DNA of 63,635 nucleotides, filler included, from Octopus bimaculoides (GCF_001194135.2; 7 parts of 7 records of this genome joined end to end with filler, not necessarily neighbours in it); one strand, 5' to 3'; positions 1 to 63,635 are shown, numbered from the whole stretch's first letter. Notes: a model not told the origin generated them from the letters alone. Made by a program: numbers and translations.

Positions 1-726
1 TGTGTGCGTGCGTGTGTGTGTGTGTGTGTGTGTCTGCGTCCGTGCGTGCATGAGTGCTTTATCATGCCTGAAAATACATAAAACAATTAATTTGAATGTA
101 GGGCCATGGAAGTTTACCAACATGAAAAAAATAAAAACAAAAACTGTTTTGTTTCCCCCCCCCCCACCGAATCATCACCCTCCACCACCACCACAACTAC
201 TACAACCACAAACACAACCACAGAATTTGGCTCACCTACATATCTAAATACTTTTGTTCCTTGATGTTTGGTTTTAATGCAAAAATTTAGAGTCAGTTTT
301 TCAGTACTTGTTTTTGCTATATTTCTCCCGGTTGGTCTACTCTCGAGCTCTTCTCTACAGAGCGAGGATAATCTCTGAGCTGAGAAGACCTGTACTATAA
401 TCGACGTTATACTTGTTTCAATCATTGTTCCCCGGTCATGCTGGTGCACTGCCTTCAAGGAATTCAGGACTAAAACTTCAGTGGAACAAATCGACCCACG
501 TATCTATTTTCTACTCTGCTACTTATTCTATCAGTCACTTTGGCCGAACCCGCGAGATAACGGGGTAGTAAACAAACCAACACTTGTTGTCAACCGGTGA
601 TGAGGGCAAACACTAACACAAAGACACACACACATATATATACATTTGTGTATATATATATATGTATATATGTATACATATATATACATACATATACATA
701 CATGTTTACAAATATATATATATACG

Positions 727-762
<36 letters not shown>

Positions 763-822
763 TAGATATACTTATAAATATATACACATATATACATATA
801 CATACATACACACACATACACT

Positions 823-862
<40 letters not shown>

Positions 863-1489
863 TATATATATATATTGTTGTTGGTTTTTTCATACAGTAA
901 TGTGTACTTTGAAGGAGAATTTGTTCTTATTTCTAGCAGGTCGAATGATCGCAAAGTGACTCCATTCGAGGACCGTTTATGTTGCCAAATACAAACATCA
1001 CTCGTTCCTTCTATTATTACTTTCTAACGTAAGGCCTGGAAATTGGTGGGGAGGGAGCTAGTCGATTACATCGACCCCCAGTAGTCAACGATCCCGAAGG
1101 GGTGAAAGACAAAGTCGACCTTGATGGAATTCGAACTCAGAACTTAAAGCCGGAAGAAATGCTACTAAGAATTTTGTCTATCGTGCTAATGATTCTGCAA
1201 GCTGGACACCTTTGGTCTTCCTATTATTATTCATCACAGAATAAATCTCTTCAAATTTTTATTCTTCCCCTCCTCTGTTCTCCCTCTCTCGCTCTCTCTC
1301 TCTCTCTCTCTCACCCTTTCTCTCTGCCTCTCTCTCTGTGTTCATTCAGCTCAGTCTCTGACAAGCAAGCAACTCATCCTTCATTTCCTTACTTCTAACT
1401 TCTTTACTTTCTCTCATTCACTTCGAGCAAGAGTTTTATTGTTTTTGAAACCCCTGTAAAAGCCATGCTTTCTCTCTTTCTCTCTCTCT

Positions 1490-1543
<54 letters not shown>

Positions 1544-2193
1544 ATTTCTTCCCCTTTTTTCACCTATTCCTTACGCAACGCTGAACTCAATCTTGACTCC
1601 CCATCCATTGCAAATGGTAAATATCCCGCCTAAAAGCCAATCTGAGATCCAGTAAATTCCTTTTCTTTATCTTGGATTTTTTTCCCCTTCCTTCTATTCT
1701 CTGATCTTCAATTCTATAACCACGATGTGCAACAATCCTTCCCTATCAACTTCTTTATGTAAATTTTACTATTTATATATCTCCCTGCAAATATTTCTCT
1801 CCAAAGACGGCCATATTCGAAATATTTTAAAAACACTATTTTCAAAACGTTCTGCTATATTTTTAGTTTACATTTTCTCTTTTAATACCTCAAGTTCTGT
1901 TTTTATATTCTAATTTCTTTCAAAGTATTAAGTTTGTTTTCTTTGTTTTAAAATTAGATAAATATTGCAAATACTACTCTATTCGAGATGGATCTCATTT
2001 TATTTTTATTTTGCACTTAGTATACATAATGGCACCAGCATGACTGCGTGGTTTAAGCAGCTCGCTTTGCAACCACATGGTTTCTTGTTCAGTTCCACTG
2101 CACGGAATCTGAGGCAAATATCTTCTACTATAGCCCTGAGTCAACCAAGGCCTTGTGAGTAAATTTGAGAAACGGAAACTGTGTGGAATGTCA

Positions 2194-2290
<97 letters not shown>

Positions 2291-2948
2291 CGTCCCCTAC
2301 CACTGCTTGACAACCAGTGTGGGTGTGTTTACACACCCGAAACCTAGCGATTCAGCAAAAGTGACAGAGTAAGTGCCAGACTTTAAAAGAATAAATATTG
2401 GAATTGTTTTGTTCAACTAAACCCTACAAAGTGGTGCTCATGCTTGGCCGCAGTTCAACGTCTGAAAACAAGTAAAAAAAAAGATGAAAGAAAGATAATG
2501 TTTCGTTAGATTTTTGCTATCATGTTTCAAAGTTGCATTATGGCCTTACTGCATATATAGTGTTGTCATATCAGCTACAAAATTACGGTCGGCACTTGCG
2601 ACTACTTGATGTAACAGGATCTTAACTGTTTCTCTCATTCTTCATACCTCTTGTAAATGTACTGAACAGAAAGAACCATAAAACAATACATAGAATTCAA
2701 GAACATACGTGTATGTTTGTGTATGTCAGAAATAACAACAGGAGTCAAGAGAAAAATGTTGCTAAATAACAACTAAAGCAACAACAGAAACAACAGCGAG
2801 AATAATAATAATCTTTTGAGGGTGATTAAGATGGTGGCTATTTTAAAACAGTCCGCAAATCTATTGTCTCAGAACATCTTAAATAATTGTTGGTTTTCGT
2901 TCAACTTGTACCATAAGTATACAGAAACAGCTTTTAACATCATTTAAA

Positions 2949-3107
2949 TCAGTGGTTCTCGACTATTTTTTTTTACATATGAAACCCTTTGAAAGCTATT
3001 TTACTCTGGTGGACCCTCAAAGCCATTCGATGTTTAAAAACTAATCTTATAAGTACTTTCAAAATTCCTATTTTTGTTTTTCACACGTTCACTTGTATAG
3101 GTTTGCA

Positions 3108-3138
<31 letters not shown>

Positions 3139-3660
3139 GCACTCCGTCGCTTACGACGTCGAGGGTTCCAGTTGATCCGATCAACGGAACAGCCTGCTCG
3201 TGAAATTAACGTGCAAGTGACTGAACACTCCACAGACACGTGTACCCTTAACGTAGTTCTCGGGGATATTCAGCATGACACAGTGTGACAAGGCTGACCC
3301 TTTGAATTACAGGCACAACAGAAACAGGAAGTACGAGTGAGAGAAAGTTGTGGTGAAAGAGTACAGCAGGGTTCGCCACCATCCCCTGTCGGAGCCTCGT
3401 GGAGCTTTAGGTGTTTTCGCTCAATAAACACTCACAACGCCCGATCTGGGAATCGAAACCGCGATCCTATGACCGCGAGTTCGCTGCCCTAACCACTGGA
3501 CCATTGCGCCTCCACTTAGGTTTGCAATAGCACTCTCTAAAAAGAACATGTTTCAGTGGCTGGGAATATGTTAAACTATGTAAAATATTAGAGAAAGAAA
3601 TTTAACGCACTTGAAGGTTTCGTTTCAGAATAGCGACTGACTGTATAAAGGCTCGAAATA
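2949..3660. mobile_element. Probable hAT-type MITE interrupted by SINE-A
   Basis: Begins CAGTGGTTCTC; right end not clearly resolved; the SINE-A insertion with 12-bp TSD sits inside. Confidence 0.35.
3110..3516 (-). mobile_element. SINE-A (tRNA-derived head, (CAA)n tail), full length
   Basis: Head with A-box/B-box-like motifs, (CAA)n tail, 12-bp TSD TAGGTTTGCAAT (3098-3109 / 3517-3528). Confidence 0.9.
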
Positions 3661-4179
3661 CGGAAGATTCAGGACCGCATTAAAGAAAAATCTTTCGCTC
3701 ACTAAAACCTTTAATCACGCCGCGACATCAACTCTATCTCTCCCATTTCTCCAATGATCTTTGCTCCTCCGAACATCTCTCTCGCCATACTCTTTCTCAT
3801 CACCAAAACCCAACGCTATATACTTTGTCCTATCCTTTATTTTCTAGAACTGTACCATCTGAAACACCCTGCTATGTTGTGCCCTCAACCACTTAACCTC
3901 AGATGTTCAAATTCGCAAATTACTCAGCCAATATAAATCTAGTCTAATACGTCCTAGAAAGTATTCGTGAATGTCTTGTTAAGAAAATTGCTCAGAAATA
4001 GTTTTAATACCTCTTAAACAATATGGACGATAACCTAAAGCTAAAATGCTGCGAATGAAACGTGTATAATCCATAATATACACCTAATAAATATTTAAAA
4101 GCTTACAAATATCTCTATGAAAAGAAACTGACCAGCAACCTAACAATAAAACAATACAACGTGCATATGAGAAACTGAG

Positions 4180-4795
4180 ATGAAAGGTGCAATTAGAATT
4201 ACAATAAAAGCCATACACAGAACCATACAATAGAGTAATAATTAATACGAAAGCATCTGGTGAACTCACTATCAATTGTGGTTGAAGTATTACAAAATGA
4301 AATGTGATTATAAATGCAAACTTATTATTCTGTTTCCATAGGGGCATTTAAGTAATATTCATTGAAGGTAACTGCAGAGTAAACGACTAACCTAGAAGTG
4401 TTTGTGAATATATCTAAGACACAATGGGCTAGAAATAGCAAAAAGTAACAAATCAATACATAGTTATATCACGCAAGTATGATAAATAGCGGCAATTAGT
4501 TGACTTTTCCTAATCAGATGCATTCACCATCGAGAGTTTATTGACTTCATGAGACCTGCACTCCAGGCAATAAAAACAATAGATTTTGAGCTCTGCGTTA
4601 GAAATCTACGAACCAATTATCAATTAGACAATTGAAGGTGCAATTAGTGGAATCCTGAAGGAGGAACAATAATGTTTGTTAAATCAACTAATGCAGATCG
4701 CTATCAATTCTGGTAAACTTTTACAAAACGATAAGAGATTATAGATGCAGGCATGTTATCTGTTTCCATAGTGACATTTCAATATAATTCATTCA
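4180..4795. repeat. Degenerate local direct duplication (4180-4375 vs 4633-4795)
   Basis: Shared islands GGTGCAATTAG, CTATCAATT-TGGT, TTACAAAA-GA, GATTATA-ATGCA and CTGTTTCCATAG. Confidence 0.75.
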
Positions 4796-4859
4796 AAGAA
4801 GCTAATAATTTCTCAAGTAGCTTTTCATTTAATGTACCTTACATATAAGTTTCTTGGTT

Positions 4860-5540
4860 ACTATAGACAGGATCGGACAATTGTCGTGCTGATGGCGCTT
4901 ATTGAATCAGGAACTTGTACCCACGACTGCCCTCTTATCTCCAGACAATAAACCTGTCTTTTTCCTTAATGGCATGACAACTTTGAAGAAGTCTTGATTC
5001 TTGAGGTGGAGATGATGTTAATAAAACAATAATTCGTGTTGTATAGTGTTTGATATACCTGTATTTGTCTACGTTGTTCAAATACATGCCACTGGCCCCT
5101 CTGAGATATTTCTCTCAGCATTTTTTTTTTTTGTTTAAATTGTGTAAATTACCGAGGTTATAAATGTGTTCTATTTCTTTTTATATACATCCAAGTCCAT
5201 TGGCTACTGGAGATAAGGTCAGGCAATTGTCGTGCTGATGGGGGCTTTTGAGTAAGAAACACATGTCCACGACTGCTCTCTTATCTCCAGACAGTAAGCC
5301 CGTCCTTTATCTTAATAACTTAATGGCTTGTCAACATCGAAAAATGCTTGATTCTTGAGATTATCTCCCCGTTTGATATGTAGCTGTTCCTGATTGTCAT
5401 TTGGTAATTATGATACAACCTCTAGAGGCAGAGACAATTTTAATAAATCAAGGATTTATGCTGTATGGTCTTTTTAATATACCTGCATTTGTCTATATAG
5501 ATAAACAGTCTGAGCCAGTTATATTCAAGTACATTGGTCA
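4860..5540 (+). ncRNA. Candidate duplicated structured ncRNA (H/ACA snoRNA-like or pre-miRNA-like), two copies
   Basis: Copy 2 has CTGGAGATAAG (5207-5217) pairing with CTTATCTCCAG (5280-5290), GTCGTG/CACGAC upper stem, ANANNA hinge, then a second hairpin. The same islands are conserved in copy 1 (4875-5085) while loops diverge. Confidence 0.35.
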
Positions 5541-5562
5541 GAGGACAAAATGCAGTAACAGT

Positions 5563-5946
5563 GTTGTTGGCACTCCGTCGCTTACGACGTCGAGGGTTCT
5601 AGCTGATCCGATCAACGGAACAGCCTGCTCGTGAAATTAACGTGCAAGTGGCTGAGCACTCCACAGACACGTGTACCCTTAACGTAGTTCTCGGGGATGT
5701 CCAGCGTGACACAGTGTGACAAGGCTGACCCTTTGAATTACAGGTACAACAGTAACAGGAAGTATGAGTGAGAGAAAGTTGTGGTGGAAGAGTACTGCAG
5801 GGTTCGCCACCATCCCCTGCCGGAGCCTCGTGGAGCTTTAGGTGTTTTCGCTCAATAAACACTCACAACGCCCGGTCTGGGAATCGAAACCGCGATCCTA
5901 TGACCGCGAGTCCGCTGCCCTAACCACTGGGCCATTGCGCCTCCGC
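5563..5946 (-). mobile_element. SINE-A, full length
   Basis: Near-identical to 3110-3516; 11-bp TSD GCAGTAACAGT (5552-5562 / 5947-5957). Confidence 0.9.
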
Positions 5947-6354
5947 GCAGTAACAGTAACTCAGTTTGAAACGAAGCACTCGAACGAGTAGGCCGACACA
6001 CATTTTAACCACTTCACCAGCTGAAGTTCTCGGCAAGATACATTAATGATGCCATAAATACAAATCCAGTTGTCCTCGAGGTGCGTATGTGCAAAGCAAC
6101 AAGCAGCAATCCACATTCTTCTCGATCAATAAAGCCGATCGCAGAATTCTAATTTCTTTTCACTAAGCTTATGGTTAAATTTATATAAAGAGAAAGTGTA
6201 GACAGTTGATTTGAGTGAGGAAAGACGAAGTCAAACCTGACAGCGCTTTATCTAATAAATAAGAAAGGCACTGAACTTTAAAATGGCGTAACGCTGCTCT
6301 GTACAATTAAGGTTCGTAGCATTAATAAAATTGCTTGTCTTTCTTTTAGTTATT

Positions 6355-6355
6355 C

Positions 6356-6390
<35 letters not shown>

Positions 6391-6476
6391 ATATTCTCAG
6401 AATTATCACCCTCACAAATCATCGTTATCATCATCGTCCCCTTCATCCTTACCAATCATCATCATCGTCGTCATCG

Positions 6477-6546
<70 letters not shown>

Positions 6547-6670
6547 TAGGACGACTACCACCCCCACTAATGTCACCGCCGCCACCCCCATCATGCTCTA
6601 TTGCAGCAATTACACCATTAACACACATGACTATCACCATTAACAACAACAACGACTACTACTACTATTA

Positions 6671-6704
<34 letters not shown>

Positions 6705-6705
6705 G
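6355..6705. repeat. Compound trinucleotide microsatellite (CAT)n/(CCA)/(CAA)/(CTA)n/(CTG)n
   Basis: Directly visible; source of the spurious poly-H/poly-D/poly-M ORFs. Confidence 0.95.
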
Positions 6706-7054
6706 ATGTGAATCATAAAAGGAGGATCAGTGTGATCAATACGAACAATGGATTGACAAACGGACAATTTGTAAATGGCCTCTGCCATGTCTAAAACAGC
6801 TGTTTCGATATAATGATGATTGCTTAGAAAATATAACGGAAGGAAAAAACATTGTGATGTGGAAAGGGAGAGACAGACAGACAGACAGAGACATGGAAAG
6901 ACAGAGAGAAAGAGAGGAAAAGAAAGGGGAAGAGGAAGGGGTATGAATAACGAGTGAGGTTTGGAAATGTGAGGACAGGTTAGAGTAGATAATTTGAAGA
7001 AAGGATATAGGAAAGGAAGTGTGTTGTGTCTGTATGTATGCGTATATGCTTGTT

Positions 7055-7103
<49 letters not shown>

Positions 7104-8046
7104 ATGTGTGATATGCCTGTATTATTTGTGCATTGAGAATGAGTGTGCATGTGTGTGAACATGTATGTGCGCGTTATGTGTATGTGTACGTGTTGAAGGC
7201 TTAAATTGAAATAGAATACAGCTACTTAAGAAAATAGTGACTAATATTTCAATAATAAAATTAGAAAGAAAGAAAGAAAGAAAGAAAGCGAATATATTAA
7301 GGAAGATTAAAGATTCAACGTGGCCCATTAAAACATCAGACAATAATGTCATCTGATAGCCAATAACCTTTTTTTTTTTTTCTAACTTGATATCAGAAAA
7401 GGCAGGGTGGACAGCTGACAGTCGTTTGCGTATCGAATAGAGTACCTTGCATTAATTGATCTGAGTTCGAATCCCACCGAGTCCTACTTTGATATTTGTC
7501 ATTTTTCTTTTGTGATGGGAGTAGGGTCGATGAATAATCTAATTATAGGGATGTAAACAAATCAACACCGGTTATCCTGTGCTAGAGATGATTTTTATCT
7601 TTCTCTCTTCTTGAATGAATTCACTGTATTCAGACCTGGCATGAGATTGGCGCCCCTAAGGTCTAAAACTCTCCCAAGACATGCTATATATCCCGATGGT
7701 TTCTCCCTCCTCCACACTGCGCCTCCGTCGAGGTGCTGAGAGTCCAAAGAAAGCTAAGGCAACGCATCAGAGAACATCACACGACGAAAGACACGACTGC
7801 AAATGTTAGAATTTTATTCTTCACGATAAACTTAATTTCTTACACTTTTGAAGTGCTTATACCCATCTGCAGTGACACAGAGAGAGAGACGGGCTTGCAC
7901 ACCCTTTCCGTTTACTAAATTTACTCACAAGACATTGGTCGGTCCGGGACTATAGCAGAAAGCACTTGCCGAAGTTGCCGCTCAGTGGGACTGAAACCGA
8001 AAACACATGGCTGCAATGCGAACTTCCTAACCACACAACCATGCCT

Positions 8047-8096
<50 letters not shown>

Positions 8097-9032
8097 TCGT
8101 TTAGTTTTTTTTTTAGGAGTCCAACAGACAGTAACGGACTTCACCTAAGCTCGCTGAGCCTCAGAACGTTACACTACTCGAATTTTCATAGGTCCTGTTC
8201 ATATGTACTGGTGTAGTGTATTTTCAGAGATAAGGTCGGTAGCTGCATAATGTATGTATATTTGAAGATTGAGAGCAGTAATACACAACCCTTTCATTGT
8301 TGTTGTTGGTGGTGGCGGTGGCGGTAGCGGCGGCGGTGGTGTTTAGATAGTGGTCCCACACAATTCAAGAAGAAAAACTTCAAGGATCACTAAATGTACA
8401 CTAAATGCTACACAAAAACATCTCTAATTAAGAAATTAATCAATTAGTCATGCATTAAATATTTAGATTTAAACTGACGTGACTTGAGCAAAAAAAAGAT
8501 AAATACATTAAAAAAAATATAAAAGCGAAATCAAAACGGCGACGTCTTTTAGTTTTATTAAACTCGCCGTACTGTGGCATCAGCGATTCAGAAGACTCTC
8601 AAGGAACGTACTTACATCCACACTCACATATACATACTTACATGCAAACACACACACACACACACACACTTATACATATAAGTGTGTATGCATGTGTAAT
8701 TATGCATGAGTACGTATATAAAGTGTATGTGTGTGCATGTTTGTCTCAGTGTGTGGATAACTTTTGTATAGGGGTGTACTCTTTTACTCTTTTCAGTCAT
8801 TTGACTGCGGCCATGCTGGAGCACTGCCTTCAGTCGAACAACTCGACCCCCAGGACTTATTCTTTGTTAGCCTAGTACTTATTCTATCGGTGCTTTTGTC
8901 GAACCGCTAAGTTACGGGGACATAAATACACCAACCTTTGTTGTCAAGCGACGGTTGGGGAGGCAAACACAGACACACAAACATATACCTAGATACANNN
9001 NNNNNNNNNNNNNNNNNNNNNNNNNNNNNNNN

Positions 9033-9064
<32 letters not shown>

Positions 9065-9902
9065 GACGGACTTCTTTTAGTTTCCGTCTACCAAATCCAC
9101 TCAGTAGGAGACACTTGCCCATGGTGGAAAATTCTTAGCGGCATTGCGTCTGTCTTTACGTTCTGAGTTCAAATGCCACCGAGGTCGACTTTGCTTCCAT
9201 TATTTCGTGGTCGATAAAATAAGTACCAGTTGAGTTCTAGGATCGATGTAATCGACTTATTCCCTACTCTGAGGTTGCTGACCCTGTGCCAAAATTTGAA
9301 GCCAATAATTTTAAATCTTCGATTAAACCGCGATATTGGAGTAGTGAAGGTGCATGGCCTAGTGGTTAGAGTATTGTACTCACAACCGTAAGATCGCGGT
9401 TTCGATTCACCGGGTGATGAGTTGTGTTCTTGAACAAAACACTTCATTTCACGTTGCTCCAGTCCACTCTGCTGTAAAAGTATTCCAGCAATAACTGGAA
9501 AGTTAACCCAACGACGGACCAGTGTTCCATTCCAAACGTTGGTGGGAGGGGTCATAGTGTTGAAATACGCCAAGGAAGCATGATTAATTACCCTCATTAT
9601 GAGTGCTTGAACTCCTGACAAACCTAACGGGTGGAAGTATTTTATTCGGTTAACTAATTCCATCGTAAACAAAGGAAGCCATTTTGAACATAAATACGCA
9701 ATAAAAGTGTGTTTACAGAGCTTTTTATGTGATTCAGTCGATAAAAGATGTGCGTACAATAGATATTGCTTAAAAGTTCAAGGTATTTTACATATAAAAT
9801 CACGTTATTATATGTCGTTTAAATAATAAAAATATGGAGCTGAAAACTTACGGAAACATGACGTAGTTATAAAGAAAATGTGTTCGCTTGTGCGCGCTGG
9901 AA

Positions 9903-10153
9903 GTTGTTGTTGGCACTCCGTCGCTTACGACGTCGAGGGTTCCAGTTGATCCGATCAACGGAACAGCCTGCTCGTGAAATTAACGTGCAAGTGGCTGAGC
10001 ACTCCACAGACACGTGTACCCTTAACGTAGTTCTCGGGATATTCAGCGTGACACAGTGTGACAAAACTGGCCCTTTGAATTACAGGTACAACAGAAACAG
10101 GAGGAAAGAGTGAGAGAAAGTTGTGGTGAAAGTGTACAGCAGGGTTCGCCACC
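9903..10153 (-). mobile_element. SINE-A, 3' part (rest in gap)
   Basis: Near-identical to other SINE-A tails. Confidence 0.85.
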
Positions 10154-12519
10154 NNNNNNNNNNNNNNNNNNNNNNNNNNNNNNNNNNNNNNNNNNNNNNN
10201 NNNNNNNNNNNNNNNNNNNNNNNNNNNNNNNNNNNNNNNNNNNNNNNNNNNNNNNNNNNNNNNNNNNNNNNNNNNNNNNNNNNNNNNNNNNNNNNNNNNN
10301 NNNNNNNNNNNNNNNNNNNNNNNNNNNNNNNNNNNNNNNNNNNNNNNNNNNNNNNNNNNNNNNNNNNNNNNNNNNNNNNNNNNNNNNNNNNNNNNNNNNN
10401 NNNNNNNNNNNNNNNNNNNNNNNNNNNNNNNNNNNNNNNNNNNNNNNNNNNNNNNNNNNNNNNNNNNNNNNNNNNNNNNNNNNNNNNNNNNNNNNNNNNN
10501 NNNNNNNNNNNNNNNNNNNNNNNNNNNNNNNNNNNNNNNNNNNNNNNNNNNNNNNNNNNNNNNNNNNNNNNNNNNNNNNNNNNNNNNNNNNNNNNNNNNN
10601 NNNNNNNNNNNNNNNNNNNNNNNNNNNNNNNNNNNNNNNNNNNNNNNNNNNNNNNNNNNNNNNNNNNNNNNNNNNNNNNNNNNNNNNNNNNNNNNNNNNN
10701 NNNNNNNNNNNNNNNNNNNNNNNNNNNNNNNNNNNNNNNNNNNNNNNNNNNNNNNNNNNNNNNNNNNNNNNNNNNNNNNNNNNNNNNNNNNNNNNNNNNN
10801 NNNNNNNNNNNNNNNNNNNNNNNNNNNNNNNNNNNNNNNTATATATATATATATATATATATATTGCCGCAGTCAAATGGCTGAAACAAGTAAAAGAATA
10901 AAAGAATATATATTCTTTTATTCTTTTGCTTGTTTCAGTCATTTGACTGCAGCCATGCTAAAACACCGCTTTGAAGCATGTGTGTGCGCGCGAACGCACG
11001 TGTGTATGTATACGAGAGGTTTCTACACGGTTTCCGTGTACCAAATTCATTCACCAAATTCATTGGTCGGCTTGGGGCCACAGTAGAAGACACTTGCTCG
11101 AAGTGCCGCACCGTGGGACTGAACCCGAAACCGTGTGGTTGGAAAAAAGTGAGCTTCTTAACCAAACGGCCATATCTGCGCCTATGTAGTAAATTTTATT
11201 TACTAAAATTACGAATGCAGCGACGGTTAAAATTTTTAGCGATAGCCTTCAGTAATCTTTAGAAACCTTGTTAATATTCTGTTTGACTTGTGTAAATAAC
11301 GGTGTCTCAGAATCGCTTGCGCCAATGAGCTGAGAGAGTTATGAACACGCTAACGTCTAAAAGAGAGAAGTTGTTATTCTGTGACGCGCACAACAGCGAC
11401 TAGCGTATTTGCGCTTGAATTTGCTGGAACGTATAAAAATAAATATGCAAATCATCGATACTATTTGCATTTTTTTTTTTTTGTTTATACAGTCGGTGGT
11501 TGAGCAAACAAAAATTTAGGCGGCAAATAGGTTTCAGCGGAAGCCATTCGATATAAAATAAAAAGGAAAAAGAAAAACGTAAGGTCTGTACAAAGTACTC
11601 TGTTGAAAATGTAGTTGATAGAATTCAACCTCACGAGAACATTAAGCTAATTGAGATTAAGGAGAGATTTTGTAGTTATTATCGTTGTTATTGGTGTTTT
11701 GTTGTTGTTGATGTTCTTGGTGATGTCATCGTTTTTTTAACCCCACATCTAACTAGCTTGTAGGTCTATGATTAATGGCCATCTAATCATGAACATTCCA
11801 TCTTTTTTTTTTTCAGGCACATTGTATCTAAGACTTATATTATCTAAATCCGTGTTTCCTTTTGTTCCCTTTTTCTTTTCATTTAAGACGCCGGAATATG
11901 ATTTGAGAGAAAATTAATCGTCTTGTTGCGATATTTATGCTGAAATACATTGCCATTGTTCCAATTATTTTTTAAACTAACGATGAATTTAGTAAAATAA
12001 CTTTGTGATCATTTAAGGTACCATATCATGTATTTGAAATATTTCAAGGAACATAAAGGAGAAAATATGAAAATAATCTTTTCTAGTCTAGGCACGAGGC
12101 TCGTGATTTTGGGGGAAGGGGTCAGTCGATTAGATCACCCTCAGTATGCAACTGGTACTTAATTTATCAAACCCGAAAGGATGAAAAGCAAAGTCGAAAA
12201 TATGAAAATAATAAACAAAATAAAACATTTGATCTTTACATTTAATAAATTCTAATGAACACTTGCAAAGGTGGCAGACTTAATCTGTAGTTTGATTTGA
12301 CACCACCACCTTGTACCTTGGATTGCATTAGTGAAGTTTATCCTGTTGCAAGTATTTGAGCCAAGTTTCCATTTCGAGGGTCCCTTCTTCCCTCCCTCTC
12401 ACATTGCTTCTATCTCCCGACTAAAAGATGGAAAATATATAAAGATTGCCCAGAGTGCCAGTGACGCATGACCCCAACATGATCGCAGTCTAATGACTGA
12501 AGCAAGTAAAACGATAGAA

Positions 12520-12700
12520 GATACCTTAATACACATACACACATACGTTAATATACGACGTATATACACTGAAACAATTAAAACGATAAAAGATAGCTTA
12601 ATATACATACACACATACGTTAATATATGGGGTATGTATACAGAAACAATTAAAACGATAAAAACTAACTTTATATACACACATACGTTAATATATGTCT
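12520..12700. repeat. About 72-bp tandem repeat, about 2.5 copies
   Basis: Repeated ACACACATACGTTAATATA ... GAAACAATTAAAACGATAAAA. Confidence 0.8.
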
Positions 12701-14102
12701 TATATACGGCCATTCGATTCAATAATCAATAGATACCTTTGTCTAGTTTTCGCGGAATTAATGAGATATTTACTGTGTATTTTACTAATCATGAAAACAT
12801 TGGAGTGGTTATTACCAAGAGGGGAAATTTATAAAAATTCTGCAAAGTTAGTTTACATATGATGTATACATACATTCAGTGGGTGCAGGAACGGCCTAAT
12901 GATTAAGAAGTTCGCTTCGCAACCAAGAAGTTTGCGGTTCGAACCTACTGAGCGGAATCTTGTGCAAATGTGTTTGTCTATAACCTTAGGCTGCTCATTA
13001 CTTTGTGAGTAAAACTGAGTAGACGGAAACTGTATCGAAGTCCGTTGTATGAATTGTTGCACAAAGTGTCACGCTGATTCTGCTTGAGAATTACTCCAAG
13101 AGTAATCACAAGCTCCAGTTCTGTCCATCACAAGTTCCAGTTCTTGTTGCAGCGTGGTGGCTTGTGCGTCACAATAATACTAGGAGTTATGCCAGGGGTG
13201 CGCAAGCTCCTGAAAGGGCTTCCCATGCTGGACAGATCAAAGGATAGAGGGCAGACTAATAAGGGCCACTTCTTCTTAGGGGTAAAAATGGGTTTACGTA
13301 GGGTCAACAACCCTAAGTAGAAAAAAAAAAGCAAAGTTACAGAAGCATCGATGATAATTCAACAACAAAACTTGGGGGGACAACAAAGAGTTGAAAACAG
13401 TGGAGAAAAGTCGTCGGTGACCTATGCTCCATAGGGAACGAAGAAGTCAAATAAACAGATTCAGCCACTTACACGTAAGTTCAGGACTAGGTTATTCAAT
13501 TGCTCGAACAACTGAACCCTCATCGTCAAGCGACGAAGATCCACCGCCATACATACAGTCACGTAAATATGCTATTGCGACCATATTGATAAATGTACGG
13601 AGTACGTTTTGGGTTAGATTCTTTTGGAGGTAGGATTTTTGTTTGTTTGTTTTTTTTCTTGGTTTTTCATTGCCTCCTTGTCTAATTGAAACGAAAACGT
13701 TATCGTTAGACCGGGGACCTGACAATAAAAAAAAAACACATAATGACAGCTTCTAAAGCTCACACACTGAACCCATGGACCAGATAGTGACGTTAAGCAG
13801 GACAACAAATTTAGTCTACACCCAAGAATAGAAATGATGCATTCGACGGGCTTACGCACAAAATTCCTCCCGGCTAAATTTCACTCACAAGACTAAGACT
13901 TTGGTGACAACGAGCTTTCCTGTACTGCCATACAAAGGGATAGAACATGAAACCAAGTAGTTGCAAGGCTAGCTTCCTAACAACATAGTCATAGACATAA
14001 GCATACAGACATGTAGGTACTGTTATGTTACTTCAGAGATGTTTAAGTATATATTCGTATATAATTATGCTTGTCATATATAAATGCATTAAGGCGGCAG
14101 AG

Positions 14103-14405
14103 TGGAGGCGCAATGGTCCAGTGGTTAGGGCAGCGGACTCGCGGTTTCGATTCCCAGACCGGACGTTGTGTGTGTTTATTGAGCGAAAACACCTAAAGCT
14201 CCACGAGGCTCCGGCAGGGGATGGTGGCGAACCCTGCTGTACTCTTTCACCACAACTTTCTCTTACTTCCTGTTTCTGTAATTCAAAGGCTCGGCCTTGT
14301 CACACTGTGTCACGCTGAATATCCCCGAGGACTACATTAAGAGTACACGTGTCTGTGGAGTGCTCAGCCACTTGCACGTTAATTTCACGAGCAGGCTCTT
14401 CCGTT
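14103..14405 (+). mobile_element. SINE-A with small internal deletions (end in gap)
   Basis: Begins TGGAGGCGCAATGGTCCAGTGGTTAGGGCAGCGGACTCG. Confidence 0.85.
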
Positions 14406-15092
14406 NNNNNNNNNNNNNNNNNNNNNNNNNNNNNNNNNNNNNNNNNNNNNNNNNNNNNNNNNNNNNNNNNNNNNNNNNNNNNNNNNNNNNNNNNNNNNCG
14501 GACGAAATGTTTAGCAGTATTTCGTCTGTCTTTACGTTCTGAGTTCAAATTCCGCCAAGGTCGACTTTGCCTTTCATTCTTTCGGGGTCGATAAATTAAG
14601 TAACAGTTGCGTACTGGGGTCGATCTAATCGACTGACCCCCTCTCCAAAAATTTCGGGCCTTGTGCCTAGAGTAGAAAAGAAAAATGCTTAGAGGCATCT
14701 CGTCCGCCTGTACGTTCAGAGTTCATATTCTGACGAGGTTGACTTTGCTTTGCCTTTCATCCTTTCGAGGTCGATAAAATAAGTACCAGTTGGGGACTGG
14801 GTGTCGATGTAATCGACTTAGCCCCTCCCCCGAACTTACTGGCCTTGTGCCAAAATTTGAAACCAATATACAAATACATTCATATTTATATATGTACATA
14901 GAAAGCATATTTGTTTCGGCCATTGGATTGTGGCCATGCTGGGGCACCGCCTTGAAGGATTTTAGTAGAACGAATCGACCACAGTATTTAATTTTTCTTT
15001 TTCAAAGCATAGAACTTATTCTATCGGATAGTTTTGCCGAACCGCTAAGTTAGGAGGACGTAAACAAACCAACAGACACACACAGAGATATG

Positions 15093-15137
<45 letters not shown>

Positions 15138-15613
15138 GACGGTTTTCTTTTAGTTTTCCTCTACCAAATTCACACGGCTTTGGGTGGCCCGGGGCTATAG
15201 CAGAAGTCACTTGCCCTTCAATTACCTTAGTAGTTTTTGCATTTAAATCAATTATTTAATCCCTGTTATATCTAGCTATCTCTCAAATCAATACTTCAGC
15301 TAACACATGCCACTCAGTCAATATCTATTTATTTATCTATGCCCGTACAAACTTGAAGACTATATTTAATATTAATATTAACAGCTTGCCTACAGATATT
15401 GATTTACTTATTGGGTATAAAAAAAAAAATAAACACGCAAGAGCAAAAAAGTGTGTGACATCCGTGTTTTTGTCAAGGACATCTGGCATATAACTTAAGT
15501 GTGGAATTACTCGTATATTATCATATAGATAGCAGCTTTCGAACTCGTTTGCGAAAGGGGTTTTCCATAGTAACCCAAGGTGCTCGTGACATTCCTATAC
15601 ATCAATATATGTA

Positions 15614-15851
15614 CACTAATCCCACGCCATATCGCGGTTCGTCTATCGCGATTCACCTATCGCGGTTTATTATTTAAGCTTACATCGATTCCTCCGTGGT
15701 GTTGTTTTGCATTTACGATAAAATAAATATATACAAATTATAAAAGCAATGAAAAAAACATACACAGTTCCGTACTGTTTCAACTTCGCGGATTTTCACC
15801 TATCGCGGTGAGTTTTGAAACGTAACACCCGCGATAGTCGAGGAATTACTG
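15614..15851. mobile_element. pogo/Tigger-like MITE with TA TSD
   Basis: TA|CACTAATCCC ... GGAATTACTG|TA with internal CTATCGCGG repeats; second copy at 54621-54838. Confidence 0.8.
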
Positions 15852-17120
15852 TATCTGCTTTATCTGTTGCTTTGATTTAGCCATTGAACTATGGCTATGC
15901 TGGAGCACCGCTTTGAAAGGTTTCAGTCAAACAAAACGATCCCAGTCCTTACTCGTGAATCTGGNNNNNNNNNNNNNNNNNNNNNNNNNNNNNNNNNNNN
16001 NNNNNNNNNNNNNNNNNNNNNNNNNNNNNNNNNNNNNNNNNNNNNNNNNNNNNNNNNNNNNNNNNNNNNNNNNNNNNNNNNNNNNNNNNNNNNNNNNNNN
16101 NNNNNNNNNNNNNNNNNNNNNNNNNNNNNNNNNNNNNNNNNNNNNNNNNNNNNNNNNNNNNNNNNNNNNNNNNNNNNNNNNNNNNNNNNNNNNNNNNNNN
16201 NNNNNNNNNNNNNNNNNNNNNNNNNNNNNNNNNNNNNNNNNNNNNNNNNNNNNNNNNNNNNNNNNNNNNNNNNNNNNNNNNNNNNNNNNNNNNNNNNNNN
16301 NNNNNNNNNNNNNNNNNNNNNNNNNNNNNNNNNNNNNNNNNNNNNNNNNNNNNNNNNNNNNNNNNNNNNNNNNNNNNNNNNNNNNNNNNNNNNNNNNNNN
16401 NNNNNNNNNNNNNNNNNNNNNNNNNNNNNNNNNNNNNNNNNNNNNNNNNNNNATGTGTGTATGTATGTATGTATGTATGTATGTATGTTTCTTCTGTATT
16501 CATTGAAATTCTTCGTCTGAAGAAGGTTTCTAACAAAGATACAAAGTTCCATCTTTGGAATGTAGATAAAACAATGTCACATTTTAAACTTGAGAAAAGT
16601 CTTACAAAGTTTTACTTTTCCGCTTAAAGATTGTATCTGTAATGTGCGAATCGGTTGATTTCTTGTAAGTATGTGTGAATGTATGCATGCATGTATGTAT
16701 GTATGTATGCATGTATGTATGCATGCATGTATGTATGTATGTATGTATGTATGTATGTATGTATGTATGCATGTACGTATGTATGTATAGGCACTGGAAA
16801 TGACAAGCCAACACGTTCTCTGGTACTGTTACGGCATCACAGCATACAAAATATTTATGCAAACAAACATTTGCGTGCATATCTGATCGATTTGGGGGAG
16901 AAAGAGAGAGAAAAAACAAATACCACAGAAATAGAAGCGGGACAAGACCAACACGGAGTAGAAACAAACCCCGCAAGGGAAACCTCATATTGCTCCAAAC
17001 GCTCGTATGAGCACTTACTTGGACTACTGTCATGCTCGGATATAGTCTTGAAGGATTTTGTCCAGTGGTTGTCACCCATATTTTACTTATAGCTCCCTTT
17101 CGTTCATATTTTACTCCTCT

Positions 17121-17800
17121 AGGCGTAGGAGTGGCTGTGTGGTAAGTAGCTTGCTTACAAACCACATGGTTTCGGGTTCAGTCCCACTGCGTGGCACCTT
17201 GGGCAAGTGTCTTCTACTATAGCCTCGGGCCGACCAAAGCCTTGTGAGTGGATTTGGTAGACGGAAACTGAAAGAAGCCCGTCGTATATATGTATATATA
17301 TATATATNNNNNNNNNNNNNNNNNNNNNNNNNNNNNNNNNNNNNNNNNNNNNNNNNNNNNNNNNNNNNNNNNNNNNNNNNNNNNNNNNNNNNNNNNNNNN
17401 NNNNNNNNNNNNNNNNNNNNNNNNNNNNNNNNNNNNNNNNNNNNNNNNNNNNNNNNNNNNNNNNNNNNNNNNNNNNNNNNNNNNNNNNNNNNNNNNNNNN
17501 NNNNNNNNNNNNNNNNNNNNNNNNNNNNNNNNNNNNNNNNNNNNNNNNNNNNNNNNNNNNNNNNNNNNNNNNNNNNNTGTGTGTGTGTGTGTGTGTTTGT
17601 TTGTGTCTGTGTTTGTCCCCCCACAATCGCTTGACGACCGATGCTGGTGTGTTTACGTCCCCGTAACTTAGCGGTTTGGCAAAAAGAGACCGATAGAATA
17701 AGTACTAGGCTTGCAAAGAATAAGTCTTGAGGTCGATTTGTTCGACAAAAAGGCAGTGCTCCAGCATGGCCGCAGTCAAATGACTGAAACAAGTAAAAGA
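17121..17800 (+). mobile_element. SINE-B (tRNA-like head, internal (TA)n/(TG)n microsatellite), representative full copy spanning a gap
   Basis: GGAGTGGCTGTGTGGTAAGTAGC ... GGGTTCAGTCCC head and ... CAGTCAAATGACTGAAACAAGTAAAAGA tail. Other full or partial copies at about 411-630(-), 2031-2470(+), 7890-8047(-), 8780-9120(-), 10863-11190(-), 12870-13050(+), 14900-15215(-), 18371-18775(+), 18787-18940(-), 27052-27532(-, two), 29015-29170(+), 30182-30870(+, two), 50138-50260(-), 52130-52320(-), 58207-58378(+). Confidence 0.85.
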
Positions 17801-17936
17801 GAGAGAGTACTGGACACCCCACTCCTCATAGACATTCAATGTTTTTGAAAGACCCTATTATATTTTTATAATCAAATATTATTGGAAATTGTATAAGAAA
17901 AAATTGTTGAAATATTTTGTATATTGCAGATAAATG

Positions 17937-18165
17937 TTAACCCTTTAGCATTCAGAATACTCTCGCCAAATGTAATGCTTATTTATTCACATTGTTGTGA
18001 ATTAGTTATGCATTACCTGGTAGCTTTGGGATTTTGATGACTTGATTGCTTATTTTTAGAATAGTATTGTCGGTAAGTGAGAGAAGCCGGATCTGGCCAG
18101 TTTGAAGGTAAAAAGATATAAATTATTTTGGCCGGATATGGCCGATTTAAATGCCAAAGGGATGA
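17937..18165. mobile_element. Degenerate TTAA-type MITE
   Basis: Left end TTAACCCTTTAGCATT; decayed right end AATGCCAAAGGGA. Confidence 0.55.
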
Positions 18166-19097
18166 AAACAAAACCTTAAATGGACTCCTAAGGGACATGT
18201 GGACCCTGGATGAGAACCATTACTTTAGTCGAAGAAATCGACTCCAGTACATATTTTTTAATCTGATACTAATTCTAGGGGTACATAAACGAACCAACAC
18301 CGGTTGACAGGTGATGGTAGGGAACAAGCATAAACATAAAAGCACGCGCACATACACATATACACATTTAGGCGTGGATGTGTGGTATGAAGTTTGCTGC
18401 TCAGCCATATAGTTCCGGGTTCAGTCCCACTGCGTGTCACCTTGGGCAAGTGTCTTCTACTATAGCCTCAAGCCGACCAAAGCCTTGAGTGGATTTGGTA
18501 GACGGAAACTGAAAGAAACCCGTCCTATATATATAAGTGTGTGTGAGGTGTATATGTGTCTATGTGTGTGTGTGTCTGTCTCTGTTTTTGTCCCTCTCCA
18601 CCGCTTGGCAACTGGTTTGGTGCGTTTATGTCCCCGTAATGTAGCAGTTCGGCAAAAGGAATCGATAGAATAAGTGCCAGTCTTTAAAAAAGAAGTAAAA
18701 AACAAAAAGACTAAATCTTTTCAAGGCGGCGACTCAGCATGACTGCAGCCTAATGACTGAAACAAACTGAAGACGAAAGATATATACGACGGGCTTCCAC
18801 ACAGTTTTCGTCTGCCAAATTCACTGACGTTGTTTGGCCCAGAGCTATAGCAGAAGATACTTGTCCAAAGTGCTGCGCAATAAGACTGACCGCGAAACCT
18901 CGTGGTTGCAAAACTAGCTTCTTAACAATACAGCCACATGTTGTTGTTGTTTTGTTGCTGTTATTTAACCCTAGGTTAACTTTGATCGAGCAATCTTACG
19001 ACTAAAAGTATTCCAATCGTAACCATCACGATGTTTTTAAAGGCTTTGGGGTCTGCAAAGATTATGTAATGCGTTCTTCTTTTTCAAGAAGGCAGGG

Positions 19098-19455
19098 TGT
19101 GATTCGCGGGAGATTTGGTTGCTATTTACAGCGGGTCGAGCAGCCACATAGAGGCACGGTCCTCTTTGTTTCAAAACGTAAACATGTAAACACTTCCCTG
19201 TCGAGAAACCTTACATACCACGTACAAACCATATTGTTAGATCTGCTAGAAATAGAAGTCAAGCCACCTCCAAATCTCATCCACTGTCTTTAGATCTGCT
19301 AGAAATAGAAATCAAGCCACCTCCAAATCTCATCCACTCTGTCTTTAGATCTAGAAATAGAAGCCAAACCACCTCAAAATCTCATCCACTTTGTCTTTAG
19401 ATCTACTAGACACAGAAGCCAAATTACCTCCAAATCTCATCCAATCTGTCCTTAA
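19098..19455. mobile_element. Short foldback element with about 4 tandem copies (50-55 bp) of its right terminal repeat
   Basis: Left GTGATTCGCGGGAGATTTGGTTGCTATTTACAGC is inverted relative to the repeated TTAGATCTGCTAGAAATAGAAGTCAAGCCACCTCCAAATCTCATCCAC units (19235-19450). Related ends occur near 905, 23310, 24830, 28010 and 57320. Confidence 0.6.
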
Positions 19456-20204
19456 AAAGAGGACATTTTGGTTAAAATGCTGAATAATCCTATTGTACTA
19501 TAGGTACAAGGCCTGAAATTTGAGGGAGGGGATTAGTCGATTACATCGACCCAGTGTTTCACTGGTACTTAATTTACCGACCCTGAAAGGGTGAAAGGCG
19601 AAGTCGACCCCAGAGGAATTTGAACTCAGAACGTAGTGACGGACGAAATGCCGCTAACGACTCTACCAGCTCGCCACCTTCCTTAGATAATAAAAATAAC
19701 ACAAGTTTTAAAAAGTGTCTCTAAGATCTAGAGCATTATAATTACAATGGTTTCTAATTTAGGCCCAGGACCAGCAATTTTGAGTGGAGGGGCTGTCAGT
19801 CGATATCATCGACGTCAATAATTGAAAGGGGCTTTATTTTATGAATCTCGAAAGAAAGAAAAGCTAAGTCGACTCCAGTGGGATTTGAACTCAAATCGTA
19901 AAAAAAGCAGGTGCGAAAACTGCAAGGCATTTTTCCGACGCTCTACCGATCCTGTCAATCCACCGCCCTTAATGATTTTCTAATTTAGGATCAAGGCGAG
20001 TGGTTTTGAGAGGAAGAGGTGAGTCGATGCCACCGACACGGGTATTTCGTGTGTCCTTTTTTTTTCATTATTATTTTGGCCCCGATGAGGATGAAGAAGG
20101 GGTGGGGTTGTTCTCAGTAGCAGGATTCGAACTCGAGACGTAATGCATCATGATATCTAAATAACGCAAGGCATTTTATCCATATGGACTCTGCCTAGCT
20201 ACCA

Positions 20205-20375
20205 ACACCAACACCACCACCACCACCAAGAAGAAGAAGAAGAAGAAGAAGAAGAAGAAGAAGAAGAAGAAGAAGAAGAAGAAGAAGAAGAAGAAGAAGA
20301 AGAAGAAGACGACGATGGTGATTATGACGATGATGATGATGATGACGACAACGTCGATGATGATGATGATGATAA
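20205..20375. repeat. (CCA)n-(GAA)n-(GAT)n compound microsatellite
   Basis: Directly visible. Confidence 0.95.
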
Positions 20376-21714
20376 CCAGCCCAGCAAGGCAATAATCAAA
20401 CAGCTCCAACGATAAACAGATGCTTGTTGTTGGTGAGACACAGGTCAGGTCAGGCCCGAATGGACGGCGTGTTGGTGCGAGCAGGTAAGTCGACCAAACG
20501 TCTAGGTGCGACCCACAACCCTAGTATGCCAAAAACTACAAACAACCAACCACTACTGTTTTATAAAAAATGTATGTGTGAGTGAATATGCGTGCGTACG
20601 TATGTATGTACGTACGTATGTATGTATAAGCTCTATATATATATGTGTATGCGTACATATGTATGTATTATATGTATGTATATTTGTATAAGCTATATAT
20701 ATGTGTGCGTGCATATCTATGTATGTATGTATGTATGTATTATAATATGTATATATATTTGTATAAGCTAAATATATGTGTGTGCGTAGATATGCATGTA
20801 TGTATTATAATATCTATGTATATTTGTATAAGCTGTGTGTGTGTGTGTATGTGTGTGCTTGTATGCTAGTTATAGATAGATAGATGGATAGATACATACA
20901 TACATATATACAATATTAATATAGTGTGTGTGTATGTATGTGCGTGTGTGTGTGTGTGCGTATTTGTGTGTGTGCGCGTGCGTGCGCGTGTGTACGTGTT
21001 ATATCATGCAAACAACAATATACCTACAAACTTTGAGATGCTTTCAGATTCGTGTACTGCATCTTTATAAAAGAGTAAATGCCTTGTATGAACAGGAGTG
21101 CACACGCACGCACGCACGCGCGCGCGCACGCACACACGCGCACACACGCACGCACGCACGCACGCACGTACGCGCACACACAGACACAAACACACGCACA
21201 TAAAACCACACATACGCAAAAATATTTTTAACACATTTTTCTTTTAATATTTGCATAATATACAAAATATTTGGAACTGGATTCAAAAATTCAATCAACA
21301 TTGGTTTTCATCTCATAGAATTATTTGACAGAACTAAGAACACTTTTGCCTTTTTTATTTATTTATTTATTCATTTAGTTATTTATTTTTTGCGAATTGC
21401 ATCCTCGTTTGTAGAATGAGAGCAATTTCTATTAGGAAACGTATGTACAAAAATATATAATTAGTGACTGATGTAAGTGCATGTGTATGTGTTTATTCAT
21501 ATATACATATGTGTATGTGTGTGCATGTTTATATACGCATATATAGATAGATATGTAGATAGGTATGTGCATATATCTGTGCGTATTGGTATATATTATT
21601 TATATATTCTATAGGACATGCATGAGTATATATCTGCGTTTGTGTGTGCATGTTTGTATGTGTGTATTGAGTGATATGTTTATATACATATATATATATA
21701 CACATACACACAGA

Positions 21715-21803
<89 letters not shown>

Positions 21804-21903
21804 ATATATATATATATTACATATGTTATACACACATATACACCTGAGCCCGGTACATGAGTTCATAGTTATATTATATAATAAATATAAATTCTTGATA
21901 GAC

Positions 21904-21955
<52 letters not shown>

Positions 21956-22173
21956 TATACCGAAAATAAACCAATATGTGTGGGGGGGGTGCGTGCATGC
22001 GTGTGTGTGTAGAGAGAGACACGCACAAATTGTATACGCACACGTACAGTAAGAGACTATATATTATAAATCATATATGCAAATATTAGATAAGCGAATA
22101 AGCGAGAGAAAGAAAAAGACGACGAAGAAGACGATAAATATGAAGAACAGTAAGTGTATGAAAAATATCTTAC

Positions 22174-22261
22174 ATGAAACTGCATAATCTGCATAACTGC
22201 TATCGTTCACGGCTATCAAGACGGTATCCTTGGGATATTTTGGTTGAAACTTATTTGCCAT
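22174..22261 (-). CDS. First coding exon of a probable universal stress protein (USP/UspA-like) gene; downstream exons not found
   Basis: ACC-ATG-G start, 88 nt encoding MANKFQPKYPKDTVLIAVNDSSYADYAVS plus 1 nt, then a canonical donor T|GTAAGA (phase 1). TVLIAVNDSSYADYAVS fits the USP N-terminal beta1-alpha1 motif (V-L-I-A-V-D-x-S-x-x-S/A-x-x-A-x-x-W) from family knowledge; T+GG would supply the conserved Trp. Confidence 0.7.
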
Positions 22262-23115
22262 GGTAAAATGGTCACGGTTAGGCGGTTCTGGTCAATTTAC
22301 TACCCTATTTAATTTTGTAGTCTATCGGATTTCCTTCTTTTAATCCACTTTGGTTTTATTATGAAGTGTATCGCACGACGACTAGTTGCGATTTTCCCTC
22401 CTCTCGGTTGTACAAGTCTACTTATGTTTTATGCGTGTGTACGTATGTGAGCGCACGGCGCGCGAGTATGCGTACGCCTCTATATATATGTGTGTGTGTG
22501 TGTGCGTGTGTGTATCTGTATGTATGTATGTATGTGTTTATATTTATATATGTGCGTGTGTGTATATGTTTGTGTATAAATATGTGTGTTCAGTTCAGTC
22601 TCTGACAAGCAAGCAACTCGTCCCTCACTTCGTTGCTTCTAACTTCTTTTTCTCTCATTCACTTCGAGCAAGAGTTTTGTTTTCGAAACCCCAGTAAAAG
22701 CCATGCGTTCTCTCTCTCTCTCTCTCTCTCTCTCTTACTCTTTCTCTTTCCCTCTCTCTTTCTCTCTCTCCCTCTCTTACCTACGCTCTCTTTCTCTCCT
22801 TCTCAATAGCTTACCCACTCACTGCTTCTCTCTCTCGTTTTTCATTCTCTTGTCATTACCTTTTATAAAATTTCCTCTTTGTCTTCGCTCCTCATCTATT
22901 ACGTTACTACTTACGCTATCACCACCACCACCACCACCACCATCACCACCGTCTCCGCTGCACTCTACTTGTTTACCTCTCGCTTTTGGCGTCTTTAACC
23001 TCTTACGTTACCATAAATCTCTCTTTTCTTTTTATGAAATCAATCTCTCTACTTATCTCTCCACCTATCTCNNNNNNNNNNNNNNNNNNNNNNNNNNNNN
23101 NNNNNNNNNNNNNNN

Positions 23116-23127
23116 TTAATTAATTAA
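23116..23127. other. TTAATTAATTAA assembly spacer inside a 100-bp gap (also 34447, 40283, 49936, 58151, 61982)
   Basis: Identical 12-mer with stops in all six frames, centred in N runs, six times. Confidence 0.95.
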
Positions 23128-23366
23128 NNNNNNNNNNNNNNNNNNNNNNNNNNNNNNNNNNNNNNNNNNNNGATCGATACGACTTATTATGCAAAGCAGT
23201 TCCTGCTGCAATCATTCTACTTTCCAGTTTCATTCGTTATAATACTTAGAACTACATTAAATATTCTGATTTGTGTGTGTGTGGGGGGGGGGGTGTATTT
23301 TAGTCGATTATGTTATTTGAGGGTGAATCGGCAGCTTTTTTTTAGCAGGCTGAGCACCACGTAGAG

Positions 23367-23536
23367 CAGTAGTCTCCAAAGTGGTCGATATCGACCCCTG
23401 GGGTTCGATGGGAATATTCAAGAGGTCGATAAATGCACACCTACTTATTTCGTTTCTTGTACATGCCTGGAGGTCGATGAGGGGGTCAAGGATTCCATGA
23501 AGGGGGTCGATGGTCTAAAAAGTTTGGGGACCCCTT
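23367..23536. mobile_element. hAT-type MITE
   Basis: CAGTAGTCTCCAAA ... TTTGGGGACCCCTT imperfect TIRs; 8-bp flanks ACGTAGAG / ATGTAGGG (6/8 match). Confidence 0.7.
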
Positions 23537-25045
23537 ATGTAGGGGCTTCTTACGTTTTGTGAGTGTGCGTGCGCGCGTGAGTATTTATTAGTTATCCTCT
23601 TTTGTCTTGTGTATTGTTTGAATTAACCCCTGTCTACCTTAACTTGCTTTTTTCCCAGCTTTGTGTGTGTGTGTGTGTGTGTGTATGTAAGTAAGAGAAC
23701 TCTTTCTCCATTATGTTTGTCTTATGCCATGTTGCCCGTATTCCAGCACCAGATGTATTTTTTCCACCCTACACTCTTTTTGCGGTAGGGGAAGGTCACG
23801 TTACAACTTGTTTGATCACACACACACAGAAGAGAGAGATAGGCAGATAAATAGATGAAGATGGCTATAGCTGGATAAGTAGATGTGGGGAGAGATAGTG
23901 ACTGATGGAGAAATATAGATATCTAGAGAGATATATATATGGACACAAGAGATATAGAGAGATTGATAGATGGAGAAACGGGTGGAGACAGTGAGAGGGG
24001 ACAAACGAAAGAAAGAGACGCGTAAATATGCAGTGAAGAAGTAAGTGAAGGTATGTATATAAACACGAAAGGGGTAGCTTGCCCCCCCCCCCCTAATTTT
24101 TTTCTTGAAGCCAAGAAGATAAACAGAGCCTTGAAGGAGGGGCGGGACTATTTTGTTTCCCTTTGGGTTCATTCAGTGCAAAGGTTTGCACTCTGTGCTC
24201 TAAGCTGCTCCTTGCTTCAAGATGTTTCTCCTTAACCTTGGCCACCGTCAACCCTTCGCTACCGCCCCGAAACTGCGCTACCTAAAATAATCCTAGAATC
24301 AACCTGATTTTTAAGGGCACCATAGGAAATGGTGAGGGGTAGAAAAATAGCAAAACCGGGGGCTCGATCGTCTATATCAACATAGTAAGGTGTAAAATAT
24401 AATAAGCTTACACTCTTTTTACATTTTACATCGTATAAAACATATTTAGCCTAATTCACAGCGTTTGCTGTATTTGTTTTTATATGCGAAACAGAAATTT
24501 ATTTATTCATATGCTGTAAGTTGTCATCAATGATTTTCTCGCCGCTTGTTTATTGTCAAATCTAGGTGACGCTGTGTATTTTCTCGAGTCGTCTGCCTAG
24601 CTTTCTATAGCCAAGATGATGAAGATTTTTTCTGCGAGAATCATATCATTATTCCTGCACTTGTTGAACACGTGTTTCTTCCTGAGGTAGTGGTGTTCAT
24701 ACTTAAATTGAGTTTGTTGTTGTTTAGCACCAAGTTATTATCATGGAGCAAGTTGAGTTAGGGCTTAAGGCTTTCCAGTTATAACTGTTCCGATTTCTGT
24801 ATTCATTCGTTATTTAAAACTATAGGTTGTAATTTGAGAGTAACCTGGGTGCTATTTCTAGTAGATGCTGCGAACACGTAGTATCTTTCTCTCTGTTTCG
24901 TTTCCGTATGTTTACTTATCCTGGTTTGTTGTAGAAGTTAGGATGCACTGGATATTGTGGACCCCAAGGTAATCAACGTGATCATAGGACTGATCTAGGG
25001 TTAAACAACTGCAACATGTTAGCTTCCAGTTAGCAAGGTATTCCA

Positions 25046-25290
25046 TTAAAGGTTTGTCTTCTCTCTTCCTCTCCTCTCTCTCTTCCTCTCCTCTCTCTCT
25101 TCCTCTCCTCTCTCTCTTCCTCTCCTCTCTCTCTTCCTCTCCTCTCTCTCTTCCTCTTCCTCTCTCCTTCTCTCCCTCTCTCCTCTTCACCCCTTTCTCT
25201 TCCTGTCTCTCTCCTCTCCCCTTTCTCTTCCTCTCTCCTCTTCACCCCTTTCTCTTCCTCTCTCTCTCTCTTCCTCTCTCTCTTCTTCTC
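25046..25290. repeat. Almost pure polypyrimidine (CT/CCT) tract, continuing into a gap
   Basis: Directly visible. Confidence 0.95.
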
Positions 25291-28140
25291 NNNNNNNNNN
25301 NNNNNNNNNNNNNNNNNNNNNNNNNNNNNNNNNNNNNNNNNNNNNNNNNNNNNNNNNNNNNNNNNNNNNNNNNNNNNNNNNNNNNNNNNNNNNNNNNNNN
25401 NNNNNNNNNNNNNNNNNNNNNNNNNNNNNNNNNNNNNNNNNNNNNNNNNNNNNNNNNNNNNNNNNNNNNNNNNNNNNNNNNNNNNNNNNNNNNNNNNNNN
25501 NNNNNNNNNNNNNNNNNNNNNNNNNNNNNNNNNNNNNNNNNNNNNNNNNNNNNNNNNNNNNNNNNNNNNNNNNNNNNNNNNNNNNNNNNNNNNNNNNNNN
25601 NNNNNNNNNNNNNNNNNNNNNNNNNNNNNNNNNNNNNNNNNNNNNNNNNNNNNNNNNNNNNNNNNNNNNNNNNNNNNNNNNNNNNNNNNNNNNNNNNNNN
25701 NNNNNNNNNNNNNNNNNNNNNNNNNNNNNNNNNNNNNNNNNNNNNNNNNNNNNNNNNNNNNNNNNNNNNNNNNNNNNNNNNNNNNNNNNNNNNNNNNNNN
25801 NNNNNNNNNNNNNNNNNNNNNNNNNNNNNNNNNNNNNNNNNNNNNNNNNNNNNNNNNNNNNNNNNNNNNNNNNNNNNNNNNNNNNNNNNNNNNNNNNNNN
25901 NNNNNNNNNNNNNNNNNNNNNNNNNNNNNNNNNNNNNNNNNNNNNNNNNNNNNNNNNNNNNNNNNNNNNNNNNNNNNNNNNNNNNNNNNNNNNNNNNNNN
26001 NNNNNNNNNNNNNNNNNNNNNNNNNNNNNNNNNNNNNNNNNNNNNNNNNNNNNNNNNNNNNNNNNNNNNNNNNNNNNNNNNNNNNNNNNNNNNNNNNNNN
26101 NNNNNNNNNNNNNNNNNNNNNNNNNNNNNNNNNNNNNNNNNNNNNNNNNNNNNNNNNNNNNNNNNNGATAAAAAAGAAAAAGATACGTGTGCACATGTAT
26201 GTACATGTAGATAGGCGGCGAGCTGGCAGAATCGTTACCGGACCGGATAAAATGCTAAGCGGCATTTCATCCGTCTTCGCGTTCTGGTTCCGCCGAGGTC
26301 GACTTTGCCTATTGTCCTCTCGGGGTCGATGAAACAAGTACCTGTTGAGTACTGTGGTTGATGAAATCGACTAGTCTCCTACTCCAAAGTATCAGGCCTT
26401 ATGCCGTTAGTAGAAAGGTTTGTTATTATTATTATTATTATTATTATTTTTGTAACGAGCTGCCAGAATCTTAAGCACCCCAGAGAAAATGTTTAGCGTG
26501 TTCAAATTCCGCCGTGGTCGACTTTATCTTTCATCCTTTCGGGGTCGATAAAATACGTACCAGTTGCATACTGAAGCCGATGTAATCGGCCATCCCCTCC
26601 CCCAAATTTCAGGCCTTGTGTCTATATTACAAAGGATTATTATTATTATTATTATCATCGTCATTATTATAGTGCTTCTACCTGTCATAGGACTGGTAAC
26701 TTTAGAAGTTTGCTGTTGCCACTATGGGTGGAAATATGACAGACATAACAATAATTATAGTTTTTCTCAAATTTCAAGAAAATGATTAAATAAATATTAA
26801 TATTCAAAAGAAGAAAAGCATTTAATTATGTTAAAATAAAATAGAATGAAATAAAACAAATTTCTTCATTTATATATGTTTGTAATAAATATGTTATTAT
26901 TTTCTGCATTGTAAGGCGGCGAAATGCTTAGCAGTATTTCGTCTGCCGTTACGTTCTGAGTTCAAATTCCGCCGGGGTCGACTTTGCCTTTTATCCTTTC
27001 GCGGGTCGATAAATTAAGTACACACTTACATATATATATGTACATATAAACGACGGGCTTCTTTCAGTTTCCGTCTACCAAATCCACTCACAAGGCTTTG
27101 GTCGGCCCGAGGCTATAGTAGAAGACACTTGCCCAAGGTGCCACGGAGTGGGACTGAACCCGGAACCATGTGGTTGGTAAGCAAGCTACTTACCACACTT
27201 TCAGTCATTAGACTGCTACCACCTTTAGAGAATTTTAGTCGAATGAATCCGCACCGGAACATAGTTTTTTTAAATCATGGTATTTATTCTATGGGTATCT
27301 TTTGCCAAACAGCTAAGTTACGGGGACACAAGCGGTGTGGGGAGGGACAGACAAAAACACAAAGGCACACACATACGACGGGCTTCTTTCAGTTTCCGTC
27401 TTTCAAATCTACTCACAAGGCCTTGGTCGGCTCGAGGCTACAGAAGACACTTCCCGAAGGTGCCACGTAGTGGAACTAAACCCTGAACCATGTGGCTGGG
27501 AACCAAGTTTCTTACCATAGCCGCGCCTACGCCTAACTAATATTTTTTTTCCGTCATGGCCAAATTTCTTTTTCATGGTATCGATATATATTTTGTTTGC
27601 TAACTTATTGATCTGTGATTTGTATCCGCTACGTTGGACTTTTGGTAGCATATATTGGAGTTACTATGCTTGTTCTAGCAGCAACAGTTCCCTTGTTGGA
27701 CGCCGTTTTTGGTCATATGAAGATTAAAGCATTTGCAAACCAATCAAATATTGATTTCGTCACTGCTGCTGTTGCTAAGCTCTGATGGACTGCACATCCC
27801 CATGGTACCTATTGATCATATTAAAGAAAAAAATGATTGCTATCAGAAATATTTTGGGTTCTTCGCTTTAATTTTGTTAATGCTGTAAGACTGTTGTTGA
27901 TATTGAGTAGACTGGCATTCAGAGACATTCTAGCCTTTATTAACTCATCTTTTTGTATATGAAAGGCATTATCCAATACATCTTCGCACTTTTCATACAG
28001 TTAGTGTAATTTGAAGGCGATTTAGCTGCTATTTCTTGCTGGACAATCGACCACATAGGGGCTCCCTCGTTGGACTGTATAGAGATCACGCTGTAAGTGT
28101 TGCTGCTATGAACGAAACTTTCAGCTCTTGAATTATTTCA

Positions 28141-28187
<47 letters not shown>

Positions 28188-28224
28188 ACACGCACACACA
28201 CACTGTTCAAATTTACGGATAACA

Positions 28225-28331
28225 AGACGAAGACAGGTGTAGGAACAACAAGCAGGTGTATTAGCTTAACGCTCGGGGAGACTAGAAAAGTCTTTTACGT
28301 TTCGAACCTATGCTCTACGACAGAAAAGGAT
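28225..28331 (-). mobile_element. Penelope-like terminal fragment
   Basis: Similar to 63255-63365; contains the TTACGTTTCGAAC ... CTCT motif that I associate with PLE pseudo-LTRs. Confidence 0.4.
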
Positions 28332-30144
28332 TNNNNNNNNNNNNNNNNNNNNNNNNNNNNNNNNNNNNNNNNNNNNNNNNNNNNNNNNNNNNNNNNNNNN
28401 NNNNNNNNNNNNNNNNNNNNNNNNNNNNNNNNNNNNNNNNNNNNNNNNNNNNNNNNNNNNNNNNNNNNNNNNNNNNNNNNNNNNNNNNNNNNNNNNNNNN
28501 NNNNNNNNNNNNNNNNNNNNNNNNNNNNNNNNNNNNNNNNNNNNNNNNNNNNNNNNNNNNNNNNNNNNNNNNNNNNNNNNNNNNNNNNNNNNNNNNNNNN
28601 NNNNNNNNNNNNNNNNNNNNNNNNNNNNNNNNNNNNNNNNNNNNNNNNNNNNNNNNNNNNNNNNNNNNNNNNNNNNNNNNNNNNNNNNNNNNNNNNNNNN
28701 NNNNNNNNNNNNNNNNNNNNNNNNNNNNNNNNNNNNNNNNNNNNNNNNNNNNNNNNNNNNNNNNNNNNNNNNNNNNNNNNNNNNNNNNNNNNNNNNNNNN
28801 NNNNNNNNNNNNNNNNNNNNNNNNNNNNNNNNNNNNNNNNNNNNNNNNNNNNNNNNNNNNNNNNNNNNNNNNNNNNNNNNNNNNNTATATATATATTCCT
28901 GCTTCCGTAGATTGTGGTTGCTGCCTTTCAGAGTTCGTCAGGTTCTGTACACTATATACTCAGGCTTCGATTCCATCGACTAGCACCACCACCGCTTTCT
29001 CCTCGTAGACCTAGGCATGACTGGCTGTGTGGTTAACAAATTCGCTTCCCGACCTCGTGATTTCGGATTCAGTCCCACTGCATGGTACTTTGGGTATGTG
29101 CCTTTTACAACACCGGGCCCCAGAATCCTGTGAGTGGATTTGATAGATGAGACTTGAAAGATGTGCGACGTGTCTGTCTGTCCGTCCGTCTGTCTGCTTA
29201 TCTATCTGTCTATCAGTCTGTTTGCTTATCTGTCTCTTGTCTGCTTATCTATTTATCTAGTGTACGTTGTGGCTCCGTGTTTTGAGGTAGTATTATTGTA
29301 AACGAATCTGACCATCATGCGAGCGGTGTCGTTCGTTTCCCATCGTCTCTGAAAAAAAAAAAAAAAAAAAACATGTCGGTTCATAAGGAAATATTACCTT
29401 GCTTGAAAACAGGTGAGAGTTGGTGACAGCAAAGGCATCCAGCCGCAGAAATGCTGCCTCAACAAATTCTGTCTGGCAAATGCAAACACGAAAACTGGGC
29501 TTATCTATTTGTCTGTCTGTCTGTCTCTCTCTCTCTGTTTATCTGTATATCTGTCTGTCTGTGTCTCTATCTATCTATCTATCTTGTATTGAGTTGTGTT
29601 TTGTATGTGATTATTTAGCGCATACTCTTGTGTAGATGTCTGCACACACACACACACACACACAAACACACATGTACACGTATACACACGTATATTTAGG
29701 CGGCTCAAACTGCCCTACAACAGCAATAACAGTAACAAGAAAAAGAAAGAAGAGAAAGAGTATTAATGTGAAGACGTTTTCTTTTATGACATAAGATGAA
29801 GGCTGTAAGAACGAAGCCTTATTATCTCCTATAGGATTACACCATGTGAAATGTCTGTCCGTGTTGTAATGGGGCTTGCAGTGTGTTAATTTTCTGGTTG
29901 GGCAATTTCCGGTGTCAGAAAGGCGCCTCCTACTAAACCAACACCCAGACTAGGACTGCAGGAATTAGAAATTCTGAAGTTAGTCTTCAAGACTTGATCA
30001 ATGCATCTTTAATTACTCCTTTACTTGCACTTTATTCTCTTCACTATCGCCCCATTACAACTTTGTAAACAAGAAAGAAAAAAACGGAAGTGCCATACCC
30101 AGAGCTGCGGCAAGCCTCAGCTCTCTCTCTCTCTCTCTCCCTCC

Positions 30145-30179
<35 letters not shown>

Positions 30180-31029
30180 TGCGCAGGCGTGCCTGTGTGG
30201 TAAGGAGCTTGCTTACCAACCACATGATTCTGGGTTCAGTCCTACTACGTGACACCTTGGGCTGGTGTCATATACTATAGCTTCGGGTCGACAAAAGCCT
30301 TGTGAGTTGATTTGGTAGACAGAAACTAAATGAATCCCGTCGTGTGTGTGTGTGTGTGTGTGTGTTTGTGTCGGTGTTTGTCCCCAAATACCGCTTAGCA
30401 ACTGGTGTTGTTGTGTTTACATCCTCTTAACATAGCGGTTCGGCAATATTTACCGATAGAGTAAGTACCAAGCTTAAAAAGAAAATAGGTATTGGGGTAG
30501 ATTCATTTGACTAGATTTCCTCGTGGTGGTGCCCCAGCATGGCCGAAGCCTAACGGAATAAAACAAGTAAAAGATAAAATGTCCGTGGTTAAGAAGCTCA
30601 CTTTGCAGCCACGTGTTTTCAGGTTCAGTCCCATTGCACAGCACCTTGAGCAAGTTTTCTTCTATTATGGCACCAAGTGAATTTGAGAAACGGAAACTGC
30701 GTGAAAGTCTGTCGTATGTGACCGTGCGATTGTCCGTGACCTAGCGGTTCTGCAAAAGAAACGGTAGTATAAGTACTAGATTTTGAAAAATTAAGGTTTG
30801 TTTCACTAAGCTCTTCAAAGCAGAACCTCAGCAAGGTTATAGTCCAATGATTGAAGCAAGTATACGGTAAAAAGAAAAACGCACGCGGATTGAATGTTTG
30901 ACAATGCTCTATGGTTTTCTATATGGTGATATCAGTAATCGCCCCCCTCCCTCTCTCTCTCTCTGGATGGTTGTTTATTAGGAATCAGTTGACGATTGAT
31001 ACCCCCCGCATCACGGAATATTGCTCCAG

Positions 31030-31545
31030 ATGCACGTTCAGGCCTCTATGAAAGTTAACAACAGTGCAACTATCTTCGCTCGTTGAGGCCTCTATTAAAG
31101 TTAAGAGCAGCGTAAATACTCTTGCTTTTTCAGGTCCCTACGAAAGTTAAGAGAAGCACAATTATTTTAACGCAACTACTTTCGCTCTTTCAGGCCGCTA
31201 TGAAAGTTAAGAACAGCGCAACTACTTCGGCTCTTTCAGGTCCCTATGAAAGCTAAGAGCAGAGAAGGTACCCTCGCTCGTTCAGTTCCCTTTGAAACTA
31301 TCTTTGCTCGTTCAGTTCCCTTCGAAACTATCTTAGCACAACTACCTTCGTTCGTTCTGGCCACTATAAAAGCTAAGAACAGCGCAGGTACCCTCGCTCG
31401 TTCAGTTCCCTTCGAATGTTAAGAACAGCTCCACTATTTTAGCTCAATTTATTTTTGCTCCTTCAGGTCCTTAATGAAAGTTAAGGGCAGCGCGCGTCTT
31501 CCTTCGCTTGTTCAAGCTCCTATGAAAGATAAGAGCTGAACAAAT
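31030..31545. repeat. Degenerate 46-bp minisatellite (about 11-12 units, some truncated)
   Basis: Consensus about TTCAGGCCTCTATGAAAGTTAAGAACAGCGCAACTACTTTCGCTCG. Confidence 0.85.
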
Positions 31546-31812
31546 ATGCCTTCTCTAAGCGAATCAAAACGCGTTTCTATTTTCATTCGTCTCTAATTCG
31601 CCTTGATATACGAAATGCCTTCCGCTTTGCTTATTATATTTCCAACCGCCGCCCCTCTTCTCAATTCCTGAAGCCAAACACCGTTTAAGTAAAGTTTCTT
31701 ATGTAATTATGAAAATTTTAATCTAGTGAACCCTGTTGACATTCAACCTACCTCTCACCACTCATTCATTTTTACAGCACATGCAACATTTTTGAAAACA
31801 TACATATATAGA

Positions 31813-31851
<39 letters not shown>

Positions 31852-33341
31852 TCTCTCTCTTTCCTTTCCCGAGCGTCTAGTAACACAATCTGTATCACGG
31901 CCTCACGTTATTGTTTTTTGTCTTTTTCCTTTTTTTGATATATATATATATATATATATATTTTATACACATACAACTATTTATACATTTCATTGTATTT
32001 TTGTTTCCTCTATTTGTCTTTTCTTTCTCCTCTCCATGCTCTGCTCTTTGTCAATCCCTCTTTATCCCCCTTGTATACATACATGCACACATACGTGTGA
32101 GTATGTCCATGTATATATATGTGTGTGTGTGTATTTATATGTATATGTATGTTCAATAAAGCTGCGTGCAGTACACAGACTTCAGTATAATAATAAAGAA
32201 TGATGACGTATCCGTTCATCTTTAATGCAAAGTGTTGGTGGGGTGGGGGTGAGAGTATGGTGTGTGTGGGGAGATGGGTGGGTGTTTAAGTCTCTAAATA
32301 CGCTGATTGGATTAGATCTCGTCACATATTTTCCCCGCCGTTTTACATACGGGCCTCCCCCCTCCTATCCTCGCAGGCAGTTGTCAATTCAAATTCCATA
32401 TTTAATTGTTCAAAAGTTTGGTGGTAGTGGTAGTAGTGGTGCTGCTGGTGGTGGCAACAGCAGTGGTGATAATGGTGGCGGGGTTGAAAGGTATTTAACT
32501 GAAAGCGGCGTGGTGGTTGTGGTGTGTACATAGTGGTATGAACATGTGGTGGTTGTGTTTTAAAACCTCTCTGTTACAGTGGTGGTGGTGGTGNNNNNNN
32601 NNNNNNNNNNNNNNNNNNNNNNNNNNNNNNNNNNNNNNNNNNNNNNNNNNNNNNNNNNNNNNNNNNNNNNNNNNNNNNNNNNNNNNNNNNNNNNNNNNNN
32701 NNNNNNNNNNNNNNNNNNNNNNNNNNNNNNNNNNNNNNNNNNNNNNNNNNNNNNNNNNNNNNNNNNNNNNNNNNNNNNNNNNNNNNNNNNNNNNNNNNNN
32801 NNNNNNNNNNNNNNNNNNNNNNNNNNNNNNNNNNNNNNNNNNNNNNNNNNNNNNNNNNNNNNNNNNNNNNNNNNNNNNNNNNNNNNNNNNNNNNNNNNNN
32901 NNNNNNNNNNNNNNNNNNNNNNNNNNNNNNNNNNNNNNNNNNNNNNNNNNNNNNNNNNNNNNNNNNNNNNNNNNNNNNNNNNNNNNNNNNNNNNNNNNNN
33001 NNNNNNNNNNNNNNNNNNNNNNNNNNNNNNNNNNNNNNNNNNNNNNNNNNNNNNNNNNNNNNNNNNNNNNNNNNNNNNNNNNNNNNNNNNNNNNNNNNNN
33101 NNNNNNNNNNNNNNNNNNNNNNNNNNNNNNNNNNNNNNNNNNNNNNNNNNNNNNNNNNNNNNNNNNNNNNNNNNNNNNNNNNNNNNNNNNNNNNNNNNNN
33201 NNNNNNNNNNNNNNNNNNNNNNNNNNNNNNNNNNNNNNNNNNNNNNNNNNNNNNNNNNNNNNNNNNNNNNNNNNNNNNNNNNNNNNNNNNNNNNNNNNNN
33301 NNNNNNNNNNNNNNNNNNNNNNNNNNNNNNNNNNNNNNNNN

Positions 33342-33910
33342 TGTAGAAATTGTTTCGGTTTTTCACGTTCTGAGTTCAAATTCCGTCGAGGTCGACTTTG
33401 CTTTTCATCCTTTCGAGGTCGATAAATTAAGTACCAGTGAAACACTGCGGTCGTTATAATCGACTAATTCCCTCCCCCAAAATTTCAGACCTTGTGCCTT
33501 TAGTAGGAAAGATTATTATTATTATTATTATTATTAGGTCGGCGAGCTGGCAGAATCGTTTACAGACTGGACTAAGTGCTTAGCGGTATTTCACCCGTCG
33601 CTACGTTCTGAGTTCAAATTCCGCCGAGGTCGACTTTGCCTTTCATGCTTTCGGGGTCGATAAATTAAATACCAAAATTTCAGGTTTTGTGCCTACAGTT
33701 AAAAGGATTATTATTATTAATGCGGCGTGCTGACAGAATCGTAGGCACGCCGGGCAAAATGCTTAGCGGCATTTCGTCCGTCTTCATGTTTTGAACTCAG
33801 ATTCCACTGAGGTCGACTTCGCTTTTCCTCCTGTCGCACTGGGATCGATGAAATCGACTCCCCCTCCACCAAATTTCAGGTCTTGTGCCTATAGTAGAAA
33901 GGATTATAAT
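33342..33910 (+). mobile_element. Three head-to-tail SINE-C copies, each ending in (ATT)n
   Basis: Units at about 33342-33535, 33538-33718 and 33720-33915. Confidence 0.8.
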
Positions 33911-34176
33911 TATTATTTGAAGGAAAGCCAATTGGACGATTGGTGTTTGAGAAAAGGCCATGGTTAACCGAATCGTTTGGCGCTGGACTAAAATATCATA
34001 GGTGAGTCAATTGCGTCCCTTTTGCATATGGGATGGGCATGTATGGAATCAAATCTTTATCTTCATCCACACACCTGTGCCCTTAACCCTAACCTGTAAA
34101 ACCTTCGCGGGTTTTTTAAAATTTTTATTTTATTTCGTCTCTTCAAAGTCTTCTCTAGTTACTACTCTTCACTCCG

Positions 34177-34402
34177 TGGAGGCGCAATGGCCCAGTGGTT
34201 AGGGCAGTGGACTCGTGGTCATAGGATCGCGGTTTCGATTCCCAGACCGGGCGTTGTGAGTGTTTATTGAGCGAAAGCACCTAAAAGCTCCACGAGGCTC
34301 CAGCAGGGCATGGTGGCGAACTCTGCTGTATTCTTTCACCACAACTTTCTCTCACTCTTTCTTCCTGTTTCTGTTGTACCTGTAATTCAAAGGGTCAGCC
34401 TT
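34177..34402 (+). mobile_element. SINE-A, 5' part (rest in gap)
   Basis: TGGAGGCGCAATGGCCCAGTGG (A box) ... GGTTTCGATTCC (B box). Confidence 0.85.
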
Positions 34403-34501
34403 NNNNNNNNNNNNNNNNNNNNNNNNNNNNNNNNNNNNNNNNNNNNTTAATTAATTAANNNNNNNNNNNNNNNNNNNNNNNNNNNNNNNNNNNNNNNNNN
34501 N

Positions 34502-34559
34502 NCACTACTACCACCACCACCACCACCACCACCACCACCACCACTGCTGCTACCACCAA

Positions 34560-34603
<44 letters not shown>

Positions 34604-34970
34604 TTATCAATTATTCTCATTATCACAAGTACCACCACCACCGCCACCACCATTACCATTACCATCACCCCATCACCACCACCACCACCATCACCCATCT
34701 CCTCCACCACCATCACCACCGTCATCCCCACCATCACTCCCACAATCACCTCTCTCCATCACCGCCTCTGTCGTCACTGCCATCAACAAGATGACTACGA
34801 ACACTACCACCACAACCATCATCATCACCACTACCAACATCATCGTCATCACCGTAACTACCACCACCAACAACAACAACAACACGATTACCAAGGGTGC
34901 CACTCCCACCACCACCATCACCATCGATTCCGCCATCACCATCTCTTTCACTGCCTCCATCACCACCACC
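34502..34970. repeat. Degenerate (CCA)/(CTA)/(CAT) low-complexity tract
   Basis: Directly visible; yields poly-Thr/poly-Gly ORFs. Confidence 0.9.
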
Positions 34971-35537
34971 GTAAGTCTTGTATCTCATAACAATATATTG
35001 CCAGTGCTACCCTAAACCAACCCGTCCCCTCGACACAACACTAAATTTAGCCCTAATATCTTCCTTACAAAGAATAAAAAGGGGCTTTTCTGTTTACTCT
35101 GTTGTGTGGTGAAAAAAGAATGGAAATATTTAGGCATTTAAAGACGATCAGTTAAATATGTTTTAAAATAAAAAATGTCTTTAAAAAAAAAATACCTTGT
35201 GGTTAGAATTCCGGATTTTCGCCCAGGTTCGAATCCCAGTGTAATGATTTTAAGTTACCCACACCTACCTGCAACCATTTCATATTCTTTTCTTTTCTAC
35301 TCTAGGCACAAGGCCCGAACATTTGGGGAGGTGGTCAGTCGATTAGATCGACTCCAGTACACAACTGCTACTTAATTTATCGATACCGAAAGGATGAAAG
35401 GCAAAGTCGACCTCGGCGGAATTTGAACTCGGAACGTAAAGACAGACGAAATAGCGCTAAGCATTTCGCCCAGCGTGCTAACGATTCTACCAGCTCGCCG
35501 CCTAATATTCTTTTCTACTCTAGGCACAAGGCCTGGA

Positions 35538-35842
35538 ACGTAGTGGTTAGGGCATTTGACTCACGATTGTAAGGTCGTGAGTTCAATTCCCGGCGACGCG
35601 TTGTCCTTAAGCAAGACACTTTACTTCACGCTGCTCCACTCCACTCAGCTGCCAAAAGTGAGTTGTATTTGTATTTCAAAGGGCCAGCCTTGTCACACTC
35701 TATGTCACTCTGGATCTCCCTGAGAACTACGTTAAGGGTACACGTGTCTGTGGAGTGCTCAGTCACTTGTACGTTGATTTCACGAGCAAGCTGTTCCGTT
35801 GATCGCATCAGCTGGAACCCACGTCGTCGTAATTGATGGAGT
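35538..35842 (+). mobile_element. SINE with a different head/body but the SINE-A 3' tail
   Basis: tRNA-like head (TAGTGGTTAGGGCATTTGACTCACGATTGTAAGGTCGTGAGTTCAATTCCCGG), distinct core, then shared GCCTTGTCACAC ... GATGGAGTG tail. Confidence 0.75.
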
Positions 35843-36450
35843 GATCCTACCTATGAAGAAAAACAACCAATATTAATGTAACTAATCTCCACGGACCACG
35901 AATGACTGAGATAAAGTGACGAAGTTATAAAAATCCACAAACAAGCATAACAAATGTACAGTTCGGCTTAACAATCCGATAGAATAGCTGTTAAGTTAAA
36001 CCCTTTTTCTCGTTGTCTTTTTAAGAATGTGAAATTATTAGAAAGATTGGATTCCCAGTCCCTTCGCTCCCGCCCATTTTAGTCGCCTCTTACGCCACGC
36101 AGGGAATACGGTGACTGCATTCTACCGGGACCCCACCACCACCACCACCTCAGTCGTATGGAGTGAGAGGGGCAAGAGAGTTTATAAACGATAGGAAAGC
36201 TTGGAGAATGTTTGTGGACGGATGAGTGAATTTGATGTTGCTTAAAGGGGTACGGAACCAACATGATGCGGCGGAGGTAAACCAGCATATGCTGTCGGAC
36301 CCCGTTGCTGATATTGGGGGTTGCGTTCTATGTCATGACTCGAGCATAGGACGAGGCTCGCCTCTTTGAGCTGGGAAATGAATGGAATGCCTGGTATGTG
36401 TCTTGTTGTGGTCACCTCCTCCTTAAAAAATGGGGAATAGGCCTGAGTAT

Positions 36451-36837
36451 GTTGTTGTTGGCACTCCATCGCTTACGACGACGAGGGTTCCAGTTGATCC
36501 GATCAACGGAACAGCCTGCTCGTGAAATTAACGTGCAAGTGGCTGAGCACTCCACAGACACGTGTACCCTTAACGTAGTTCTCGGGGATATTCAGCGTGA
36601 CACAGTGTGACAAGGCTGGCCCTTTGAATTACAGGCACAACAGAAACAGGAAGGAAGAGTGAGAGAAAGTTGTGGTGAAAGACTACAGCAGGGTTCGTCA
36701 CCATCCCCTGCCAGAGCATCGTGGAGCTTTAAGTGTTTCCACTCAATAAACACTCACAACGCCCAGTCTGGGGATCGAAACCGCGATCCTATGACCGCGA
36801 GTCTGCTGCCCTAACCACTGGGCCATTGCGCCTCCAC
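36451..36837 (-). mobile_element. SINE-A, full length
   Basis: 13-bp TSD TAGGCCTGAGTAT / TAGACCTGAGTAT (one mismatch). Confidence 0.9.
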
Positions 36838-38516
36838 TAGACCTGAGTATATTTATTTATTTATTTATGTGTTTCAGCCAAGTGGCTGCGGTCATGCTGG
36901 TGCACCACCGTACAAAAAAAGTTAAACCCTTCTAGGCCACAATCCAATGACTGAAACAAGTAAGAGGGAAGATAAAAGAATATACATGTTCTCATAAATG
37001 AGCGGTTTTGATGAAAGATCAACTTATCAAGCAGCCATTTTGGATCATTTCATATTTCAGGCCATCATGTTGCTATTAAGCTCAACAACTCATCATTCTT
37101 AGGGAGGTGTATATATTATATAGTGGTACTTCGTGACTTATGTAATATCAGCACCTGACTACGGTTCGTTTAATATGCTAAATATAGCCGGTAAATCTCC
37201 CTCCAACCGCGTTCTGCAGTACGGATATTTATCCTTGCGTTGAAGTAGACTAAACTTAGATTCTTGCTGGATTTATTGGTTTATCATATTACTGTTTTAA
37301 ATGTTATATAAGTTTTTCTAGATGTAACATATCGGTAAAAGGGACGCGGTAGTTACAAGAAGAATTTGTTTGCTTACGGGTGTGTCTAATCATGGGACTA
37401 ATTGATCAGAGCCGCCGTTGAGCAAAATATAACTCATTAAATAGACTACAAAATACTTAAATCTTTAATTTCTTTATTGCCCACAAGGGGCTAAACATAG
37501 AGAGAACAAAGAAGGACAGACAAACGGATTAAGTCGATTACATCGACCCCAGTGCGTAACTGGTACTTAATTTATCGACCCCGAAAGGATGAAAGGCAAA
37601 GTTGACCTCGGCGGAATTTGAACTCAGAACGTAACAGCAGACGAAATACCGCTAAGCATTTCGCCCGGCATGCTAATGTTTCTGCCAGCTCACCGCCTTT
37701 AAATCTTTAAATTAAATCTTTAATTTCTGCTAAGATATTTTACACACACACACACATATGAAATATTCTTTTTCTTTTATATTTTGAAAGGTTTAAATCG
37801 GCGCAAATAATAGCNNNNNNNNNNNNNNNNNNNNNNNNNNNNNNNNNNNNNNNNNNNNNNNNNNNNNNNNNNNNNNNNNNNNNNNNNNNNNNNNNNNNNN
37901 NNNNNNNNNNNNNNNNNNNNNNNNNNNNNNNNNNNNNNNNNNNNNNNNNNNNNNNNNNNNNNNNNNNNNNNNNNNNNNNNNNNNNNNNNNNNNNNNNNNN
38001 NNNNNNNNNNNNNNNNNNNNNNNNNNNNNNNNNNNNNNNNNNNNNNNNNNNNNNNNNNNNNNNNNNNNNNNNNNNNNNNNNNNNNNNNNNNNNNNNNNNN
38101 NNNNNNNNNNNNNNNNNNNNNNNNNNNNNNNNNNNNNNNNNNNNNNNNNNNNNNNNNNNNNNNNNNNNNNNNNNNNNNNNNNNNNNNNNNNNNNNNNNNN
38201 NNNNNNNNNNNNNNNNNNNNNNNNNNNNNNNNNNNNNNNNNNNNNNNNNNNNNNNNNNNNNNNNNNNNNNNNNNNNNNNNNNNNNNNNNNNNNNNNNNNN
38301 NNNNNNNNNNNNNNNNNNNNNNNNNNNNNNNNNNNNNNNNNNNNNNNNNNNNNNNNNNNNNNNNNNNNNNNNNNNNNNNNNNNNNNNNNNNNNNNNNNNN
38401 NNNNNNNNNNNNNNNNNNNNNNNNNNNNNNNNNNNNNNNNNNNNNNNNNNNNNNNNNNNNNNNNNNNNNNNNNNNNNNNNNNNNNNNNNNNNNNNNNNNN
38501 NNNNNNNNNNNNNNNN

Positions 38517-38547
<31 letters not shown>

Positions 38548-39065
38548 CATATATGTATGAATGAATGAATGTATGTATACTATAATTCCTATCACGTACA
38601 TACTCATGCATATATTCATGTAACTGAAGAAATATACACAAAGTAATATAAATAAATGAACGAAATGCCCCACAAATAATATATGACATACATACATACA
38701 TACATTCATACATGCATAACATACATACATACATACATACATACATACATACAAACAAACAAACATACATACATACCTACATACATACATACATACATAC
38801 ATAGAAGGACGTCAGTTATTTATAGGCAGATCAATATGCGGGCAGCCAATTTCCGTTTTCAACACAAATCATTTTTGAACATACGTTGAAAATAACATGC
38901 ATGCAATACACGTCCACAAAACGTATGCACCACCACCGCTACTACTTCTACTACTCCAATGATAATGATAATAAGATGAGGAAGAAGAAGAACAACAACA
39001 ACAACAACCATATGTTGGTATAAATTTGTACATACATAGGGATACGTATTTATGTGTGTGTATAG

Positions 39066-39144
<79 letters not shown>

Positions 39145-39251
39145 TACATTCTCAATGACACAAATTGATGTTTACGTCAGGATGTTGTTTGATTTGTGTC
39201 TTGAGACTAAACAGTTATATATATTCATAGTGTACGCTTGTATATAAATAA

Positions 39252-39301
<50 letters not shown>

Positions 39302-39510
39302 TTGTATATATGTGAGTACACATAGACATACTTGCGTTGGAGACAGAAAAGTTTCCGTGAAGACGTGTTTTGTAAATCCTAACATTTACACAAATGATTG
39401 AATAATATTCAAAGATACCAAATAAAAAGAAAGACAGAAAGAAAGAAAAGATAAATTGATTTATTTACTTGTTTGTTTCCTCATATATCCACTACTTCTC
39501 TCTCTCTCTC

Positions 39511-39578
<68 letters not shown>

Positions 39579-39703
39579 CATGACATATATATATACATAT
39601 ACATACATAACATATATATATGTATATACATGCATACATACATACATACAGACTAGGAAGAGGATCAGGTAGTTATAGATATATGCCTATATGTGTGTGT
39701 GTA

Positions 39704-39845
<142 letters not shown>

Positions 39846-42800
39846 TACATACATATATACATACATACATATGTTATTTTATACAAATGTATGTACGTAC
39901 CAAGAGCAAAAATCAGAGACCAAACAAAAATATCTCGTAGGTACATACACATACACACACACACGCATACACGCACACACATACACGCACACGCAAAGGG
40001 ATTCGTGTAGTTCTCAACGTACACATGTATAAGTGTGTCTGTGTTTGTGTTTCTGTGTGTATGTGCAAGCTGTGTGTGCGTATGTGTGTGCGCGCGTTCT
40101 TGGGCGTAACTTTCCCACTCGTCGAAAGTTTCTCTTTCTGCCTCTCTCTCTCTCTCTCTTTGTCTCTCTCTTTCTTTCTCTCACTCTGCCCCTCTCTCTC
40201 TCTCTTTGTCTCTCTCTTACCTCTGTCTTTCTTTCTCTNNNNNNNNNNNNNNNNNNNNNNNNNNNNNNNNNNNNNNNNNNNNTTAATTAATTAANNNNNN
40301 NNNNNNNNNNNNNNNNNNNNNNNNNNNNNNNNNNNNNNATATATATATATCGGGCGGCTTTTAAGTTAGCTCCTGTGGAGGGCTCTTCATTGGGCCTTGG
40401 ACCCAACAATGACACTTCATGCATTGAGTACATATTAAATTTTATTAAACTTGACCAATATTTTCCATGCAGTGAACAATTTTTATCAAAACAATGATAT
40501 AATTTGTCGACTTGCAACTTATTGCAAAGCTGCATGATAAACAACATTTTTTGTCTTCCCCTTTAGGGGTCAGTACAATTTTTTTTCTGTCTAACCTCTT
40601 TCTTTCTCTGTCTCTTTCTGTTGATTGTTTTCAACCATCACCATCACCAGTACCACCACCATCACCACCACAACTGCCATACACACACCTTTCAGTCTTC
40701 TGACGCCAACATCATTAATAGCTTTGACTTCGCCCCTTCTCCTCCACCACCATCACTACTGTCTTTTACATCTCTTACTATCACCGTCATCCCTGACTGA
40801 CCACCAGCACCATCATCACCATCTCCTCCGCCTCTATCACGACTGCAGCTCATACTATTACAATCACCCCATTACCATCACAACCGTCAATCTACTACCG
40901 TCTCTATGCCAACTATTACTCTCACCCCATCATGAGGAATAGTGGAAGTGTCATTGAATAGTGAGAGACGGGGTCAAAGTATGACACACTGACACACACA
41001 AATTCGTTTGGCATTTATTATTATAGATATATAACATACGTAGCTCATATAAATTCACCAAAAACAATGTGATTTATTATCAGCTCGATAAATTTTATTA
41101 TTATAATCGCCACCCAAATTGTTAATATAATTACATTTAATTTTCCAATACCGACTTAATCGTGAAAAAATCCATCTTATTAAAGCTTCTTATATATTTT
41201 TGGCTGTTAGCTGCAACCAGGTTAATTATCTTGATAGTGTTATAATTATTGACTGTGCAGAAAATTCAATTCAAAAATTCCAATGGAAGTAAAACGTATT
41301 CGAAGATATATAGTTCTACAATATTGGGTCACTAAAAGTTTAGATTGGCGCCAAGCTTTGATAACATTACTCTATCAAATGATTCCTCTTCTAAAAGCTG
41401 CGTAGTTTATCAGTGTCTTTGGACCCTACAGTTTCTCTTGTGGCTGGTATGTTGAATTCTCCAAGTGATAACGCATAATCATTCCAAGCGAGTTCTAACC
41501 TTCGTTAGTGACAGTAATACAAACATTTCATATAAAATAAGTAAAAATCATTGAAATGATTTATATCTAATTGGATTTAGCTGTGTAGTTCAGAAAATTA
41601 GACAGGATCGCTTTACAATGTTGTTTGTATGAATAGGTCCCTTACTGGCTGATACTATCAAAACAATGGAAATTTTCTCCTATGACTTTGATTATACAAC
41701 TTGTAATGTTAAGAATCGTGAAATATAATATTTTACATGCAGCACACGCTCAATTACACAGTTACGCATTCTCTTTCACCTTCTCCTGTTAACAATACAT
41801 CTCACTTTTAGTCAAATCTTGTTGAATACAATGTCAAACATGATGATTTATTTTTCCGCTACTGCTCATTTATCTTACAGTTACAAGGAAAGATATCAGC
41901 ATGTAATACAACACAATTAGTCAGAAGCTATACTTGGATTTTATAAAGTATGAAAACAGAAAAAAGACCATCATATATCATAAAATCATTTATGCTTCAG
42001 TTTGCGTGTGTATTTTATGTGATGTGTGTATTTTATGTGATGTGTGTGTATATGACTACTTTTTTTTATCAGTATTCTTCCGAGGAGGAGGGAGCTGATT
42101 TCCAATAAAAGAAACAAAGCACCATCTGTGGAATTTGGATAACAGCAGTGATAATTGTTATACATCAAACTCTGAGAAAGTCTTGTTTATTTTTACTGTT
42201 CCACTTACTGACTGTAATTGCAAAGTATAATCGGTCTCTTTCGTTGCTTGAAAATTCTAATGTAAGGTTTCTTTAATTATTTGAAGTCTTCTTGTAAAGA
42301 AGGAGTTGGTTTCTAACAAAGCTACAAAGGTTTATCATTGTAAAAAAGATGGCGAAAACGAACTTGAGAAAAGTCTTGCATATTTTTATTGTTCTGCTTA
42401 CAGATTGCGAACATCACGAGAAGTTAATATCATGCAGATTCTTTCGAACTGCTGTTGATGATCTGGGTGATACCTCCTACACTGGTACTGGTATGGCACA
42501 GTTGACACTTTCTATAAAAACGTGACGCTTTAAAGACATCGTTCTTATCTTTCTTGTTGGTGAGGTATTTAGTTGCTATCTCTCGTCCATGGGCGCAAAA
42601 AGCATACTTTCTAGATGAGGTGTATCATAGGAGAGGTTATTATTTCTGTCAATGTTGCTGGTATTCTCTAGCTTACAGGATATACACAACTTCTTGCTAT
42701 GATAAGTGTTTTGGAGGTTATTTCAGCTACCCTTAGTTAATGTGGAAAAAAACTGTAGATTTAGTGCACCTATTCAGAAGGACTTCATCTAATCTTATGA

Positions 42801-43795
42801 TGCTATTGTTTTTGTTGTTGAGTACACATGTAATGCATTCATTCTTGCCTTTACTGATATGAGAGCACTTAAAGGTCATCTAAACTGATCTTATGCCTCT
42901 GCTTCCATTTTTCTGTTTAACACAGATGTTGTCTGTGTCACTGTTGATGTGGAAGTTACCAGTAGTTGTTAGTAGCATTCTAGTCTTCATGTTCAAGATG
43001 CAGATCTTCTTTAATGTCCAGTCTAGTATCCCAAATGACATATGGTCATATTGAATGCAAGTGACTTTGACTTAAACATTATCTGAAATCTGCTCTGTAT
43101 GTACGTATATACGTGTTTGTGTGTGTGTGCGCGCGCACACGCGTGCGATGTGAATTCGTTGTGTGTAGGCATTCGTATGTGCGTGCATACTTGTGAACTA
43201 GGTCTCAGAGATGAAATGTTAATGAAAGAGCATCGTGACAACGAGATGGGCAATGAATGAAATATAGAATATAAACACCATGTTGATTATTATCATTATA
43301 CTGTGGTCAGATAACAATTGTTCAATAACAAATGCATGTGATGAAATAAATATACTGCAGCGACTAGTAATTTCTGTGGTATATAAAGACCACACATAGC
43401 TTTTATTTTACTTTAATGATTTTGCTTTCAAAAGTACTGAACGAATTAACAACTAATTAGCTCTATACGCAATGCAATTCACAGCAATCTTTCACTCCAA
43501 GGATTAAGAAACAAAGAATTGAAAGTGAAAGACGGCAATGTACAACAAACTTGGCTACTCCTGAGAAAGCGATGATATCGTAAATATTAGTAAATGCTTA
43601 AAAGTAGGTTATTAAACGTCATTATTATAGATTTCTGCTTTCATTTTTCAACAGTATCATTTAGTGAATGAGCTTTTCATGCATGCGTCTAGGTATTTGA
43701 TTGGACAGATGTATCATTCATAAGTTGACTAAATATTGTTGAGAGATAAAAACACAAATCTATAATAATGACGCTGAATAACTTACTTTTAAGCA

Positions 43796-44157
43796 TATAG
43801 GAAAGTTGGTTATACATCATTAGAGGTATACCTGACTTTCCTATATAAAATTATAGAAATATAACGGAACGCTGAACTCCAGACTATCAACTTAAACAAC
43901 ACTTTATTTAGGTGGTAAATATATACATCTTTAGTTCTTGTTGTTACAGCTTCTGTTGTGTGTGAGCATAGTTGTTGGGACGTGGGTATGTAGTTGCAAG
44001 CGAGCTGTCGAGTGTAAGTCCGAAAGATGTAGAGAGACAGCTTATCACGTCCATGCTCATGGTCGGCCGACCGTAAAAGAGATAGAATTAAGCGGGAACG
44101 CTTGCTTGTTTAATTCCACGCATGCGAGAGACTACGCATGCGCACGGCGTTACTACA
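43796..44157 (-). mobile_element. Solo LTR of a Gypsy-like LTR retrotransposon family (362 bp)
   Basis: Aligns end to end with the LTR at 47449-47885 apart from a roughly 75-bp deletion between two CACGTCCATGCTC direct repeats. Minus-strand start TGTAGTAAC; flanked by a perfect AGCA(T) target-site duplication (43792-43796 / 44158-44162). Confidence 0.85.
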
Positions 44158-45367
44158 AGCATTTACTTATTCGTTTCGCTTTCTTAGGATATTCGAGTTT
44201 ATTTTTGTACATGCCCAGCTTTCATGTCCAATCATGTACCTAAATTAAAAGAAAGATCGCCTAAATCACCAAGCCATGAAGTGTCGCACTAAATAGAAAG
44301 ATGTAGAAAGCTGTCCACTGGTCATGAGGGATAGACACTTCAAATGTTATAGTTCCAGTTTCTTTCTGTATTTCTTATTCTTTATTTTGTTACCATTTAT
44401 CAATGAGATAGATCTGTTATTAACAGTAGAATCGTGGACCAAAATTCCCAGTTGTATTTAATCACGCCACTTTACATTCCGAGTTCAAATCGCACGGAAG
44501 CTGCCTTTCTCTTGCATTCTTTTAGGATTGATAACATTAGTATCAGGAAAGTTGATCGGTAGAAATGGCAGAATCACGGATAAAATTCCTTGCAGCGTTA
44601 TGTAGCTTCACATTCTGAGTCCAAATCCCATCGAAGTTTTAATAAAAGTTCTTTTCTTCTTTATTTTTCAAAATGAAAGACTTTGACTTTCACCGTTGAA
44701 ACAAAATGGATCGTTTTTCTTGCCAATTGTCAGCCTTTTTAAGGAATTGCACTCCTCATATCAGTTAGGAAATCAGTAGTCAACGATCAACAGGGTCTAT
44801 GAGAATGGTATTCAGCTGGTACATAAATCTGGGGCGCGGGAATCCAAAGCAGAACCCGATTCAAAAAGAGTTTCCGTGGGTTTCTGACGAGAATGGACCC
44901 TACCTTCTTGCCAGTTGAGGCCCGAAAGTTACCTCTTTCTGCCGGGCAAATTTTCTCTCAGAGGATCTGATAGTCAACAGCTGAAACTATATTTATGAGT
45001 TAAATGTGAAATATCCTTAAATTTAATTTAAAGAATACGTTAGTTTTTATTACTCCCTTCCGGATCAATCGACTTAAAACATGCATGCATACCTGCATAA
45101 GTACAGATATTTCCCGATGAAACGTTTTGTACACATTTAAATTAATTAATGTTTATATATTAGTTAATTATACTAATAATGGCGTTTGTACATTTACAGC
45201 TGAAACAACTATAGAGATTAAAATGAAATTATGAAACATCTGTGAAATCTCCGCCTTTTCACTATTCTAAATATATACATACATATACATATACACACAC
45301 GTGTCCGTGTGTGCATCTGTGTCTGTGTGTGTGTATGCGCGTATGTGTGTGCGCGTGTGTATGTACG

Positions 45368-47885
45368 TATAGGAAAGTTGGTTATACATCATTAGATGTA
45401 TACCTGACTTTCCTATATAAAATTAAAAATTAAGCGGAACGCTGAACTCCAGACTATCAACTTAAACAATGTTTATTCAGGTGTTAAATATATACATCTT
45501 TTGCTCTTGTTTGTTGTTACAGCTTCTGTGTGTGTGAGCATAGTTGTTGGGACGTTGTTATGTAGATGTGAGCGAGCTGTCGAGTGTAAGTCCGAAAGAT
45601 GGAGAGTGACAGCTATACACGTAAAGAGACTGTNNNNNNNNNNNNNNNNNNNNNNNNNNNNNNNNNNNNNNNNNNNNNNNNNNNNNNNNNNNNNNNNNNN
45701 NNNNNNNNNNNNNNNNNNNNNNNNNNNNNNNNNNNNNNNNNNNNNNNNNNNNNNNNNNNNNNNNNNNNNNNNNNNNNNNNNNNNNNNNNNNNNNNNNNNN
45801 NNNNNNNNNNNNNNNNNNNNNNNNNNNNNNNNNNNNNNNNNNNNNNNNNNNNNNNNNNNNNNNNNNNNNNNNNNNNNNNNNNNNNNNNNNNNNNNNNNNN
45901 NNNNNNNNNNNNNNNNNNNNNNNNNNNNNNNNNNNNNNNNNNNNNNNNNNNNNNNNNNNNNNNNNNNNNNNNNNNNNNNNNNNNNNNNNNNNNNNNNNNN
46001 NNNNNNNNNNNNNNNNNNNNNNNNNNNNNNNNNNNNNNNNNNNNNNNNNNNNNNNNNNNNNNNNNNNNNNNNNNNNNNNNNNNNNNNNNNNNNNNNNNNN
46101 NNNNNNNNNNNNNNNNNNNNNNNNNNNNNNNNNNNNNNNNNNNNNNNNNNNNNNNNNNNNNNNNNNNNNNNNNNNNNNNNNNNNNNNNNNNNNNNNNNNN
46201 NNNNNNNNNNNNNNNNNNNNNNNNNNNNNNNNNNNNNNNNNNNNNNNNNNNNNNNNNNNNNNNNNNNNNNNNNNNNNNNNNNNNNNNNNNNNNNNNNNNN
46301 NNNNNNNNNNNNNNNNNNNNNNNNNNNNNNNNNNNNNNNNNCGTGGTCAGTTGTGACCGGTTACCTGGTACGGAATATTCAATGAAAGTTACACAAGGAA
46401 AATTTGGTCTGTTGATCGTGAGTGGAAACATCCACTCTAACAGAGTCGACAAAACCGAGTGTGTTGATATGGTGTGATCCTGGTGGTGGGGTTGTTGGCG
46501 CACGACATTGTGGTAGACAGTACATTGATGGTGAAGACGTCGGCGCAGGAACTGTAATATAGCTGTGTTCTATATGTGTGGTGGTAATTGTTGTCGTCGC
46601 GGTGGTAATCTTGGTTGAACGAAGCTGGTGGCGAAAAGGCTGTTTGGTGATGAGTGTTTGAAGAGGTGCCCTTTTTACAGACGGTCGACAGACAAATCTC
46701 TGGACGACCAATAGCGAAAACCTCGAAGAAAATTTTCTTAACCCAAGATGAAAGAACGACCGTGTGAACTCAAAAAAGGAGAAATGGTGACGAATGGAAA
46801 AACAGAGGACTCCTTTTATTTAAACGTGTCACACGGTCGAACACCAAAATATATATCAAAGATGATATACAAGTAATTATGTTATACTACGGTAACATAG
46901 ATTTCGTAAATACCAGTAATGAGACGATAGAAAAGACAACCGTATGAAATGAATAACAAGAGATATTTAGTGTGGCATAAAAGATGTATGTGTATGTGAG
47001 AGTGTGAATGCGACATATAAGAACATAATAAAAGACAGGCCGTCTATATGTATGTGAGATATCACAGCAGATAGAAAGTCAGNNNNNNNNNNNNNNNNNN
47101 NNNNNNNNNNNNNNNNNNNNNNNNNNNNNNNNNNNNNNNNNNNNNNNNNNNNNNNNNNNNNNNNNNNNNNNNNNNNNNNNNNNNNNNNNNNNNNNNNNNN
47201 NNNNNNNNNNNNNNNNNNNNNNNNNNNNNNNNNNNNNNNNNNNNNNNNNNNNNNNNNNNNNNNNNNNNNNNNNNNNNNNNNNNNNNCTCCATGGCCGCAT
47301 TTGTTCTTTAGTCGGGGTTCACCAGTTATAGGTTGGTAGTCCAGAGTCCATGCTGCGTTTGTTTCTTCGTCGGTGTCACCACTTTATAAGAAAGTGGGTT
47401 ATTGCAGCTCAGCGGGCTGCGTGTTCGAATCACGTCGGGGGTCACCAGTATAGGAAAGTTGGTTATACATCATTAGATGTATACCTGACTTTCCTATATA
47501 AAATTAAAGAATATAACGGTACGCTGAACTCCAGACTATCAACTTAAACAACATTTATTCAGGTAGTAAATATATACATCTTTAGCTCTTGTTTGTTGTT
47601 ACAGTCTCTGTGTGTGTGAGCATAGTTATTAGGACGTTGGTATGTAGATGTAAGCGAGCTGTCGAGTGTAAGTCCGAAAGATGGAGAGTGACAGCTAAAC
47701 ACGTCCATGCTCTATTGTTGGCCAGCAAGAAAGAGACTGTCTCCAGGTTGGAATGTTGAAGACACTGCTTGACACGTCCATGCTCATGGCCGGCCGACCG
47801 AGAAAGAGATAGAATAGAAACGGGAACGCTTGCTTGTTTAATTCCACGCATGCGTGAGACTACGCATGCGCACGGCGTTACTACA
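45368..47885 (-). mobile_element. Two-LTR, internally deleted (non-autonomous) Gypsy-like retrotransposon with tRNA-Trp PBS
   Basis: 5' LTR 47449-47885; 3' LTR 45368-45633 runs into an N gap; TSD TACG(T)/TACA(T) with one mismatch; PBS 47415-47447 abuts the 5' LTR. Internal 46341-47415 has no intact ORF, only a frameshifted GRPEI-SVDRL-KRAPL resembling the integrase C-terminal SIDRLK motif near 46660-46710, followed by Thr/Pro-rich sequence. True length is uncertain because of two gaps. Confidence 0.8.
47415..47447 (-). other. Extended primer-binding site complementary to the 3' half of tRNA-Trp including CCA
   Basis: Plus strand reads GGCTGCGTGTTCGAATCACGTCGGGGGTCACCA, matching the metazoan tRNA-Trp(CCA) 3' end as I recall it (GGCTGCGTGTTCGAATCACGTCGGGGTCA+CCA) with one extra G. 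It lies 1-2 nt from the LTR end. Confidence 0.85.
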
Positions 47886-48429
47886 TACATATATATATAT
47901 GCATACATACATTAAACTGAAGTTCAATTAAGAATTCCTCAAACAGATCATAGCGGGACTGAGCTTGTATGTAGAAATTGATATTGTGTTTAGTGTCATT
48001 TACAATCAATATCATATTCTAAATCGATGTCACAACGTCTTTATATAATGCATATGCACATCTACAAGCTGCTTTTTTCAATAACTTGAAAACAATTGTA
48101 AACTATTGATTTTTCACAATAAGGCTACAAATGTCGTGGGAGGATATTGTCGATTATATTGAATCTAGAACTTGTTTCATACATCTATCTTCGATCATCA
48201 CTGATTCATTCATCACTGATTCATTCATCACTGATACAGGTTAAACTGTGCCAAAATTTGAAACCAGTATTATTAAATATAGTAAGGCAGAATCGTAAGC
48301 ACGCCGGGCGAAGTGCTTAGCGGTATTTCGTCTGTCTTTATGTTCTGATTTCAAATTCTGCCGAGGTCGACTTTGCCTTTCATCCCTTTCGGGGTCGATA
48401 AATTAAGTACCAGTTGCGTACTGGGAGCG

Positions 48430-49160
48430 AGGATCTTTCTGATTTGACGGGCAACACTTTTCATTAATGTTTTATGTAGTGTTTTTGGTACCGAAACACT
48501 TTCAAACTTCGTATACTTGTATATTTTGTGTTATAGAACAGATAAAAATTTTTGTATTCGAAGTTATTTCATGTAAAAAATTGTCGTATTTCGGTAATTT
48601 CAACCAATCACTGACGTCTATTGAGGTAAAAACAATTACTACCGTGGAATGTAAACAACGGTGTCATGGGATCTTTTCCCTTGAATAAAATTAGTGCCGT
48701 TGTTTGTCAACAACAACTACCCGTGTTACTCTTATTTATGACATCGTTCGTGCGTTTGTACTGGTTTTAGCTTTAGGGTTAAGGTTCGGGTTCGGGTTTT
48801 AGAGTTAGGGTTAGTTTTAGGATTACGGTTAGGGTTATGATTATTTTTGCCATAACCTCACTCATAACCCTAACCCTAACCCTAAAACCCTATAACTCAT
48901 AACCATAACCCTAACCCTAACCCCAACCATAACCCTAAAACCCTAACCCTAACTCTAAAACTCGAACCCTAACCCTAAACCCTTACTAGGGAATAATGAT
49001 ATAATTAAACAGGGCATAACACTCTTGACAACGGTAAAAAATATTGTTTATAAAAACAGCACTAACTGTATTCAGCTGAATAGACGCCAGTGATTGGCTG
49101 AAATTACAGAAATACGACAACTTTAACATGAAATAACTTGCAATATATAAATTTTGCACT
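48430..49160. mobile_element. Foldback non-autonomous DNA element with an internal head-to-head degenerate telomere-like array
   Basis: 48558-48622 is the near-perfect reverse complement of about 49078-49140. The centre has (TTAGGG)n-like 48770-48840 followed by (CCCTAA)n-like 48855-48985. Confidence 0.75.
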
Positions 49161-49856
49161 CTGGGGCCGATGCAATCGATTAGCCCTCCTCACTCCCAAA
49201 TTTCAGATCTTGTACCTATAGTAGAAAGAAATATTACTACAGGTTCGAATTTCAGAAATGTCATCTGCTATCTGCTACAAATCACCTGTGATATCAATTT
49301 CATTTAATGATTTATCTGTTTCTGTGAAAACCGATTCATGTCGAAGAGTAACATCACATAAACACGGTATTGATATGGATGTACAGTAAAACTGAAGGAA
49401 TAAATAAAAAAAAACCCCAAATTTTTAATGGTTTAATCTGTTATATTTTTATTGGAAGGAATATTAATAAGATTTCATGATCACGTTCAGCATTAAATTT
49501 ATTGCATCGTTTTCCTTTTATCCAAATCCAGAACCAGAATTATTTCTTGTGTACGCATCCAGCGGGAAATGCCTTCAAATTTAAAATCTAGTAACGTTTC
49601 GACACTGATCCAGAGTCGTCTTGACTAGAAAGTAATGAATGGATTTTGAAACAAATCGAATCATGTTTAAATGACACAAAACCATTAAATTGATTTTAAA
49701 AGGTAATTCACAAAGACAACCTTTGAGGTTAAAATAGAATTGGAAAAGTTGGGGATTAGAAGAAAAATGCTTATTTTCAACATATGATTATATTGATAAA
49801 TACCTCACATAATTATACATACATACAAACATACATGCATACAAACAAACAAACAA

Positions 49857-49891
<35 letters not shown>

Positions 49892-49991
49892 NNNNNNNNN
49901 NNNNNNNNNNNNNNNNNNNNNNNNNNNNNNNNNNNTTAATTAATTAANNNNNNNNNNNNNNNNNNNNNNNNNNNNNNNNNNNNNNNNNNNN

Positions 49992-50048
<57 letters not shown>

Positions 50049-50615
50049 CACACACATGCATAAATATATACATGCATATATATATCTATCTATTTATCTA
50101 TCTATCTAGCTATATATATATATATATACATATATACAACGGGCTTCCCTCAGTTTCCGCCCGGGTCTATAGTAGAAGACATTTGCCCAAAATGCCATGC
50201 AGTGGGATTGAACCCCGGACTATGTGGTTGGGAAACAAGCTTCTTACCACACAGCCACGCCATTTAAAAACTCTTTTCGTGTTACATTGTCTTCGGGTTA
50301 TGTTGCATGTCTTGGGACCTGTTACCGACGTAAGTTGAGGTATGCCTGTACGTCATCGTCACATGATTTTGTTTTCCCAAAGTTGATATCGTGAAATACG
50401 CAGAGTCTGGTGGTGGGTGGGGGGAAGCAGTTGTTTGCACTAGGCTACATTTTACAACAATTTTTAAACGTGGGTTAGATTGAAAAAACATCCTTCACGT
50501 CTTTCTTGTCCAATCAGTGGTGTCATTGTGTGACTGATGCACTGGGTGGAACGAATACGAAGTGAGAAAAGGTGCAGGCAGAGGCATGTGATTATTGTCA
50601 ATATGAAAGGGCAGC

Positions 50616-50830
50616 AAGGCGGCGAGCTGGCAGAATCGTTAGCACGCCGGGCAAAATGCTTAGCGGTATTTCGTCTGCCGTTACGTTCTGAGCTCAAATT
50701 CCGCCGAGGTCGACTTTGCCTTATATCCTTTCGTCGTCGATAAATTAAGTACCAGTTACGCACTGGGGTCGATGTAATCGACTTAATCCCTTTGTCTGTC
50801 CTTGTTTGTCCCCTCTGTGTTTAGCCCCTT
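50616..50830 (+). mobile_element. SINE-C, representative copy
   Basis: GGCGGCGAGCTGGCAGAATCGTTAGC ... GAGCTCAAATTCCGCCGAGGTCGAC ... CAATAAAGAAATAA. Other copies at about 1030-1210(-), 9135-9310(+), 12085-12200(-), 14499-14870(+, two), 19505-20140(-, three), 26215-26625(+, two), 26912-27020(+), 35285-35503(-), 37480-37700(-), 48283-48425(+), 52848-53080(+). Confidence 0.85.
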
Positions 50831-51442
50831 GTGGGCAATAAAGAAATAAATATGAAAGGGCAATTTTGTCTGCCGTTACGTTTTGAGTTCAAATTCCGTC
50901 GAGATCGATTTCGCCTTTCATCCTTTCGGGGGCGATTAAATAAGTACCATGTGTAAATTTATCTGGAGGTTTTGGTAGTTTTTTTAAGGTATCAGCACTT
51001 CAAGTATGCTGGAGTTAGGTCATTTTCGCCCTAGCTCCCTTAATACAATGATATACATATGTATATTATTATTAATTTAGTTTATAAATTGCTTATAAAA
51101 TGTTATAGCATGCTGACTACCTGATAAAAATCATTAACGTGATTTTTATCTTTATATTCTGTTATGAATAAATATATATATCCGTCCTCGTTTTTGTATA
51201 CATTCGCTGCTTTCTTCCAAGGAATCTAATGCTCTTAGCTTAGTTTTTCTTTGGGGCTGGCCAGATTGGAGCAGTATCGAGAATAACCAGCTGAAATTGC
51301 AAGGATAATCTGGATCTCGACTGAAGAGAGAAAACTCCGAATGACCTGTCCGTGTTTTCTTTGTATCGTCCATCTGGATGTTTTGTCTCTTTCTTGTATC
51401 ACCTAACTGTCTTGATGTTTTGCGTTCTTGTCCCATTCTGTA

Positions 51443-51494
<52 letters not shown>

Positions 51495-51996
51495 TATATG
51501 CATATATGCATATATGTCTGCATATGCATATGTGCGTGTGTGCGTGTCATATCATTGACACACTTTCTTTAATTCTCTTCTACGTATGTGAAATAGGTCA
51601 GGCGTAAATGTGCTTACTACTTAATAGTTTGTATTAATTACGCTAAGCATGGAATTTCCCTGGTTATTTTGAGAAATGAAAATAGTTAGACATTTAGTGG
51701 AGAGTGTCATTGAATTCATAATTTCCTTTTGCGATACTGTTTCTCCTGAAACTTTTGATTTTTGAGATGGAGTAAACCTCGCAGAGATGGTACTAAATTT
51801 GCAGACTTAGGAGAGATCATCTTCGAAATCTATAATCTTTGTTATATAAATACAATCATGATTCACGCCTTTTTCACCTCTGCAGTGTCTCTTCTAAAAA
51901 CCTGTCTGCCTCTTCCAAAAACCGCACCACACCAGAATAGAACCGTACAATGCTTGGGTGGAGTGGTGTTTACGGAACCTGTCTGTCTGTCTGATG

Positions 51997-52055
<59 letters not shown>

Positions 52056-52421
52056 GTATATCTATCCTGCTATCTTGCTATCTATTTTTATGTGTACATA
52101 TATAAACATAAACATAAATATATCTATCTTTTATTTGACTTAGTCGTTGGACTGCAGCCATGCTGAGCCACTGTCTTGAAGGGTTTAGGGGCGAAGAAAT
52201 CGCCCCCAGTATTTATTATTTTTAAAACTTGATACTTATTCTATCGACCTGTTTTGCCGAACCGGTAAGTTTCGGAGATATAAACAAACTAGCATCGGTT
52301 TTCAAACAGTAACTGTGGACAACCACATACAGAAAGACAACGACACGTGAAATACACACACATACACAAACACACACGCACACAAACACACAAACACACA
52401 ATCACATATACCTATGTGTAT

Positions 52422-52750
52422 ATTGGAGCACTCCGTCGGTTACGACGTCGAGGGTTCCAATTGATCCGATCAACGGAAGTCTGCTTGTGAAATTAACATG
52501 CAAGGGACTGAGCACTCCACAGACACGTGCACTCCCAACGTAGTTCTCAGGGAGACTCAGCGTGACACATAGCGTAACAAGGCCGGCCCTTTTGAAATAC
52601 AGGTACTACTCATTTTTTGCCAGCTGAGTGGACTGGAGCAACGTGAAATAAAGTGTCTTGCTCAAGGACACAACGCATCGCCGGGAATCGAACTCACGAC
52701 CTTACGATCGTGAGACGAATGCCCTAACCACTAAGCCACGCGCCTTCACA
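52422..52750 (-). mobile_element. SINE of the same shared-tail family as 35538-35842
   Basis: Reverse-complement colinear with 35538-35842. Confidence 0.75.
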
Positions 52751-52757
52751 TGTGTAT

Positions 52758-52808
<51 letters not shown>

Positions 52809-53095
52809 CAGACAGACAGACAGACAGACAGACAGATAGACAGACAGACGGCGAGCTGGCAGAAACGTTTGCACGCCGGGCGAAATGCTTAGCGGTATTT
52901 CGTCTGTCGTTACGTTCTGAGTTCAAATTCCGCCGAGATCGACTTTGTCTTTCATCCTTTCGGGGTCGATAAATTAAGTACCAGTTACACACTGGAGTCG
53001 ATGTGTAATCGACTTAATCCGTTTGTCTGTCCTTGTTCGTCCCCTCTATGTTTAGCCCCTTGTGGGCAATAAAGAAATAATACAGACAGACAGAC

Positions 53096-53141
<46 letters not shown>

Positions 53142-53367
53142 GTATGTAGGTAGGTGGATAGATAGACATGGCTGTGTGGTAGGAAGCATGATGGTGGACC
53201 GCAATGGGAAATGATCACACAAAAGGCAAACAGAGATTACATACTCTGCAACTTTGCATGGGCCAGCGACGGTGAAATTGGTCTTGCCAAGTTAAGAAAG
53301 TATTGTGTACCCACATACGCCCACACACGTACTCTCACATATACATGCACATGTTTATGTGTGTACA

Positions 53368-53427
<60 letters not shown>

Positions 53428-53437
53428 TTACTGTTTT

Positions 53438-53810
53438 ACTTGTTTCAGTCATTTGACTGCGGCCATGCTGGAGCACTGCCTTTAGTCAAGCAAATCGACC
53501 CCAGGACTTATTCTTTGTAAGCCTAGTACTTATTCTATCGGTCCCCGCTAAGTTACGAGGACGTAAACACACCAGCATCGGTTGTGAAGCGATGTTTGGG
53601 TGACAAACATATACACACACATATATATACCTATACATATATACGACGGGCTTCTTTCAGTTTCCGTCTACCAAATCCACTCATCACAAGGCTTTAGTCG
53701 GCCCGAGGCTATAGTAGAAGACACTTGCCCAAGGTGCCACGCAGTGGGACTGAACCTGGAACCATGTGGCTGGTAAGCAAGCTACTTACCACACAGCCAC
53801 TCCTGCGCCT
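53438..53810 (-). mobile_element. SINE-B, near full length
   Basis: Reverse complement of the SINE-B consensus seen at 17121-17800. Confidence 0.85.
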
Positions 53811-54620
53811 ATACATACATATATATANNNNNNNNNNNNNNNNNNNNNNNNNNNNNNNNNNNNNNNNNNNNNNNNNNNNNNNNNNNNNNNNNNNNNNNNN
53901 NNNNNNNNNNNNNNNNNNNNNNNNNNNNNNNNNNNNNNNNNNNNNNNNNNNNNNNNNNNNNNNNNNNNNNNNNNNNNNNNNNNNNNNNNNNNNNNNNNNN
54001 NNNNNNNNNNNNNNNNNNNNNNNNNNNNNNNNNNNNNNNNNNNNNNNNNNNNNNNNNNNNNNNNNNNNNNNNNNNNNNNNNNNNNNNNNNNNNNNNNNNN
54101 NNNNNNNNNNNNNNNNNNNNNNNNNNNNNNNNNNNNNNNNNNNNNNNNNNNNNNNNNNNNNNNNNNNNNNNNNNNNNNNNNNNNNNNNNNNNNNNNNNNN
54201 NNNNNNNNNNNNNNNNNNNNNNNNNNNNNNNNNNNNNNNNNNNNNNNNNNNNNNNNNNNNNNNNNNNNNNNNNNNNNNNNNNNNNNNNNNNNNNNNNNNN
54301 NNNNNNNNNNNNNNNNNNNNNNNNNNNNNNNNNNNNNNNNNNNNNNNNNNNNNNNNNNNNNNNNNNNNNNNNNNNNNNNNNNNNNNNNNNNNNNNNNNNN
54401 NAGGTAGAAAAATTATTATGCCGAAAAACTGAAAGTAAAATGCCAAAGAAATGAAAGCAAAAAAATTTAAAAATCAGGTCTGACGGAAATAGATTATAAA
54501 ATAAATGAAAGTAAAACCTAATATATTTCTAAAAGAAAAACCCCAAAATGACCTCACCCGGCACACACCAAATATTAAAATAAATATCTTTATGTAAGGT
54601 GAGCACTAATAATAGATATA

Positions 54621-54838
54621 CAGTAATACCTCACCATATCGAGGTTCACCTATCGCGGTTTATTATTTAAGCTTAAGTCGATTCCTCCGCGGTGTTGTTT
54701 TGCATTTATAATAAAATAAATATATACAACTTATAAAAATAATAATAATAAAGAATATAGTACAAGACTATTTCTACTTCGTGGATTTTCATCTATCGTG
54801 GTGGTGTTTTGGAACGTAACATCCGCGATAGTCGGGAG
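54621..54838. mobile_element. pogo/Tigger-like MITE, right TIR truncated by the CR1 fragment
   Basis: TA|CAGTAATACCTCACCATATCG start; colinear with 15614-15851. Confidence 0.75.
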
Positions 54839-55258
54839 ATATGCAATGATATACATATGGAAGATCCTAGAGGGGTTGGCACCGAACTTTGGTATCGAGA
54901 GCTATACCAACCCCCGAAATGGATGTGACTGCATTGTTCCAAAGGTGCCACGTACTCCGTCTAGAATGAGAATCATGTACTGTAATATCTTGAGGTTCAA
55001 AGGCTCATAACTATATACTATCTGGCCAAAACATCTGGGAGATCTGCATAGAGAAGGAGTGGATGATTTCAAGAAACAACTTGACCTCCTACTGTCCAAG
55101 GTCCCACATGCCTCTACATCACGAGAAAATAACTCAAAAAGGCCAGCAATATTGCACTCCTTCTTTCATCAAAAGCCAATCACAGAAGAATGGCCATTGA
55201 AAGGTGATAATACTGGCGATGCCCAAGCATGGCCACAGCCTTTGGGCTGAAACGCATA
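54835..55258 (+). mobile_element. 3' fragment of a CR1/L2-group LINE
   Basis: RYAMIYIWKILEGLAPN ... LRFKGS*LYTIWPKHL ... FKKQLDLLLSKVP resembles the C-terminal RT tail of CR1-group ORF2. Confidence 0.75.
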
Positions 55259-55266
55259 ATAGAAGG

Positions 55267-55330
<64 letters not shown>

Positions 55331-55639
55331 AGTGTATGTGCGCGTGTAATATATATATNNNNNNNNNNNNNNNNNNNNNNNNNNNNNNNNNNNNNNNNNN
55401 NNNNNNNNNNNNNNNNNNNNNNNNNNNNNNNNNNNNNNNNNNNNNNNNNNNNNNNNNNNNNNNNNNNNNNNNNNNNNNNNNNNNNNNNNNNNNNNNNNNN
55501 NNNNNNNNNNNNNNNNNNNNNNNNNNNNNATATATACGTACATATACATACATATATTTACATATATAATACATACATACATACATACATACATATGAAT
55601 ACATAAAAACAAAGCTTAATACATATATGCACATATATA

Positions 55640-56115
55640 CAGGGGTTGGACAAAATAGTGGAAACACCTTAAAATTTCAAACAAATTCATTTTAATATGG
55701 GGTAGCACCGCCTTTGGCAGTAATTATAGCTTTAAATCTACGAGTTATGGACTCGTACAAAGTTTGAATTGTTTCCAAAGAAATTTTTGTCCATTCTTCA
55801 GCTAAAACGGTCTGCAGTTCTTGTAGTGATGATGGCGGAGGATATCGACTCTTTACTTGTTTTTCTAAAATGCACCATAAATACTCAATAATACTTAGAT
55901 CTGGGGACTAGAATGTTCCTCGTGCCATTCAGTAACAACTGTAGCAGTGTGAATTGGTGTATTATCATCCTGAGAGATTGCGTTTCCCTCCAGAAACAGT
56001 TCTGCAACCATAGGATGAATTTGATTAGATAAAATGCTTAAATAGTCTTCACTATTAATTCTGCATTGAAGGGAAACCATTGGGCCGGTGGATTTCCAAG
56101 ATATAGCCCCCACCC
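55640..56115 (-). mobile_element. Tc1-family DNA transposon remnant (3' part and TIR)
   Basis: TA|CAGGGGTTGGACAAAATAGTGGAAACAC TIR. Minus translation GAISWKSTGPMVSLQCRINSEDYLSILSNQIHPMVAELFLEGNAISQDDNTPIHTA ... GGATPY* is Tc1 transposase C-terminus. Confidence 0.9.
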
Positions 56116-56302
56116 AAATACATCTATATTATGTATGAGACATAATAGCTATATATTATTTGAAACATGTAAAGCGGCAGGCTGGCACGTTGTTAGCACG
56201 TTGGACAAAATGCTTAACAGCATTTCTTCCGGCATTATGATCTGATTTCAAATACCTTCCATCCTCTCGGAGTTAATAAAATAAATACCAGTAGGCGGAC
56301 AA

Positions 56303-56365
56303 TTCGTCGACAGATAATTGGCCGACAGACAATTGGCCGACAGACAATTGACCGACAGACAGGAC
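56303..56365. repeat. 15-bp tandem motif (CAATTGGCCGACAGA) about x4
   Basis: Directly visible; resembles subterminal repeats of DNA transposons. Confidence 0.7.
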
Positions 56366-56961
56366 AGTTGTGTCGTATGGTGCAGAGTCCTGGTGTCAGT
56401 CATAAGGTGTTCCAGCAATCACCCTCTTGACTCCGGGCAGCACAACCTCCTCTTGGCACTTGAAAGTATAAAGTATAGAAAGTATAAAGAACGTTCCAAA
56501 GAGGTCAAGTGTGTATATGAAAGATACGGCAAATAGGAATTATTATATTTTTACACACGCTTGAAATGTTCGTGAGAATCTTCCACCCACCTGAACTGTT
56601 CGTAATCACTTTTAAATAAAATTAATTTCCTATCCCTTTCCTTCCTCAATCTAGGTCAAAAATTCCCGCCCAACAGAAAATACCCAAAGGAATGTACATT
56701 TTAGAATTTCAAGTGTTTCGAAGTTTTCGTATGTAGGGGTTTCCAGAGTTTAAACGCACTTCCGGAGCATTCAGAATACTATTTTGGTATTTTTTTTCTC
56801 AATCTCTTCAACCACTCATACTGTTTTTATTATTTTTTTTTTTTTATACAAGGAAACAAAATATGGTGTGGTTTCCGTGAGAATGTACATACTATCTGGG
56901 ATGTTTCTTCTTTTGAGTATTTATTGTATCGTAAGAAATGAGACTTGCATTGATGATTCTC

Positions 56962-57031
<70 letters not shown>

Positions 57032-57080
57032 GTGAGTGAGTGACAGAGAGACAGAAAGAGAAGTGGAGGAGAAAAGAGGA

Positions 57081-57118
57081 AACTATCCACCACGCTCTAT
57101 AGAGCGTGGTGGATAGTT
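57081..57118. repeat. Perfect 38-bp palindrome with no spacer
   Basis: AACTATCCACCACGCTCTATAGAGCGTGGTGGATAGTT equals its own reverse complement. Confidence 0.95.
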
Positions 57119-57632
57119 AAGACAAATACCAGGTTGAGCCAAAAGTTTTTACAGATTTTCACTGTTGAATTTTGGCAAGTTTATCTCCATCATTAATTTG
57201 ATATGTCATTGAGCTTGTTAACTATAACGTGTATGATATTCGTTTTATGTAACGTGACGAAGCTTTTACCTTGTACAGTAAATGTACGAACCCGAACGAG
57301 ACAGCCTGTAATCGCCGAATCACCACGAAAGAAATAGCAGTCAAATCTTCCTGAAATCATATGATGCTATCTTAAATACAGAAAGAAAAAAGAAGAAAAA
57401 TTGCATTGAAAAAAATAAATGAAAATACAGAAGGGTCACGGCTGAAAATCTACATTGGTTAATTGATTACAAATTTTCTCAATCTCTGATTGTAATTTAC
57501 ACTAATTTGATAGTGAATATATGTATACATGTATGTAAAAATACACACACACGCACACACACGCACACACACACACACATACACGCATATACATATATAC
57601 ATATATAGATATTATGTATACATCCATATGTA

Positions 57633-58106
57633 CAGATCTTGGACAAAATAATGGGAACACCTAGCATCATAGCATCATAATTTTGATTTATTGTTTTTTG
57701 ATTTATTAGTGTTGCTTAATGTTTTGCTACGATTGCTGTTTCTTTTCAGATATCATCACAAAAAGGTAATTAAAATTCATTACAATGGATGGGGGCTATA
57801 TCTTGGAAATCCGCCGGCCCAGTGGTTTCCCTTCATGGCAGAATTAACAGCCAAGACTATTTAAGTATTTTATCCGGAGGGAAACGCAATCTTTCGGGAT
57901 GATAATACACCAATTCACACAGCTAAAGTTGTTACTGAATGGCACGAGGAACATTCTAGTGGAGTTGAACATCATATCTGACCACCACAGTCCCCAGATC
58001 TCAATATTATTGAATATTTATGGTGCATTTTAGAAAAACAAGTAAGGAGTTGATATCCTCCACCACCATCACTACAATAACTGGAGACTGTTTTAGCTGA
58101 AGAATG
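57633..58106 (+). mobile_element. Tc1-family remnant, same family, internally deleted, running into a gap
   Basis: TA|CAGATCTTGGACAAAATAATGGGAACAC TIR. Translation GAISWKSAGPVVSLHGRINSQDYLSILS ... DDNTPIHTAKVVTEWHEEHSS ... PPQSPDLNIIEYLW (second D and E of the DDE triad region). Confidence 0.9.
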
Positions 58107-59384
58107 NNNNNNNNNNNNNNNNNNNNNNNNNNNNNNNNNNNNNNNNNNNNTTAATTAATTAANNNNNNNNNNNNNNNNNNNNNNNNNNNNNNNNNNNNNN
58201 NNNNNNCAACATCGCTTGACAACCAATGCTGGTATGTTTAGGTCCCCGTAACTTAGTGGTTTGATAGAATAAGTACTAGGCTTACAAAGAATAAGTCCTG
58301 GGGGCGACTTGATTCGACTAAAGGCGGTGCTCCAGCATGGTCGCAGTCAAATGACTGAAACAAGTAAAAGAAAGAAAGAAATATGGGACCCAGGTGTTAT
58401 CCCACAGAATTACAAAGATGCCTCCACAATTCATGAATACTAATGAAAAGGCAACAAGTACTGTCTCTCTTTTCCATTGCCAATAGAATACTCACCAGAG
58501 GGATGCCCAATGGGATGATCTTTCACTTGGTGAACACTGTTTATCTTGATTCACAATGTGATTTCTGTGATAGTCAAGGAACAATTGATATGGTATTCAC
58601 TTCACTTTAGGTTCAGGAGAAGGCCAGAGAGCAGAACCAGGATGTATGTATGGTGTTTGTTGATTTAACAAAAGCCTTTGATACAGTAAACTGTGATGTC
58701 CTTTGGCAAGTTCTGCATTAAGTCTGGGTGCCTCAGAGAGATGGTCAGAGTAATAAAATCATTCCACAATGGTATGATGGCCTCTAATGGAAGGCAGTCC
58801 AACTTCTGATACATTCCTTGTAAAAAATGTAACCCAGCAGGGTTGCATAATAGCCCCTGTCTGGTTTGAACTCTTCTTCTCAGCAAAGCTGCAACAGGCA
58901 TTCAGCGATGTCAAAGGAGTGCACATCCAGTTTAGGACAGATGGTAACGTTTTCAATTCACAATGCCTTACAGCCAGAGCCAGAGTCAGGAGACAACTTC
59001 TGAGAGAGATTCTATTTGCAGACAACTGTGCTTTGATGGCATTCTCTGTACAGGGCATCCAAGTACTAGTTAACTGATGCTGCTAAATCTTTTGGTCTAA
59101 CGATGAGCTTGAGAAAGACTGAGGTCTTGCATCAGCCAGTACCTGGATACCCAAAACAGGATCCTATTGTTATGGTAGACAATACACCTCTAAATGCTGT
59201 GCGAAAATTCTGCTACATGGGTAGCATCCTGCCAAATAATGTCCAACTGGACGAAGAGATCACCCAGTAATTGTCTAAAGTAAGCTCAGCTTTCAGTTGA
59301 TTCCAGCATAGACTGTGGAGAAATCATGGCAACTGTCTGACAGCAAAGATACAAATATATGCAGCAAAAGTGTTTACCTCTTTC

Positions 59385-59558
59385 CTATCATCAGCATTTA
59401 ATCTCCATTTTCCATGTTGGCATGGGTTGGATGGTTTGATCGGAGATACACCAGACTCCAACTGTCTGTTTTGGCAAGGTTTCTATGGCTGGATGCCCTT
59501 CTTAACACCAGTCAATTCACAAAGTGTACTGAGGTTTTTTACATAGCACCAGCACAGG
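59385..59558 (-). mobile_element. SINE-D 3' fragment inserted in the RTE LINE
   Basis: Interrupts LINE coding similarity between KIQIYAAKVFTS and LPFM*L*NMDTLQ. Related to the plus-strand fragments at about 29300-29490 and 61365-61465. Confidence 0.6.
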
Positions 59559-59794
59559 TGCTGCCTTTTATGTAGCTGTGAAATATGGACACTCTACAGG
59601 CACCATATCAAATGGCTAGATTCATTCCATCTTCACTGCCTTTGTTCGATTTATAACATGAAGTGATAGGATCAAATTTCCAACACAGAAGTTCTTGCAA
59701 GATACGACATTCTAGGTATTGATAGTTTCCTTATCAAGGTGCAACTGAGGTGGGTTGGCCATGTGGTATGCATGAAAGACACTTGTTTACTTAA

Positions 59795-60000
59795 CCCTTT
59801 TGTTACCATGTGTCTGTTTAGATGCTCTGTGTTTCTTTCAATTAATTTTAAATATAACAAAAATTTAGTAAAATAACTTTGTTATCATTAGGCTTGTGTT
59901 AAGAACATAAATTGTGATTACGGTTTGGTGGAAGATTTTAATTCAGAACTTTTGTACTACAGAGTGAGAGGCAGTTTCAGGCAGGTTGGCATCAAAAGGG
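59795..60000. mobile_element. piggyBac-type MITE with TTAA TSD
   Basis: TTAA|CCCTTTTG ... CAAAAGGG|TTAA. Removing it plus one TTAA restores the LINE frame (ACT TGT TTA CTT AAA GCA CTC TTT TAT). A related internal fragment lies near 11935-12030. Confidence 0.9.
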
Positions 60001-60427
60001 TTAAAGCACTCTTTTATGATCAAATTAGCTCTAGTGCTAGGCACAAATGTTCCATTATAAGGATTCTCCAAAGATCTGCCTGAAAATTTGTACGATAAAT
60101 CTGAAGACACAGGTAGCATTGTGTAGAGCCCAATAGAGAAGTTGGTGTTAGCAAGTCATTTCTGCCTTTGAGGCAGCCAGTATCAACACTCTGAAGGAGC
60201 GAAGAGCCCAGCAAAGAGCCAGGTCTCGTCTACACCCAGATGACAGTGACCTCCACTACAATGTTGGCAACAGGATCTGAAAATCCTGGATGGGTCTGTA
60301 TTCTCATATGAGATGACATGGCAAAACATTTAACTGAGAACACTGACAGCTATGTGCTGCTGAATCTTCATTCATCAGAGTGATGACAGAGTCCAGTGAT
60401 ACATGCTTATGTGTATGTACATCTCTG

Positions 60428-60630
60428 TATATATATTCTTTTCTGCTTCTACTTGTTTCAGTCATTTGACTGTGGCCATGCTGGAGCACTGCCTTTAGTC
60501 GAACTAATCAACCCCAGGACTTATTCTTTGCAAGCCTAGTACTTATTCTATCGGTCTCTTTTGCTGAACCGTTAAGTTACGGGGACATAAACACACCGAC
60601 ATTAGTTGTCAAGTGATGGTGGGGGAACAA
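60428..60630 (-). mobile_element. SINE-B, 3' half
   Basis: Reverse complement of about 60895-61090. Confidence 0.8.
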
Positions 60631-60704
60631 ACACAGACACACAAATATGTTCAGGTGAGTATACTGGCATTGATGTAGCACCATTTGAAATATTGTCCAG
60701 GTAT

Positions 60705-61100
60705 AGGCACAGGAGTGGCTGTGTGGTAAGTAGCTTGCTTACCAACCACATGGTTCTGGGTTCAGTCCCACTGTGTGGCACCTTGGGCAAGTGTCTTCTA
60801 CTATAGCCTCAGGCCGACCAAAGCCTTGTAAGTGGATTTGATAGACGGAAACTGAAAGAAGCTTGTCGTATATATGTACGTGTGTGTATATGTTTATGTG
60901 TCTGTTTATTCCCCCAATTTTGCTTGACAACTGATGCTGGTGTGTTTACATCCCCGTAACTTAGTGGTTCAGCAAAAAGAGACTGATAGAATAAGTACTA
61001 GGCTTACAAAGAGTAAGTCCTGGGATCGATTTGCTCGACTAAAGGCGGTGCTCCAGCATGGCCGCAGTCAAATGACTGAAACAAGTAAAGAGTAAAGAGT
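60705..61100 (+). mobile_element. SINE-B, full length
   Basis: Colinear with 17121-17800. Confidence 0.85.
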
Positions 61101-61787
61101 AAATTCAGCTGATGAAGACTAATAAAATTTACGATGACAAACGTATTTGAAGAGTCCAAAACCTAGGTATTGGATTATCCGATTCTGGGTTGTCCATTTA
61201 TCTAATGTTCTTCCTAGAGGTAAGACAAAATTTTTTTATGTTTGCTGCACTCACACGTCTTTGCCTGTATATACACATGGAAGCTTTTGCTATAGCGTTG
61301 TAAATGTATCGACTGCTATTTCCAGTAAACATTAGAAACCAAACCAAAACAGACACAAGTGGAGCCTGGTGCCAGTCTCCGGCTTCCCAGCTCCTATCAA
61401 GCCATCCAACTCATATTCAGCATGGAAAAACTGATGTTAAATGATGATGAGGATGATGATGATGAACTTCACAGTTTTGCTAGCTGCTGGCTCAAGTTTT
61501 GTTTTCGCTTTTGAATTGCAATCCTTCCATGTCTTCTTGGCCGTACATGTGGCTTAGTAGTTGCTATGTACATGTTATATAAAAGTGTATTTTTGTGATG
61601 AAAACATCGCCAGATGATGCACTTATGTGAGCATAGAGTTAATAGAATTATATTAANNNNNNNNNNNNGTATGTGTATTTAATAACTGCTTGATTCAACT
61701 CCACATCGCCAAGCTGAGTCAAACTTAATTAAATATATGGAACTTCAACCAAATGTGGTGAATGCTACTTTTTTTGCACTTCTTCAT

Positions 61788-61826
<39 letters not shown>

Positions 61827-62037
61827 TATATATATATGCAAACATATATATTATATGCACACATATATATGTATATTATATACACACACACACACATATA
61901 TACATACATGTATGTATGTATGTATATATATATATATNNNNNNNNNNNNNNNNNNNNNNNNNNNNNNNNNNNNNNNNNNNNTTAATTAATTAANNNNNNN
62001 NNNNNNNNNNNNNNNNNNNNNNNNNNNNNNNNNNNNN

Positions 62038-62214
62038 GATGTACAATTTGCAATCTTTCTCCTCTGATGTACAATTTGCAATCTTTCTCCTCTGATGTAC
62101 AATTTGCAATCTTTCTCCTCTGATGTACAATTTGCAATCTTTCTCCTCTGATGTACAATTTGCAATCTTTCTCCTCTGATTTACAATTTGCAATCTTTCT
62201 CCTCTGATGTACAA
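62038..62214. repeat. 28-bp tandem repeat, 6.3 near-perfect copies (left end in gap)
   Basis: GATGTACAATTTGCAATCTTTCTCCTCT repeated at 62038, 62066, 62094, 62122, 62150, 62178 (one G>T) and partly at 62206. Confidence 0.95.
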
Positions 62215-62220
62215 GGATCC

Positions 62221-63231
62221 TTTAAATGGTCATAGATTTAGGGACACCCTAATTGAGAAGTTTAAGGAGAAAGAGGAGGCACGACAGTCTTGTAACATAG
62301 AGAGTAACTGGGAGTTCCTGTGGGACAGCTTGCTGAGTGCCACAGACTAAATCTATGGCTGCTGCAAAGTCTGAACCAGATCTAGGGTGATGTGGTGGAA
62401 CAGTGTTGTAGACAAGGCCATTAGAGCAAAGAAACAATCCTAGAAGGATTGGAAGAATAGTGGTAGCAAAGAACTATATCGTGTAGCTAGGAGGGAGGCT
62501 AGAAGACAGGTATACTTAACCAGGGGAGAAGCAGAAAGGAGGAAGTTTGCTAACGTATTGTAACTTGAGGACCAGAGGCTTGAAGTGTTTTAGATTGCAA
62601 GACAGTGTGTGAGGGAAAATCATGTTGTGGTAGGAGAGAAATGTGTTCGCAGGATGATGGCTCACTTGCAATTAGTAATTCTGCAAAAAAGGAGGCTTGA
62701 AAGTGCCATTATGAAAGGTTGCTAAATGTAGAGAATGCATGGGAGAAGAGAAACCTGCCTAATGTGGACCCACTATCTGATTGACTGTAGCTTAGGGGAT
62801 AAACCAATTATGGATACGAAGACAGGAAAAGCCGAGATTCCATCAAGAATCACTTAGAATATTTAGCAGAGTGGGATATGACCTGGTCACCCATATAGTT
62901 AATCAGGCTGTCCATGAGAGAGTTGTACACGTTGATTGGTGCAGCAGCATTATAGTCACCTGCAACAAAGGCAAGGATAAGAGGTGTGAAAAAGACATGT
63001 ACAGGGATGCTGTCAGTAAGGAAAGAGTTACCAATGAGTATAGCAAGGAATTTAGTGTATAAGTAGGAGTCCACCAGGGATCAGTTCTTAGCTGCCTCAT
63101 GTTTATCATCATCCTCCGGGGGAATCTGAAACTGGTTGCCCTTGGGAGCTCATCTATGCCAATGACCTTGTTCTTATTACTGAGACTAGTTGCCTTTGGG
63201 AGGTCCTCTGTGCCAATGACCTTGTTCTTAT
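62221..63231 (+). mobile_element. Decayed RTE-type LINE fragment of a second lineage, with internal deletion
   Basis: Translates to NWEFLWDSLLSATD ... MWWNSVVDKAIRAKK ... YERLLNVENAW, then VGVHQGSVLSCLMFIIIL and TGCPWELIYANDLVLITE (YADD motif mutated). Multiple stops. Confidence 0.85.
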
Positions 63232-63254
63232 ACAATATATATTTATGAAAAAAA

Positions 63255-63600
63255 CAACAGACGAGGACAGGTGGTGTAAACAACAAAAGGATGTATTAGT
63301 TTAACGCTCGGGAATAGAGAAAGTCTTCAACGTTTTGAGCTACGCTCTTTAACAGAAAGAATAAGGAGTAAACAAGGAGAAAAACACGGAGAAAAAAAAT
63401 TGAATGTTGTGGTCAGCGATCTATCATGGCGACTGCCGGACAGAAAGTTCGCACAGGAGAGCTAAGAAAAAGGGGAGATAACAAAAGGGGAAAGAAGCAG
63501 TGATCCAAATACGAGAAGCTGTGTGTGTGTGTGTGTGTGTGAGAGAATGCTGGTGATCTTAACATATGTATGTGTGTATGTAGGTGTGAAAAAATGGGGA
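63255..63600 (-). mobile_element. Penelope-like terminal fragment
   Basis: Shares about 100 bp with 28225-28331 (GGTGTA-AACAACAA ... TATTAG-TTAACGCTCGGG ... GAAAGTCTT ... ACGTTT-GAGC). Confidence 0.4.
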
Positions 63601-63635
63601 AGGGAGAAATGAGTTGGTCAGTTGTAGTGTGTGCT

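What the first reader, a model, noticed from the sequence alone, without database searches (positions are those of the whole stretch)
47289..47466. Over-long tRNA-Trp PBS repeated as three tandem PBS-plus-LTR-end units
The PBS matches about 33 nt of tRNA-Trp (acceptor strand, whole T arm, into the variable region), well beyond the usual maximum of about 18 nt set by the m1A58 stop during plus-strand synthesis. Inside it lie two older degenerate copies of the same junction: GTCGGTGTCACCA followed by TATAAGAAAGTGGGTTAT (47369-47402; 16/18 match to the LTR end), and GTCGGGGTTCACCA followed by TATAGGTTGG (47311-47336), with a period of about 58-66 bp. This looks like iterative capture of tRNA plus LTR-end sequence in successive retrotransposition rounds, a chronologically ordered array of primer sites, and may reflect read-through of an under-modified tRNA. 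Long tRNA-derived PBSs in non-autonomous invertebrate LTR elements may already be described, so novelty needs checking.
Basis: partly seen in the sequence, partly recalled or inferred. Interest (0 to 1): 0.72.

Follow-up and report, generated by a model that had tools for sequence, protein, structure and literature searches.

The report
Over-long, repeated tRNA-Trp primer site

Summary
Window 47405-47447 (+ strand) matches 42 nt of genuine tRNA-Trp(CCA), from the anticodon loop through the added CCA: 39/42 plus one extra G, with a perfect 26-mer. One base later a ~437-bp repeat begins, which behaves as an LTR: a second copy is a solo insertion with a 4-bp target duplication. The element therefore lies on the minus strand, and this is its 5' LTR/PBS junction.

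Two further units (47340-47402, and 47287-47339, which is cut by an N gap) each hold a degenerate tRNA 3' part plus about 18 nt of the LTR end. Identity to the ideal junction falls from 92% to 69% to 57% away from the LTR.

The inner units are far more diverged than the LTR copies (6-10%), so the array predates insertion and is not a local duplication. However, units 2 and 3 share derived changes, so they are duplicates of each other and not separate captures.

The same architecture occurs in Ty3/gypsy elements in metagenome contigs, one of which carries the CsRn1-clade gag motif. A published Culex case is also similar.

Most likely cause: plus-strand read-through into a hypomodified primer tRNA, combined with template switching. 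Other copies from the source genome could not be fetched.

The parts
47405..47447 (-). Unit 1, tRNA part: the working PBS. It is complementary, on the minus strand, to tRNA-Trp from the anticodon loop to CCA (42 nt of tRNA).
   Evidence: tRNA linear 34-75, 39/42 plus 1 inserted G; perfect 26-mer at 47415-47440.
47448..47448 (-). 1-nt spacer between the LTR end and the PBS.
   Evidence: Direct reading. LTR boundary taken from solo copy A.
47449..47885 (-). LTR copy C, the presumed 5' LTR. In element sense it reads TGTAGTAACG...CCTATA, with AATAAA at 47559. It contains a 73-bp internal duplication.
47449..47498 (-). Hairpin at the U5 end of the LTR (23-nt arms), ending 1 nt before the PBS. Its PBS-proximal arm is the 18 nt that is copied in the inner units.
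   Evidence: I20-I22: present in all three LTR copies. MFE -33.6 kcal/mol, z -4.8.
47340..47402 (-). Unit 2: a degenerate tRNA-Trp 3' part (TCCAGA...CGTCGGTGTCACCA) plus an 18-nt LTR-end copy (16/18).
   Evidence: 69% to the ideal junction; 0/2000 shuffles.
47287..47339 (-). Unit 3: a more degenerate copy, cut on its left by the N gap.
   Evidence: 57%; 0/2000 shuffles; sister of unit 2.
46342..47082 (-). Internal region of the element between two N gaps. No coding capacity was detected.
   Evidence: no Pfam hit; no further units here.
45368..45633 (-). LTR copy B, cut by the N gap. It is either the 3' LTR of the same ~2.5-kb element or an independent solo LTR.
   Evidence: flanks TACG / TACA match 3/4, and both flanks are (ATAC)n-like. 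B-C identity is 91%.
43796..44157 (-). LTR copy A: a solo LTR inserted in one arm of an inverted repeat, with the 4-bp target-site duplication AGCA (43792-43795 and 44158-44161).
   Evidence: the empty site rebuilt from the other arm scores best when AGCA is removed.

Best explanation
**What it is.** The segment is the 5' LTR/primer-binding-site junction of an old LTR retrotransposon on the minus strand. The element is non-coding, either non-autonomous or decayed, and uses tRNA-Trp as primer.

**Shown.**
- The PBS next to the LTR is a DNA copy of 42 nt of mature tRNA-Trp, from U33 of the anticodon loop to the added CCA.
- Two inner units repeat [tRNA 3' part + CCA + ~18 nt of LTR end].
- Those inner units were already degenerate when this copy inserted.

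**Inferred mechanism.**
1. During plus-strand strong-stop synthesis, reverse transcriptase did not stop at position 58. This implies a primer tRNA lacking the m1A58 block, since A58 is copied faithfully. It copied the primer back to the anticodon loop.
2. An end-to-end template switch then placed a second U5-end + PBS behind the long copy. The acceptor was either a second primer tRNA carrying ~18 nt of nascent minus-strand DNA, or a minus strand that overran ~18 nt into U5.
3. The result is LTR - long tRNA copy - 18 nt of U5 end - older PBS.
4. This happened at least twice: once for unit 1, and once for the ancestor of units 2 and 3.
5. Units 2 and 3 then arose by duplication of an existing unit, probably copy-choice between repeats during reverse transcription.

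The array is most likely a tolerated by-product rather than an adaptation.
For: **Identity as a PBS**
- The reference is genuine tRNA-Trp genes.
- The match is 42 nt and includes CCA, which the genes do not encode.
- It lies 1 nt from the end of a repeat present three times.
- One of those copies is a clean insertion with a 4-bp TSD.

**Units**
- Alignment and shuffles.

**The array predates insertion**
- Unit divergence is 27-43%, against 6-10% between LTR copies.
- Unit 1 differs from the tRNA by about as much as the LTRs differ from each other.

**Two captures plus one duplication**
- Units 2 and 3 share 10 derived columns that unit 1 lacks.

**Generality**
- L035 and L102 are Ty3/gypsy elements, with RT, RNase H and integrase on the strand opposite the tRNA sense.
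- L035 has the CHCC gag motif of the CsRn1 clade (PMC2582038).
- In L035, 3-4 such units lie just inside the LTR boundary.
- L045, L056 and L061 also carry arrays.
- In L056 three 24-nt tRNA parts are perfect while the adjoining LTR-end parts differ by about 27%.

**Literature**
- Loss of the m1A58 and m5Um54 stops lets plus-strand DNA run further into the primer (PMC8599865).
- Culex cqgypsy_1 has tRNA copies with CCA, flanked by a 26-nt duplication of the LTR end (PMC3286476).
Against: - No other copy of this family from the source genome could be fetched, so it is unknown whether the array is a family trait or how unit number varies.
- The LTR ends TG...TA rather than TG...CA.
- The PPT and the 3' LTR junction lie in an N gap.
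- Copies B and C are not more alike than A and C, so the two-LTR structure is unproven.
- The template-switch step is inferred from anatomy only.
- The loci from other organisms were found with a 21-nt tRNA pattern, so they cannot say how common long PBSs are.
- In L035 the unit next to the LTR is not the best-preserved one.
Confidence: 0.6

Rival explanations
1. Strict iterative capture. Each of the three units is an independent fresh copy of tRNA plus LTR end, laid down in a separate retrotransposition round, with the outermost the youngest.
For: Identity falls monotonically from 92% to 69% to 57%. Unit 1 lacks the derived states of units 2 and 3. L056 has three perfect tRNA parts beside diverged LTR-end parts.
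Against: Units 2 and 3 agree with each other against the tRNA at 10 of the 13 columns where both differ. Their tRNA parts are 74% alike but only 66% and 54% like the tRNA. Independent captures should not share such changes, unless they are a systematic misreading signature.
Confidence: 0.15
2. Ordinary genomic tandem duplication (slippage or unequal crossing-over) at this locus after insertion, unrelated to reverse transcription.
For: Tandem repeats in the 5' UTRs of LTR elements are common (PMC3286476). The array abuts an assembly gap.
Against: The units differ by 27-43% while the LTR copies differ by 6-10%. Unit 1 is nearly tRNA-perfect, which a duplicate of unit 2 could not be. The same junction-straddling unit recurs in unrelated elements.
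Confidence: 0.05
3. The primer is a 3' tRNA half, cut in the anticodon loop, and not the whole tRNA. Reverse transcriptase runs off its 5' end at about U33 and is forced to jump templates, which sets both the length of the copy and the duplication.
For: The tRNA parts of units 1 and 2 begin at about U33 of the anticodon loop. The start of unit 3 is lost in the N gap. L065, L111 and L112 have copies ending at linear positions 37-40.
Against: L024 and L041 run back to linear position 26-27, just after G26, which is whole-tRNA behaviour. Other loci stop at 44-45 or 51-52, so there is no single end point. A 3' half would still carry m1A58. There is no direct evidence of such halves here.
Confidence: 0.12
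4. The extra units are kept by selection, for example as additional tRNA-binding sites for primer recruitment, or as decoys for 3' tRNA fragments that silence PBS-bearing transcripts.
For: In units 2 and 3 the last 14 nt (acceptor strand plus CCA) are 13/14 conserved while the T-loop part is scrambled. L056 keeps three perfect tRNA parts.
Against: No functional data exist. This copy is old and decayed. The same pattern would arise from occasional re-templating of the last 18 nt or fewer.
Confidence: 0.08

Closest known systems
CsRn1 clade of Ty3/gypsy LTR retrotransposons (CsRn1, PwRn1, AgCR; PMC2582038)
   Same: tRNA-Trp primer-binding site next to the 5' LTR, and a 4-bp target-site duplication. 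An element with the clade's CHCC gag motif (L035) shows the same PBS arrays.
   Different: The window element has no gag or pol, so clade membership cannot be tested. [quoted passage not shown] That text mentions no 42-nt copy and no repeated PBS/LTR-end units.
Culex quinquefasciatus cqgypsy_1 (Osvaldo lineage; PMC3286476)
   Same: tRNA copies bearing CCA sit immediately downstream of the 5' LTR and are flanked by a direct duplication of the LTR end (26 nt). This is the same layout: LTR end, tRNA copy, LTR end, PBS.
   Different: In Culex, two whole tRNAs (Lys and Glu) are present, in an element found as a single copy, and the authors read it as a Twin SINE insertion. Here the copies are partial tRNA-Trp, repeated three times, with graded decay.
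Retroviral plus-strand strong-stop termination at m1A58 (PMC8599865)
   Same: The PBS is re-copied from the primer tRNA. Without the m1A58 and m5Um54 stops, synthesis runs further into the tRNA.
   Different: In HIV-1 the read-through product is described as a dead end. Here read-through products appear to have been fixed in transposed copies.
Bipartite or extended tRNA contacts of Ty3, Gypsy and Ty1 (PMC1635307)
   Same: Complementarity to tRNA regions beyond the acceptor end, in the T and anticodon arms.
   Different: Those are separate short sites, some at the 3' end of the genome. They are not one contiguous copy of the tRNA, and they are not tandem.
Non-autonomous LTR elements (TRIM/LARD) and LTR elements with 5'-UTR tandem repeats (PMC6934838, PMC3286476)
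   Same: Short non-coding element with solo LTRs nearby and repeats between the LTRs.
   Different: The repeat unit here is the LTR/PBS junction itself. The bivalve TRIMs have no recognisable PBS.

Membership tests
LTR retrotransposon | PBS complementary to the 3' end of a tRNA, including CCA, within a few nt of the 5' LTR end | tested here: met
   42-nt match including CCA, 1 nt from the LTR end.
LTR retrotransposon | Insertion flanked by a short target-site duplication | tested here: met
   solo copy A has TSD AGCA, with the empty site rebuilt from the other arm of an inverted repeat.
LTR retrotransposon | Two direct LTRs bounding one element | tested here: inconclusive
   B and C have the same orientation, 2.08 kb apart, with flanks TACG/TACA (3/4). 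However, B is cut by a gap, and B-C identity (91%) is not higher than A-C (94%).
LTR retrotransposon | TG...CA LTR termini | tested here: not met
   the element-sense LTR is TGTAG...CCTATA (TG...TA). The terminal inverted repeat is imperfect.
LTR retrotransposon | Polypurine tract upstream of the 3' LTR | not testable with these tools
   The position falls in N gap 45634-46341.
LTR retrotransposon (autonomous) | gag/pol coding sequence | tested here: not met
   no ORF with a Pfam hit in the internal region. About 900 bp are hidden in gaps.
CsRn1 clade (Ty3/gypsy) | tRNA-Trp PBS and 4-bp TSD | tested here: met
   Criteria from PMC2582038.
CsRn1 clade (Ty3/gypsy) | Gag with the CX2HX9CX3C motif; RT phylogeny | not testable with these tools
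   No coding sequence in the window element. The motif is present in the analogous locus L035.
tRNA gene | Complete cloverleaf | tested here: not met
   ARAGORN finds none; no Rfam tRNA match. Only the 3' 42 nt are present, with encoded CCA.
tRNA-derived SINE | 5' tRNA-related head with A and B boxes, and a body ending in a tail | tested here: not met
   The tRNA 5' half (A box) is absent from the units. What follows CCA is the full LTR, with the same far boundary as solo copy A.

The most novel reading that the evidence does not exclude
Arrays of [LTR end + long tRNA copy] may be a recurrent, heritable scar of aberrant plus-strand transfer in tRNA-Trp-primed Ty3/gypsy elements of invertebrates. 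Each layer would record how far reverse transcriptase read into the primer, and therefore which tRNA modifications were absent or where the primer was cut. Use of inner sites could gradually move such units into the U5 end of the LTR. If so, genomes hold a readable fossil record of primer-tRNA modification state and of strand-transfer errors.
Probability: 0.3. Interest if true: 0.65.

Novelty: new variant of a known kind. Interest (0 to 1): 0.45.

Why it matters
Textbook reverse transcription copies exactly 18 nt of the primer tRNA, and read-through is regarded as lethal to the cDNA.

Here, and in about a dozen elements from other organisms, transposed copies carry 24-50 nt of tRNA-Trp. Several also carry stacked duplicates of the LTR-end/PBS junction.

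If this is general, three things follow:
- Read-through products can be rescued by template switching.
- There is a sequence-only way to infer the modification state of primer tRNA in germ lines.
- Tandem repeats at the start of LTR-element leaders, and possibly tRNA-like debris inside U5, gain a simple origin.

It also matters for annotation. LTR-finding tools that expect a single PBS of 18 nt or less may misplace LTR boundaries in such elements.

Tried and rejected
**Fetching other copies of the family**
- A spurious 108-aa ORF in the LTR was used as a handle for the protein collection. It gave no hits.
- The LTR hairpin 23-mer was searched in metagenome contigs. No hits.
- A conserved LTR 30-mer and the tRNA+CCA pattern were searched in viral contigs. 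No hits.
- Copy-number variation of the units in the source genome therefore could not be tested.

**More units elsewhere in the piece**
- nhmmer and blastn found none left of the gap.

**tRNA gene, or a known RNA family**
- None found. The miRNA-like Rfam hits are low-complexity or telomere-like repeats far below threshold.

**tRNA 5'-half remnant inside the LTR (47514-47535)**
- Only marginal: 3/500 shuffles in copy C and 31-34/500 in copies A and B. Nothing was built on it.

**Bivalve TRIM**
- That family has no recognisable PBS and nothing comparable is reported for it.

**Literature searches for long, extended or duplicated PBS**
- Nothing beyond cqgypsy_1 and the bipartite PBS of Gypsy/Ty3.

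**Not run**
- A second protein search with the 110-aa internal ORF was not run. The first handle search showed that non-coding ORFs of this genome are not in the collection.

Full report
**1. What is in the sequence**

The piece (40339-49891) has two N gaps, at 45634-46341 and 47083-47286. The finding starts at the first base after the second gap.

On the + strand, 47405-47447 reads CAGCTCAGCGGGCTGCGTGTTCGAATCACGTCGGGGGTCACCA. One base (G) follows. A repeat then starts at 47449 (TATAGGAAAGTTGG...) and occurs three times in the piece in the same orientation:
- A: 43796-44157
- B: 45368 up to the gap
- C: 47449-47885

Coordinates were refined.

**2. Is it tRNA-Trp?**

I did not rely on memory. 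The 21-mer GTTCRAATCACGTCGGGGTCA was scanned against metagenome contigs and hit 120 loci. ARAGORN called most of the 40 loci scanned as tRNA-Trp(CCA) genes. The aligned print-out of all 120 shows about 110 with the same tRNA-Trp sequence. These do not encode CCA, and most are followed by a T-run.

Against that gene sequence plus CCA, the window aligns from linear position 34 to 75 of 75. That spans the second C of the anticodon to the terminal A, at 39/42 with one extra G in the G-run. The stretch 47415-47440 is a perfect 26-mer. The three mismatches all lie in the 10 nt furthest from the LTR. The window has the C47/G57 isodecoder variant, which is present in many of the genuine genes.

Because CCA is added post-transcriptionally, this segment was copied from mature tRNA. 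There is no complete tRNA in the piece and no Rfam tRNA match.

**3. Is the adjoining repeat an LTR?**

Copy A sits inside one arm of an inverted repeat (arms 43591-43657 and 43733-43799). I used the other arm as a model of the uninterrupted sequence. The flanks of A join best when exactly AGCA is removed, and the match then continues well past the insertion point. A is therefore a clean insertion with a 4-bp target-site duplication, as expected of a solo LTR.

In the orientation that makes the tRNA segment a PBS (minus strand), the repeat reads TGTAGTAACG...CCTATA. It has an AATAAA at 47559. It ends 1 nt before TGGTGACCCCCGACG...

The last 50 nt of the LTR form a strong hairpin in all three copies. 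The MFE is -33.6 kcal/mol and z is -4.8. It resembles the U5 stems next to retroviral PBSs; that comparison rests on my own knowledge.

Copy B may be the 3' LTR of the same ~2.5-kb element. In favour, the flanks TACG/TACA match 3/4 and both flanks are (ATAC)n-like. Against, B is truncated by the gap and is not closer to C than A is (91% against 94%). This stays open.

The internal region that can be read has no coding capacity. The PPT position is in a gap.

**4. The three units**

I aligned each unit to a composite of tRNA (linear 26-75) plus the first 19 nt after CCA (the spacer G and 18 nt of the LTR):
- Unit 1 (47403-47466): 59 matches, 4 mismatches, 1 gap (92%)
- Unit 2 (47340-47402): 69%
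- Unit 3 (47287-47339, cut by the gap): 57%

No unit's score was reached in 2000 shuffles.

Unit 2 begins TCCAGA (anticodon loop) and carries remnants of the variable and T arms. After its CCA it has TATAAGAAAGTGGGTTAT, 16/18 to the LTR start. This 18 nt is the PBS-proximal arm of the U5 hairpin. No further units occur elsewhere in the piece.

**5. Age and relationships**

The LTR copies differ by 6-10%. Unit 1 differs from the tRNA by about 8-9%. It could therefore have been a perfect copy when this element inserted.

Units 2 and 3 differ from the ideal junction by 31% and 43%, and from each other by 27-31%. Both were therefore already old at insertion and must have been part of the transposing RNA.

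In the tRNA part, units 2 and 3 agree with each other against the tRNA in 10 columns. There are 5 and 2 private differences and 3 columns where all three differ. Examples are TCCATG(G) for TCAGAAGG, and TTTGTT... for GTGTTCGAAT. Unit 1 shares none of these changes.

The minimum history is:
1. One tRNA-templated event for the ancestor of units 2 and 3.
2. A duplication of that unit.
3. A later, separate tRNA-templated event for unit 1.

The tRNA copy starts at about U33 in units 1 and 2. Unit 3's start is hidden by the gap.

**6. The same thing elsewhere**

Of the 120 loci, 12 eukaryote-like ones are not tRNA genes. They are tRNA-Trp 3' parts with an encoded CCA, followed by AT-rich sequence. 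The tRNA-derived length is 24-50 nt. My query imposed a floor of 24 nt, so this shows existence and not frequency.

The 5' end points fall at linear positions 26-27 (L024, L041, just after G26), 37-41, 44-45 and 51-52.

L035 and L102 are Ty3/gypsy elements. Their RT, RNase H and integrase lie on the opposite strand, placing the tRNA segment at the 5' LTR. L035 also has the CX2HX9CX3C gag motif. Together with a tRNA-Trp PBS and a 4-bp TSD, that motif defines the CsRn1 clade (PMC2582038).

In L035, comparison with the 3' LTR puts the LTR boundary at 5205. Immediately inside lie three to four units of [tRNA part + CCA + 12-21 nt resembling the LTR start]. L045, L056 and L061 have similar arrays.

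In L056 three 24-nt tRNA parts are identical to the tRNA, while the LTR-end parts between them differ by roughly a quarter. This points to re-templating from tRNA, or to selection on those parts.

**7. Literature**

- Marsano et al. (PMC3286476) describe cqgypsy_1 of Culex. It has tRNA copies with CCA just downstream of the 5' LTR, flanked by a 26-nt direct duplication of the LTR end. The authors regarded it as a Twin SINE insertion. Its layout is the one seen here.
- Fukuda et al. (PMC8599865) show that m1A58 and m5Um54 act as stops for plus-strand strong-stop synthesis. They propose that read-through products are non-complementary after transfer.
- The Gypsy/Ty3 bipartite PBS (PMC1635307) is a different kind of extended tRNA contact.
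- Searches for long or duplicated PBSs found nothing else.

**8. Mechanism (inference)**

A contiguous 42-50-nt perfect or near-perfect tRNA copy can only arise by templating on the tRNA. That means plus-strand strong-stop synthesis passed position 58. A58 is copied correctly in unit 1, which fits an unmethylated A58.

The duplicated ~18 nt of U5 end lies behind the long copy. It is what would result if the extended plus strand, or the minus strand, switched end-to-end onto one of two molecules:
- a primer tRNA carrying a short nascent minus-strand DNA, or
- a minus strand that overran the PBS by ~18 nt.

The figure of ~18 nt is close to the polymerase-to-RNase H spacing of retroviral RTs (my own knowledge) and to the length of the hairpin arm. 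Either could set the break point. Copy-choice between existing units then changes unit number.

None of these steps was observed directly.

**9. Verdict**

It is wrong in detail, because the array is not one unit per round.

The feature is an uncommon variant of a known structure. It has one published analogue and several unpublished ones in metagenome contigs. Whether it is a family trait in the source genome remains untested.

Noticed in passing
window 43560-43799 and 44162-44200: A roughly 100-nt-arm inverted repeat (MITE-like or foldback) into which solo LTR A inserted. The arms still align across the insertion site.
   Followed up: partly
window 48545-49155: A large inverted repeat (arms 48577-48645 / 49056-49124) enclosing head-to-head degenerate telomere-type arrays, (TTAGGG)n at 48773-48837 and (CCCTAA)n at 48865-48983. 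This is an interstitial telomere-like palindrome.
   Followed up: no
window 47514-47535 (also 43862-43883 and 45432-45453): The LTR contains AACGGTA-CG-CTGAACTCCAGA in tRNA sense, which resembles the D-loop to anticodon loop of tRNA-Trp. It is marginal against shuffles (3/500 in copy C, 31-34/500 in A and B). It could be a relic of an older tRNA copy absorbed into U5, or chance.
   Followed up: partly
window 47687-47742 and 47760-47815: LTR copy C carries a 73-bp-spaced internal duplication that copy A lacks. This accounts for most of the 437 bp against 362 bp length difference.
   Followed up: no
L056 3025-3140; L045 4056-4240; L035 5079-5204; L061 1265-1316: Tandem arrays of [tRNA-Trp 3' part + CCA + 12-22 nt LTR-start-like sequence] in metagenome contigs of eukaryotic origin. 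In L056 the LTR-end parts alternate between two sequence types (GGAGG-like and GTGGG-like) that also distinguish related elements, hinting at template switching between co-packaged RNAs.
   Followed up: partly
L035 5205-5250; L045 4194-4239; L056 3139-3170: In this family the first ~45 nt of the LTR itself looks like [LTR-end ~17 nt + degenerate tRNA positions 44-65]. It is as if an old PBS unit had become part of U5. This was seen by eye only and was not scored.
   Followed up: no
L015 and L062 (positions given): tRNA-like sequences with a long variable arm share the tRNA-Trp T-arm/acceptor 21-mer, are not called by ARAGORN, and are followed by TGG rather than CCA. They may be SINE heads or pseudogenes.
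   Followed up: no
L024 1627-3339 (minus strand): A 571-aa ORF with a NADAR domain lies beside a 50-nt tRNA-Trp copy with CCA. The relation between the two is unknown.
   Followed up: no
window 42006-42047 and 48195-48235: Two short perfect tandem repeats: 18 bp x 2.3 and 15 bp x 2.7.
   Followed up: no
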